From assembly GCF_009914755.1 (NCBI RefSeq), contig NC_060925.1: DNA of 64,000 nucleotides; one strand, 5' to 3'. Numbering within the stretch: position 1 is the first letter of the stretch; each line of letters starts with the position of its first letter. This document shows positions 1 through 64,000 of the stretch, piece after piece. Made by a program: the position numbers and the translations under genes. This DNA is from the human T2T-CHM13v2.0 reference genome, Homo sapiens. The notes under the pieces are model-generated. The model saw nothing but the letters and a program-made list of their open reading frames with translations. It had not been told where the DNA came from and searched no databases.

Positions 1-183
<183 letters not shown>

Positions 184-305
184 ATATATAATAATAAATA
201 TATATATATATTATATATAATCAATATAAATATAATATATAATAAATATATAATATGTATTATACATATAATAAATATATATATTATATATAATAAATAT
301 ATAGA
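184..305. repeat. AT-rich (TA)n low-complexity tract following the Alu tail
   Basis: direct inspection. Confidence 0.9.
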
Positions 306-940
306 TGATATGGTTTAGAGTTAAATACTGACTGCTCTTGGGAACTTTGAGGTATTCTGAGGGATATAAATAACACGAAGAGAATAGCACATTGGCTTGA
401 AGCAGATTAGAGTCTGCTACCTGCGTGAATACTTGCTTTTCATGAACTATGAGGATGCCCTTAGCTTTTGAACCACTTCTACTTGTGTTGAAATTTACCC
501 TTTAATTTTGGGGTTTGACAGGCTCTGCCCTTCTGTTATGCTTGAGTCTGGCTTTTCCTACTCTGACTCACTTTGATTCTTGACCTCTGAATCTTATTCC
601 TATTTTACAATAAACACACATCGCACATACGCCAATTAGTAGAGTGGAAGAGGGAAAAATTGCCAAGGAACTATGTTTAATTTTGTTCCTTTCGCAAACC
701 AGACACCATAACAGAAAAATTTTAGGAACATGTGCATGTTCAGTAGCCTTCAATGCAATTATACTGGTTATTAAAAAGTGTTGGATAATCAATATTTTTT
801 AAAGATTCACTAGTCCCTTCTGATAATTTTAGAACTTTGGGAAGTAATAATACAAATGTATTTTTAGCTGTGTCCTTTAATCTTTTACTGTTTCCTCTAT
901 GTGTGGTGTTTGGTTTGTGTGTGTGTGATAATTATTATAA

Positions 941-1291
<351 letters not shown>

Positions 1292-1639
1292 TGCATGACC
1301 TTTTAACTTGTCTCATACACTCAATATTCTCAAGATATACCTTCCAAAGTGCAAAATTATGGCACTTTGCAGCCCTGACCACTAACTAAGAACTTTGATG
1401 CTTTGGATTTTGGAGACCTCATTTTATCACCTGGGCCTTTTACTTCATGACTTGTCATGCTGCCACATTTTGATGGGATTGAGATCAAGATAATAATTCC
1501 CAACTGGTCAGGAATATTGTGCCCCTTTGTTTTTATATCCAGATGCAATAGAGCCTCTGACACACCACTACTATTGTTCTTAGGATTTGGAACAAAATGC
1601 TTCTTTCTTTGACAAAATAAATGTTTTCTTTAAAGAACT

Positions 1640-3500
1640 CTTGATTGATCCTGGACCATTGTAGAAACTGAAGTCCTATCAATGCAAAAAAAATATGAAA
1701 ACATGAGCTGCTTATCATGAAATAAGTGTTTTCCAATTAACTATCCTGCTTCATCAGCAGGTAGGAATAATAGAATCTATACCTATGTCTTCATGGGAAG
1801 TTCTCTATGGCCAGTTGATTAGTGAGGGAAAAATTGAGCCTGATTTACAGAAGTCACTGTACAACATCACAGCAGCAGCCAAAAGTAGATTGCTTAGGCA
1901 TTATAACCTACGTGAATGCAATTTTAAAAGAAATTCAGCCTATGTAATTGGTTGTCCACGATGTCTAGAAGGAGAGATATTATTGATGTATATGTGGCAG
2001 CTAATAATTTGTCTAGATAATTAGGGACTTGGGGCCAGGCCTGATGGCTCACACCTGTAATCCCAGAACTTTTGGAGGACAAGACAGGTGGATTGTCTGA
2101 GGTCAGGAGTTCGAAACCAGCCTGGCTGACATGGTGAAACTCCGTCTCTACTAAAAATACAAAAATTAGCCAGATGTGGTGGTGTGTGCCTGCAATCCTA
2201 GCTATTTGGGAGGCTGAGGCAGGAGAATCTCTTGAATCCAGTAGGAAGAAGTTGCAGTGAACCAAGATTGCACCACTGCACTCCAGCCTGGGCAACAAAG
2301 CGAAACTCTGTCTCAAAAAAAAAAAAAAAAAAAAGAAAAGAAAAGATAATTAGGGACTCAGAAAGACAAAGACTGAAGGATTGGTGGCAATGAGTTTTGG
2401 GGAAAAAGTATGTAGATGAACCACAGAAAATGAGCCAGAGTGTAAGAATATTTGTGCTTAATACGAATGCTCACCAAACTATCATCAGGAAGGTTATCAA
2501 ATAGATATGAAGGTATGAAACAATCTCTTTCACCAGGCACTACATTGCTTGCTCAGAAGGCTAATAAACAGCAACATTGGTGGTAGCAGTAGAGAATACA
2601 CATAGGTTTAGCAACATGTTGGACTTTACCACTCTCGCTTACAAAAGCCTATTTAGCTGTCAAGACTATTAGGTGTCCAACACACAAGCAACAAAGTCCA
2701 AGGCTAAGCACACAATAACATATCCTGGGTGAATAAACCAGTCACCTTTTGTCAGACTTGTTGATTTTATTGGAGCTCCTCTATGATAAAGGCAACAAGG
2801 AATTTTGTAAATGGAATCTACCTTTATCCTTGAATTACATTTGCTTTACCTGACATCATTTTTCTCTGATCACCACTCTCCACGGGTACATTGAATGCCT
2901 TATATATACTGCCATAATATCCTGTTCTACATCCTTCTATTAAAAGAACTTGTTGTATAACAAATGAGTAGATATTCATTGGACTCACCTGGTCCACCAT
3001 TTATCCTATCACTAACCAAAATTATTATTATTATAGAATGGTGAATATTTTATTAAAGACTCAATCACAGTGCCAGCTGGAGACAATGGCTTATAAGGTT
3101 GTACTCATGCTAGAGGATGTGGTGGTGTATCCTCTGAACTAGTAACTAAGTATAAGCTTGTCTGGTGTCTCCCATATAAAAAATACAACAATCTTTGATA
3201 TTTGTTATGAATGTTGAAGTGACTCCTTTTGTCATTACATCTAATGATCCACTCCAAATACTTATCTCTTGTCTCTGAGATTCTAGGTTTTTGCAGAATT
3301 AGTACCCAAAGGGAGAGTCTTAGCAGTATTCCATTTTACAATCCATCCTTCGTTAGAGGATGAGAGACTTCTATCTAGCCTTTTAGGTTGCCTGAGACCT
3401 TTAAAGAAACAGTCAAAAATTTAAAATTTAAAATGCGGCTACACTGTTGCATGGGGTAGTAAATCTTGACCTTAAAACTGGTATTTGTAAGAAAAACAGA
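1640..3500 (+). mobile_element. Old ERVL-class internal remnant (pol/RNase H-like), interrupted by an Alu
   Basis: Decayed similarity to ERVL pol motifs (WKIGDKEVWG...KIFVSHVNAHQ-like) around 2360-2475; boundaries uncertain. Confidence 0.45.
2033..2343 (+). mobile_element. Alu (AluSx-like) with 15-bp TSD
   Basis: Full dimer; AGATAATTAGGGACT at 2015-2029 and 2344-2358. Confidence 0.92.
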
Positions 3501-3565
3501 AAGAATTCAGGGATCCCCTTTGATGGCTCCTAATTCTATACAGTCCTGTAAATATTCCTGAAGAC

Positions 3566-3733
3566 TAACCAGGCGTGGTGGTGCACACCTGTAATCCCAG
3601 CTACTCCAGAGGCTGAGGAAGAGAATCACTTGAACCTGGGAGGCAGAGGTTGCAATGAGCTGAGATTGTGCCACTTCACTCCAGCCTGGGTGACAGAGCA
3701 AGACTCTGTCTCAAAAAAAAAAAAAAAAAAAAA

Positions 3734-3806
<73 letters not shown>

Positions 3807-3807
3807 A
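3566..3807 (+). mobile_element. Alu right arm with (GAAA)n microsatellite tail
   Basis: Alu right monomer, A-run, then GAAA repeats about 3735-3807. Confidence 0.88.
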
Positions 3808-4066
3808 ATGAAGACTGCCACAACTTGGAAGCAACCAAGATGTCCTTCAATGAGTGACTGCATAAGCAAACTGTGGTATATTCCTACAGTGGAATATTAT
3901 TCAGTGCTAAAAGGAAAAAACTATCAAGCCACAAAAAGATACAGAAAAAACAAAGACATTTTGCTAAGTGAAAGAAGCCAGTCTGAAAAGGGTACATACT
4001 GTGATTTCAACTATACGACATTCTAGAAAAGGCCAAACTATAAAGACAGTAAAAAGATCAGTGGTT

Positions 4067-4827
4067 ATCTTTGCAGACGCCGCCATCGCTGTGAGCCCTG
4101 TACTATCAGCCATGGTCAACTCCGTCATCTTTTTTGACATCACCGTCGACGGCAAGCCCTTGGGCCGCATCTCCATCAAACAGTTTGCAGACAAGATTCC
4201 AAAGACAGCAGAAAACTTTCGTGCTCTGAGCACTGGAGAGAAAGGATTTCGTTATAAGGGTTCCTGCTTTCACAGAATTATTCCAGGGTTTATGTGTCAG
4301 GGTGGTGACTTCACACACCCTAATGGCACCGGTGACAAGTCCATCTATGGGGAGAAATTTGATGATGAGAACCTCATCCGAAAGCATACAGGTTCTGGCA
4401 TCTTGTCCATGGCAAATGCTGGACCCAACACAAATGGTTCCCAGTTTTTCATCTGCACTGCCAAGACTGAGTGGTTGGATGGCAAGCATGTGGCCTTTGG
4501 CAAGGTGAAAGAACGTGTGAATATTGTGGAAGCCATGGAGCACTTTGGGTACAGGAATAGCAAGACCAGCAAGAAGATCACCATTGCTGACTGTGGACAA
4601 TTCTAATGAGTTTGACTTGTGTTTTATTTTCACCACCAGACCCATTCCTTCTGTAGCTCAGGAGAGCACCCCTCCACCACATTTGCTTGCAATATCCTAG
4701 AATCTTTGTGCTCTTGCTGCAGTTCCCTTTGGGTTCCATGTTTTCCTTGTTCCCTTCCATGCCTAGCTGGATTGCAGAGTTAAGTTTATGATTATGAAAT
4801 AAAAACTAAGTAACAACAACAACAACA
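4067..4827 (+). other. Extent of PPIA retrocopy (5'UTR, CDS, 3'UTR, AATAAA, decayed A-tail)
   Basis: PPIA-like UTRs; AATAAA 4798-4803; (AAC)n/A tail; TSD AAAAAGATCAGTGGTT 4051-4066 versus AAAAAGCTCAGTGGTT 4828-4843. Confidence 0.9.
4112..4606 (+). CDS. PPIAL4G: Peptidyl-prolyl cis-trans isomerase A-like 4 (intronless cyclophilin A retrogene), 164 aa
   Basis: Kozak GCCATGG at 4109-4115; intact [13 protein letters not shown]...ADCGQF; CypA active-site residues R55, F60, M61, Q63, A101, N102, Q111, F113, W121, L122, H126 present. Family assignment is firm; paralog G is from recalled diagnostic residues (I6, Q24, H69, P70). Confidence 0.88.
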
Positions 4828-5739
4828 AAAAAGCTCAGTGGTTGCCAGGAGTTTGGGGATGGGTAGGGAGATAAATAGTTCTGAAACAGGCGATTTTTAG
4901 GGGATTGAAAATACGTTGGTAATAATGTAATGATGGGTACATGACATTATGCGTTTTGCAAAACTCCTAGACCTGTACCACACAAAGAGTGAACCCTAAT
5001 GTAAACTGGGGGTGGGATAAAGGTGACAGTATGTGAGAACTCTGTACTTTCTGCTCGATCTTTCCATAAAGCTAAAACTGCTCAAAAAATAAAGTCTATT
5101 ATTTTGTTAAATGAAAGAAATTAACAATGACCATGGCACGCTCACACAAAAAGATTATCAAGGACATTTCTCTGTCAGGAATGAATATTTGGTCATCTCA
5201 CAAGGCAAAACCCTGACTAGCAGAGGTGTTAGCTGAGGGCACATGGCCATAGATGCCAATAGTGACCTGCTGGCCACTTGCAGAAAGGAGAGCCTTGACA
5301 TCCAAACACATTGTTTCTCTTGTATTGTCCTGTGCATACTTATGTATCTTAACAACTTTCCTTCTTTCCTCTCCATTTATCCCTCTTTTTAAAACAGGGC
5401 TTATTGAGGGTGATTAACTTAATTTTTAAATGATATATGGCAGAATGTCAAGAGAGTATAGTGAAGAACTTCGTAGAGGAATGGACATAACCCAGAATTC
5501 TTAGACTTAGAGTACATGCTGTGATTGAGAATTTTTTATTGTTTCATTGTTCAAGAGATTGTAGGTACATGTTCAATTATTAGAGAAATAGTTGCACTCT
5601 GTTAGAAGGAAGCTTGGGTCTTTCATGTTTACTTTCAAAAGGGAAAGTTTATATTGATATTGAGCAAGTGAAAGCATGAATATTTATTATTTGATGTTTG
5701 TTTCTGTGTTTGAGGAATTCCTCAGCCTCTCAGTTTTGA

Positions 5740-6240
5740 CGAAAACAAGAAACCACCTCCTGCTTTAGAAGCTAAAATGCCAAATGCTTGCTTTCTCAGC
5801 CTCCTTTGCAGCTAGGGTACAAGCATATGACTTAGGTTTTGCCAATCTGTTTGCCAGTGCTGAATTTCGACTTCGGAATTAATAAAAAAAGAAGCAGATT
5901 CAGTTATGCTTTCTCTTGTTTCTGGTGGAGGCCATGTAGCAGCTGCTACAATATCTGTTGCAAAGCGAACAAGTGGGAGTGGTGCTGGTGGCTTTGCAGT
6001 TAGCCTAGGATTGAGCAATTGCTGCAATTGTTGCTGTCTGCATCTTCGGTGTTACTTCTTACTGGTGGTGACAGTGGTTTCCTCCCTGGATGAGTTCTAC
6101 AGCATGGTTTGGGGTACATTTCCTGGCTGCCTAGCTTTGATCTGGCTCTCTAGCCTTCTCAACAGTTCTACAAGTTCCCCACTATTTCTGTGATAAACCT
6201 ATTTATTGTTAATGTCAGCCATAATTGGCTTCTGTGGTTT
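5740..6240 (+). mobile_element. ERVL LTR remnant (LTR33/LTR16-like)
   Basis: CAGCCTCCTTTGCAGCTAGGG...ATGACTTAGGTTTTGCCAATC motif. Confidence 0.5.
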
Positions 6241-6326
6241 ATATTTTTTAAAATTCCAAGATATACCAACGTAACAGATAGCTCAACAAACATATGTCTT
6301 TTTAAATTAAGATATATTCTGTGTCA

Positions 6327-6749
<423 letters not shown>

Positions 6750-7340
6750 CTAAGGTTCTTGAATAAGCAGAAAATAATTTAGGTAAAAACCAAATAATAA
6801 ACTAACATTCTGAAAGGTTTAGGATTTGGAGGCCCAAATGTCTTAGCTAAAAGTGTTCATTCTAACCTCACAGGAAAATTGAAATATGAAAATATACAGA
6901 AAAATCTTAGGCAGTATTTATCAATTTTAAGAAACAACTATTTACAGGTTTTTCAATAGGCATTACATTAAAAATGAAATATATAGTTAATAAATATGAA
7001 AACTGTGGATATAATCAACACATTTATTTTACTTCTTGAAGTGTTAACATGTGCTGTCTCAAATATCAACAGTGTACACGTGAGAAAAAACATTTTACAT
7101 AGATTTTCTGCGACAGAAAACAGCATCTCATTAGACATCCCAAGTTTTTTCATTTGGAACACACACCCATTCCCCAGTATATTAGGGGTAATAATAATTT
7201 AAAGAGTTTAATTACTTTTTACTACTAGAAAACTAATTTTATGTTTGGCACAAATTTCTGAAATGCTATTCCACTGCAAAGAATAATACCTATATATGGC
7301 CAGAATTACTTTTTTTCTATAACATTAAGATAATACTTGT

Positions 7341-7573
<233 letters not shown>

Positions 7574-8562
7574 TCAGGGTTTTTGCCTCAATCCCCATGC
7601 TTCTTCATTTGACCTTCCCTGACTCCCTGATGAATTTTAGTTTGAATTTTTGCTATAGTCCAGAAGTTAATTTAAAAGATCTTAAAATTTCCACCTGCCT
7701 AGATATTACTTATTTGTTACACTTTAGTCCATGATTTCTATTGTCATTTACATTACCCCAAAAATATGACCTGCTGAATTTCTGCTGTCATGAATTGACT
7801 AACATATTTTGGGCCTAAAACCTTTACATTTAGAATCTTTTTGTTTCGTATTGGAAAATATTGTAAGTCCTCCATTTATTGGTCAAAAGCACTGCCTATT
7901 TATTTCCATGCTTAATCAGAGAGACTTTCTAATAGTTATTTAATATTATTTACATTCATTCACTTGTTGACTATAATGAGGTTAGTTGCTATGATATTTT
8001 TAGGTCATTAATATAATAAAAATATGTCAACTTTTCTCTTCCAATGTGTCTTTGGGTTATTAATTTTTAACTCAGGTATCAAGCTTGTAAAATGTTTAAT
8101 GGCTTATAATAATGTCTAACACATAGTATCCACTGAGTTCTGATAACTCCGGTTTATCAAATTCTCTTTTTTTGTACCATTCTCCAAATGCAATGCTATT
8201 TGGTTTTATTTTTATTTTTTAAAAATGTGCTGCCTGTTTTGAGTCTCTAAAAGTGTGAAATGCTCAGCATTTCCCAAATGTATTTGAACATGGAGTGTTA
8301 TATTTACTAAAAAGTTAACAAGCAAGTATTCCCCTAAACACTCTAGCAAATACTACTAGTACAGACAAATTATGATGTAACATTATAGTACATTTTAACT
8401 TATTAGGTTAATTTTGGTTGCAAACAATCAAAATTCAAAATGGCTTGTATAATAAAGAGATTTTGAACAATAGTATAGGCTCAAGATAGTTTAATGCAGA
8501 AGTTTAATAATGACACAAAATAAATGCTTCTTGTCCTCCCTGTTTCTTCACTCTACCTTAAG

Positions 8563-8927
8563 TGATATAGATTGAATGTTTGTATCCCCCCAAAATTTGT
8601 ATGTTTAAATCTAATCCCTAGTGTGATGATATTTGGCAGTGGGTCTTCGGGGGGTGATTAGGTCATGAGGACAGAGCCCTCATGAATGAGATTAGTGCCC
8701 TTATAAAAGAGACCTTAGAGAACTTCCTAGCCCCTTCCACCATGTGAGGACACAGCAAAAAGACAGCTGTCTGTGAACCAGGAAACAAATCCTCATTAGA
8801 CCCTGAATCTGTTGACACCTTGATCTTGGACTTCCTGGCCTCTAGAACTGTAAGAAATAAATTTATGTTGTTCATAAACCATCCAGGCTGTGATATTCTG
8901 GTATAGCGACCTGAAAGGACTAAGACA
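8563..8927 (+). mobile_element. MaLR solo LTR (MLT1A-like)
   Basis: TG...ACTAAGACA termini; GAGCCCTCATGAATGAGATTAGTGCCCTTATAAAAGAGACC motif; TTAAG/TTAGG TSD-like flanks. Confidence 0.85.
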
Positions 8928-11302
8928 TTAGGTCTCAGTTTTATTCTATGGCTTAAAATATCATGTCATGAGTAGACAACTTCCAATCCTAGTACCTCGT
9001 GCTTCCTCTGCTGCATTTGGAAAGAAGGCATTTCCCTCTTCAATCATGGAATGAAAAAGTTGTACTTCATTCTGATTTGATTAGCAGAAGGCACACGTTC
9101 CTTCCATGCACCAATTACAATGACCAAGAATTGGGCATGGGACTCATGTCACTTAAACATTGTGAAGCTGAGAAATTCATTATTTGGTTAGGAGTGTGTG
9201 AGAGCAGGGAACACTGAATGCTTGAGACACCACCACGATGTCCACTACATGTATTTCCATTTCAGTAAACATTTCCATTAAGATAATGCTAGAACAAAAT
9301 CAGAGGAGTAGATCTTGGTGTCCCCAACTTTTGTTGACCTAACAAAGTGAAGTTGCTTCAACTGGACACTTCTGAACCACATTTATGCCTATATGTTCAG
9401 TTCAAATTTATTATAAGCAATTTTCAGGTCCATATGTTTAGGATATTTCATTTGTTTGGTTATGCATTATATGTATACATGTTTTTAACATACATACGTC
9501 TCTACATATATTTTGGAGGCCTTTACACAAAAGTGTTTTCCGTAAAGGGAGAAGAGAAAAGTTGAATGCAGAAGTAGAAAAAAAAATTCATTTGCACTTG
9601 TAGTATTTATAGCTAAATATTTCATATTACAGATGTATTAAAATTTTTATAATTTTAAACACTACTTTAAAACAGGGAGATGGTTTACCTTCAAAAAATT
9701 TGGCTCTCAACTCAAAGTTATCAAAGTATATCCTAGATGTAGTTTGCTTGTCAGGCTTCTACATGAAAATCTAAAATGCTCCTGCATTTCAGAATGAGCC
9801 TAACATATGTAATTGCACTCATCCACTATGTCTACATTGCCAACCAAATACTGACAGAGAGAGCTAGAGTGCCACAGAGAGCTGGCAGTTCCTCTGTTTG
9901 CATTAGTTTCTACTTGCTTCTTCATCTTTCCTCTATGTCTGACACATTTCATGTTACTGTTTTTAAATGTTCCCTTAGCTAAAGAGCTAATGTGCTTATA
10001 TCTGTAAGGGGTCTCATGTGAACCTCTAAATAATTAAAGATTCATTAGCTCCCTGGAGGGCCACCATAATTTCCAAAACAAGTCACAATACCTAAAGATC
10101 TAATTGTACAATTTCCCTCAGAAATAGCCTTGAGAAAGAAGTCACATCACTCAGCAATGAGTATTATAATTACTCACAGCAGTTTTCATGGTACTATATA
10201 ACATCCAATTTACAGAATTAAAGGTAATGTAATTCGAAAGAAAAATAGCTGGTTTTAAGGAATGAAGGGCCATGTCAACTATTGGAAGCATCTTTGAACT
10301 GGAGCCTCTATGTTCGGGTTTCACCAGGTTTATGTTTTTAATTAGTATCCTATTCAGCTTGCTGTAATTTCCATTGAGGTTTTCTAGAACAAGACAAGTC
10401 AGAAATTGATCTTTAATTATAAGCTAAGAGCAAACTGCCAAAGAACTGAGAGAAATTTTGAAGAAACAGGTCTATCAGGACTAACCATTTTAAGATAATA
10501 AAGACTAATCAGACACACACACATATGCACAAAAAGAGGGAGAGAGAGAACAAAAATCCTATGAAATACATTTTAAAAAATTAATTTTTTTAAGAAGAAG
10601 CATTTGATCTGCCAAAGAGAAGAGTTAGCAGTTTGGAGATCTGACATTGCTAATCTCAGGCAAGAAAATAACAAAATAAGACACCAAAGAATTACCTAAA
10701 CTGTGGAAGATGAAGCTTTCAGAGTTCTCACAGAGAAATGGGATACTAAAGTACCAAGTTTAAGAGGTGTAATCTATTAATGTTTAATTTATGTCCCAAA
10801 TACTTAAAAACTATGTTTCATTGTTATACATATTTATTTTATTATAAAGATAATGAATGCAGTAGGGTTAGATTTAAATAATTCATTGGGTTTAAAATGA
10901 GAAATGAAAGTCTGGCTTTTTACAACCTACAGTCTTATCACCAAAGTTAGCTATTGTTAATAACTTCTTGTCCATTCTTGTATGTGTTATGGTTTCTTTC
11001 TTAGAAAGAAGTATGCTATACTAGTATACATGCTATTTATTCATGAACCTTGCACTTATCATGTAATCATATGTCTTAGTGGTCTTTTCATAATAGATGT
11101 CTCTCTTTCCCACGCTGTCAGTGGTGATTGCATGAGGCATTGTACAGACGTACCAATAATTACTTACTCTGTGTCATATTGTTGGTTATTCAGATTGTTT
11201 TCACTTTGCCCTTGCAGACAACACTGCAATGAACATCCTTATGCATATATTATTCCAAATACATCATCGTGATGGCTGTGTGAGAGAAATATACATTGTT
11301 GA

Positions 11303-11762
11303 TTTTATTTTTTTATTTTTTATAATTTCAACTTTTGATTTTAGATACAGTGGGTACATGTGCAGGTTTGTTACATGGGTATGTTGTGTAATGCTGAGGT
11401 TTGCGGCATGATTGATCCGATCACTCAGGTACTAGACATAGTAGTTGTTTTTCAACCTTTACCCCCTCCCTCCTTCTACCCTCGAGTAGTCCCCAGTTTC
11501 TATTGTTCCCATCTTTGTGTCCACGTGTACTCAATGTTTAGCTCCTGCTTATAAGTGAGAATATGTGGTATTTGGTTTTCTATTCCTGTGTTAATTCGCT
11601 TAGCATAATGGCATCGAGTTGCATCCATGTTGCTGTAAAGGACATGATTTTATTCTTTTTTATGGCTGCAAAGTGTTCCATGACATATATGTACCATATT
11701 TTCTTTATCCAATCCACAGTTGATGGGCACCTAGGTTGATTCCATGTCTTAGCGATTGTGAG
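11303..11762 (-). mobile_element. L1 3' end fragment (older L1PA/PB)
   Basis: reverse L1 3'UTR (TACATGTGCAGGTTTGTTACATGGG...). Confidence 0.85.
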
Positions 11763-12114
11763 TTACACTGCTGATTTTAATAGAAACCACTAATTTTTAT
11801 GCCAAAAAAATCATCAATGTGCACATGCTCCAAGGCTGTGTGAGCATAGCCCTTTTTCTTGGGATGTCAGCAACACTGGGTTTTATCAAAATATAATTTT
11901 TGCCAATTTATTAGTTAACAAATGCTAACTCAGTGCTATTTGGATTTGAACTACCACTGGTGCTGAGCAACTTTTTACATATTCACTGGCAATTTATTTA
12001 TCTTTCTCTGTTGTTTATCTTTTTCTGTATAATAATTTTCCCTATCTTCTACTCTTTTAAACATTAAGTTTTCACTGTTTTCTTAATAATTTTTAAGTTT
12101 AAAAAGTGACCTTT

Positions 12115-12444
<330 letters not shown>

Positions 12445-13038
12445 TCAATTCGTTCATCTTTTAACAATGGTAATATATAATGTCTTGCTATTTAGAAAGA
12501 TTTTTAAAAGTATTTTACATAAAGAATTTTTATTCTTTGCCATTAATACTTGCAGGTTTGGAATTTTCAGGACCTCCTCAAAGGCCACCTACAGGAAATG
12601 CTCTTCAAAGACATTTCACTTTTTCCCCACTTGATTGTGGAGCAAAGACTAACACTGGCAATGCTTTGAAGTACTTGAGTCAAATGGGTCTCTCATGTGG
12701 TCATTACTATACTCACTCTCAGGCTCCAATGCAAATTGTTTCCTTACGCCAACTACTCTTGCTTTCCTTTAATAGACCTATTCCTCCTGGGCTGTCTGAA
12801 ACTAACATTTCATTGTAAATAAAGTCCTGCAAATCCTTGGTATCTCAAAGAACCCTCCTTCCATTTAGTTTTAGGAGAACTCTCCTTCTAAAACTCTATT
12901 CTTCTCCCTGGAGTCCAAATCCCCATTCCTTGCAACAAATGAACTCTTGATTTGAGCACTGAAGGGAGATAATTGGAAGTTTGACTTTGTGTTCTAGGTT
13001 TTCCCTGCCAATATATGCAGCGTCTTTAAAACTAATTG

Positions 13039-13140
13039 GGCTGAGGCAGGAGAACTGCTTGAACCCAGGAGGAGGAGGTTGCAGTGAGCCGAAAATGCAC
13101 CATTGAACTCCAGCCTGGGTGATAGAGCAAGGCTCCATCT

Positions 13141-13172
<32 letters not shown>

Positions 13173-13180
13173 AGCAAAAA
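13039..13180 (+). mobile_element. 5'-truncated Alu
   Basis: right arm plus long A-tail; TSD AAACTAATT. Confidence 0.85.
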
Positions 13181-13329
13181 GAAACTAATTAGGTTCAAGA
13201 AGTTTGAATGAATTCAACTTAGACAAGCTCTTAAGCAGACATGTTGGAAGTTCCAGAAAAGACAGTTTGGGAAAATATTTTATTAAAAAAAAAAAAAGAC
13301 TGTCCTCCACTTCCTCACTCTTTCTTCCC

Positions 13330-14330
13330 ACTTATTTTCACTCCACTGGTGCAGTTTGGTGTCAACTCTCCTCACTCTACTGAAACTGCTGCAGCCGAGG
13401 TTACTAGTTATTTAATTAACAAAAGCAATAGATTTTGTTTTTTTAATTGCATTATACTCTACTATTTTGTGACATTTAAACTATTGACAATGTCTTTCTT
13501 GAAAATGTGTCCTTTTTGTTTTTTTCAAAACACGACTTTCTCCTTGATGTCCTCCTTTTTCTCTCATTATTTCACCTTTACATTCTCTGCTGACACCTTT
13601 CACCTTACCAAACCTTAATTAAATGTGTATGCTTCCCAGTCTCCCATTCTTGGCTCTCTTCCCTTCCCTCTTATTGATCATTATTGTATTCTGTGATCTC
13701 ACCAATTCTCTTGGCTTTAACAATAACCAGATGACTCCAGAAAACTATTCAAAATTCCGGACCTATGGAGACTTTGCACCCAGATATGTACCAACAACTC
13801 AACCTCAGTTATCTCTAATATTATCTCATTAAGTGCCCTCTAACTACAGAATGACTCCTCCTTCTGGGTTTCCTCTGCCTGAATGGCACCACCATTCAGT
13901 GGCCCACGACAAATGTGGACCTCATTTGGAACTTCTCCCTTTCCCTCATGTTTCATTTTCTCTTGGCTAAAGAGTTATTAGATTCTTCATTTTTAGCTTT
14001 TCTCTAGCCTATCTTCAATTTTATAGTGGACAGTTATGTATACCCTATATCCCAGGAGAGAAGGGATATCTTCTTCTATGCCCCTACTATGAACTAGCAT
14101 ATCCTTTGAGTCCTTTCTTTGTATGAAGCACTGGGGAAATTTAATCAACTTCATAATCACTTATAATCCTCACAGTAATTTTATGAGATAAGTTCTATTT
14201 ATTATCCCTACCTTAAGGATGAGGAGACTGTGGTTTAAAGAGCTTAAGTAATTTGGGCAAATCATAAAAGAAGCAGTGAAGACAGAATTCAAATCTAAGC
14301 AACCTGAAATCTGAGCCTGAGCACTTTGCC
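13330..14330. mobile_element. Decayed L2 and MIR remnants
   Basis: L2-like CACTCTACTGAAACTGCT / GATGACTCC motifs; MIR core GATGAGGAGACTGTGG about 14220. Confidence 0.5.
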
Positions 14331-14619
14331 TCCCTAATAACTATCTCCCTTTGAGAGTTGTATTACAAAGTTGACAACATTTAGCAACCCTTATTCCCCT
14401 CCCCACCCCTATCTCTCTCCAAGAAATCTGCTGTGAGGTAGAGAATGTGTTGATTTTCTCTGCAGTTTTTAGTGCATAGCATAGGGCTTAGAAAGGAGAA
14501 AATGATGAAAAATATTTATTAAAATAATTGTTTTTCTTTGTTAGTTGTTATAACCATCTAATTGTGAGTGCTTAACAATTACTATAAAGGAGAATGGAAA
14601 TCACAGATCTTTTCACAGA

Positions 14620-14914
14620 TTTTTTTTTTTTTTTTTTTTGAGACAGAGTCCAGCTTGTCACCCAGGCTGGAGTGCAGTGGTGCGATCTCAGCTCACTGCA
14701 ACCTCCACCTCCTGGGTTTAATCACTTGCCTTGGCCTCCTGAGTAGCTGAGATTACAGGCGTGCACCACCATGCCTGGCTAATTTTTGTATTTTTGGTAG
14801 AGATGGGGTTTCACCACATTGGCCAGGCTGGTCTCAAACTCCTGACCTCCAGTGATCCACCCATCTCAGACTCCCAAAGAGCTGGGATTATAGGCTTGAA
14901 CCACCGTGCTGGGC
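14620..14914 (-). mobile_element. Alu (AluS-like)
   Basis: poly-T then reverse Alu. Confidence 0.9.
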
Positions 14915-15614
14915 CTTTCTCAGAGAATTTATAGTTTACCTGGAAATGTAAACCATATGTACTTAAACTGAGGGATATTTACAAAAGAGCTTTCTACTTA
15001 ACCCACAAGAAGCTATATTAATAACAAAGCAAATCAAGCTTGTTCACAGGCAACTGAATGGAATGAATGGTTTTGATTGGTCTTGCCAGTTATATTTCTA
15101 ACAAGAGAAAATTCAATGTGAGCCTCATTTGGAAACAAAATATTACAGAGAGGAAAATTTGGGATTAAGGTCAGATTTGGTGCAACTATGCTAGATACAG
15201 AAAAGGCAAACTTTCAGCTCAATCCCCAGCTAAGTACAAGTTCAATGGTGAAGGCATAAGAAAATGAGCCATTATAATAAGTCTGAAATAAGTTTATGAT
15301 TCCACCTCAATATGGGCATGCAATATATTCTAACATTTAATCCCTGGAAAATATGATGACATCACACTGAAATCTTGACTCATAAGAGAACTTTTTTATG
15401 CTGTTCCCTAAGTCAGTTTATTTCTACTTCATTCTTGTGTTAAGGGTAGGCTCAATTCTTACTCATTCAAAAACGGTATCACCTGAAGCTTTTCTTTAAT
15501 TCTTGTTTTCTCTGCAGTGAGAAAATTAATCAAGGGGTTAAAATGTATATTAAATTATATATGTATTATATATAAAAGTTATATAATATAGATCAGAGAA
15601 GAATATATTGCATA

Positions 15615-16015
15615 TGTTATAGGCTGAATTGTGTCCTTTCCCCAAATTAATATGCTGTACCCTGCCCCCTGCCATCCCAGTATATCAGAAGGTGGCTATA
15701 TTTGGAGATAGAGACTTTTAAGAGGTAACTAATGTAAAATGAGGTCACATGTCTGGGTCCTAATCCAATATCACTGGTGTCCTTATTTGAAGAGGAAATT
15801 TAGGTACAGACATACATGTGCACAGAAAAAAGTCCATGAGAAGACAAGATGAGAAAATGACTATCTAAAAGCCAAGGAGAGAAATTTCAGAATAAAATTA
15901 ACACATCTGATGCCTTGACCTCACACTTCTAGCCTCCAGAACCGTGAGAAAATAAATTTCTGTTGTTTAACTCACCCAGTCTGCAGTAATTGTTATAACA
16001 ACCCTAGCAAAGTAA
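15615..16015 (+). mobile_element. MaLR LTR (MLT1B/C-like)
   Basis: TGTTATAGGCTGAATTGTGTCC start; CTTCTAGCCTCCAGAACCGTGAGAAAATAAATTTCTGTTG motif. Confidence 0.8.
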
Positions 16016-16023
16016 TATAGGAA

Positions 16024-16024
<1 letters not shown>

Positions 16025-16066
<42 letters not shown>

Positions 16067-16088
16067 TACATATATATATACACATATT

Positions 16089-16123
<35 letters not shown>

Positions 16124-16125
16124 GT
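16025..16125. repeat. Compound (TA)n/(CA)n/(TG)n microsatellite
   Basis: direct inspection. Confidence 0.95.
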
Positions 16126-16152
16126 GATAGAGTAGATAGATAGAGACATATA

Positions 16153-16388
16153 CAGTCATCCCTCAGTATTAGTGGGGTATTGCATTCAGGAGCCCTGCAT
16201 ATACCGAAGTCTGCACATACTCAGGTCCCACAGTCAACCTTGCAGAGCTCGCATATGAAAAGTTGGCCCTCCACATATGTGGGTTTCACGTCCCACAAAT
16301 ACTATATTTTCAATCTGTATTTGGCTGAAAAAATCCACCTATAAGTGGACTCACACAGTTTAAACCAGTGTTATTCAAAGGTCAACTG
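16153..16388 (-). mobile_element. MER8-like (Tigger2-derived) DNA transposon
   Basis: about 240 bp; termini CAGTCATCCCTC...AAGGTCAACTG; TA at left end. Confidence 0.75.
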
Positions 16389-16727
16389 TTGATATATAGA
16401 TATATAAATATCTCATATGTATAGAGCAAGCGGGAGAAAAAATCTCTAATCTCTCTTCCTTCCTGCTCTTTTTGGATTGCAAACTCTTCTCTCATAAGTA
16501 CAAAAAGTAATGTTAACAAAGTAAAGAGAATTGGAAATAGTAGTGTTTTTGACCACTAGTGTTTTGTAATTTTAGAAAAAAAATTACTGAAATGTAACTT
16601 TTTATTTATATTGAGATGTTTTGACTCATACTCCAATCATACAGAACTAATAGATAAAATATGAAAAAGACTTCTTTTTACATACATAGCTGGATTAAAA
16701 TATTAAAAATAATTTTCTTCCCTCAAA

Positions 16728-17981
16728 GGATCCCCTATTTAATAAACGGTGCTGGGAAAACTGGCTAGCCATATGTAGAAAGCTGAAACTGGATCCCTTT
16801 CTTACACCATACACAAAAATTAACTCAAGATGGATTAAAGACTTAAATGAAAGACCTAACACCATAAAAAACCCTAGAAGAAAACCTAGGCAATACCATT
16901 CAAGACATAGGCACGGGCAAAGACTTCATGACCAGAACACCAAAAGCAATGGCAACAAAAGCTAAAATAGACAAATGCGATCTAATTAAACTAAAGAGCT
17001 TCTGCACAGCAAAAGAAACTCTCATCAGAGTGAACAGGCAATCTAAAAAATAGGAGAAAAGTTTTGCAATATACCCGTCTAACAAAGGGCTAATATCCAG
17101 AATCTACAAAGAACTTCAACAAATTTACAAGAAAAAAACAACCCCATCAAAAAGTGGGCAAAGAATATGAACAGACACTTCTCAAAAGAAGACATTTATG
17201 CAGTCAACAGACACATAAAAAATGCTCATCATCTCTGGTCATCAGAGAAATGCATATCAAAACCACAATGAGATACCATCGCATGCCAGTTAGAATGATG
17301 ATCATTAAAAAGTCAGGAAACAACAGATACTGGAGAGGATGTGGAGAAATAGGAATGCTTTTACACTGCTGGTGGGAGCGTAAATTAGTTCAACCATTGT
17401 GGAAAGCAGTGTGGCGATTCCTCAAGGATCTAGAACTAGAAATACCATTTGACCCAGCGATCCCATTACTGGGTGTATACCCGAAGGATTATACATCATG
17501 CTACTATAAAGATGTATACAGGCACACGTATGTTAATTGTGGTGCTATTCACAATAGCAAAGACTTGGAACCAACCCAAATGTCCATCAGTGATAGACTG
17601 GATTAAAAAAATGTGGCACATATGTGCCATGGAATACTATGAAGCCATAAAAAAGGATAAGTTCATGTCCTTTGCAAGGACATGGATGAAGCTGGAAACC
17701 ATCATTCTCAGCAAACTATCACAAGGACAGAAAACCAAACACCACATGTTCTCACTCACAGATGGGAGTTGAACAATGAGAATGCATGGACACAGGGTGG
17801 GGAACATCACACACTGGGGCCTGTCAGGGGGTGGGGGGCTGGGGGACAGATAGCATTAGGAGAAATACCTAATGTAAATGACAAGTTGATGGGTACAGCA
17901 AACCAACATGGCACATGTATACCTATGTAACAAACCTGCATGTGATGCACACGTACCCTAGAACTTAAGATTAAAAAAAAA
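16728..17981 (+). mobile_element. 5'-truncated L1PA (ORF2 C-terminus plus 3'UTR)
   Basis: ORF2 peptides in ORF track; 3'UTR and A-tail; TSD-like TTTCTTCCCTCA on both sides. Confidence 0.93.
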
Positions 17982-19054
17982 CATTTCTTCCCTCATGAGG
18001 TACAAAGCCAAGCATTACACTGGGGCCATGATAGTCCAGGTTGCTGAAAGATTTAGATCTAAAGACTGAAAATTGGGATATATATTGAGAGAGAGAGAGA
18101 GAGAGAACAAATGGTAACCTAAATTTAATAAAATAATAATAGACAAATTAGGGTAACAGGCATATGAGTATTTTTTGTTCTAACAATTCTTTTATTTTCA
18201 AACATCTATAATCTTACATTTATTTCCCAATAAAAAGGATTTTAAGTTAAAAAAAGAAAGTTTTTCTGTAGTAACATTTTCACAACTAGGGCCTTTAAGA
18301 CTGAGGAAATACTCCAAGCTCTGAGCAAACTCAGTAAGTATAAATCCATATGTAGACATACCACAGTAAAATGCAAGATACTAAAGACTAATACAATATT
18401 TTCAAATCAACCAGAGATGGAAGGCAGATTACCTGCAAAGGAAGGACAATTACTTTATCACAGACTTCTCTTCATCAACGAGAACAGACAATACAGGAAT
18501 AACATCTCCCAAGTTGTGAGGGAGACTAACAGATGACATGAAATTCTATGACCAAATAAAGCATAATTCAATGGGCAGCAGTTAACAGAATTAAGCTGTT
18601 TCCAGACATCTATGGAGAGATTTAACTCAAAGATGTCACTGTAAATTTGATTGTTGAGATGTAGTAATGGATACTTGGCAAGTTTATTGAATTAGTTAAA
18701 CGATCTTCAAAGCTTAGGTCATGTATCTTCATTAAACACATGGTGCTTTGCATTTACTAAAGAAGGGCTTCCGTTTTCTCCCCAAATAAATCATTGCGAT
18801 CTTAGCACCCCAAGTGTAAAAACCTCTTTTATTTCTATTCTTGATCTCTAGTCCCTGCTTATGTGTATGCATAAATGCATGACACCGTGCTTCTCTTTCA
18901 GTTATTTATTTCTAGAGATCATGTCTTTGAAAATCATTATATTCCCAGCAACTATTTAGAGTGGTACTAAGCTAACTTGGTTTATGGTGTCAACCGCATA
19001 GCAGTTATTTGATTGGCCCATTCCTTTATAAAATATTTTATGCTTAGATGATGA

Positions 19055-19424
<370 letters not shown>

Positions 19425-19800
19425 TACAAATGTTACTATTAACTCCTCCTTCTGCTAAGAAATAAACCAAAATAAAATTATTCACAAATATAACTGTTTT
19501 GATCATGCTTTCAGATGATATGTAAAGTAGCCCACAGAAGGTAAATAATATTCAGGGGAAATAAATTATTACTTAAGAGTGGGTGCTGAGAAAAAGAAAT
19601 GTGTGAAGTGTGAGGTAGGAAGTATGTGAGAAAAGCTAGGGCACAGTTGTGTCTTATATTTTTGTTAAAATCTGCCTGTTAAGACTTCCTGATTGGGTAA
19701 TGGGAATGATACAGTAAAATACTCTTCCTCAGAGTGTCTGACACCTTTGTGATAATTTACTACATAAAAGTACAAGTTACATTATATAAAAAGACAGAAT

Positions 19801-20130
<330 letters not shown>

Positions 20131-21685
20131 TTACACAATGTGGATCTAAAAGCAACAGGGAAAGGAAAAGGATTTGGGCCTAGAATGTGGGGAATTTTAG
20201 ATGCTGCAGAAAGCCTTCTGGTGTCTTTCTAGAATGGCTGGATTTTGGTTAAGGCAAAGAAGAAGTAACTTTTCATGGAGAACAGTAGCATACAAGAGTG
20301 CGGATGGTTTGATCATTTAAGGCAGGGATGTGAGGTTTGATGGAATATGTTGATAACAAAGATTCTTTGCTTGGCCAACTTTAGTCAGGCTTCTAAATCT
20401 TCAGCTAGGCTAAACTGTGCACTTCCTCGCAAAATCCAGCATTAGCAAAGAACACTGCCAAGTTTACCAAAGAACCCCTCATTCTCAATATCTGATCAGG
20501 TTCTTCATTCTTCACCATTCTGCAGGTGATGTCTGATCACCCTGGCCAGTCTTCAGCAAGAATTCTTTTAGGTCGGTTTAGCCAGACTCTCCCTTACTCC
20601 TGATGTTTCCTCTTAGTGATTTTCCATTCACTGACCCCTGCATTGCTCCTGGGCTATAAATTCCCACTTCCCCATGCCGTATTCAGAGTTAAGCCCATCT
20701 CTCTCCCCAGCTCCAAGACTGTGTTGCAGTGGTTCCTATATCTATGGTGATGGTCCTGAATAAAGTCTTCTTTACTGTGCATTTGAAGTATCACTGAATA
20801 ATTTTTTCTTTAACAATTATGGTGTTGAAACTCAACTAGGACAGATTCATCACTGGATCCTGGGCCTCTCACTCAGAACCCTAAATGCATGCCTTTGAAG
20901 TCTTTGTTGTCATTTCTGACTGATTAGGGATCCATTGGTGAATCAGATTCCTGAGCCATTGCTCCAGACAAAAGCCCGTTGATGGCTAAGGACAGATTTT
21001 GAATCTGAAGGGATGAATATTCTCTCTGAAGCTGGGGTAGAGTCCCAGGCTTCTTTTGAAAGCAATCCTCTGGGCAGGAAGGTCTTCGTGTGGGCTTCTT
21101 GTTCTGAGTGGTCTATTCTCTGAGTCCCTAGACTAGAATTCTCTTCTTTCTGGCTCTCTTTTTCTGAGTGAGGGGTTATTCCCTGATTCCCTGGGCTACA
21201 AATTGTTGTTCCTGGCTCTCTATAAAACCACTCTGCTCTTTCTCTTCTCTCTATTGGATCCTGCTTCTCCCATGGGAGCTCTGTCACCTGAAACCCCTCT
21301 TCTCAAGTCTCTGCTGACTATTTCTCTGTCCACTCTTGCCAGACCCGTTTCTTTTCTGCTGAACTTCAGGACCCCTATCCTACCCTCCTTTGAGGGGGCT
21401 CTCAAGGGACTCAGAGGCCCCTCAAAAACAAGCACCTGGGGCTGATAATAGGAGAAAAAAAGAAACTGTTTGGAAACTGATAAAGTAAAAAAAAAAAAAA
21501 AAAAAAAAAATCTTAAAAAACCTCCTCCACAAATATTGGTAAAAAGCTTTAGCCTTTGTTATGTAGGTCAACTCAACTTATCCCTTTTTCACCAGAAACA
21601 CAATTTGGATAACAATATAAAGCGGAGATAAACCAGTGAGTTTGTATTTTTGTATTACTCTGTTTTACTGCCTCATGGTTAAAAA

Positions 21686-21975
<290 letters not shown>

Positions 21976-24146
21976 TAAAATTTTTTAAATGAGAAGTCAT
22001 AAGATCTGGTTACATCAGTCTATATGTTTGTGTATGTGTACATGTGTGTATCTATGTTATTATGTTATGTATATGTGATATTTTTCTACCTCCAACGTTA
22101 TTACCAAACTAAAATACCCAAATTGGCTAGGGATAAATGAGCACTCAAACAAATAAGAATGTATAAAATTTTCAGAAAAGTAGAAACTGACCCAATTTTT
22201 TTAAGTTCACATAATCTGGGATATTCCTTAGTAAATAAAAACTAGTTTAAAAAATATTGGTAAAATAAAAATAGAAACATTTTCAGAATTGTCAGCATAC
22301 ACTTGTTTTACCTGGCTTTGCTGATTAGACAAGTTTGTGTTGTTACTGTTAGATGTTTAAGGCCATAAAACCATAAATTCAACCTAAGAGTAGAATATGT
22401 AGTAAAAGTAAACTGCTTAATTGTCTGGTGTATGTCTGTTGCAAAAGTAAATAAGAAAAGATGTCTAGAAGGATTGTGAAAATCTTATCTTGTATGGTCT
22501 AAGCTGACTGAGATTGGATAGATTTATTTATAAGGTTTTATTAAAACTTAGTTTTAGTAATACATTGATTCAAAAGTAGAATTTGATCTTCTCCGTTAAA
22601 ATGGTAAAGTTTTCTTGGAATGTTGGTCTGAGAATGTAAAGGGTATTTTTTTCCTTTTAAGTAATTGGCCTCAGAAACAGAGACTCTGTTTCATCAAGAT
22701 AATTTCTTGAGTTTCATGTTGTTTTATTAGGTTTTTGGTTACTTAAGAAAAGTGAGTCTTCTCAATATTAAAGGAGCTAAGTTCTTGTTCACAACTATGT
22801 AATCTGAATTTGCCTTTAAAATCTTTTAATGGAGCTTTTATTAAATAGATAACTATGGTCATATTTGTTTTAAATGTTTTAAACTTTTTGACATTTTTGA
22901 CAATCTTCCCAAAATCACATTCTAAGTTAAGTCTTTTTGACCTCAAATTAACTTAGGATTCTCCATATTGGACCCTCAAAAAGCCACAAAGAATATTTTT
23001 TTTTGTATGAAAGAGAGATTAAACCAATTAGATTTATTTAATATGCTAAATTATATGTGTAGCATTCAAATAAAAAGTGATGCTAAGCCATCTTTAAGTT
23101 ATATTTATGGATATATTATTGGGATAAGTGTACAAAAGTTGTATGAGATTCCTAGAAATCTAGTATGTTATCAGTCATAATTTTGGTTATTATGTTAAAA
23201 TGCTGTATGCCATGCTAACCAAATTTTCTTATAAATTGCATCATTGTAATGAACTCTCATTAGATTTTTTAACCATGGACATTTTAAGTACTTGTCATCT
23301 GTAGACAGTTATTGTTTTAATTTAATTGCTCTCTAAAAGCATTTGAAATTAGCTACAGTCCAAAATGGCTTCTTCTTCAAGGAGATTTATGGAAAATACT
23401 CTTATGAGTATTCTGGAATACAGGTTTCTGAACAAGTTTAACGTCATACAATTGGACTGGTAAGAATTTCCAGAACTCTAATAAAACTGATGGGTTCATG
23501 TAACTACTAACCCAAGATCAAGCAAAACAAGATTTAATTACATGGTACTGAATGAACTGATGAGAATAATTTTTAAAATGACTTTTTGTTGGAAACATTG
23601 CTAGTTCTTTAAATGTTTTGTTTTCCAGATTTCAGAAAACTTTCTTTTAAGCTATCTCTAGCTTACACCAATTCAGTAAAGAATACTTTTGTGCAAAATG
23701 GAAACATTTACTTTTTCCCCCTAACTTATCCCTCCAGAATTTGGAAACTATTTGTGTATATTCTTATTTTTATGACAATGTATTTATTTGCATAAGTTTA
23801 ATAAGAATCTGTTGTCTTTGTAACAGGACAAACTGGAAACACAGGTTATATCACCAAGGCTTTGACTGAAACATCATGTTTTCAGATATGACCAGAAGGC
23901 TTTAGGGGACTAAAGTTGGCTTTATGGAACCAATAAAGTACCATCTTGGAAAAACTGGCTCTAGGGTTCCCAGACTTACAGGTAAGTAAAGAATGTCACT
24001 GCTTGGTGGGTCTGGAAACCTTGGGATATTTTAGGGACCTCAAGAAGAGAGAAATTTATCTAAATCTATAAATGTAACAGGTGCAGACTAATGACAAGTT
24101 TTGGGCTTGTATCCCAGCCTCAAGTGGCTTTTAAAAGTTTAATCTG

Positions 24147-24445
24147 ACTGGAGACAGTGGCTCACCCCTGTAATCCCAGCACTTTGGGAGGCCAAGTCAG
24201 GTGGATGACGAGGTCAGGAGTTCAAGACCAGCCTGACCAATATGGTGAAAGCCCTGTCTCTACTAAAAATACAAAAAATGAGCCAGGCATAGTGGCACGC
24301 ACCTATAATCCCAGCTACTCGGGAGGCTGAGCAGAAGAATCGCTTGAACCCAGGAGGCGGAGGTTGCAGTGAGCCAAGATCGCACCACTGCACTCCAGCC
24401 TGAGAGACAGAGGGAGACTCTGTCTAAAAAAACAAAAACAAAAAG
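24147..24445 (+). mobile_element. Alu inserted in the ERV, 15-bp TSD
   Basis: AAAAGTTTAATCTGA at 24133-24147 and 24441-24455. Confidence 0.9.
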
Positions 24446-25373
24446 TTTAATCTGAGATTTCTTATCTGACTAACGCAACCTTTAAAAGAGCCTAAAGGGT
24501 CAATCACTACTCTTAACTGCACTTGTGTACATAACCAGTACAAGTTTAATGAGATTAAACTTATTTAGCAAACAAATCAATCTGACTTTGATTATCTTTG
24601 ACAGAAATGAGAGTGAATATAGAGAGAAAAGTTATGTTTCAGGAGAAAACTGCAGTGCACCCAATATTAGATTCTAGCTGTTTTTTTTTTTTTCTGAGGT
24701 TTTATTATCTGCCTGCAATCTGCAATAGATCCTCAATTTTTCTAGTTTACTACAATATTTAGCTACAACACTCCAAATTAATATTTCATTTTTTTCCTGC
24801 TATTCTGGCTTGGAATCACTAAAATTATAAACTTTTCATTTCTTGAAGTCCTTCAAACTGAAACTGGATGACTTGACATAAGCTTCAGAAAAATTACCAC
24901 AACAGCTTGTGTGTGGCCCATCTTTATGGCATTCAAACTGCAAACTAATCCAATGCCTCTTCTCACTCCAGCTGAAGATACTACAAGCCCAGCATCTAGA
25001 AATCTTATTGATCAGCTGCCCTCTGGGCTCAGAAACTGTCTTTATAGTTCGTTCCAACTATTAATCTTTTTTAATTTTATTTGTATAGAAACTAAACTTC
25101 CCACATTAAAGGCCCGATAGCTCACACTATCCAGGAAATATCCTCTGCTACCAAGTCCCAACAGATGATTCAACTGGTCCTTAATGAATAAAAGGTGATC
25201 AAACAAGAAAAGAGACTTATATTGTTTGAAGGAAAGATGAGTGTCTCTTCTTTCCTTAAACAAGAAGTAGTACTAACAAAGATTCCTTGCTAGGCCAAAC
25301 TTTAGTCAGATGTCTATCTTCCTTGCAAAATCCAACTTTTTTTTTTTTATGTGGTACAATGTGATGTTTTGTT

Positions 25374-25937
25374 CTTTTTTTTAAATTTATTATTATACTT
25401 TAAGTTTTAGGGTACATGTGCACAATGTGCAGGTTAGTTACATATGCATACATGTGCCATGCTGGTGCGCTGCACCCACTAACTCGTCATCTAGCAATAG
25501 GTATATCTCCCAGTGATATCCCTCCCCCCTCCCCCCAACCCACAACAGTCCCCAGAGTGTGATGTTCCCCTTCCTGTGTCCATGTGTTCTCATTGTTCAA
25601 TTCCCACCTATAAGTGAGAATATGCGGTGTTTGGTTTTTTGTTCTTGCGATAGTTTACTGAGAATGATGATTTCCAATTTCATCTATGTCCCTACAAAGG
25701 ACATGAACTCATCCTTTTTTATGGCTGCATAGTATTCCATGGTGTATATGTGCCACATTTTCTTAATCCAGTCTATCATTGTTGGACATTTGGGTTGGTT
25801 CCAAGTCTTTGCTATTGTGAATAGTGCCGCAATAAACATACGTGTGCATGTGTCTTTATAGCAGCATGATTTATAGTCCTTTGGGTACATACCCAGTAAT
25901 GGGATGGCTGGGTCAAATGGTATTTCTAATTCTAGAT
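25374..25937 (-). mobile_element. Young L1 3' fragment (L1PA2-like), no TSD found
   Basis: reverse of L1PA2-type 3'UTR (GCTAGATGACGAGTTAGTGGGTGCAGCGC). Confidence 0.9.
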
Positions 25938-27485
25938 AGAATGTTTCCTCTTATAACTCATAGTGAATATGACTGGACAATGAAACTATTTTGTAATTTC
26001 TTTCCTGAAAGATAAAGGCGTTAGAACATAGAATCTTTCATTGATTCTACAGAATCTTAAGACTCCTTCAGAGATGGCAGTCATTCCTACCGTGCTGAAC
26101 ATCATGTTGTCACGGTCAGAATCAGAACTAAATTGATTAAGGGTCTGAAACAGTTTGGCACTCTTGGGCACTTATTCTGATAAGAAAGCTGATGAGACAG
26201 GGTAATGAAAAGAGGCTGCAAGAAATGACCATTCATGCATTCAGCCAACATTTAGGCCACCCTCCTGTATTCCAGGCACTGTACGTGGCACTGAGAATGC
26301 AAAGCAAAACGAGTCATGGTCTACTGGCAGGAGCCTTCTCAGCGGAGAAAAGATCAACAAGAAAAGTGCCTGCTGGAGACCTCTCCTAGGGCATAAACCA
26401 ATATAGAGGTGGGGCAGCTACGTCAGCCTGAGGTGTCCTTAGGCAGAACAGAAAGTGAGAATCAGAGCAGTATCTCATTTCTGAACACCTGGATTGTAGC
26501 TTTCCCTGGACTGACTGTCAAAGGAGGTGGTTTTAAAAAGCAAGCCAAACAGGTTTCCATCCTTTAGGAAGACCCTGGAACGTGCCAGTTGATTCTGACA
26601 ATTTCTCATGAACAGAAACACCTAGGAAGGGAGAACTGGTGAGTCTTTTCAAGAGGAGGAAGTCCCTCAAAAGGGGCTGTGTTTCGCAAACGGCGCCCCA
26701 AAAGGGCTGAAATACTTCGATCTGGAGGAAAAAGACTCAGGCACTGAGGGAAGGGGAGGGTGCACATCTGGAGTAATTTCAAGGCTTTTTCCGTGTTATC
26801 TGATGTGGCAACAAGTAAAGATTTGTTCGTTTTATTATTTTTTTAATTTTTAAAGATTTTCTTTTCCCCCCTTTTCCCCCTCCCGGCCACTCCGGTTTGT
26901 GTTTGCCACAAGACTCATAATTCCTTTAGAAAGTGGAGTCGAATTCATAAAAGTGATGGGGGGGAGAGCGCGGAGAGGGAAGGCTGGGAGCCCCAGGGAG
27001 TCTTCACTACCTACACTGCCGCTCAGCTCCCGGCGCGAGTGGAGGTCGGGGTGGGGAGACGCGACTCCTGCCCGGGATGGCTGACACTCTGCGAGCCCCG
27101 GCGGCCCGCGGCCGGGCCGGGTGACTAGGCGGAGGGCGCGGAGGGTCCGCGGCGGGCGGGTGGCGCTGCAGCAGCCTGGGCACGGCTGCCGCCGCCCGCG
27201 GGCGAGAGTGTGCACGGGTGTGGAAGGCCGGAGTGCGGGCCGTGAGGGGTGTGCGCGCTTGAGCCGGAGCGGGGCTCGCCCCTCGTCGGCTCCCGCCGCC
27301 CAGCCGGTGATCGCTCTCCGGCCGTCCCCGGCACCCTCGGCCCCCCACGGCGGTTGGTCCGGGCGGGGGAAGGAGAAAGTGAGACTCGGTGTCATCACCA
27401 ATCCGTCGCCAGAAGGGGAGGAAACTGGAATCCAGCAGCGGCGAGCAGCAGCTGGGCGGTCACATCTGGAAATGGAAAGCCGACC

Positions 27486-27532
27486 TCCCCCTCCTCCTCC
27501 ACCTCCTCCTCCTCCTCCTCCTTCTCCTCCTC
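27486..27532 (+). repeat. (CCT)n tract immediately upstream of a CAG acceptor at 27540
   Basis: direct inspection. Confidence 0.9.
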
Positions 27533-27680
27533 TCACCCAGGATCACTTCCGAAACCAGTTGGCCTTCAGCCCCTGCCTCGGCCAGAGGTTTCATTTTTAA
27601 CTGAATATTTACGAAAGCTGAAAGCGTGCGAGGGGGGTGGGGTGGAAATAGCGGCTGCTTCTTTTCCAAGGATTTATTTA

Positions 27681-27768
27681 ATGGGGATGTGTTCAAGGCA
27701 AGACCGAATTCAGAAGGATATCGACGTCGTGATCCAGAAGTCCAGAGCTGAGGACTGCCTGTTTGCAG
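27681..27768 (+). pseudogene. Duplicated PARP8 coding exon 1 (MGMCSRQDRIQKDIDVVIQKSRAEDCLFA)
   Basis: Matches recalled PARP8 N-terminus MGMCSRQERIQKDIDVVIQKSRAEKDCLFA with E>D and a one-codon deletion; donor CAG|GTGAGT at 27768/27769. Confidence 0.9.
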
Positions 27769-28432
27769 GTGAGTTCTTGCTTTTCCAGAACCTCGGACCC
27801 AGCGCCCCCTTCTCAGTTCTCCGACCGCGACGTGTGTGGCTGGGGGTGGGGTGGAGGGTTTGCACGTCCGCATTCCGGGGTTCATTTGGCGACAGCTGCT
27901 GCAACGAACGCGGGAGCCAAAAGCGGGAGGGGGCGCCAGCCTCGCCCCTTCCCCTCCCCCCACCCCCAAGTCTGGGGCAGCTACTAGCTTTGAAGGCAGA
28001 ACCCGAGTGGCCCGAGCGGGGGTCTAGGCGAAGGGGCAGTGCGTGGTATTTCCAGCCCCGCGTAGTGCCCGAAGCCTGCAAGCACGCCTCCTGGGTTCCA
28101 GCAGCGGCGGCAGAGCGGGGTTGGTTGGACCCGCCAGGTTTGCGTAATGGGCTGAGCGGCGGCGGCCGGGAATGGAGCCTGCTGCCCTGCGCTCGTAAGC
28201 TGCGCCCGGCGCCGAGGACCCCCGGGGGGCAGCGCTCGGCCCATCTCCGGCCCCTTCGGCTCCATCTAGTCCCCTCCGACTGGCAAAGAGAAGGGATTCC
28301 TCGGATTCCCAAGGCACCCAGCGCCCCTGCCTGGGGGGTCGCCGTTCGTCCATTTTGCTCCCCCGGGAGAGAGATCGGATTTTGCTTTCGCTGCCGCGAG
28401 CCCGGCTGGGGCTGCTTCCGGCCTCCCCGACC

Positions 28433-28460
28433 GGGAAATTCCCGCCGTTGCCATGGCACC
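28433..28460 (+). promoter_or_regulatory. Adjacent NF-kB site and RFX X-box motifs
   Basis: GGGAAATTCC 28433-28442; GTTGCCATGGCACC 28447-28460 (one mismatch to GTTGCCATGGCAAC). Confidence 0.5.
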
Positions 28461-28675
28461 CGGCACTTGCTGCCGGGGGCGGCCTGCCGCTGCACCCAGT
28501 CGGGGGCGCGCCGCATCCCCTCGGACGCTGCGCGGAGAGACCTCGCCGCCCTCTAGCCCTCGCCTCCCGCCCGGCCAGGCCTCCCCTGACTCCACCAAAT
28601 GGAGGGCCCAAGTCCTGATCGGGGTTAAAACAAATCCACTCCAGGGGTAGCTTTTGACAGGACTTTCTGTTTCAG

Positions 28676-28729
28676 ATTCAGATACTCAGACTCCACCTTT
28701 ACTTTTACCTATGTTGGCGGCCCCAGAAG
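28676..28729 (+). pseudogene. Duplicated PARP8 exon 2 with 1-nt deletion (54 nt)
   Basis: acceptor TTTCTGTTTCAG, donor AAG|GTATTT; alternative frame reads RYSDSTFTFTYVGGPR, matching PARP8. Confidence 0.88.
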
Positions 28730-31700
28730 GTATTTATGGGTGTAGAGTTGCTTCATTTCCTGTTCACACTCTTGTGTTTCCTTTGTTCTTAGCGTGTTCC
28801 GTGTTCGGGTATTTTGGTTGCTTGTTTGATTACTGTGGCTTTTCTTTACCTACAACCCAAGCCTGACGTCCCACGGTTTTAAATAGCAGGGGGAGGGGAA
28901 TCAATGTTTGATTCAGGTGTTTCGAAGACCACGCCACAGGCGATGAGCAGAACTCTTCATGTTGAAACGGTTCTGCTACAGTACTAGATTGCTCTCAGGC
29001 GATTTGGGGTTGATACAGGCAAGCCGGTGCAAAACTGGAATACTGGATATGAAGTGAAATGTATAAAAGACATAAAATGTCACAAAATAGTTTGATCACA
29101 AGTGTTGATTTTCCTGGTGAGTTGGGGCTGCGTGTTTCCATGTTTTCTGAAGGTTCACATAAACATGCAGCCTGCCAATTCTCTGTACATTTTTTTTTCA
29201 ATGAGTGGTATTTCGGTTTTCACGTTTAGTTGTAAGACAGAAATTGGAGACTTATATGTAGCTGGAGTGGATGACTTCTTTCTTTTGGGGGAAGAATGAG
29301 AGATGCACATTTCGTTAGTAAATTGTGAACAACTTGAAACGAACCCAAATCCAATTTTGAATTTAAGAAGTAGAGTTAAAATGAAAGGTAGCCATTCAAA
29401 TACTATGCCTTGCTGCCTTCACTTATTAAGTTAGGATTTTCTTCCTTTTAGCCCTTTAGGGATACAGTAGTTTAAAAGAGCAGTAGCCACATATGAAAGG
29501 ATCAGATTTAGCTTAGAGGGAATTCCTTAGACCAGCCCTGCTGTTAAGACTTGACATTCAATATTGTTTGATCACATTCCAAAATATAGCTTAGCTAATG
29601 GCAACATTTGTAAACATATAAATTGCAAAAGAAGCTTTCTTGTGTACATACATTTTTAAAAGCTTGAAATTGATGTGAACTTTTAAAAACACGTAGGATC
29701 TGTATTACATTCTACTTCTCAAAACAAATTTAATTAAAGTGAATATCATTCCAGTATATACAATATGCCTAAGACCCAGAATTGGCACATTGATTTACTA
29801 GTTGAAAATATAACAGTATTCACCAAACTTCAATGTATACTTTTTGGAGAGAATGAAATTACAGTATTTCTTAATTTACTGTAATGTCATCTTTGTAATT
29901 ATGAATTAACAATTCAATGAGAGGAGACTTGGTTGATTAAATTAATGCTGGTCCTACACATTATATCTAAAGGATCTTCGTATATGACTACTATCCTCTT
30001 GGATTATTTTAACAGTTAAAATATACAAAGTGGCCCATTAAAAACAGAGTTGACTTTTCACCATTGCTGTTTTTCTGGTGAGACATGTGGAAAGGAAGGA
30101 CAGGTGGACTTTTCAACTAACTAGCTCTCTGATTTTTAATAAGATACCTCAGTTCTTTTGGCCTCAGTTTACTTATCTGTACAAAGGGTAAGTCATATGC
30201 TTAATCACTAAGATCTGTTAGATACTGCAGTTAAGATTCTTTATCAGCTAATTACTGAACTCTAGTGTTAACATAGCTAGAGGTGGAAAAGGGAGCAAGA
30301 CCAGGTGTTGGGATGAATAATTAACTAATCGAGATAACATCAGTTTTCACCATAGGAACAAGTACCATGGTTGCTCTTAAAGTAAGAGATGTTTCCTATT
30401 TTATGTAATTTTACTAAGGGATAATGTTTTCTTTTGTCACTGATTTAAATGTACCTGGATGTTTCTCAGCCATTTGGCTAAGATCGAACACAAGTAATAC
30501 CTGGGCCTTTTATATGTAATCTAGTGTAGACCAGCCTGTTAAAAGAGAAAGACAATTGGTTAAACTGCTGATGTGTTGCTTTGTCTTCTCAAAAGCTTGT
30601 TCTATAATACAATATGTAAAAAGTTGTTACAGTGTAGTAACCGTAGATAATCCCTTTATGATTTGTACCTAATGGTGAAGACCTTTTATTTTCTGAAAAT
30701 AACGTGTTTGTTTTCATTACCGACATTAGAAGCCAATATTTATTAATCTATTTCTCATCCTGACATTTCAGTCAGACTCTTAAAATAATCTTGCTGTGTT
30801 TTGATTTAATGTGCTTATCAACTTATAATATTGAATTAATGTTAATAGTGTCATTTTAGGTGAACTAGACTTCATTGAAGGAGGTGGGAGCCTTATGGAG
30901 AGAGAGTATATGATTATCTCTATTTGTATTTAATTACCATTTCATCTAACCATTCAGAACATATTTCAAGAATAATTTTAATTCAAGTTGTAGATAAAAC
31001 TTACTATACCATTTTCATTTTGACGCTTTCCAAGAATGAGATACACGGTATTTTAAAGACAAAGATTGATCTTACATGTTACTATTAAAAAAAACACGAT
31101 AATTTTGTTCTACATTTATACTTTTAATTTTTCTGTGGATAATAAGAAATGCCAAGAGTCGATTGTGTCCATGCTGGCAAGTGGCCTAATAAATTGTCCT
31201 TTTATTTGGTGGTCCTCAGAGTGGCAGTTAACATCTTGCTATTCTGCCTTGTGGACTTGAGGTGGAAAGGTTCATGGAATTATATCCTTGCTTTTGGATG
31301 TGCAAACTGAGGCTCAGAGAGTTTAAGACACATAGTCACTTTCACCAATTAAATGATGAAGCTGCCATGTAAACGTATTTCATCACACTCCCGAGACCTT
31401 CTTCTCCAGTAGTGTTTTCAAGCTTTTTGAGCATGCAGACACTACCATCAAAAAATTATGTAGAGACATACTTGAGAGTTACAGTTTAAAGAAAAACAAG
31501 GTGTAATTATTTGGTTATTAGTAGCATTTACATATGCTTGAAAACTTCTGCTATATATACAGTAAGATTAATTTATTCTAACAATGATCTTGATAATTCC
31601 CCTGATTCCCAGACTCCTTGGAATAGCTCCACAGCTATCGGTGGTTCTGCCACAGGTTCAGAGCCTTCCCAGTACTGCCTTCTTATTTGAGAGGTGTGCT

Positions 31701-34700
31701 AAGAGCTATAAAGCAGAGGCTTCAATTGTACACAGTTTGGAAGTTTAGGCAAAAGTCATTTCTTCCCTATATTTTGTCATGCTTATCTCCTGTCTCTTTC
31801 TGTTTTACAGATTAGCAATAAACTCCTTAAAACCCAAAGGTTTGGGCTTCTGTTCCTTTCACTTGCAGTCAGACATGGAGTTAGTGGTAGAAGAAACAGA
31901 AGGGGTAACCTGCATGGTGACAGCTACTGAGGGGATGGATAGGAAAGCAGGCTGAGTCCCTGGGGCCAGTGGTTACCAAAGCCAAGGAGAGAGCAAGGGG
32001 AGCCCAGTGGGCCTGGCCATGGACTGCTCTGGAATTCCGAGTGTGAACTTTCAGCCAAGAAGGTAGTGTGAAAATATTACTGTGAGGTTTTAAAAGTACA
32101 CAAATAACAATTGTTTTTTGTAAAAAGAAAAAAAAAAGTTAGAAAAAGAGATATGCCAAAAAGAAGAAAGTAAAAAATACATGACTTCTGTCTTCTGTTA
32201 ACATATTAAAATTTATTCTTTTAGATTTTTATGTGTCTATATACATGTAAAATATATATGCATCCCCAAATTGTATTATACTCTTTTGAGACCTCACATT
32301 TTTTTTCACCCAAGAATATAACATTAATTTCTTTCCTTTAGAAAAGACATGAGACTAAAGAATGTTTATTGAGTTGAGAGTTTCCCAATCGAGGAGTATG
32401 ACTCTGTATAATAATAAATCTAATGTTTTATTAGAAATTATAATAAAATTAGAAATTTAATATTTGGCAGGATGTGAGTTGCCTGCCTATGTACACCCTT
32501 TATTATATGACTAGACACTCTTTTGTGTGGTCATGGATATATTGGCATCTTTTGAAGTGTATCCTTTTTGTTTCAGGAGCTTCTGTCTAGATGAATAGCA
32601 AGTGTGACACTGATAATAGTAATCGAATATTCCTCCAAGTACAGGCTCCTTCCTCTTTCTCCTGGACCTTTGCACATGCTGCCTGGAAAACTCACCCACA
32701 ACCTACTTTCCATCCTCTCCTTCGGCTCATCCCTGCTCAGCCCTCTTTGTTGAGATATTTGCCAAGCCAGATTCTCTGAGAAGCCTTTCCTGGCATCTTC
32801 GTCTATATAATTCTGCTAGTTGTTTCTAAAACTATGTTGTTAGTGTATATTGTAATCACCTATTTATGTCTGTTTGACTGTGAGCCTCTTGGAGATGGGA
32901 ATTCTCTCCTATGCATTGCGGTTTCCCCAGCCCCTAGCACACTGTCTAGCCCAGTATTCCTTCTCAGTAAGTAGGTGTTGAATGACTTACACAATGAATG
33001 CTAAAAGACCTGGTAGACAAGAAGGAATTTCTTAGCCTAAATGACCAGATGTGGAGAAGATACTCAAACACTTCAGGGTCCCCAATCTGGTGATGTCACT
33101 TGCAGTGGAATTTCATATGAATCCAGTGTGACAGAAGTTGCCTAGTCAAGTTGTAAGTCCTCTTCTCTGGGTCACATGTTCAAATACTTTTAGGGGACAG
33201 ATAATGCAATATTTAAGATACAGGAAGTGATGAGGACTGTGGCACACTGGAGAGTTTGGACTCCAAGAGTAATTAATTCAGTTGAAAAAATCAACAGCAC
33301 TCTGTTGATCAAGCAAACTTTCTAGGGGCCCTAATCCACCCGGGCCTGCAGTATGTAATTCCATAACTCATGGGATGCCATCAAGAGAGACAATCTACTT
33401 GATTGCTAAAGGGCCTTTGTTTTCTTTGGAGTTCCCCAGGAAGGAGAAATGTATGTGTGTGCAGGGGTGAGGAGGGGGGAGAGTGAAGAAACAATACTAT
33501 CCCCCTAAAAAGGTTTGTCAGTTTTCATTATGAAAGAAGATCAAACGTGCCCACTCCAGAAATCTTGGCATATGCAGTTATTTTGAAGCCATTCAGCATT
33601 CTTCAAGATGTCACAATGAAAAGAGTGATGATTTTTTAAATAAAAAATTAACATGTTTCTCTTGGCAATGGGACTTTCTCACCATACTTTTAAGTTACAT
33701 CACTTATTATGTATTCAAAATACTGATTTTTTAAAAGTATGTTCCTTGGAGCCCTGGGAACCTGCCTCAGGAGCTGAGGTGGCTGTGGGGAGGGAGTATG
33801 AAGGGAGCTGAATGAGTTAGTGAGAATCTGGGTCTTCATATCTTTTTTAAAATTGTGGCTGCTTTTTTCTGTTCTGTATAACAACTCTTTTTGAAAACAG
33901 TTTCATTGTTGAGTTTTAAAACCACTGACCTAAAATAACCACCAATTTAACGTAAGTATAACTTCATTGAGTTTTTTTGTATTAAAAAAATTAAACTCCA
34001 TTTTCTTCATGGATTAAGGTGATCCTACTAGGATATTTATTAAGCATTGTCTCTGCTGTTCTTTTTGCTTGCCTTGCTTTATCCCATGTTTCCAAAAAAT
34101 ACAAATAGGTATTTTGTCAGCTATTTTACATTTTATAGCAGGGAAAACAGAGGCTTGAGTGATTTAAGTAAGTTACAGTTAGTAAGAGCCATAGGATACA
34201 TTTCGGTGTAAGTCAATGTTTATGTAAGGCTTAAGGGACATTGGTTGAATTGGCATGACTAGAATAGTTGGGAATGTTTGGGAATGGGGAGAGATTGCTA
34301 ATGGGATGTCTGCCAGGGGCAGTACTGAAAATCTGCTGGTTGGCAAAGGTAGTGTCTGAGCCCAGTGCTAACCATAGTAGTTGGAAAATTGTGTACGTTG
34401 GCTGTGGAATCCTTATGCAAATATTTGTCCAATCCATCTAAATTTCTCTCTGCAGCATTTTTAAAAAGACATATAGCTGAAATTTTGTCAGTCCTAAAAA
34501 TATTTTGTATTTCTCTGCCCAGATTTGCATTTGGGTAGATCGTGCTGTAGAAGATATATCTTGCTTTAAGATAGCTGCCACTGATTAGTTTATTTTAGTA
34601 TTTTAATCAACTTATTGCCTTGTAATCTTTCCTTTTTCATTCTCTAAATTTCTGAAATTCTATCTTTCATGTTCCCCAGGAAAGACTAGTAAGACGTGTT

Positions 34701-35887
34701 TTTATTAATAAGACATTATCCTCATTTCACCATGACATAATTTGGGCTTTCTGTTCCAAGTTATCCTACTTGAATGCTGGACACTTCCACCTGAATATTT
34801 GTCATTTTCACCTCAACCCAGCACATCAAAACAATCCCTTATTACCTCTTTAAAAGAAGCTTCTCTCTCCAGCCTTTTCCTAGTCAGTATCACATCTTTT
34901 GAGCCAGGCATGGGGATTGCAGTTTCAGATTTCACCTCAAGTCTTCCTCTTCTGGTTCCTGAAGCTCCGGCAACCTCTACTTTGAAACATTGTTGGCCTC
35001 TTCATCCCATCCCATGTCAATATTTAGCCCATGCCCTGTTGGCTTTGACTTAACTCAATCACCTTAACCCAGTGTCTTAAAATTCTTGATTTTGAGTTTC
35101 TTATCCATCCAGTTTATTTACACCTGAACTCTTTAAGCATGAAATTAATCATTCTTCTGTTCAGAAGCCTTCGAATGTGACCACAGCTTTTTCCATATAG
35201 ACCTAAAACTTATATTCTTGGCCTTTGAGAGCTGCCTTCCCTACCCACTGATATATGTTTCTCGTGCTTCCTAACACCTACATGCTTCTGTTTGCTTAGT
35301 GACCACCCCCCACCCACTCATCAGCAGTTTGTATTAATTTAATGTAAAGCTGTGTAAAGTTTATTGATTGATAACATCTGTGTCAAGATCATGGTTTTTA
35401 TTATAAAGAGCAGTTCATTGTGTTTTTTCCTTGTCGACGAATGGTATCTCTGTTCATTAGAATACATAATATTTTATGCATAGGAGGATAGAGTGAGAAT
35501 ATGAGTAGAACAAAGTAAGAATGAGAGGAGAGAATAGTGAAATTTGAGGATAGGATGAGAATGTAAATAGATTTATGTCCATCCATTACAAGATTAATAA
35601 CCACAACGATAAAAGTCTTGAATGTTATTTATTTGCATATGAGTGATATTTCAGTTTGTGGCTGATACCCTTTTGGTATTAAATGGAAGATGACAAATCA
35701 TCCAATATTAATTTTAGAGGGAGACATCTATTGAAATCTTTGTGCAGTCAGGTCAAGTTTCTGTGTACAAAAATTAGCAGAGAGGTTGCTGCTGGTTGAC
35801 TTCCCCTAGGATGGTGTCTTTCTGAACATTTTGAAATGTAGATTGAAAAGGTGGATTTGTCAACTAACTCTGAAGTGCTGTAGTTAG

Positions 35888-36205
<318 letters not shown>

Positions 36206-39200
36206 TGAAAAACAAGTACAGGTTGTTATTATCCAAGAATTGTTGATAGAGTATATACTGTATTTGAAGTGTAGAACTGAGGCAGAGGCTGATTAATATA
36301 ACTAGTTTACATTTGTTAGCCTTTCACATCTGTGAAGGAATAAAGTACAGACAAAAGTGGAAAACAAACCAGGAAAAAAAAAATTGTGAAGCACAGAGCT
36401 GCTTAAAAGAATAAAGTCACAGAAATAAGTCAGTATTTTGTTTAGAGACTAGAACTCCAACTGCTAGCCAACTGCCTAGAATATAGTAAATATTTTCTAG
36501 TTTCTTAAATGACTAGTAATATTCCTACATTATGTGATGGCATTTCCCAAACTGTTTAATTAGATGTTAGATTTGTAGCCAAATATGTCTAGGAAATGCT
36601 TAAACAATATAAAACAGTTTTAATGATTGGCTTTTTAGAACGTTATATATTAGTGTGCTTTATGCATATCCAAGAGGTGAGTGAGGTATTTGGGGTTTTT
36701 CAGACTTACTTGATTACAGATCTGGAGTATCTCAAAACAGTTGTTTTGTGGAAAACACTCTGGCAAACTCTGAGTCTTAGTCATTAAAAATAGTTTTTGG
36801 GTAAACAACAGTGTAATAGAAATGGAAATTACTGATTCACATTGAGCCATGAAGAATTTATTTTCAGCAATTTTTATAGAAGTTGCTTTATGACAAAGAA
36901 AGCTTTGGTTAACTGGCATTTGGCATTTCATGCCCCTAAATTTTCTACATGAGGATTTATTTCTCTGGTTCTCTCACTTTCTCACTCAGTTATACTGAAT
37001 TCATTTATGATGAGCGCTCTCAACCATTCTTATTCATCAAAGCCCTGAAGTTGGCAGAGCCCTCTCTGGTACCTGATTAGAAGTCCGTCTTCCGTCTCAT
37101 AGGGAAGTGTTAGAGATGGATAATGTTTCTGTGTAGCAGAAGTAGTCATTATGTCCCCTTAAATTCGGTCACTTTGACTACAGTAGAGCTTCTTAGTGAG
37201 CAGTCTGTGATGGAGTATACTTTCGGAGAAGCTCATGGTGGGGGAAATCTGGAATTTATCTAAATATTTCATTTCTTTGATAAATTACATTAAAAAATTA
37301 ATGAGAGTATCTATTTGGTGAAATCACTTTCCTCCATGTGACCAAATGAGAAATTTAGTGAAAGATTTAAAATCATTTTTCAGACTTTTTCCACATTAGT
37401 CGGGAAGCAAACCCCTTTTTTAAGGCAATGTCAGTTATTAAGCTTTAGGGAACCACATGCCACTTTAGGTAACACGTGATTGGAGAGATTGAAGAGTGAA
37501 GTCCCTGCTTTAAAGTGTACTCCTGTGGACACAGTAATACATATATTTAAAATGGTTCATGTTAAGAGTAGGTATATTTCTATCTAAATACTCTGTAGCT
37601 TTTGTGATTCAGGGAAACGAGTGGAGCCTCACAGGCACAAGAATCTAGTAAATTCTAGGTTTCTTGTGTGGAAATCAGTGTGCAAAATCTTAACTGAGTG
37701 AATTCTTGATTATTGGTATCACATTTGTTAGTCTGTATGTATCTGTGTCATTGATCTCCTTAAGAAGAGACTCGTAGATATTGACTGGGAGACCCAAGCT
37801 GAATGCTAAAATCTGCTCCATGGATATAAGCTGATGCAGTCATCATTTCACATTAAAATGTACCACAGCTATATATGCAGCAAAAAAAAAAAAAAAGTTA
37901 GTCCCTCCAGCTGAAAAGCGGTCATTACTTTATTATCACCACAGAATTTGAAATGATTTCTGTAGTTAACAGTCAGATTTTATTTTTGCTTAACTAAGAC
38001 AAAGTGAATAATTCACTGTGAGCCAAATTCTTTCTTGATTCCTCTTTTTGGAGCAGTCCATCTTTATGGGAAAACCAGCCTAGAATGGTGATTTCAGTTT
38101 CAGGTGATTTCGATAGAATTGTATTTGGCTCAGAAATGATAAGACTGGGGCCAAGAAAAATTTTAAACTTTTTTTTTTTGTAATCATATTACTAGTTTGA
38201 TTTCATATGAACTTCCTTTGTTGACTTTCTTTGCCATTAATTTAAAAGTTCCAGTATCCTCAATATTTGATGTCTTATATGTACAGAATCCTTTCCAGCT
38301 GTAAGTCATCAGCAAGTAAAAAATTTAGTATGGCAATAGTTTTCATAAGAGGTTTTTTAAAACAGAAAAATGTTGACATTGCCAGCCTCTGGGTTGCATT
38401 TTGGGATATGCTACATTTCAAAGGTATCTTTTAAATCTGAAGGCAAAGACTTTTTCAACATCTGAATATTCTGATTTACAGAAATTAAAAAAAAAAAAAC
38501 CCCGGAACATTACACGGGCATATAAATTTGAATCAGGAAAATATAAAATTAGCTGATTATTTTTATTCAGTAAAAGTGCCTTGGCACAGAACTAAAATTG
38601 ATAACTTATGGTTTTAGCATGTAGATAAGTACATGAGAGTAAATCACATTTCTATATGAATAGAAATATCCACTTTATTCATGTATAGATTATAAAACTA
38701 TACTAAACAAAAAGTAATCATTTACTATTACAAAAATTATTAAGAGCCATTACAAAAATTCTCTGCCTACTAATTTTCAATCACCATAGAAATACAGTAT
38801 TTAATAATGCTGCTGCTGTACTTACATAAAACATATTAAGAATAGATGTTATATTTCTGTGTTTGAATATTGAGCTTAAACATAAAACATGTTTGAAATG
38901 TGTTTGTGTGTGTCTCTCACACACACACATAACATGTACATACCTGAAACTCATACTGCAATTGCAACACATCTTAAGTTTTTCCTTTTAAACATACCAA
39001 GATAACATTCTAAAATGAAGAATAATATCTATGTCTCTCTTCATACTACATACTATCTCTCTATGTATATGCAATTGCTATAAACATATCTTCATATTTG
39101 ATATATATAGGTACATATAATATGGATAGATAAATATAGATATATGAGAGAGAAATGGAGATTAGAGATCTATGTTTGCCATAAATCATACTTGTTAACA

Positions 39201-39640
39201 TAAACCATCTGATTAAACTGATATTTTGTGGCCCAAGACCTGAGACATGCAAAACTATTCTTAGCAGATAGAATTTTCTAAAAGCTGAGAGCTCATTCTC
39301 CAGGAGCTGGCCAAGGACCAGTCCTAAAGGCAGACCTTTCTTGGAAATGTACAGAGTCTGGGCAAACAAGACCTGCTGAGTTAACCCTTTCCTATACATA
39401 TGCAGACGGTATTCAGCACAGGGCCTGACAGAAGGCAGTGTTTGTTATTATTATTCATAGCATGAGCCCATTTCTTGTTGTGAGCAACATGAACAAGGAG
39501 ACTAACGGGAAAAAAATGCCCTTTTTTAGGGTGACCACCCTAACTGATTTGAAAGTCTACAATTTTTTCAGTTTAAAATGGTATTTATTTGTAACATGTA
39601 CTATTATTGAATAACAATTTCTAATAAAAAAACTACGCTA

Positions 39641-39713
39641 GTTTTCTGCCTATGGAGAAGCCACCTTTTTATTCTTTTACTTTCTTAATAAGCTTGCTTT
39701 CACTTAAAAAAAA
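39641..39713 (+). mobile_element. Tiny polyadenylated retro-insertion of an LTR 3' end (MER41-like) with TSD
   Basis: CTGCCTATGGAG...TTCTTAATAAGCTTGCTTTCACTT then A8; flanks AAAAAAACTACGCTA / AAAAAAATCTACCCTA. Confidence 0.55.
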
Positions 39714-42700
39714 TCTACCCTACATATACACAAAAGTTAAAAAGCAGCAATAGTGTACATTGGTCAGTATAAATGCATGCAGTTTTCTTTTCTTCAGTGT
39801 ACAAAGTCCAAGTCTAAACCTTTATAATTTTTAGAGTCTAGCGATTCTCCAGACTCCATACTTTTCGTTGTTATCAGATGCCAGCGTTAATTGCTTTTCC
39901 TTTCTTCTGTTTTGGGTTCCTGATCTTCATCTGTGTCTTTAAAACAGATTATTTTCTTTAGATTTGAAAGGTTGGGTTTTTGTCTTCATTTCTTATTTGT
40001 TTAGCCTTGTATTTCCCTTTCTTTAATTGAATTGTGTTATTGAAAATTAAATAATTTCTCTGTGAAGTCAAAAATCCTGTTTCAGGGTGGGCTCTAGAGC
40101 CTTCCTCTTGGGCCATATCCTTAGAAAGCCTGTGTGTATTCTGATACATTTGGCAATTTCTACTGGCTTTTCTTGTATTGTCTGACCCCTTTTTATTTCA
40201 GCGGTGCATCCTGGTCTTACCCAACAGGCAAGTGGTGACTCCAGTGCAGGTGACGCAGAGGTGACACTAGAATGAAGTGAAATATTCTGTTGAGGGCTAA
40301 GTTCATGTTTTTGCTGACAGTGGTAGATAAATGTCATGGCTTCCCCCTGCATAGTGCTTAGGACATTTCTTTTGATATGTGTTTTAGAGAAAACATAAAA
40401 CTTGTAATCAGGAAAATGCAATAACGGAAGAAATGCTTACTTGAGTAACTAATGTGAGTTAGGCAAAGAAGATACAAATACTTCCCATTTCCTACTTCTA
40501 AATTACAGTCAAATTGTCCTAAGCAAATCTCTCATTGTCTCCATGTAAAAGATATAGAGAAGCCGTTAGAAAAAGGTGGCTGGAACAACTTTATACATAC
40601 AGCCTGAATGAACTGCCTCATCATTTATATGTTTGAGGAAAGTGTCTGTTTGATAATTTAAATTAAGTTTAAACTGTCATAAACGGAGAGCTGTACAGAT
40701 TCTGTGGGAGAGGATACTGGGGTACCAGATACTCATTACTAGGCTCTCCACTCTGCCTTCTTCAATACTCTGGATCGGTGCCCTTTATTCATTTTTTTCA
40801 CAACTTCCTCCCCTTTGCTCACATTCTTTACAAGCTTCCAGGATTTTTTAATTTTATTTTATTTCTTTCCACAATGACTCTCATGGCTGTTGCTATAGTT
40901 GCTATAAAAGGCAAGGTGGGGAACAGACAGGTGAATGAGCACAGAGGTCATTTGTAAACCGTTTGTGGTTAGTGCTCCTCTGTTTACTGTCTGTCTGTCT
41001 CTCTCAGTGTCTCTGGGTATGTGTCTGTTTACAACATAAAATATATGCACACAAATCTCCAATTTTTCTAGAGTAACTATTAACACAGTTAAAATCTGGA
41101 AGAACTCTATCTTTTAAAGGAAATACCAATTAGCAAATAAAACAGTTGATTCCCCCCAACTCTCATTCCCCAGAGCTTGCTTAAGTGTGTGGTTTGCACA
41201 CATTCCCTAAATAAAAACATTGCTGGCTCATAACTATGCTTCACTTTCATAAGCCTTCCAAATGTTAGTAACTTAGCCTTCTCCTTTTGAAGGGTTAGTC
41301 TGTAAGTGATACTGGAAGCCATGTGGTAAGAAAGAGGACAGAAGTATAAAATCAGACTCAGAAAGTAAAATCTGGCATATTTGGCATAGATCCATTCAGC
41401 TTCGTATACTTTGTTAGGACCCGAGGGCATGCCTGATTTTCATAAAATCGATGCACTGTTATTAAAACAAACAGGTGAAAATCACTTTTGTTAAACTACT
41501 TGACAAGGCATCTGACTACCTTAAGTGTGTTATAAATTTTGCAAGTGGTTAAAATTTTATGCTTATGAATTCAAAAGATAGACTTTAAATTAAAAACTAA
41601 TTTATGTAGATATTTTCCCTAATAATATAGCACAAATGGGTTTTATTTCCAACTGAAAAGAGTATTTATTACCATGGATATAACTAGAAGAATCATATAA
41701 ATATATGTAATTCCATTAGAAAATATTTTTCTTAAAATTTGAAATGACAAGAACTTAATGAATCTTAAATATCTCTTGTTTTATTTTGAAAAATTGTTTT
41801 CATAAGATACAATTGAGCAATTGAGATTTGTTCTCCCAGTATCTGAAGATTTTTTTGGTCTTGTTTTGTTTTTTGGGTTTTTGGCCCTAAAATTAGGTGA
41901 ATTCAGCTTTGGGTCTATTTCATCCATTCTGGAAGGTTCCTTGGGTCACTGATCTGAGGCATTCTTGATGTGGTTAGGACTTCCCAGCATTATTTTTTTT
42001 AGATCCTGTTTATTTAAAATAAAAAGGATTAGCATGAGGGATGGTAACATTCCTTTTTGATATCTGTAGCAGCAAGTTTTCTTATGATTCATTATTCTTC
42101 TTACAGCTTTAAATCATCTAGGAACTTCATATAAAATTTAATTCCAGTTTCAACTAGTTGTGGAGCATTTGATCCAAAATAAAATGAAAGTCCTCTCTGA
42201 AGCTGTAGAGTAGACTCAAGAATCAGAACAACCTGAAGTTCTTTAAGCTGTCAGTTGAAGGACTAGGTAAAAAACAAATATCATTTAGTGTGATCATTAA
42301 TGCACATGAGTCATTATTCCATGTGGTTGCTGTCGACTGGTCAGGGGCACTTCAAGCCCTAATCTGTACTTTGTCCTGTCTCTCTACACCCCGTTCTACT
42401 TTTTCAGCTTGTTGCCTGTAATATGTGAATGGAAATAAAATAATCAAGCTTGTTAGAATTGTGTTCATAATGACACAAAAGACCTGAGAGAATGTAAGAA
42501 CATATAGAACATCCAAAATAAGACATATGTTTGGTTGGTTTAAAACCTTTTTGTTTGTTTCATTTTCTTCTGTGCTTAATGTGTAGTTACTATTATTTCA
42601 TATCCTTTGACTTACAGGTTTGACTGCAATGCAGTGTGAATATCGCACATGGGACCATTTGTCATACTGTCAGATGGCAATACATAGATGGATAGAATTT

Positions 42701-45541
42701 TGCTGTTTGATCAAAGCTGTGCCATCGGAAACTTGTTTTCCCAAGTATGGGTACATTCTCCTCTTTTCCTGAGTGGAGAAACCTAGATCTGAGCAAAAAG
42801 CATGAATCAATACACCTTGGGAGGCAGGGTGTCAAATATTTGATGCCATTTCCTTTGCTTGTAAATTGTTCATTTCATTTGAATATAAATATAAAAGGAC
42901 TTCTACCAAGAACATGAAACTAACATTTTGCCAAGCTAAATTTTAATGAATTTATTTGGACTTTTTTATAATCACTTAATATTTTCAGTTCATGTGCTAA
43001 TATTAACTCTACTTACTGGAGAGAAAGAAATGGTATTCAATATGATAACTGCCTTGTTACTGCAGAAATGTAGAAGTTTGGCATCTTAAGTATCAAATAT
43101 TTTAAGTCAAAAAATTACCAGTGTCCCACAGCACAGAGAGAGAATATATGTTTGCTTGTGTCCCTTTAATCTTTCCCCTGTAAAATTAAGCCTAGGGGCC
43201 TTACACTATTTTAAATTTTCAAAATTAGGTCATGTAAATGTTGTGTCAGATTTCCAATTCATAAGTAGTATACTTATGAATACTGAATAGTGAACATAGG
43301 GTACATTTTTATCCTACTGATTGCTTAGCTGTGGACCAGAGGTAAACAGAGAATGAATGGTATTTTCACAGGTTAGTAAACTGTTTTTCTATGATCTCTT
43401 ATATACAAGTGTGATGAACATTTTTTCCCCCTTCCTGAACTAATATAGGAACATATGGTCTAATAAGTGTGAGTTCATTTGGGGAGGGCAGGATAGAATG
43501 CTTGAAATTAGGACTGACCCAAAAAATGCCTTGGTCTCAGTATTTGTGGATTACGAGGAGGAAGGGCTGAAAAGGAACCTTAAAAGCATTAGAATGGTAG
43601 AGTACAGATTAGCAGCAACACTCAGGGCTCCATCATGAAGAGAGTGAGATGAGTTCCCATGGTTAATGCAGCAGGGGCTCTAATTGAAAGCCCTCTACCT
43701 AGGAAATGATTTAAATCCTTTTATCCTAGCTGGATTGTGAACGTTTTATTTACTTTGAGGAAGTTGTTTAACCCTTTTTGTAGATTGCATCAATATTTAG
43801 AGTAATGTAAATACATTTTCCCTTTGGCTATTTTACAAGGACATTGAGGATTAATTAAATTTAAAAGAAAGTAGTGCAGTTAACTCCCAGGAGACAGAGG
43901 GAGATGTTTATCATTTTTCTCATCATTCATTCCTTATTCATTCATTTTACAAATGTTTGTTGAATAGTAATTATAATGAAGATACTATACCAGCTTCCTG
44001 AATTGGGAATACAAAGATGAAGGATGAGAGTGACTTCTGCCTTCATTATGTTATGTGTTCATATTTTCTTTTTAAAATTCTCATTATAATATGAGTAATT
44101 GTGCAGGGATTTAATATTGCTGGTCTCAGCAATAGTTGATCTTTGATTAACATCTCACTGACACATATTTTCACTGTGTATATTTATTTTTCCTTTCTAA
44201 ATTTAGAACTACTCTTTATCTTCTACTGTAAGAGATATACAACATACTTTTGTTTTTTTCTATGTTGTAATCAGTGCAGTTTTTTTAACCAAGAATAAAC
44301 ACAAGTTCTAATAGCAAACAGAAATAAACTCCCTACACATTACCTTCTCCATTAAAATATGTTTTATGCCACATGCAGAATTTTAATATTATATAGTTAT
44401 TTGTGAAAGTATAACTAAATAGAAATTTTAAGAAAGAATGCCTCTAATATTCATATCTTAGCACTAAAGAAGCATATATTATTCTGCAGATTGAATTAAA
44501 ATGTTAGTTACCAAGATATGAACTTAGACATTTTCAGTAAGCATTTATAGGCTATTCTAGTAGAAAACTGTACACAATTTCCCATGAGGCTGGTGAAGGT
44601 TTCTTAGCTTAAGCGACTTTTTAGCTGGTTCTTGGATTTTATTAAATAATATTTGAATGAACAGTTTTGACTAACAGCCTGAAAATATTAATCTTTCCTC
44701 TCAGTCTGAGCAAGCGAAAGTAGATAAATTCATATTGTATGTCTGATTCTCTTTGGGTTTGAAAAGAAATAAAGACTCTACTTCTAAATTAGCATAGAAA
44801 AAAGGAGAATTTCTCTTGATTTATTTCTCAGTTTGGGTTTGTGCTTTTGAAAAAGGAAAAGAATGATCCTGAAATCAGTAGGCTTTGTCTTTGCCAAAAA
44901 ATGTGGACATGTTGATCTTAGGGGGGCTGATTATATAAAACAGTAGAAATGTAGTCTTAGATGAAAATCTGTAAAGATGTAAGAATGCTGAACTAACATG
45001 AAAATCAGGGGCTGAGAAAATGCTGGATTGAGAATAATGTGATAATGAAGGTTTTATATATATTCATATATATAAAATGTATTCATATATTCTCTTCAAC
45101 ATACATAATGTCATAAAAAGGATAAAACGCCTAAGTCTAGTCTTGGCAGAGCACCAGCTTAAATCACATGAGCCTATCAGAGAACTTATGACAATATTTA
45201 GGGCTAAACTGATGTTACTGGTGAACCAGTATCTGGAATGATTTCCATAACTCACTTAACTTGCACATTTATAATGTGGACTTTAAAAAATAATTATCAG
45301 GATGGCTACTCTGAAGCCAGGAGCTTAGGAAGTGTCACAGATGGTATATATTTGTATTCCTGCCTCATGTCCCTTTCCCTGAAGTGGCGTGTGGAGTATG
45401 AGGGATTACGGTGTATTTGTAGGTGGTGTCCCTGAAAGGCTATCAGGGGACTTCTGGTTCTGCTTCAGTTCTGTTTTGTGAAGACGGTCAAGTGATTTAA
45501 GGTCTCTTGCTTCAGCCATCCCACTTAGAAAGCAGTTGCTT

Positions 45542-46387
45542 TATAGTCCTTTGGGTATATACCCAGTAATGGGATGGCTGGCTCAAATGGTATTTCTAGT
45601 TCTAGATCCCCGAGGAATCGCCACACTGACTTCCACAATGGTTGAACTAGTTTACAGTCCCACCAACAGTGTAAAAGTGTTCCTATTTCTCCACATCCTC
45701 TCCAGAACCTGTTGTTTCCTGACTTTTTAATGATTGCCATTCCAACCGGTGTGAGATGGTATCTCATTGTGGTTTTGATTTGCATTTCTCTGATGGCCAG
45801 TGATGATGAGCATTTTTTCATGTGTTTTTTGGCTGCATAAATGTCTTCTTTTGAGAAGTATATACCCAAAGGACTATAAATCATGCTGCTGTAAAGACAC
45901 ATGCACACGTATGTTTATTGCGGCACTATTCACAATAAGCAAAGACTTGGAACCAACCCAAATGTCCAACAATGATAGACTGGATTAAGAAAATGTGGCA
46001 CATATACCCCGTGGAATACTATGCAGCCATAAAAAATGATGAGTTCATGTCCTTTGTAGGGACGTGGATGAAATTGGAAATCATCATTCTCAGTAAACTA
46101 TCGCAGGAACAAAAAACCAAACACCACATATTCTCACTCATAGGTGGGAATTGAACAATGAGATCACATGGACACAGGAAGGGGAACATCACACTCTGGG
46201 GACTGTTGTGGGGTGGGGGGAGGGGGGAGGCAGAGCATTGGGAGATATACCTAATGCTAGATGACGAGTTAGTGGGTGCAACGCACCAGCATGGCACATG
46301 TATACATATGTAACTAACCTGCACAATGTGCACATGTACCCTAAAACTTAAAGTATAATAATAAAAGAAAAAAAAGAAAAAAAAAAA
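45542..46387 (+). mobile_element. L1PA2-like element with 5' inversion (twin priming)
   Basis: 45542-45858 is antisense ORF2, 45859-46387 is sense 3' end plus A-tail; TSD AGAAAGCA(G/A)TTGCTT at 45527-45541 and 46388-46402. Confidence 0.92.
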
Positions 46388-47009
46388 AGAAAGCAATTGC
46401 TTGAGACTACTTCACTGTAAGCTCCTTTTTTTTTTTAAATAAATGCAGATTTTATGATATTCCTGATCATTCTCTTTGCACTTAGTTTTAAAATGTTATT
46501 TGCAGTTGATTAGAGAGTGGTGATAAGTAAGCCAGGATTTCTGGAATGCCAGGGCACTGTCCCCATGCATGGAAAACTGCACAAGAGCTTGTGTGTCTTG
46601 ACATTCCCACATGTCAGGATGCCTTCATTTGCTAATGACAGAATACCCAACTCAGACTGGATTAAATAAAAGGGGATTTTCTTGCTTATTTAACTCTAGA
46701 TTCAGTGGTAAATGGGTTTCTGGGTTGATTGGTTTGGGGCCTAACAATGTCTTCAAGGACTTGGTTTCTTTTCAACAGTCAGCTTTTGCCTTCCTGTGAG
46801 CTAGCATTGTTTCCCATGGGATTGCAAGGCAGCTGCATACAACTCCTGCAGTTCTTCCTTTTCCATATCCAGAGAGGGGACGTCCTTTCAGACGCTGATT
46901 ATTTTAGGTGTAAATTCCATGTCCCATCCCTAGAGTCAGGGGTAAACTTAGCGATTCCCAAATGAACTATCCTGAAGAAGATACGATGTAGTATTGAATA
47001 GCAGGAACA

Positions 47010-49547
47010 TTTTTTATTTTATTTTTATAGAGATAGGGTCTCTTTCTGTAGCCCAAGCTGGAGTACTGTCTTAGTCTGTTTTTATGCTGCTGATAACGAC
47101 ATACCCATGACTGGGCAATTTACAAAAGAAATAGGTTTAATTGGACTTACAGTTCCATGTGGCTGGGGAAGCCTCATAACCATGGCAGAAGGCAGGGAGG
47201 AGCAAGTCACGTCTTACATGGATGGCAGCAGGCAAAGAGAGCTTGTGCAGCAAAACTCCCCTCTTGAGACTTACTGTCACAAGAACAGCATGGGAAAGAC
47301 CTGCCCGCATGATTCAATTACTTCCCACTGGGTCCCTCCCCCAACACATGGAAATTCAAGATGAGATTTGGGTAGGGACACAGCCAAACCATTCTGCCCT
47401 GGGCCCCTCCCAAATCTCATGTCCTCACATTTCAAAACCAATCATGTCTTCCCAACAGTCCCCCAAAGTCGTAACTCATTTCAGCATTAACTCAAAAGTC
47501 CAGTCCAAAGTCTCATTCAAGACATGGAAAGTCCCTTCCACCTGTGAGCCTTTAAAATCAAAAGCAAGTTAGTTACTTCCTAGATGCATTGCAGGTACAG
47601 GCGTTGAATAAATACAGTCATTCCAAATGGGAGACATTGGCCAAAACAAAGGGGCTATAGGCCCCCTGTAAGTCCAAAATCCAGCAGGACAGTTAAATCT
47701 GAAAGCTCCAAAATGATCTCCTTTGACTCCATGTCTCACATCCAGGTTACACTGATGCAAGAGGTGGGTTCCCATGGTCTTGGGCAGCTCCACCCCTGTG
47801 ACTTTGCAGGGTGTAGCCCCCCTCCTGGCTGCTTTCACAGGCTGCTGTTTAGTGTCTGCAGCTTTTCCAGGCACATGGTGCAAGCTGTCAGTGGATCTAC
47901 CATTCTGGGGTCTGGAGGACAGTGGCCCACTTCTCACAACTCCACTAGGTGGTGCCCCAGTAAGGACTCTGTGTGGGGGCTCTGACCCCACATTTCCCTT
48001 CCGCACTGCCCTAGCAGAGGTTCTCCATGAGGGCCCTGCCCCCTACAGCATACTTTTGCCTGGGCATCCAGGCATTTCCATACATCCTCTAAAATCTAGA
48101 CAGAGGTTTCCAAACCTCAGTTCTTGACTTCTGTGCCCCTGCAGGCTCAACACTAGATGGAAGCTGTCAAGGCTTGGAGCTTCCACCCTCTCAAGCAACA
48201 GCCCAAGCTATACCTTGGGTCCTTTTAGTCAGGGCTGGAGTGGCTGGGACGCAGGGCATGGAGTCCCTAGGCTGCACACAGCATGGAGACCCTGGGCCTG
48301 GACCATGAAACCATTTTCTCCTAGGCTTCTGCGCCTGTGATGGGAGGGGCTGCTGTGAAGACCTTTGACATGCCCTGGAGACATTTTCCCCATTGTCTTG
48401 GGGATTAACATGCGGCTTCTAGTTACTTATGCAAATTTCTGCAGCCAGCTTGAATTTCTCCTCAGAAAATGGGTTTTTCTTTTCTATCACATTGTCAGGC
48501 AGCAAATTTTCTGAACTTTTATGCTCTGCTTCCCTTATAAAACTGAATGCCTTTAACAGTACCCAAGTCACATCTCGAATGCTTTGCTGCTTAGAAATTT
48601 CTTCCACCAGATACCCTAAATCATCTCTCTGAAGTTTAAAGTTCCACAAATCTTTAGGGCAGGGGCAAAATGCTGCCAGTCTCTTTGCTAAAACGTAACA
48701 AGAGTCACCTTCGCTCCAGTCCCCGACAAGTTTCTCATCTCCATCTAAGACCACCTTAGCCTCAACTTTATTGTCCATATTGCTATCAGGTTTTTGGTCA
48801 AAGCCATTCAACCAGTCTCTAGGAAGTCCCAAACTTTCCCACATTTTTCTGTCTTCTTCTGAGCCCTCCAAACCGTTCCAGCCTCTGCCTGTTACCCAGT
48901 TTCAAAGTCGCTTCCACATTTTTGGGTATCTTTTCAGCAGCCCCAACTCTACTGGTACCAATTTACTGTAGTAGTCTGTTTTCACACTGCTGATAAAGAC
49001 CACCCCAGACTCGGCAATTTACAAAAGACAGAGGTTTAATTGAACTCCTGGCTAGGGAAGACTCACAGTCATGGCGGAAGGCAAGGAGGAGCAAGTCACG
49101 TCTTACGTAGGTGGCAGTAGGCAAAGAGGCTTGTGCAGGAAAACTCCCCCATATAATAACTATCAGATCTCTTGAGAGTTACTCACTGTCACGAAAGCAG
49201 CACCGGAAAGAACTGCCCCCATGATTCAATTACCTTCCACAGGGTCCCTCCCACAGCACATGGACATTCAAGATGAGATTTGGATAGGGACACAGCCAAA
49301 CCGTATCAAGTACAATCTTGCCTCATTGTAGCCTCCACCTCCTGGGCTCAAATGATCATCCCACCTCAACCTCCCAAGTAGCTGGGACTACAGGTGTGTG
49401 CCGCTACACTGGCTATGTTTTAATTTATGTAGACATGATGTCTTCCTGTGTTGCCCAGGCTTGTCTGGAAGTCCTAGGATTAAGGGATCCTCCTGCCTTG
49501 GCTTCCCAAAGCTCTGGATTACAGGTGTGAGCCACTGTACTTGGCTA
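47010..49547 (-). mobile_element. AluJ-like element split by THE1 (pieces about 47010-47066 and 49314-49547)
   Basis: Alu sequence resumes directly after the THE1 TSD. Confidence 0.8.
47067..49308 (-). mobile_element. Full-length THE1 (THE1B-like) MaLR: LTRs 47067-47391 and 48967-49308 plus internal region
   Basis: two LTRs, THE1-int ORF remnants, 5-bp TSD AGTAC at 47062-47066 and 49309-49313. Confidence 0.93.
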
Positions 49548-50440
49548 GCAGGAAAATTTCTAAGAAATAGATATTGGTGCAATAACCACAAAGCCAACCA
49601 GAGAGAGTTTTTCCATTTCCATTTTATAACTCATTTTTTTCCTTGACCTTGGAAAACTAGGGAACAGTTGGACTTAAGTAAGTAAATGTACTTTACTGTA
49701 TAAGAATACTTCACTCTGACACACAGCATCTGCAACACACAAGTCAGCTCAGACTTCAGTAACTGCTATTAGTATTTCTATCATGAACCTCACAGATCCC
49801 TGGTGACCAGGCATTGCATAAGAAGAAACTTCACAAGAGATAGAGATTCACGGGAAATATACCAGAATATGTCATAAAGAATAATCTCTTTCCAATGCAT
49901 ATGGTGGGGATAATGATATGTAAATATTTTAATTTTTTTGACAATATTTTACAATTAATTTAGAACTTATATAGTATTATTGATGTAGGTTTCAAACTCA
50001 CAATTATGACTTAAAGTATATACTAATATGATAGAAATTCAAAGTCAGATAATTCTCATCTTTATATAGGAAGTAATTATGAAAGTTCTCAATTAACATT
50101 AATATAAGACCTAGAAAGTAAGTCTAGCTTGACTGTTGAAGTATAATAGTATTTAAATCCTTTACTGAAAGAAAATCCGCCACTTACCTATGATGAGTGG
50201 TTATATACATTTTGTACCTTTTATTATATAGCCTTGTCAGTTTAGAAAATTAAGAACATTATGATGTTTTATTGGTTGAGTGGTAGCCCAAGCTACTCAA
50301 ACAAGAAAATGATGGTTTGAGTGCACTTGATTTTGGACAGATAGTATCACTGAGAACTGCTTCCTTGTTTGTGCCAGAAAATGGGCTGACGTTTGAGAAG
50401 ATGTTTAAATATGAATGATTTTTTTTTGATAAGTTATTTA

Positions 50441-52487
50441 GCGCAATTTTCCTACAAACTTTCCAGTTTAATTCGGAACTGAACAGTGGAATTCCAAAGC
50501 ACAGCTCGAGAGGAACCCAATCTGCTTCTGTTGTGGCACCAGAGGTTTGCTTTGTTGCTGAATCTGTAGTTGCTTCCTCAATGACCATTTCAAATGACTC
50601 TGTACTCCCATTTACATCTGAGCCAGAAGCCAAATCAGGTTTTCCTCTCTCATCAGAAGCATCACTGAGTTTTCTATTTGCAAGTTGGATGGAAACATTC
50701 AACATGGTGACATATCCGCAGAGATGTTGTAAGTCCACTGTTCCTTAGTATCTGCAATGCTTTATGAACACCCATATTGACACGAGTGAACTCTCCTTGT
50801 AGTTCTGTTTCATCAAATGGAAATGGGACATGGACAGTTTCTCCTATCCCATGCAGACCATGCTCCTGAATTAAAACTGCAGAATGTGTTAAAGCATCAT
50901 TCAACATCGTGAGCACATTTGAGGTAGGAACTACTCCAGGATCATGACCCCAAGATGTTATTAGCAATCGATCATAACTCTGAAATATATCTGGCAGTTT
51001 TTGAGGTCTTGTACCTTTGGACAATAAAAGGGATGGTGGTCCTTGTCCAGTGATATGATAAATGTACCGTTTAAACCAGACAGAGCTGATTTCTGGGATA
51101 GCTGGTCCAATATGCTGAAGGGTGCAGCTGCTGATGGGCCGGATTTCATTGGTGAGGGGAGCCATGGAAACAAGCAGCGTGTAGTTTTTGTTTAAAACTC
51201 TGCTGAAAGTTCCAGGGTCCAGACCAAGAAGGCTTTCACAGTATAAGAGATCCAGAGGAAAACCATAATTGGGTTGGTCTGGCTGTGCAGTTTGCACAAC
51301 TAGATCTTTGTTATGATGCAGAAACAGTATTGTGTTTCTCAGAGTAAATGCATGATCAAAATACCTCTGTGCTTCTCCTTCACCAGTGCTCTGAACTGGT
51401 GAAAGATATCCCATCATTAAGAAGGCAGTAAGACTGGAGTCAAACAGGAATGCGATGCGTTTCGTGTGTCCTGTAGACAGACTCAGGCTGCTTACACTGG
51501 CTGAGTCAGCTGGATCTTCTTGACTATTTGTATCAGTATCAGTTGCCGATGAAGCTGATTTCTCAGGCACATTTCTCAGGCAAAGTGCGTATCTTGATGT
51601 CATCTTATGTGATATATCCAGCCTGCACCACCCACTACGCCTCTATGGCAATTTCCACTGGCTTTATTGGTAGAAGATCATGGGCTGTTTTCCTTCTGAA
51701 GAATTTTTTTGATGATCTACACTGATTCATAAGATCAATATACTGGTTTCTTCCTATGCCGAGAAGCCTTAGACAGTCAGCAGCAGTAAAATTGGGCAAT
51801 GAATCATAACTTTTCTCACTGTTCATAATATTCTCCATAATCCCAGTATAATATGAAAATGGTGTTATGCTCAAGCCCTTCACCATAATATCCGATAGAT
51901 GGTAAGGGTACAGCATGAGATGATCTTGGCTGTACTTTAGCACTTCCTCATAGTATCTGCATTCATCTTTCTTGACATGTTTAAGTTATTTCTGTATCGT
52001 AACTGATTGCAGATACTGTACAGGACAACCTGCTTTTCATATTCTCTGTGAATTTCAAAGACGACTGGGATTTTCTTCCTCCTCTACCACCCTGAACAGC
52101 AAGACCAATACATCCTGTATTTCCTCCTCTTCAGCCTACTTGTGAAGACAAGGATGAAGACCTCCATGATGAGCCATCTCCACTTAATGACTGTCTCACA
52201 TTGGCCGGCAACTTGTTCCAGGTATAGTTGTGCCGGATGTGGAACTCCACATCTATGTTCATGATGCGGCGGCCAGGGCCGGCGGCGGGGGCCACGACCG
52301 CGACCCACACTAGGCCTCCCGCCTGCCCGCCCGCAGCCCGTCAGCGGAGCGCTGCGGGAGGCCCGGCGCCTCGCAATGCAGAAGGCCCAGGCTGCCTCTT
52401 GGCCTGGGCTCCCTACAGTTGAGTGTGGCCCAGGCCAACCGAACACTAGAGCAGCAGCGATGGGAGGCTGGGTCGCCTGAGCAGCTC
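50441..52487 (-). pseudogene. FAM91A1 processed pseudogene (3'-truncated, internal deletion, stops and frameshifts)
   Basis: ATG at 52262 gives MNIDVEFHIRHNYTWNKLPANVRQ; intronless FAM91A1 peptides in ORFs 51635-51943, 50674-51603 and 50259-50738; premature TAG 51635-51637; GC-rich 5'UTR 52263-52487. Confidence 0.93.
52064..52190 (+). mobile_element. Tigger2a-like DNA transposon fragment embedded in the retrocopy (exonised)
   Basis: GGATTTTCTTCC..CTCT.CCACCCTGA.CAGCAAGACCAA...TCAGCCTACT..GTGAAGAC..GGATGAAGACCT..ATGATGA.CCA..TCCACTTAATGA matches recalled Tigger2 consensus. Confidence 0.75.
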
Positions 52488-52747
52488 GGAAGGCCCTTTT
52501 TAACTTTAGACGTTCTGTTTGTTGAAGAGATACATAGGTTATCAACTTAGGCCAGGTTCAAAAGGCCCTTCAATCATATGGAAGTGAAACGTAACCTCCT
52601 CCTACAAGGAAAAGGATTGACTCGCCCATTCAACCAGGATACTTAGTCTTACTAAAAACTTAGAAAGAAGAATCCCCCAAGAATCAATTACAACCAAAAT
52701 GGAAAGGGCCCCTATCAGGCATTATTAAGCACCCCCACTGCTGTTAA

Positions 52748-53378
<631 letters not shown>

Positions 53379-53956
53379 CTCAAAGATTGTTATGAGTCCT
53401 CACAGATGTCAGAGGACGATGCTGTGACCTATATTTGCAAACGCCCGGAAGACTTAAAGCTATTGTTTTGCAAATGCACAGATAACAATAATAACATGAT
53501 GCTGTGGATGAGCATGAAAGTTTTTCTCTTATTCCTAATTATAATGTTTTCCCTCTTACTGCTTTGCCCTGCTGATGGAATTCAGTAAAGGAATCTCTAC
53601 CAGCAGACACTTGGTTTTTACCCTTCCTAGGACCTTTAATAGATATCTTTTTATTACTAATCTTTGCTCTTTGCTTGTTTAACCTCCTTGTAAAGTTTGT
53701 GTCTTCCAGATTACAATAATTCCATGTAAAGATGATGCTGGCACAAGGCTTTCAACCCATCCCCTCTTCTGACCCAGAAGATAAAGACATCCTACCTTTG
53801 AGCCTTTTAGAACAGGTATCCAGGGATTTTACCTCTCCAGTGCTAGGCAGGGTCTATGCCCATAACATCAGCAGGAAGCAGTTACAGAAGATGAACCTCC
53901 GCCCTTCTGCAAGCCCCTTAAGATTAAGGAGGAGTATATAATCTCTGATGGGGAAA

Positions 53957-54488
53957 TGAGGTAGGAGACCAGAAGGACTTATTTTCCATTCCCAACCCCA
54001 TTGAACAGAGCAGGATCTGGTCAAAACAGGGTGCAGTGGAGAAGCCTGCTGAAACCAGCAGATGATGATGAAAGTGACCTCTAGTTGCCCTCACTGCTTA
54101 TGAGCATAAAGACACTACCACTGGGACCATGGCCAGTTTACAAATGTCATGGCAACACACCTTGGCAATGGCCTGGAAGTTACTTTATATGGTTCTGGAA
54201 ACTCCCTGCCCCTTTCCCAGAAAGTTCTGAATAACCTACCTCTTAATTGGCATGCAATTAAAAGTGGCTCTAAATACAACTAGCTAGTAGCCCACAGGCA
54301 CCAACTCTGGGCACACTGCCTATAGGTTAGCCCTGCTCTGCAAGAAGTAGCACCAGTTCAATAAAAGTTGCTTTCTCTCACCAGCGGCTTATCCTTGAAT
54401 TCTTTTCTTGGCAAAGCCAAGGAGACTACAGTCTGGGAGAAATTTCCCACGCTACAAACCAGTTTTGGGGCTTGCCTGCCCTGTGTCA
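53957..54488 (+). mobile_element. ERV1 3' LTR (MER66-like)
   Basis: TGAGGTAGGAGACC start after GATGGGGAAA; AATAAA 54360-54365; ends TGTGTCA. Confidence 0.75.
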
Positions 54489-54801
54489 CTATCATTATTT
54501 CCTTGGATTTCACAGGAGTGTACATGTGTGAGACTGCTGCCCTGCTTATAGATCTGTTTCCCTGCAGGAAACAGGAGTATCTTGCCTGTGGCTTCCAGAG
54601 TTGGAGATACATGTAGTTTCACTACTGAGTGCTAACATTTAATTTTGGAATCAAGTGATGCAATCAGACTGGTTGCTATCATTCTGTGGTATACATGTAG
54701 TGAACACATTTGTGACTGAGTTTCCTGCTTTTAGCTGGAGCAAGAAAGTTTTATAATTGTGATTTGTACAAAAAAAATGATAGGCAAGAGAATGTGTGTA
54801 A

Positions 54802-54814
54802 AATAAACTTTATT
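54802..54814. terminator. Back-to-back poly(A) signals on both strands
   Basis: AATAAA (+) 54802-54807 and TTTATT (AATAAA on -) 54809-54814. Confidence 0.5.
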
Positions 54815-56109
54815 GTCAGAGGTTTCTAAACGCTCATCCTTCAAGGAAAACGGACATATGCTGAAGAGCTGATAAACAGTCTACAGCAGTGTTTTTCTAA
54901 CTTAATCTTGATTACAAGTCCTTGCCATTTTCCTCCAGCTGCTGTTGACTCCAGTTATATATAGGTTGGGGGAAAGGGGATTATCTATGGATGTAGGCAT
55001 CACTGTCTCTTGGGCAGTTATCACATTTGCAGGCTGAAGGGATGTGATTTTTATAATCAAACTATCCATTTGGAATACAAATCTGGAGTGGCTGTAAAAT
55101 TTGCTTCTCGGAGATGGAGCTTTCAAATTTGGACTTTCAATTGTTCTGTTGTTTTAGTTGTTCTCGTCAACTGGGGAACTGTTTGTGACTAAGCTTTGTT
55201 AAAAGTAGAGAAGAGCTTTTCATAGTTCCAACATCAGTTGTTACCTGAAACAAACAAAAACACACACACATATACAATGAAACAATAATCTTTGGTGAGG
55301 TCTTGCTGATACCTAACTGAGGCTGGAGTGAGAGCTAAGTGGTGATACAGGCCAGGTGCAAACTGAGTGCAGCTAAGTGGATAATCTCTGGTAGTGAACT
55401 ACAGTCTAGAAGAAGATAGTAATAATAGATAGAAAAGAAAGTCTCCTGAAATGAACTAGCTGGCCTGTGGTGTAGGACACAGGACCCCAGCCACCTTATG
55501 ATTCTAAAAGCCTTGCTCAAAGCCGCTGCAGATGAGTTAGCTAGGTCTCTACCACCTCCTCAGCATCAACTGACTTTCCATAATACTCCTCTGCAGAGAA
55601 ATAAAGGTCTTTCACGCCTCCCAGGAAGGGATTTGCTTAGCCTCAAATGTGCACATTCAGAAATAGCTGTCATAAGAAAGAGAGGATAGTTTGCAGAGAA
55701 ATAACCCTCCTAAGTCCACATCCTATTCCTTTTAAATAAGAGAGTGGTGCCAAGGGAAGAGCCCTAGAATGTCAAAGCCAACAGGGTGCTCAGATACCAC
55801 CCAAGTACAGTTCCATCTTTGGCCATAAGGAGACAATGGTGTCAAGAGGCTAAGGCCATATGATCTGTAGGTGAAAAACCTGGGATGAGAATCAAGGCCT
55901 CAAACTTTTTCCACTACATCACAGATTTAGGAGCAGTTAGAGGGAAGGCTTCAATCTGGAGAACACTAACAGGCTCTAGAGATTATTGGGTCATGGTGGC
56001 TGGGACAGAAATAAGGATTCACAGAAAGATGTTTGTTGTCAATGTTCTTTTACAGTAAATGTTCTTTTGAGATTTTGCTTGATAAAAAGGTTGAGCAGAA
56101 GTGAAAAAA

Positions 56110-56485
<376 letters not shown>

Positions 56486-57949
56486 TAGTGGACTGCTTGC
56501 TACTACAGGCTTTATTTAAATACTAGGAAGGTTGGATTACACATAATGAAAGATTTTTTAAAAACTGATCACAAAGAATTGTATATTTCTCACTGCATCT
56601 TGTGGTCAGATAAGTTTGAGAAACTGCTCTACATAGGCAAATTATAGGTTCAATCTATCCATCTACCTCTTTTTCTCTTCTCTTTTTTCCATGCTATGCA
56701 AACAAAACCATGGCGAGAGGAAGGAAAATTCCATCAATGGGTGGTGTTAAGCCTTTTCTATGAGGTAGCTGTACATTTGGGACACTTCTATGTTGGCGAC
56801 TTGACATTCTAATAGATAGATGGTCCTTTTCATCTCTAGCCACATGTGAAAATTACTTGGGAGCTTTTTAAGACTACTAGTGGCTTCCACCCACCTGGAA
56901 GCATTTAAATCAGAATCTCTAGGTGTAGAGTCCAGGCACTTGTGTTAAAACCTCACCAGGCTTTATAATATGACAGAATGGTTTAAAGCTACTGAGTAGA
57001 CCCACCCTATTTCCCACCATTCTCTTTGTTTCTCTTTCACCATAGGCTTCTTTCCCATGAGAAAGTAAAGATTTTAGTCTCTCTTTCCACAGTCTGAAGT
57101 AAATCACTATCTTTCTCAACTGGACTTCCAAGGCAAAGATTTCTTTCCATTTATCTATCTGGAGTTTTACAAAGTTGGCCTCTGGATTCCCTTTTCCCAA
57201 AGCTAATTCACCACAAAGGCACCCCTCAAGTCAAGGAGCTGGACTTTCATACACCTGCACCTGTCAATCATGGGTAAATAATTTGCAGGCAAGGTTGCTG
57301 GGTGCTGTGGGATTGACATAAACTCCCAGGTATTGCCAGCTCTGAGCCTCAGGCAAGCTTGTGACTAAATGACTCCAGTAGTCTGAGGACAGTCCTTACT
57401 CAGAAGGGTCTTTGGAAGCAAAAGCAGACATAGGCATGAGAGGGTAAAAAAAAAAAAAAAAAAAATCCCATGTGATCTTGGCTTATACCTAACAGAACTT
57501 GTGCAAGAATGGATATTAAGGTGGGTATTGTACACAGCAGAGCTTAGTAAATACCAAGTCTGGAGTTTGAGGGATAGGCTGAAGAGATTTTGCAGGTTTG
57601 TAAACATTTTTGCCAATTTGAACATACTTTTGTTTGCGTTTGGTTTTTCTCCTCAGTGGTAAGAGCTAGGCACAATAAGGTAGCTAGGATATTATATTTT
57701 CAATCAATAGATTTGTATTTTGCCAAGGACCAAGATGAACTATGACGATTTCAATATTTTTCATTCTTTATTTTCATCAGCTTGAAAATTAGGACTTTTG
57801 CTCCTTTTTTGGCTTATGGCACCTTTTTTGTTTTCACAATTTCTCAAAGACCAGTAAGTTAGAATCTAAATTATGATTGCTTATTCTATCAGTACCCTAG
57901 GGGAAAGTTGATTTAATCTTGACAAAATGTATTCAACTAAAACAATTGT

Positions 57950-58172
57950 TTTCTTTCTTCTTTCTTTCTTTCTTCTTTTTTTCTTGAGAGGGAGTCTTGC
58001 TCTGTCACCCAGGCTAGAGTGCAGTGGAGCAATCTTGGGTCACTGCAACCTCCGCCTCCCAGGTTGAAATGATTCTCCTGCCTCAGCCTCCTGAGTAGCT
58101 GGGACTACAGGTGCATGTCACCACGCCTAGCTAATTTTTGTATTTTTAGTAGAGATGGGGTTTCACCATGTT
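57950..58172 (-). mobile_element. Truncated Alu
   Basis: reverse Alu ending abruptly after CACCATGTTG. Confidence 0.85.
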
Positions 58173-59839
58173 GTTCTCTTAAATCTTTTCACCTTTTAAG
58201 TTTGTCCTTCTCTTCTCCAATTTGCAATAGTGGAGTGTGGCTTCCACCGAAAAACTATATTTCTCAGAGCTACTTATTCCTGGAGCCTGGCAGTCTGGGG
58301 GCCTGGAGGGGGTGCGTCTAGAAAGCAGCCCTGTGTAAGTTGAGAATAACTATGACAATTGTGGGTTATAAGGTTTTGAGCAGCTCTGGCTTCCCCGTCC
58401 TCTTTTGTTTCTACAGTGGAGTGTGACAAGAGAAGGGACCCGTCTGAGAGTGACTTCATATTGTGGATTTTCACCGCTTACCTCTAGAAACTTGATTCAG
58501 GCAAGTCGGGGGAGTCTCCGGTGTTCTCTGAGAACTCTGTTTTCATTATACAGCTGGACGATGGAATCTATGATGTGCCTGTAGAGTTTAGAGGTGCATG
58601 CTGTTCCAGGAAATAATTACAATTTAGGCAAATTATACACGTTTGCTTAAGAGAATGCTTTCTGCATATTTCATGTTCTTCCTCTCTATCTTAGCCTAGG
58701 GAGAAAACCATGGGGACTCAGGGCTGGAACTTTAGTGCGATGGGGCAGAAGCTTAATTTTCACATGATTCTTAACAAATTCCAGCACATCACATGTATTA
58801 TCATGTCCAATGGCTGCAATATGAAGGAGGCTTTTCCAAAATAGTTACTGCTTTGGTATGGGAAGGGACCTGGTTATGGTTCTTCCGGCCCAGCACAATG
58901 TTATGAAATGATGGCCTCTGTGTGAGAACAATCTAAGAGGAGGGGGGTTGGAGAGAACCACCTTGGGGTGGTAGAATGAAGAGTAACCGAGACATAAGGG
59001 AAGCTGATGAGTATGGCAGCAGAGGAGACTCTCATTCTGCTACATGAGGTGCTCAGAAACCTGGGTTCTACTGAATGCCAATCACATAAGAAGCAGAGAG
59101 ACAGCAGGCAGTGTACAGCAGCAGATAGAAGACAGAAGACAGCCTAGGAATCACAAGAATGATTTTAGAGGTAGATACCTCTAAGTTGGAGGCAAATCTT
59201 TAAGCCTATTTATTTACCTATAAATAGGAATGATAGTAGCTGCCCTACCTCTCTAGCTGGGACATTTGTAATGAATAAGTGAAGTAAAGTATGTCAAAGT
59301 GCTTGAAATCTATAAAACTCTGCCCCAGTCACATGCCTTTAGAAAAATACATATTGCCAGAAGCACTGACTTGGGCCTCTCCCACCATTTTCTTCATCAA
59401 AGCTGCTGAGATGACATTCCAGCTTTTCTCACAGGCAGTTGTTGATGAAAAGGGTTTCCTTCAGGTGCTACCGCTGTCTCTGGATCTCATCTTCTGCAGC
59501 CATTCCACCAGGACATGGAATGAGACGGGAAATGAAGATGCTGATCACTAAAGGGATAGTCAGGGGCCTCTCATCAAGATCCCTGCCTTTCACCATTCTT
59601 TTGCCAACTTCATCTTCTCATCAGGGAACATAAGGCAACTTCCTTTAAGAGCTTTTAAGGTTTCAAACAAAGCATGGCCAAGTGCTAAGCAAACTCCACA
59701 GGGATGCCTCCCACATGGAGATACAGGAAGTATAAGGCAGGTTGACAGGAGGTGGAAAAACACTGAAGGTTTCTGAATAGGGCTTTTCTAGCACTAGGAA
59801 AGATATGACCACCTCCTTGAGATGATTTATGGGTACTAG

Positions 59840-60180
<341 letters not shown>

Positions 60181-60976
60181 CTGAACATCTTTAACAGATG
60201 GTAAAGACCTTCTTCTGCACCTTATTGTGAAATTGGAAAGAGAAATAGGATGCCTTTGTCAGAGGATGGTATGAGTAATAAAAGCCACAAACTTACACCC
60301 ATCACTGACAGAATGACAAGCCTAATATGGTTTATATTACTGTGAAAGCTCAATGAGTGAATTAATATAATCTCTTTCTATTGCATAGAAGAGTATATAA
60401 AGCATATAGTCCCCTAACAATCCAAACTTTTGCCCCCAAAGTAAAGTCAAACATTCAAGTAAGGGAGAGGAGATATAGGTCAAGGTTTTAATCTATACAC
60501 ACACCAGTGAGGTTACCAACCTAAAGGGCTCTTATATACCTAAAGAAGCTCCAATGGCTAGCGTGGAGTTTTTCTGGGAAGAGGGCATGCTGGTGGCATT
60601 GCTGTTAGATTCATCCTTTTCTCCAGCAGATAGCCTCGTTGTTTATTTAGATTGAATTACAACACTGAGACTAAACTAACAGAGATCTTAAAAATACCTT
60701 GGTGCTGCACAAAGATTGAGAACCCTGGCTATTTACCAAAGGGTTGCCAAGATCAAAGTCTTGTCTTTATGGAAATCCCCTGATATTCTAGTAGTCAGAT
60801 GGAAACTTATGGGAAAGCAAGCACCTGAGGGGAGATGGAGACTGGAGCTTGAAACCCAGGAACCATTATAGTTACACCTCCAAACATATGGAGAAGCCTG
60901 CCAACATTCTTGGGATGGCTAGAACAGCTTGGGAAAACTGTTCAGGAACTATAATTATCAAGAATATTTCAGGAAG

Positions 60977-61262
60977 GCTGGGTGTGGTGGCTCACATCTG
61001 TAATCCCAGCACCTTGGGAGGCAGGGGTGGGTGAATTGCTTGAGCTCAGGAGTTTGAGGCCAGCCTGGGCAACAAGGCAAGACCCTGTCTCTACCAAAAA
61101 GGCAAAAAAAATCCGGGAGTAGTGGCATGCATCTGTGGTCTCAGCCACTCAGGAGGCTGAGGCGGGAGGGTCATTTGACCCTGGGTTGTAGGTTGTGGTG
61201 AGCCAAGATCATGCCACTGCACTCTAGCCTGGGTGACAGAACAAGAGACCCTGTCTCAAAAA
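60977..61262 (+). mobile_element. AluJ-like element
   Basis: diverged dimer; ATATTTCAGGAA on both sides. Confidence 0.85.
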
Positions 61263-63419
61263 ATATATATATTTCAGGAAAGATAAGATGTCCCATTTTA
61301 AAGAAGGAGATCTGTTAAGCGGATTTGTACATGTGTGGCAGTAGTGGCAGAGAGTCTGCCATAATCTCTTCACTCTCTTCATTCTGGCCAGCTTTGAGTA
61401 TACTGGCTTGCAGATGCCAGTTGGGGCCAGAGGGACTGAGGTGAGGACAGGAACAGAGCAAATTACCTGACCCACCAGGGACCTGTACTTGAGACTTGAT
61501 CCCAGAGCTGTGTTCAGCCTAATCACTTTTTTAAAGTGAATGTTTAGGGCCTGCCTGCAGAGAATAACATCTCTCAGTTTAGACAGAGGTGGTGAGCATG
61601 TAGAATGTAGGAGCTACTGAGAGATTGATGGAGCTTTATTTTTCTTATCAAAGGAGCACTCACTGGCTATATCCAGAGCAGAGGGGTCTTCCTGTGCATC
61701 AAAGAGGAAGGCATTGCTGCTGCGAAGCTGGTGGGAGTCATGGCGGCTGGAATGGGTCAAATACTGTTTGAAGTCCCTCCAGGACTTTATCCATTTCTTC
61801 CTCCTTGATGTCCCTCCTGAGCCAGGTGAAGTAGGCAAGACAAGGGATGAAACCAAGGCAGCCTGGAACCACATAGCTAGTTCTGATCTGAAGCTCATGG
61901 AAGAGGCACCAAAACCAAAGGGACCATCACATCAAAGAGGACATATACAATCCACTTTTGACCGGGAGTAGAGTGTGCCTAGAGTTAGTATAGAAGTGAA
62001 AACAGCAAGTGATCAGTGCATTGACCTCATAACACACAGATAAGGCAGCAGACTCAACAGCTACTCTAAAATACACTCAGGGCACACAGGACACACAGAG
62101 ACCCATACTATTGGCTTCAAAATGCTGTGTTCAAATTTTATTTACTATGATGTGGAGTGGTCCATTGAATACTGGCTCTTGAGACAACGCAACCTCCCAG
62201 GGCTTTTGCAGACTTTAGACCCCTAGCTCTAAATACTTGGTATGGTTTCAATTTATTTTTCAAGGTGAATTTCTAGGTATAAAATATCTGCCAACATAAT
62301 TCAGGACAACTGTGCAGAAACCAGATAGGCATCTCACTTTGGTTTGTAACCCTATAGGTTTGAAAGATACAGAAACCAGGGATCCCTGGTTAGTTTACTT
62401 TTCAGTAAGACTGACTAGTTAACTAAGTGTGAGAAATTAGTAGGAACTAGGAACCAATACAAGAACTGCAAAGAGAACAGAGAACCATTTTTAAAAGGAC
62501 ACATTGTATAATCAGTCAACAAAAAAAGGAACAATCAGCAGTTTCTGCTTTTTCTATATCTGGGACCTTTAACCTCTTGAGTCCTTGCTTCTGGAATCCT
62601 CTCTAGATTTGGTCAGTCCATTATCAGCCCCTTCATCATATAGAGTTACCTAGGAGCCAGTGGCTTTTGCCTGTCTTCATTTTTCTTACCGTTGTGATTT
62701 TCTGCAAACCAAAATTAGAAAGAGCTAGTCAGAAATTAGGCAAGTCCCATTTCACACATTGCACACATGGGGCCTATATGATCAGGGACATAACACTTTA
62801 CATGTGTGTTCAGAATACTCTGTGAGATTTATTGCAGGAGGCCTCAGGTGGTGTCTTTAGAGAAGTGGCCTGGCAGGCTTGCCTGAGCCCACTGGACAGG
62901 GTGTTCCTGATGTGGTGAATCATCACCATGACATCAGCTGCCTGAAGCAGAGCAAAAAGTTTAAAATGTCTTTTGTTCCCCAGCTCAAAGAATACTTGCC
63001 TGGCTGCCCTTTGGACTTCTCCAGTTGTAACCTTCCTTCCTGCCACAGGCTGTTTGCCAGACCATGACTGTTTGTCCCATAGCTACTCACACACAGAACC
63101 TGCTCCAGTCTCTGAGAGGACAAATAGCCCTGTCCTACCTCTACTCCAAAACCAGAGGACTGCCCAGGTACCTTCAAGTCTGTCCCTGTTGTGCTTCCTC
63201 AGATGTTCTTGGGGGTAATTCTTTTTTTTTTCTTCTCAGTTTGTTGGTGAGAATTGGGGGTGATTCTATGAAAAATATTCCGGTATAAATCAACTTTTCT
63301 AACACCAGCTTCTACTATATACAGAGCCTGAACTAACCCCAAAAGATTTGGACAGTCTATTGGGACCTGAAAATAAATAAATAAATAAATAACCCTGAAA
63401 GAGAAATACACTCATGAAC

Positions 63420-64000
63420 ATTAAGATACTACTTCAACTGATCTGTACAGCAGCCGTGGAATTATGATTTGACTCACTTTACAAATGAGGAAACAGAAAT
63501 TCAGGAGGGATCAATCACTTGCACAAAGTTAGTAAATACAGTGCTGAGACTAGAGCCTAGGTAATTCTGATTCTTAGTCCATGGATCTTTCTATTCTAAC
63601 AAGCTGCCTTCTGTCATACTGTTCTTTCTGACCACAAAGATGGAATGGAGACTTCTGCTTCTGGCCAAGTTGGAGTAATAGGGACTAGATTTGTCCTCCA
63701 CCTTAAACAACTAAGAAACTGGAAAAAGTATTTTAAACTCTAGCTTCAACATTGGATATAGTGCAGTACAGTACATTGATCCCTGAGAGAGAGAAAATAG
63801 AAGAGATGAGCCCTATGAGTGCTCCAGTTTGCTGCCTGAGTTTGTCAACTGCAGAGCAGGGAAGGAGGACCCAGGCAGAGCCTGGTAGTAAGTTTGAAGA
63901 AGTCAGGGTGGCTAGACATCACAGGACAGACTAGAGAATAGGTTGCTGCACAGAGAGAATGCCTTGGATATCTGTGTTCAATCTTCAGCTAAGTACTTAT
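63420..64000 (+). mobile_element. MIR followed by an old L1M remnant
   Basis: MIR core TTTACAAATGAGGAAACAGA; GACTTCTGCTTCTGGCCAAG..GGAGTAATAGGGAC motif. Confidence 0.55.

What the first reader, a model, noticed from the sequence alone, without database searches (positions are those of the whole stretch)
52064..52190. Retrocopy preserves a FAM91A1 isoform with an exonised Tigger2 poison exon
A 127-nt insert lies exactly between codon Q24 (...GTGAGACAG, the inferred end of exon 1) and the SLGNSQ-encoding sequence. It has no TIRs or TA duplication, matches an internal piece of Tigger2a in antisense, and has an in-frame TGA 20 codons in (52131-52133). In the recalled consensus its ends abut ...TTTACTAT and ATAAGT, each one change from an AG acceptor and a GTAAGT donor; the homologous AAAATCCACCTATAAGTGG is visible in the MER8 near 16330. 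The simplest explanation is a spliced cassette exon from FAM91A1 intron 1. The retrocopy would then have been dead on arrival, recording an NMD-type isoform. The same segment, read in the opposite direction, forms most of a candidate lncRNA exon (52061-52221).
Basis: partly seen in the sequence, partly recalled or inferred. Interest (0 to 1): 0.7.

Follow-up and report, generated by a model that had tools for sequence, protein, structure and literature searches.

The report
Retrocopy preserves transposon-derived FAM91A1 cassette exon
A dead, intron-free copy of the human gene FAM91A1 carries 127 extra bases that are a spliced-in piece of an old transposon from the parent gene's first intron, so it records an old non-productive splice form of that gene; this is a tidy example of a known kind, not a new mechanism.

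Summary
The observation and the main interpretation both hold. Window 52064-52190 (minus strand) is a 127-nt insert lying exactly between FAM91A1 exon 1 and exon 2 in the processed pseudogene LOC647481.

- **Source.** Its best match outside the chr1 paralogues lies in FAM91A1 intron 1 on chr8, in the sense orientation. It is 86% identical, against at most 81% for the other 35 repeat copies scored.
- **Splice sites.** The chr8 segment is bounded by ...ttttctAG| and |GTAAGT. None of 25 other family copies has the AG, and 3 of 25 have the GT.
- **Shared origin.** Fifteen substitutions are shared by the chr8 copy and all four chr1 retrocopies against the family majority.
- **Host element.** On chr8 the segment is internal to a 471-bp element with terminal inverted repeats.
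- **Dead on arrival.** The in-frame TGA is present in the parent and in all four copies.
- **A second isoform feature.** The same ancestral mRNA also skipped an 87-nt in-frame exon.
- **lncRNA exon.** Annotated LINC01138 exon 3 (52013-52221, AG/GT) contains the whole segment in antisense.

Three things are not shown: present-day inclusion of the exon, its sensitivity to NMD, and whether it is already annotated. The family name Tigger2a and the "antisense" orientation could not be tested, because no repeat library is available here. This is a new member of a known kind (processed pseudogenes as fossils of splice variants) and of modest interest.

The parts
52064..52190 (-). 127-nt cassette exon derived from a DNA-transposon fossil in FAM91A1 intron 1, fixed in the retrocopy between exon 1 and exon 2
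   Evidence: It is 86% identical (BLAST) to C8:124905138-124905276, with 7 substitutions in 127 aligned sites. In the parent the boundaries are AG| and |GTAAGT.
52131..52133 (-). In-frame TGA, the 20th codon of the cassette. The homologous TGA is codon 21 of the cassette in the parent and in the three other chr1 copies.
52191..52487 (-). FAM91A1 exon 1 equivalent: 5' UTR plus codons 1-24, with the ATG at 52261-52259
   Evidence: 89.6% identity to C8:124900719-124901015. The parental donor GTACGG follows.
52488..52501 (-). Candidate 5' target-site duplication of the retrocopy (AAAAAGGGCCTTCC)
   Evidence: A similar string follows the A-run at the 3' end of the full-length paralogue C1:142.84 Mb. 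The two are not identical, so this is only a candidate.
50443..52063 (-). FAM91A1 exon 2 onward with introns removed. It carries a window-specific internal deletion and is truncated at 50443.
   Evidence: 15 parental exon blocks at 93-100% identity. Pfam FAM91_N and FAM91_C match.
51396..51397 (-). Exon-exon junction that skips an 87-nt in-frame parental exon (C8:124919908-124919994). All four chr1 copies share it.
52013..52221 (+). Annotated LINC01138 exon 3. It is antisense to the retrocopy and covers 51 nt of exon 2, the whole cassette and 31 nt of exon 1.
   Evidence: Hub annotation. An AG lies before 52013 and GTATAG after 52221.

Best explanation
The 127 nt are a cassette exon that the spliceosome included between exons 1 and 2 of a FAM91A1 transcript. 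That mRNA was then reverse-transcribed and inserted on chr1 as a processed pseudogene.

The exon arose inside a roughly 470-bp non-autonomous DNA-transposon fossil in FAM91A1 intron 1. That element has terminal inverted repeats, and related copies have TA flanks. In the chr8 copy, point changes relative to the family majority created an AG acceptor, lengthened the pyrimidine run before it, and created a GTAAGT donor.

The exon is 139 nt in today's parent and 127-130 nt in the retrocopies. It shifts the frame and carries a TGA 21 codons in, so the mRNA could encode only a 44-residue peptide. The retrocopy was therefore non-coding from the start. The same mRNA also skipped an 87-nt in-frame exon.

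The ancestral retrocopy was later copied by segmental duplication into four chr1 loci. In this window, part of it, including the whole cassette, is now read in antisense as exon 3 of LINC01138.

Shown here: the origin in intron 1, the exact AG/GT boundaries, the ancestry shared by the four copies, the stop codon and the processed structure.

Inferred: that the isoform was an NMD substrate (most likely low-level non-productive splicing, not a regulated switch), and an age of very roughly 20-40 million years.
For: 1. Source locus. An own-genome search with the 127 nt gave, after the window itself and three chr1 paralogues at 91-92%, C8:124905138-124905276 on the + strand at 86% over query positions 1-127. 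The remaining 35 scored copies were at most 81% identical.
2. Position in the parent. Exon 1 maps to C8:124900719-124901015 and exon 2 to C8:124906324/5-124906407. The segment therefore lies in intron 1, in the right order and orientation.
3. Splice sites. The parental flanks read ...aatattttctAG|TCATTAAGTGG and ...AAATCCCAGT|GTAAGTgg.
4. Specificity of the sites. In an alignment of 25 other family copies, 0 of 25 have AG at the acceptor position (15 have AT) and 3 of 25 have GT at the donor position (19 have AT).
5. Shared derived changes. Over 125 comparable sites, 15 substitutions are shared by the chr8 copy and all four retrocopies against the family majority.
6. Direction of transfer. On chr8 family homology continues on both sides of the segment, which occupies positions 285-423 of the 471-bp element. 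The transfer therefore ran from chr8 to the retrocopy.
7. All four chr1 copies have the same two junctions.
8. Processed structure. There are 15 intron-free parental exon blocks in the window copy and more in the paralogues. The full-length paralogue ends about 20 nt after the AATAAA-type signal with an A-run, and there is a candidate target-site duplication.
9. Stop codon. In the parent, TGA is codon 45 counted from the ATG and lies 76 nt before the next exon junction.
10. A second isoform feature. An 87-nt exon is skipped exactly at exon borders in all four copies.
Against: - No transcript data could be consulted, so present-day inclusion of the exon is not shown.
- The chr8 annotation could not be seen. 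RefSeq's pseudogene alignment treats the segment as a gap, which suggests that the reference mRNA used for it lacks the exon.
- The acceptor has only a six-base pyrimidine run, so inclusion may be rare.
- The stop lies 133-135 nt from the ATG. From recalled knowledge, stops close to the start codon can escape NMD through re-initiation. However, four out-of-frame ATGs precede the first in-frame ATG.
- The first base of exon 2 is C in all four copies but A in the parent. This needs one extra substitution.
- The parental lineage shows 2 changes against 5-7 on the pseudogene lineages over 125 sites. These counts are too few to show constraint.
- Survival of the AG and GT over this time span is expected by chance.
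Confidence: 0.94

Rival explanations
1. The insert entered the retrocopy after retroposition at the DNA level. It would be either a separate insertion of a fragment of the same transposon family, or a patch repair or gene-conversion event that copied part of chr8 intron 1.
For: The segment is repeat-derived and the family has many copies (934 first-look candidates).
Against: - There is no terminal repeat or TA flank at its ends in the retrocopy. It is an internal piece, positions 285-423 of 471.
- It shares 15 derived substitutions specifically with the chr8 intronic copy.
- Both ends fall exactly on AG| and |GT in the source, and the insertion point is exactly the exon 1/exon 2 junction. A DNA-level event has no reason to respect three splice boundaries.
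Confidence: 0.02
2. During retroposition, reverse transcriptase switched template from the spliced mRNA to unspliced FAM91A1 pre-mRNA and back, picking up an intronic piece.
For: Template switching by LINE-1 reverse transcriptase is known to produce chimeric retrocopies (recalled, not tested here).
Against: Two switches would have to land exactly on an AG| and a |GTAAGT, and resume exactly at the start of exon 2. No microhomology beyond the splice junctions is needed to explain the joins.
Confidence: 0.02
3. The origin is the same (a spliced cassette exon captured by retroposition), but the exon is a selectively maintained, regulated poison exon that tunes FAM91A1 dosage, not splicing noise.
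For: - The AG and GTAAGT are still intact in the present-day gene.
- The exon was already spliced when the retrocopy formed.
- The parental lineage shows 2 changes against 5-7 on the pseudogene lineages over 125 sites.
Against: - The counts are far too small to show constraint.
- Since the split the parent has gained a 9-nt GAG-repeat expansion inside the exon.
- The pyrimidine tract is short.
- No paper links FAM91A1 to a poison or cryptic exon or to Tigger. Searches covered the main texts. One search covered the one supplementary file held for a paper on conserved cryptic poison exons and found nothing.
Confidence: 0.15

Closest known systems
Processed pseudogenes as 'genomic fossils' of splice variants (Shemesh, Novik, Edelheit and Sorek, PNAS 2006). 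I saw this paper only as an entry in the reference lists of PMC5470649 and PMC7290577. It is not held, so its content is recalled.
   Same: A retrocopy keeps the exon composition of the mRNA it came from, including alternative exons and exon skips.
   Different: Here the recorded isoform combines a transposon-derived, frame-breaking cassette exon with an in-frame exon skip. The fossil was then multiplied by segmental duplication and partly re-used in antisense as a lncRNA exon.
Exonisation of transposable elements. Alu exons are the classic case. For a DNA transposon, Table 2 of PMC7951965 lists a Tigger2a-derived aberrant splice site in CFTR (passage seen).
   Same: Near-consensus splice sites inside an intronic repeat become usable after one or two point changes. 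Here these are T>G giving the AG and A>G giving the GT, relative to the majority of 25 copies.
   Different: The host is a DNA-transposon fossil with terminal inverted repeats and TA flanks, not an Alu. The evidence for splicing is a retrocopy, not RNA data.
Poison exons coupled to nonsense-mediated decay (for example SCN1A 20N; PMC11981616, search listing and abstract only)
   Same: A cassette exon with an in-frame stop lies more than 50-55 nt upstream of a downstream exon junction. Here the distance is 76 nt, with many more junctions beyond.
   Different: Neither regulation, conservation nor NMD sensitivity has been shown. The stop is close to the start codon.
Transcribed retrocopies that contribute exons to lncRNAs or host genes in reverse orientation (PMC2584115, passages seen)
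   Same: Part of a retrocopy supplies an exon on the opposite strand, using new splice sites. Here that is LINC01138 exon 3, AG at 52011-52012 and GT at 52222-52223.
   Different: Sixty-one per cent of that exon (127 of 209 nt) is the transposon-derived cassette, so the same repeat fragment serves as an exon in both orientations at two loci.

Membership tests
Processed pseudogene (LINE-1-type retrocopy) of FAM91A1 | Parental exons joined without introns, exactly at exon borders | tested here: met
   the window copy has 15 consecutive parental exon blocks after the cassette, and the paralogues have more. Pfam FAM91_N (E 1.3e-56) and FAM91_C (E 9.9e-107) match.
Processed pseudogene (LINE-1-type retrocopy) of FAM91A1 | Poly(A) tract at the parental polyadenylation site | tested here: met
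   the full-length paralogue C1:142.84 Mb stops about 20 nt after the AATAAA-type signal and is followed by a run of seven A. The window copy itself is truncated at 50443 and has no 3' end.
Processed pseudogene (LINE-1-type retrocopy) of FAM91A1 | Target-site duplication | tested here: inconclusive
   AAAAAGGGCCTTCC lies upstream of the 5' end, and a similar but interrupted string follows the A-run. The two are not identical.
Spliced cassette exon of the parent gene | Source sequence lies in the intron between the two flanking exons, in the sense orientation | tested here: met
   C8:124905138-124905276 lies between the end of exon 1 (124901015) and the start of exon 2 (124906324), all on the + strand.
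Spliced cassette exon of the parent gene | AG directly upstream and GT directly downstream of the retained segment | tested here: met
   ttttctAG| and |GTAAGT. Among other family copies, 0 of 25 have the AG and 3 of 25 have the GT.
Spliced cassette exon of the parent gene | Junction reads or annotated transcripts in present-day RNA | not testable with these tools
Poison exon / NMD-coupled isoform | In-frame premature stop more than 50-55 nt upstream of a downstream exon junction | tested here: met
   TGA is codon 45 and lies 76 nt before the cassette/exon 2 junction.
Poison exon / NMD-coupled isoform | Transcript stabilised when NMD is blocked, or regulated or conserved inclusion | not testable with these tools
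   This needs UPF1/SMG knock-down RNA-seq and other primate genomes.
Tigger2a (= MER28, Mariner/Tc1 superfamily per the Repbase table in PMC5753468, passage seen) | Terminal inverted repeats with TA target-site flanks and a short non-autonomous length | tested here: met
   on 26 loci. The right terminus motif was found in 16, followed by TA in 13 of those 16. Both termini were found in 12, and 5 of those 12 measure 426-461 bp. The chr8 element is 471 bp with degraded flanks.
Tigger2a (= MER28, Mariner/Tc1 superfamily per the Repbase table in PMC5753468, passage seen) | Match to the Repbase/Dfam consensus, and orientation relative to it ('antisense') | not testable with these tools
No repeat library is available. 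The copies fetched carry no transposase (homology upstream of the alignment, which itself begins up to 150 nt before the cassette, runs at most 381 nt further).

The most novel reading that the evidence does not exclude
The transposon-derived exon in FAM91A1 intron 1 is a still-used, selectively maintained poison exon that sets the dosage of FAM91A1. FAM91A1 is an endosome-to-Golgi trafficking factor that PMC10636324 (abstract) proposes as a gene associated with pontocerebellar hypoplasia. The retrocopy would then show that this regulation is tens of millions of years old. A bolder version follows from LINC01138 exon 3 being the contiguous antisense of exon 1 + cassette + exon 2: that lncRNA could pair specifically with the cassette-containing FAM91A1 isoform.
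Probability: 0.12. Interest if true: 0.55.

Novelty: new member of a known kind. Interest (0 to 1): 0.33.

Why it matters
- **A minimum age for one exonisation event.** The splice sites inside this transposon fossil were already in use when the retrocopy formed. Divergence puts that at very roughly 20-40 million years ago (inference). The sites are still intact today.
- **A candidate non-productive exon.** It points to a concrete, testable exon in a trafficking gene that the abstract of PMC10636324 links to pontocerebellar hypoplasia.
- **A gap in the annotation explained.** The gap in RefSeq's alignment of pseudogene LOC647481 is real parental mRNA sequence, not an insertion.
- **One fragment, two exons.** The same repeat fragment serves as an exon in both orientations: sense in FAM91A1, and antisense in LINC01138 exon 3.

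The principle is not new. Processed pseudogenes are already known to record splice variants.

Tried and rejected
- **Independent transposon insertion** was rejected. The segment is an internal fragment without termini and shares 15 derived sites with the chr8 copy.
- **Transfer from the retrocopy to chr8** was rejected. Family homology runs through both borders of the segment on chr8.
- **Orientation relative to a transposase** could not be determined. Homology upstream of the alignment, which itself begins up to 150 nt before the cassette, extends at most 381 nt further in the 25 fetched copies and the parent. All are therefore short non-autonomous elements, and no Pfam scan was run on them.
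- **The chr11 FAM91A1-like copy** (C11:73924262-73925237, about 70% identity) was checked for a canonical exon 1/exon 2 junction. It is 5'-truncated and starts at the exon that begins at C8:124921857, so it is uninformative.
- **Other retrocopies with exon 1:** exon 1 has no further copies in the genome beyond chr8 and the four chr1 loci. No other retrocopy can serve as a canonical control.
- **Literature searches** found nothing relevant:
  - 'FAM91A1' + 'Tigger': 2 incidental papers.
  - 'FAM91A2P': 0 papers.
  - FAM91A1 with poison exon, cryptic exon, NMD or exonization: none of the 15 listed papers contains FAM91A1.
  - The one supplementary file held for PMC11632617: 0 occurrences of FAM91A1.
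  - Shemesh et al. 2006 is not held.
- **Constraint test** on the parental exon: counts of 2 against 5-7 changes are too small to interpret.

Full report
**1. What is in the window**

On the minus strand the FAM91A1 retrocopy (RefSeq pseudogene LOC647481) starts at 52487. Its ATG is at 52261-52259. It reads through codon Q24 (...GTGAGACAG, ending at 52191), then 127 nt (52190 to 52064), and then sequence homologous to exon 2 from 52063.

The frame from the ATG ends at a TGA at 52133-52131, the 20th codon of the insert. Translations of the downstream parts match Pfam FAM91_N (E 1.3e-56) and FAM91_C (E 9.9e-107).

**2. Where the 127 nt come from**

I searched the window's own assembly with the 127 nt (934 first-look candidates, 40 scored). 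The results were:
- the window itself;
- three chr1 paralogues at 91-92% (C1:120.99, 142.84 and 148.80 Mb);
- C8:124905138-124905276 (+) at 86% over the whole query;
- 35 further repeat copies at no more than 81%.

Exon 1 of the retrocopy maps to C8:124900719-124901015 (90%). The following exons map to C8:124906324/5-124906407, 124907391-124907542 and onward. The chr8 match therefore lies inside FAM91A1 intron 1, in the sense orientation.

The parental sequence reads ...aaaatcataatattttctAG|TCATTAAGTGG...GAAAATCCCAGT|GTAAGTggacc. The retained segment begins immediately after an AG and ends immediately before a GTAAGT. In the retrocopy it sits exactly at the exon 1/exon 2 junction.

Exon 1 of the parent ends ...GTGAGACAG|gtacgg, and exon 2 begins after ...ctcctag|.

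**3. The segment is an internal piece of a transposon fossil, and the splice sites are specific to the chr8 copy**

On chr8, homology to 25 other family copies continues about 150 nt or more upstream of the segment and about 50 nt downstream.

I searched 26 loci (the 25 copies plus the parent) for the terminal motif and its inverse:
- The right terminus was found in 16 loci.
- TA followed it in 13 of those 16.
- Both termini were found in 12.
- Five of those 12 elements are 426-461 bp long.

The chr8 element is 471 bp (L005 1217-1687) and the cassette occupies its positions 285-423. This fits a short non-autonomous Tc1/mariner-type element. A Repbase overview lists MER28 (Tigger2a) and MER8 under Mariner/Tc1 (PMC5753468, passage seen). 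No repeat library was available, so the family name and the 'antisense' orientation remain recalled, not tested.

In the alignment of 25 copies the majority reads ...TTTACTAT|TCATTAAGTGG and ...CCAcAT|ATAAGTGG:
- 0 of 25 copies have AG at the acceptor position (15 have AT).
- 3 of 25 have GT at the donor position (19 have AT).

The chr8 copy also has T instead of A in the pyrimidine run, and lacks 13 purine-rich bases just upstream of the acceptor.

The side remark about 16330 also holds. The 19-mer is there. It belongs to a related element that shares only the terminal 57 nt with the chr8 element, at 75% identity.

**4. Direction and ancestry**

Over 125 comparable sites, 15 substitutions are shared by the chr8 copy and all four chr1 retrocopies against the family majority. 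After their split the changes are distributed as follows:

| Lineage | Changes |
|---|---|
| Parental lineage | 2 |
| Retrocopy stem | 2 |
| Window copy | 3 |
| Stem of the other three copies | 5 |

All four chr1 copies have identical junctions: CAG|TCATTAAG... and ...CCCAG(T/C)|CGTCTT. All carry the TGA. The cassette and its stop were therefore in the ancestral retrocopy, which could never have encoded FAM91A1.

One discrepancy remains. The first base of exon 2 is C in all four copies and A in the parent, which needs one substitution on the stem.

Substitution divergence of the cassette is 5.5% between parent and window copy (7 of 127). It is 6.9-8.5% between parent and the other three copies, 6.3-7.9% between the window copy and the other three, and 0.8-2.3% among those three. 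From the block lengths and identities I computed about 96.7% identity between the coding exons of the window copy and the parent. With primate neutral rates (recalled), this suggests retroposition very roughly 20-40 million years ago. An early duplication then gave the window copy, and recent duplications gave the other three. This dating is an inference from few sites.

**5. It is a genuine processed copy, and the source mRNA had a second unusual feature**

The paralogue at C1:142.84 Mb carries the full mRNA. Homology to chr8 runs through the 3' UTR (2,944 nt at 94%) and stops about 20 nt after the AATAAA-type signal, followed by a run of seven A. A candidate target-site duplication, AAAAAGGGCCTTCC, lies in the window at 52488-52501. 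It has an interrupted counterpart after the A-run.

A Pfam FAM91_C search of the genome showed a chr8 exon matching profile positions 24-63 that is missing from all four chr1 copies. It is an 87-nt exon, C8:124919908-124919994, flanked by AG and GT and encoding 29 residues. The retrocopies join the neighbouring exons exactly. In the window this junction is 51397|51396. The captured mRNA was thus a doubly non-canonical isoform.

**6. Consequence for the parental transcript**

With the cassette, which is 139 nt in today's gene, the reading frame ends at TGA, codon 45. This is 133-135 nt from the ATG and 76 nt before the next exon junction. Four out-of-frame ATGs come before the first in-frame ATG.

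By the 50-55-nt rule this is an NMD substrate. However, stops close to the start codon can escape NMD (recalled), and nothing here measures RNA. The acceptor has only a six-base pyrimidine run. My reading is that this was low-level non-productive splicing caught by chance. A regulated poison exon is possible (about 0.12-0.15) but unsupported. The 2-versus-5-to-7 substitution contrast is not significant, and the four splice-site bases would be expected to survive this long by chance.

**7. The opposite strand**

Annotated LINC01138 exon 3 (52013-52221, + strand) is preceded by AG and followed by GTATAG. It contains the entire cassette in antisense, plus 51 nt of exon 2 and 31 nt of exon 1. Its 5' end (52061) is not the annotated one, although an AG does precede 52061.

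**8. What is known**

The principle that processed pseudogenes preserve splice variants was published by Shemesh et al. in 2006. I saw that paper only in reference lists, and it is not held. Retrocopy exons used in reverse orientation are described in PMC2584115 (passages seen). A Tigger2a-derived aberrant splice site in CFTR is listed in Table 2 of PMC7951965.

I found no paper connecting FAM91A1 with Tigger elements or with poison or cryptic exons. The one supplementary file held for PMC11632617 does not mention the gene. 'FAM91A2P' gave no papers. I could not see the annotation of the chr8 locus, so the exon may already be in GENCODE or RefSeq.

**9. Verdict**

It is a clean, well-documented example of a known kind and of modest interest.

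Noticed in passing
window 50100-50442 (minus strand): The retrocopy is cut off at 50443 in mid-exon. The next roughly 330 nt are 95% identical to C5:51508066 onward, whereas the three other chr1 copies continue with the downstream FAM91A1 exons. This looks like a rearrangement or segmental-duplication junction specific to this copy.
   Followed up: partly
window 51556-51590 (minus strand): This is a window-specific internal deletion of about 459 nt (six parental exons) relative to the other chr1 copies. At the junction the string CCTGAGAAAT occurs twice in tandem, which looks like a short templated filler.
   Followed up: partly
window 51396-51397; C8:124919908-124919994: All four chr1 copies lack an 87-nt in-frame FAM91A1 exon, removed exactly at exon borders. 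I do not know whether this skip is an annotated isoform.
   Followed up: yes
G000:C11:73924262-73925237 (L056): This is a second, older FAM91A1-like copy, about 70% identical and with stops. It is 5'-truncated and starts at the exon that begins at C8:124921857.
   Followed up: partly
L047, L048, L049 (C1:120.99, 148.80, 142.84 Mb): In the three other chr1 copies the start codon is GTG instead of ATG, and only about 40 unaligned nt stand in place of the 62-nt block C8:124909507-124909568, which the window copy keeps. The three are 0.8-2.3% apart from each other in the cassette, so they come from recent duplications.
   Followed up: partly
window 16232-16388: A short element with inverted ends (CAGTCAACC ... 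GGTCAACTG) carries the ATAAGT version of the donor region. It shares only the terminal 57 nt with the chr8 element.
   Followed up: partly
literature (listing): The main functional paper on LINC01138 (Nat Commun 2018, PMC5910401) is marked RETRACTED, with a retraction note dated 2026 (PMC13490483). Functional claims for this lncRNA should be cited with care.
   Followed up: no
window 52782-52903: The annotated LINC01138 exon 4 is followed by GC, not GT (gcacgt). This is either a GC-AG intron or an imprecise model.
   Followed up: no
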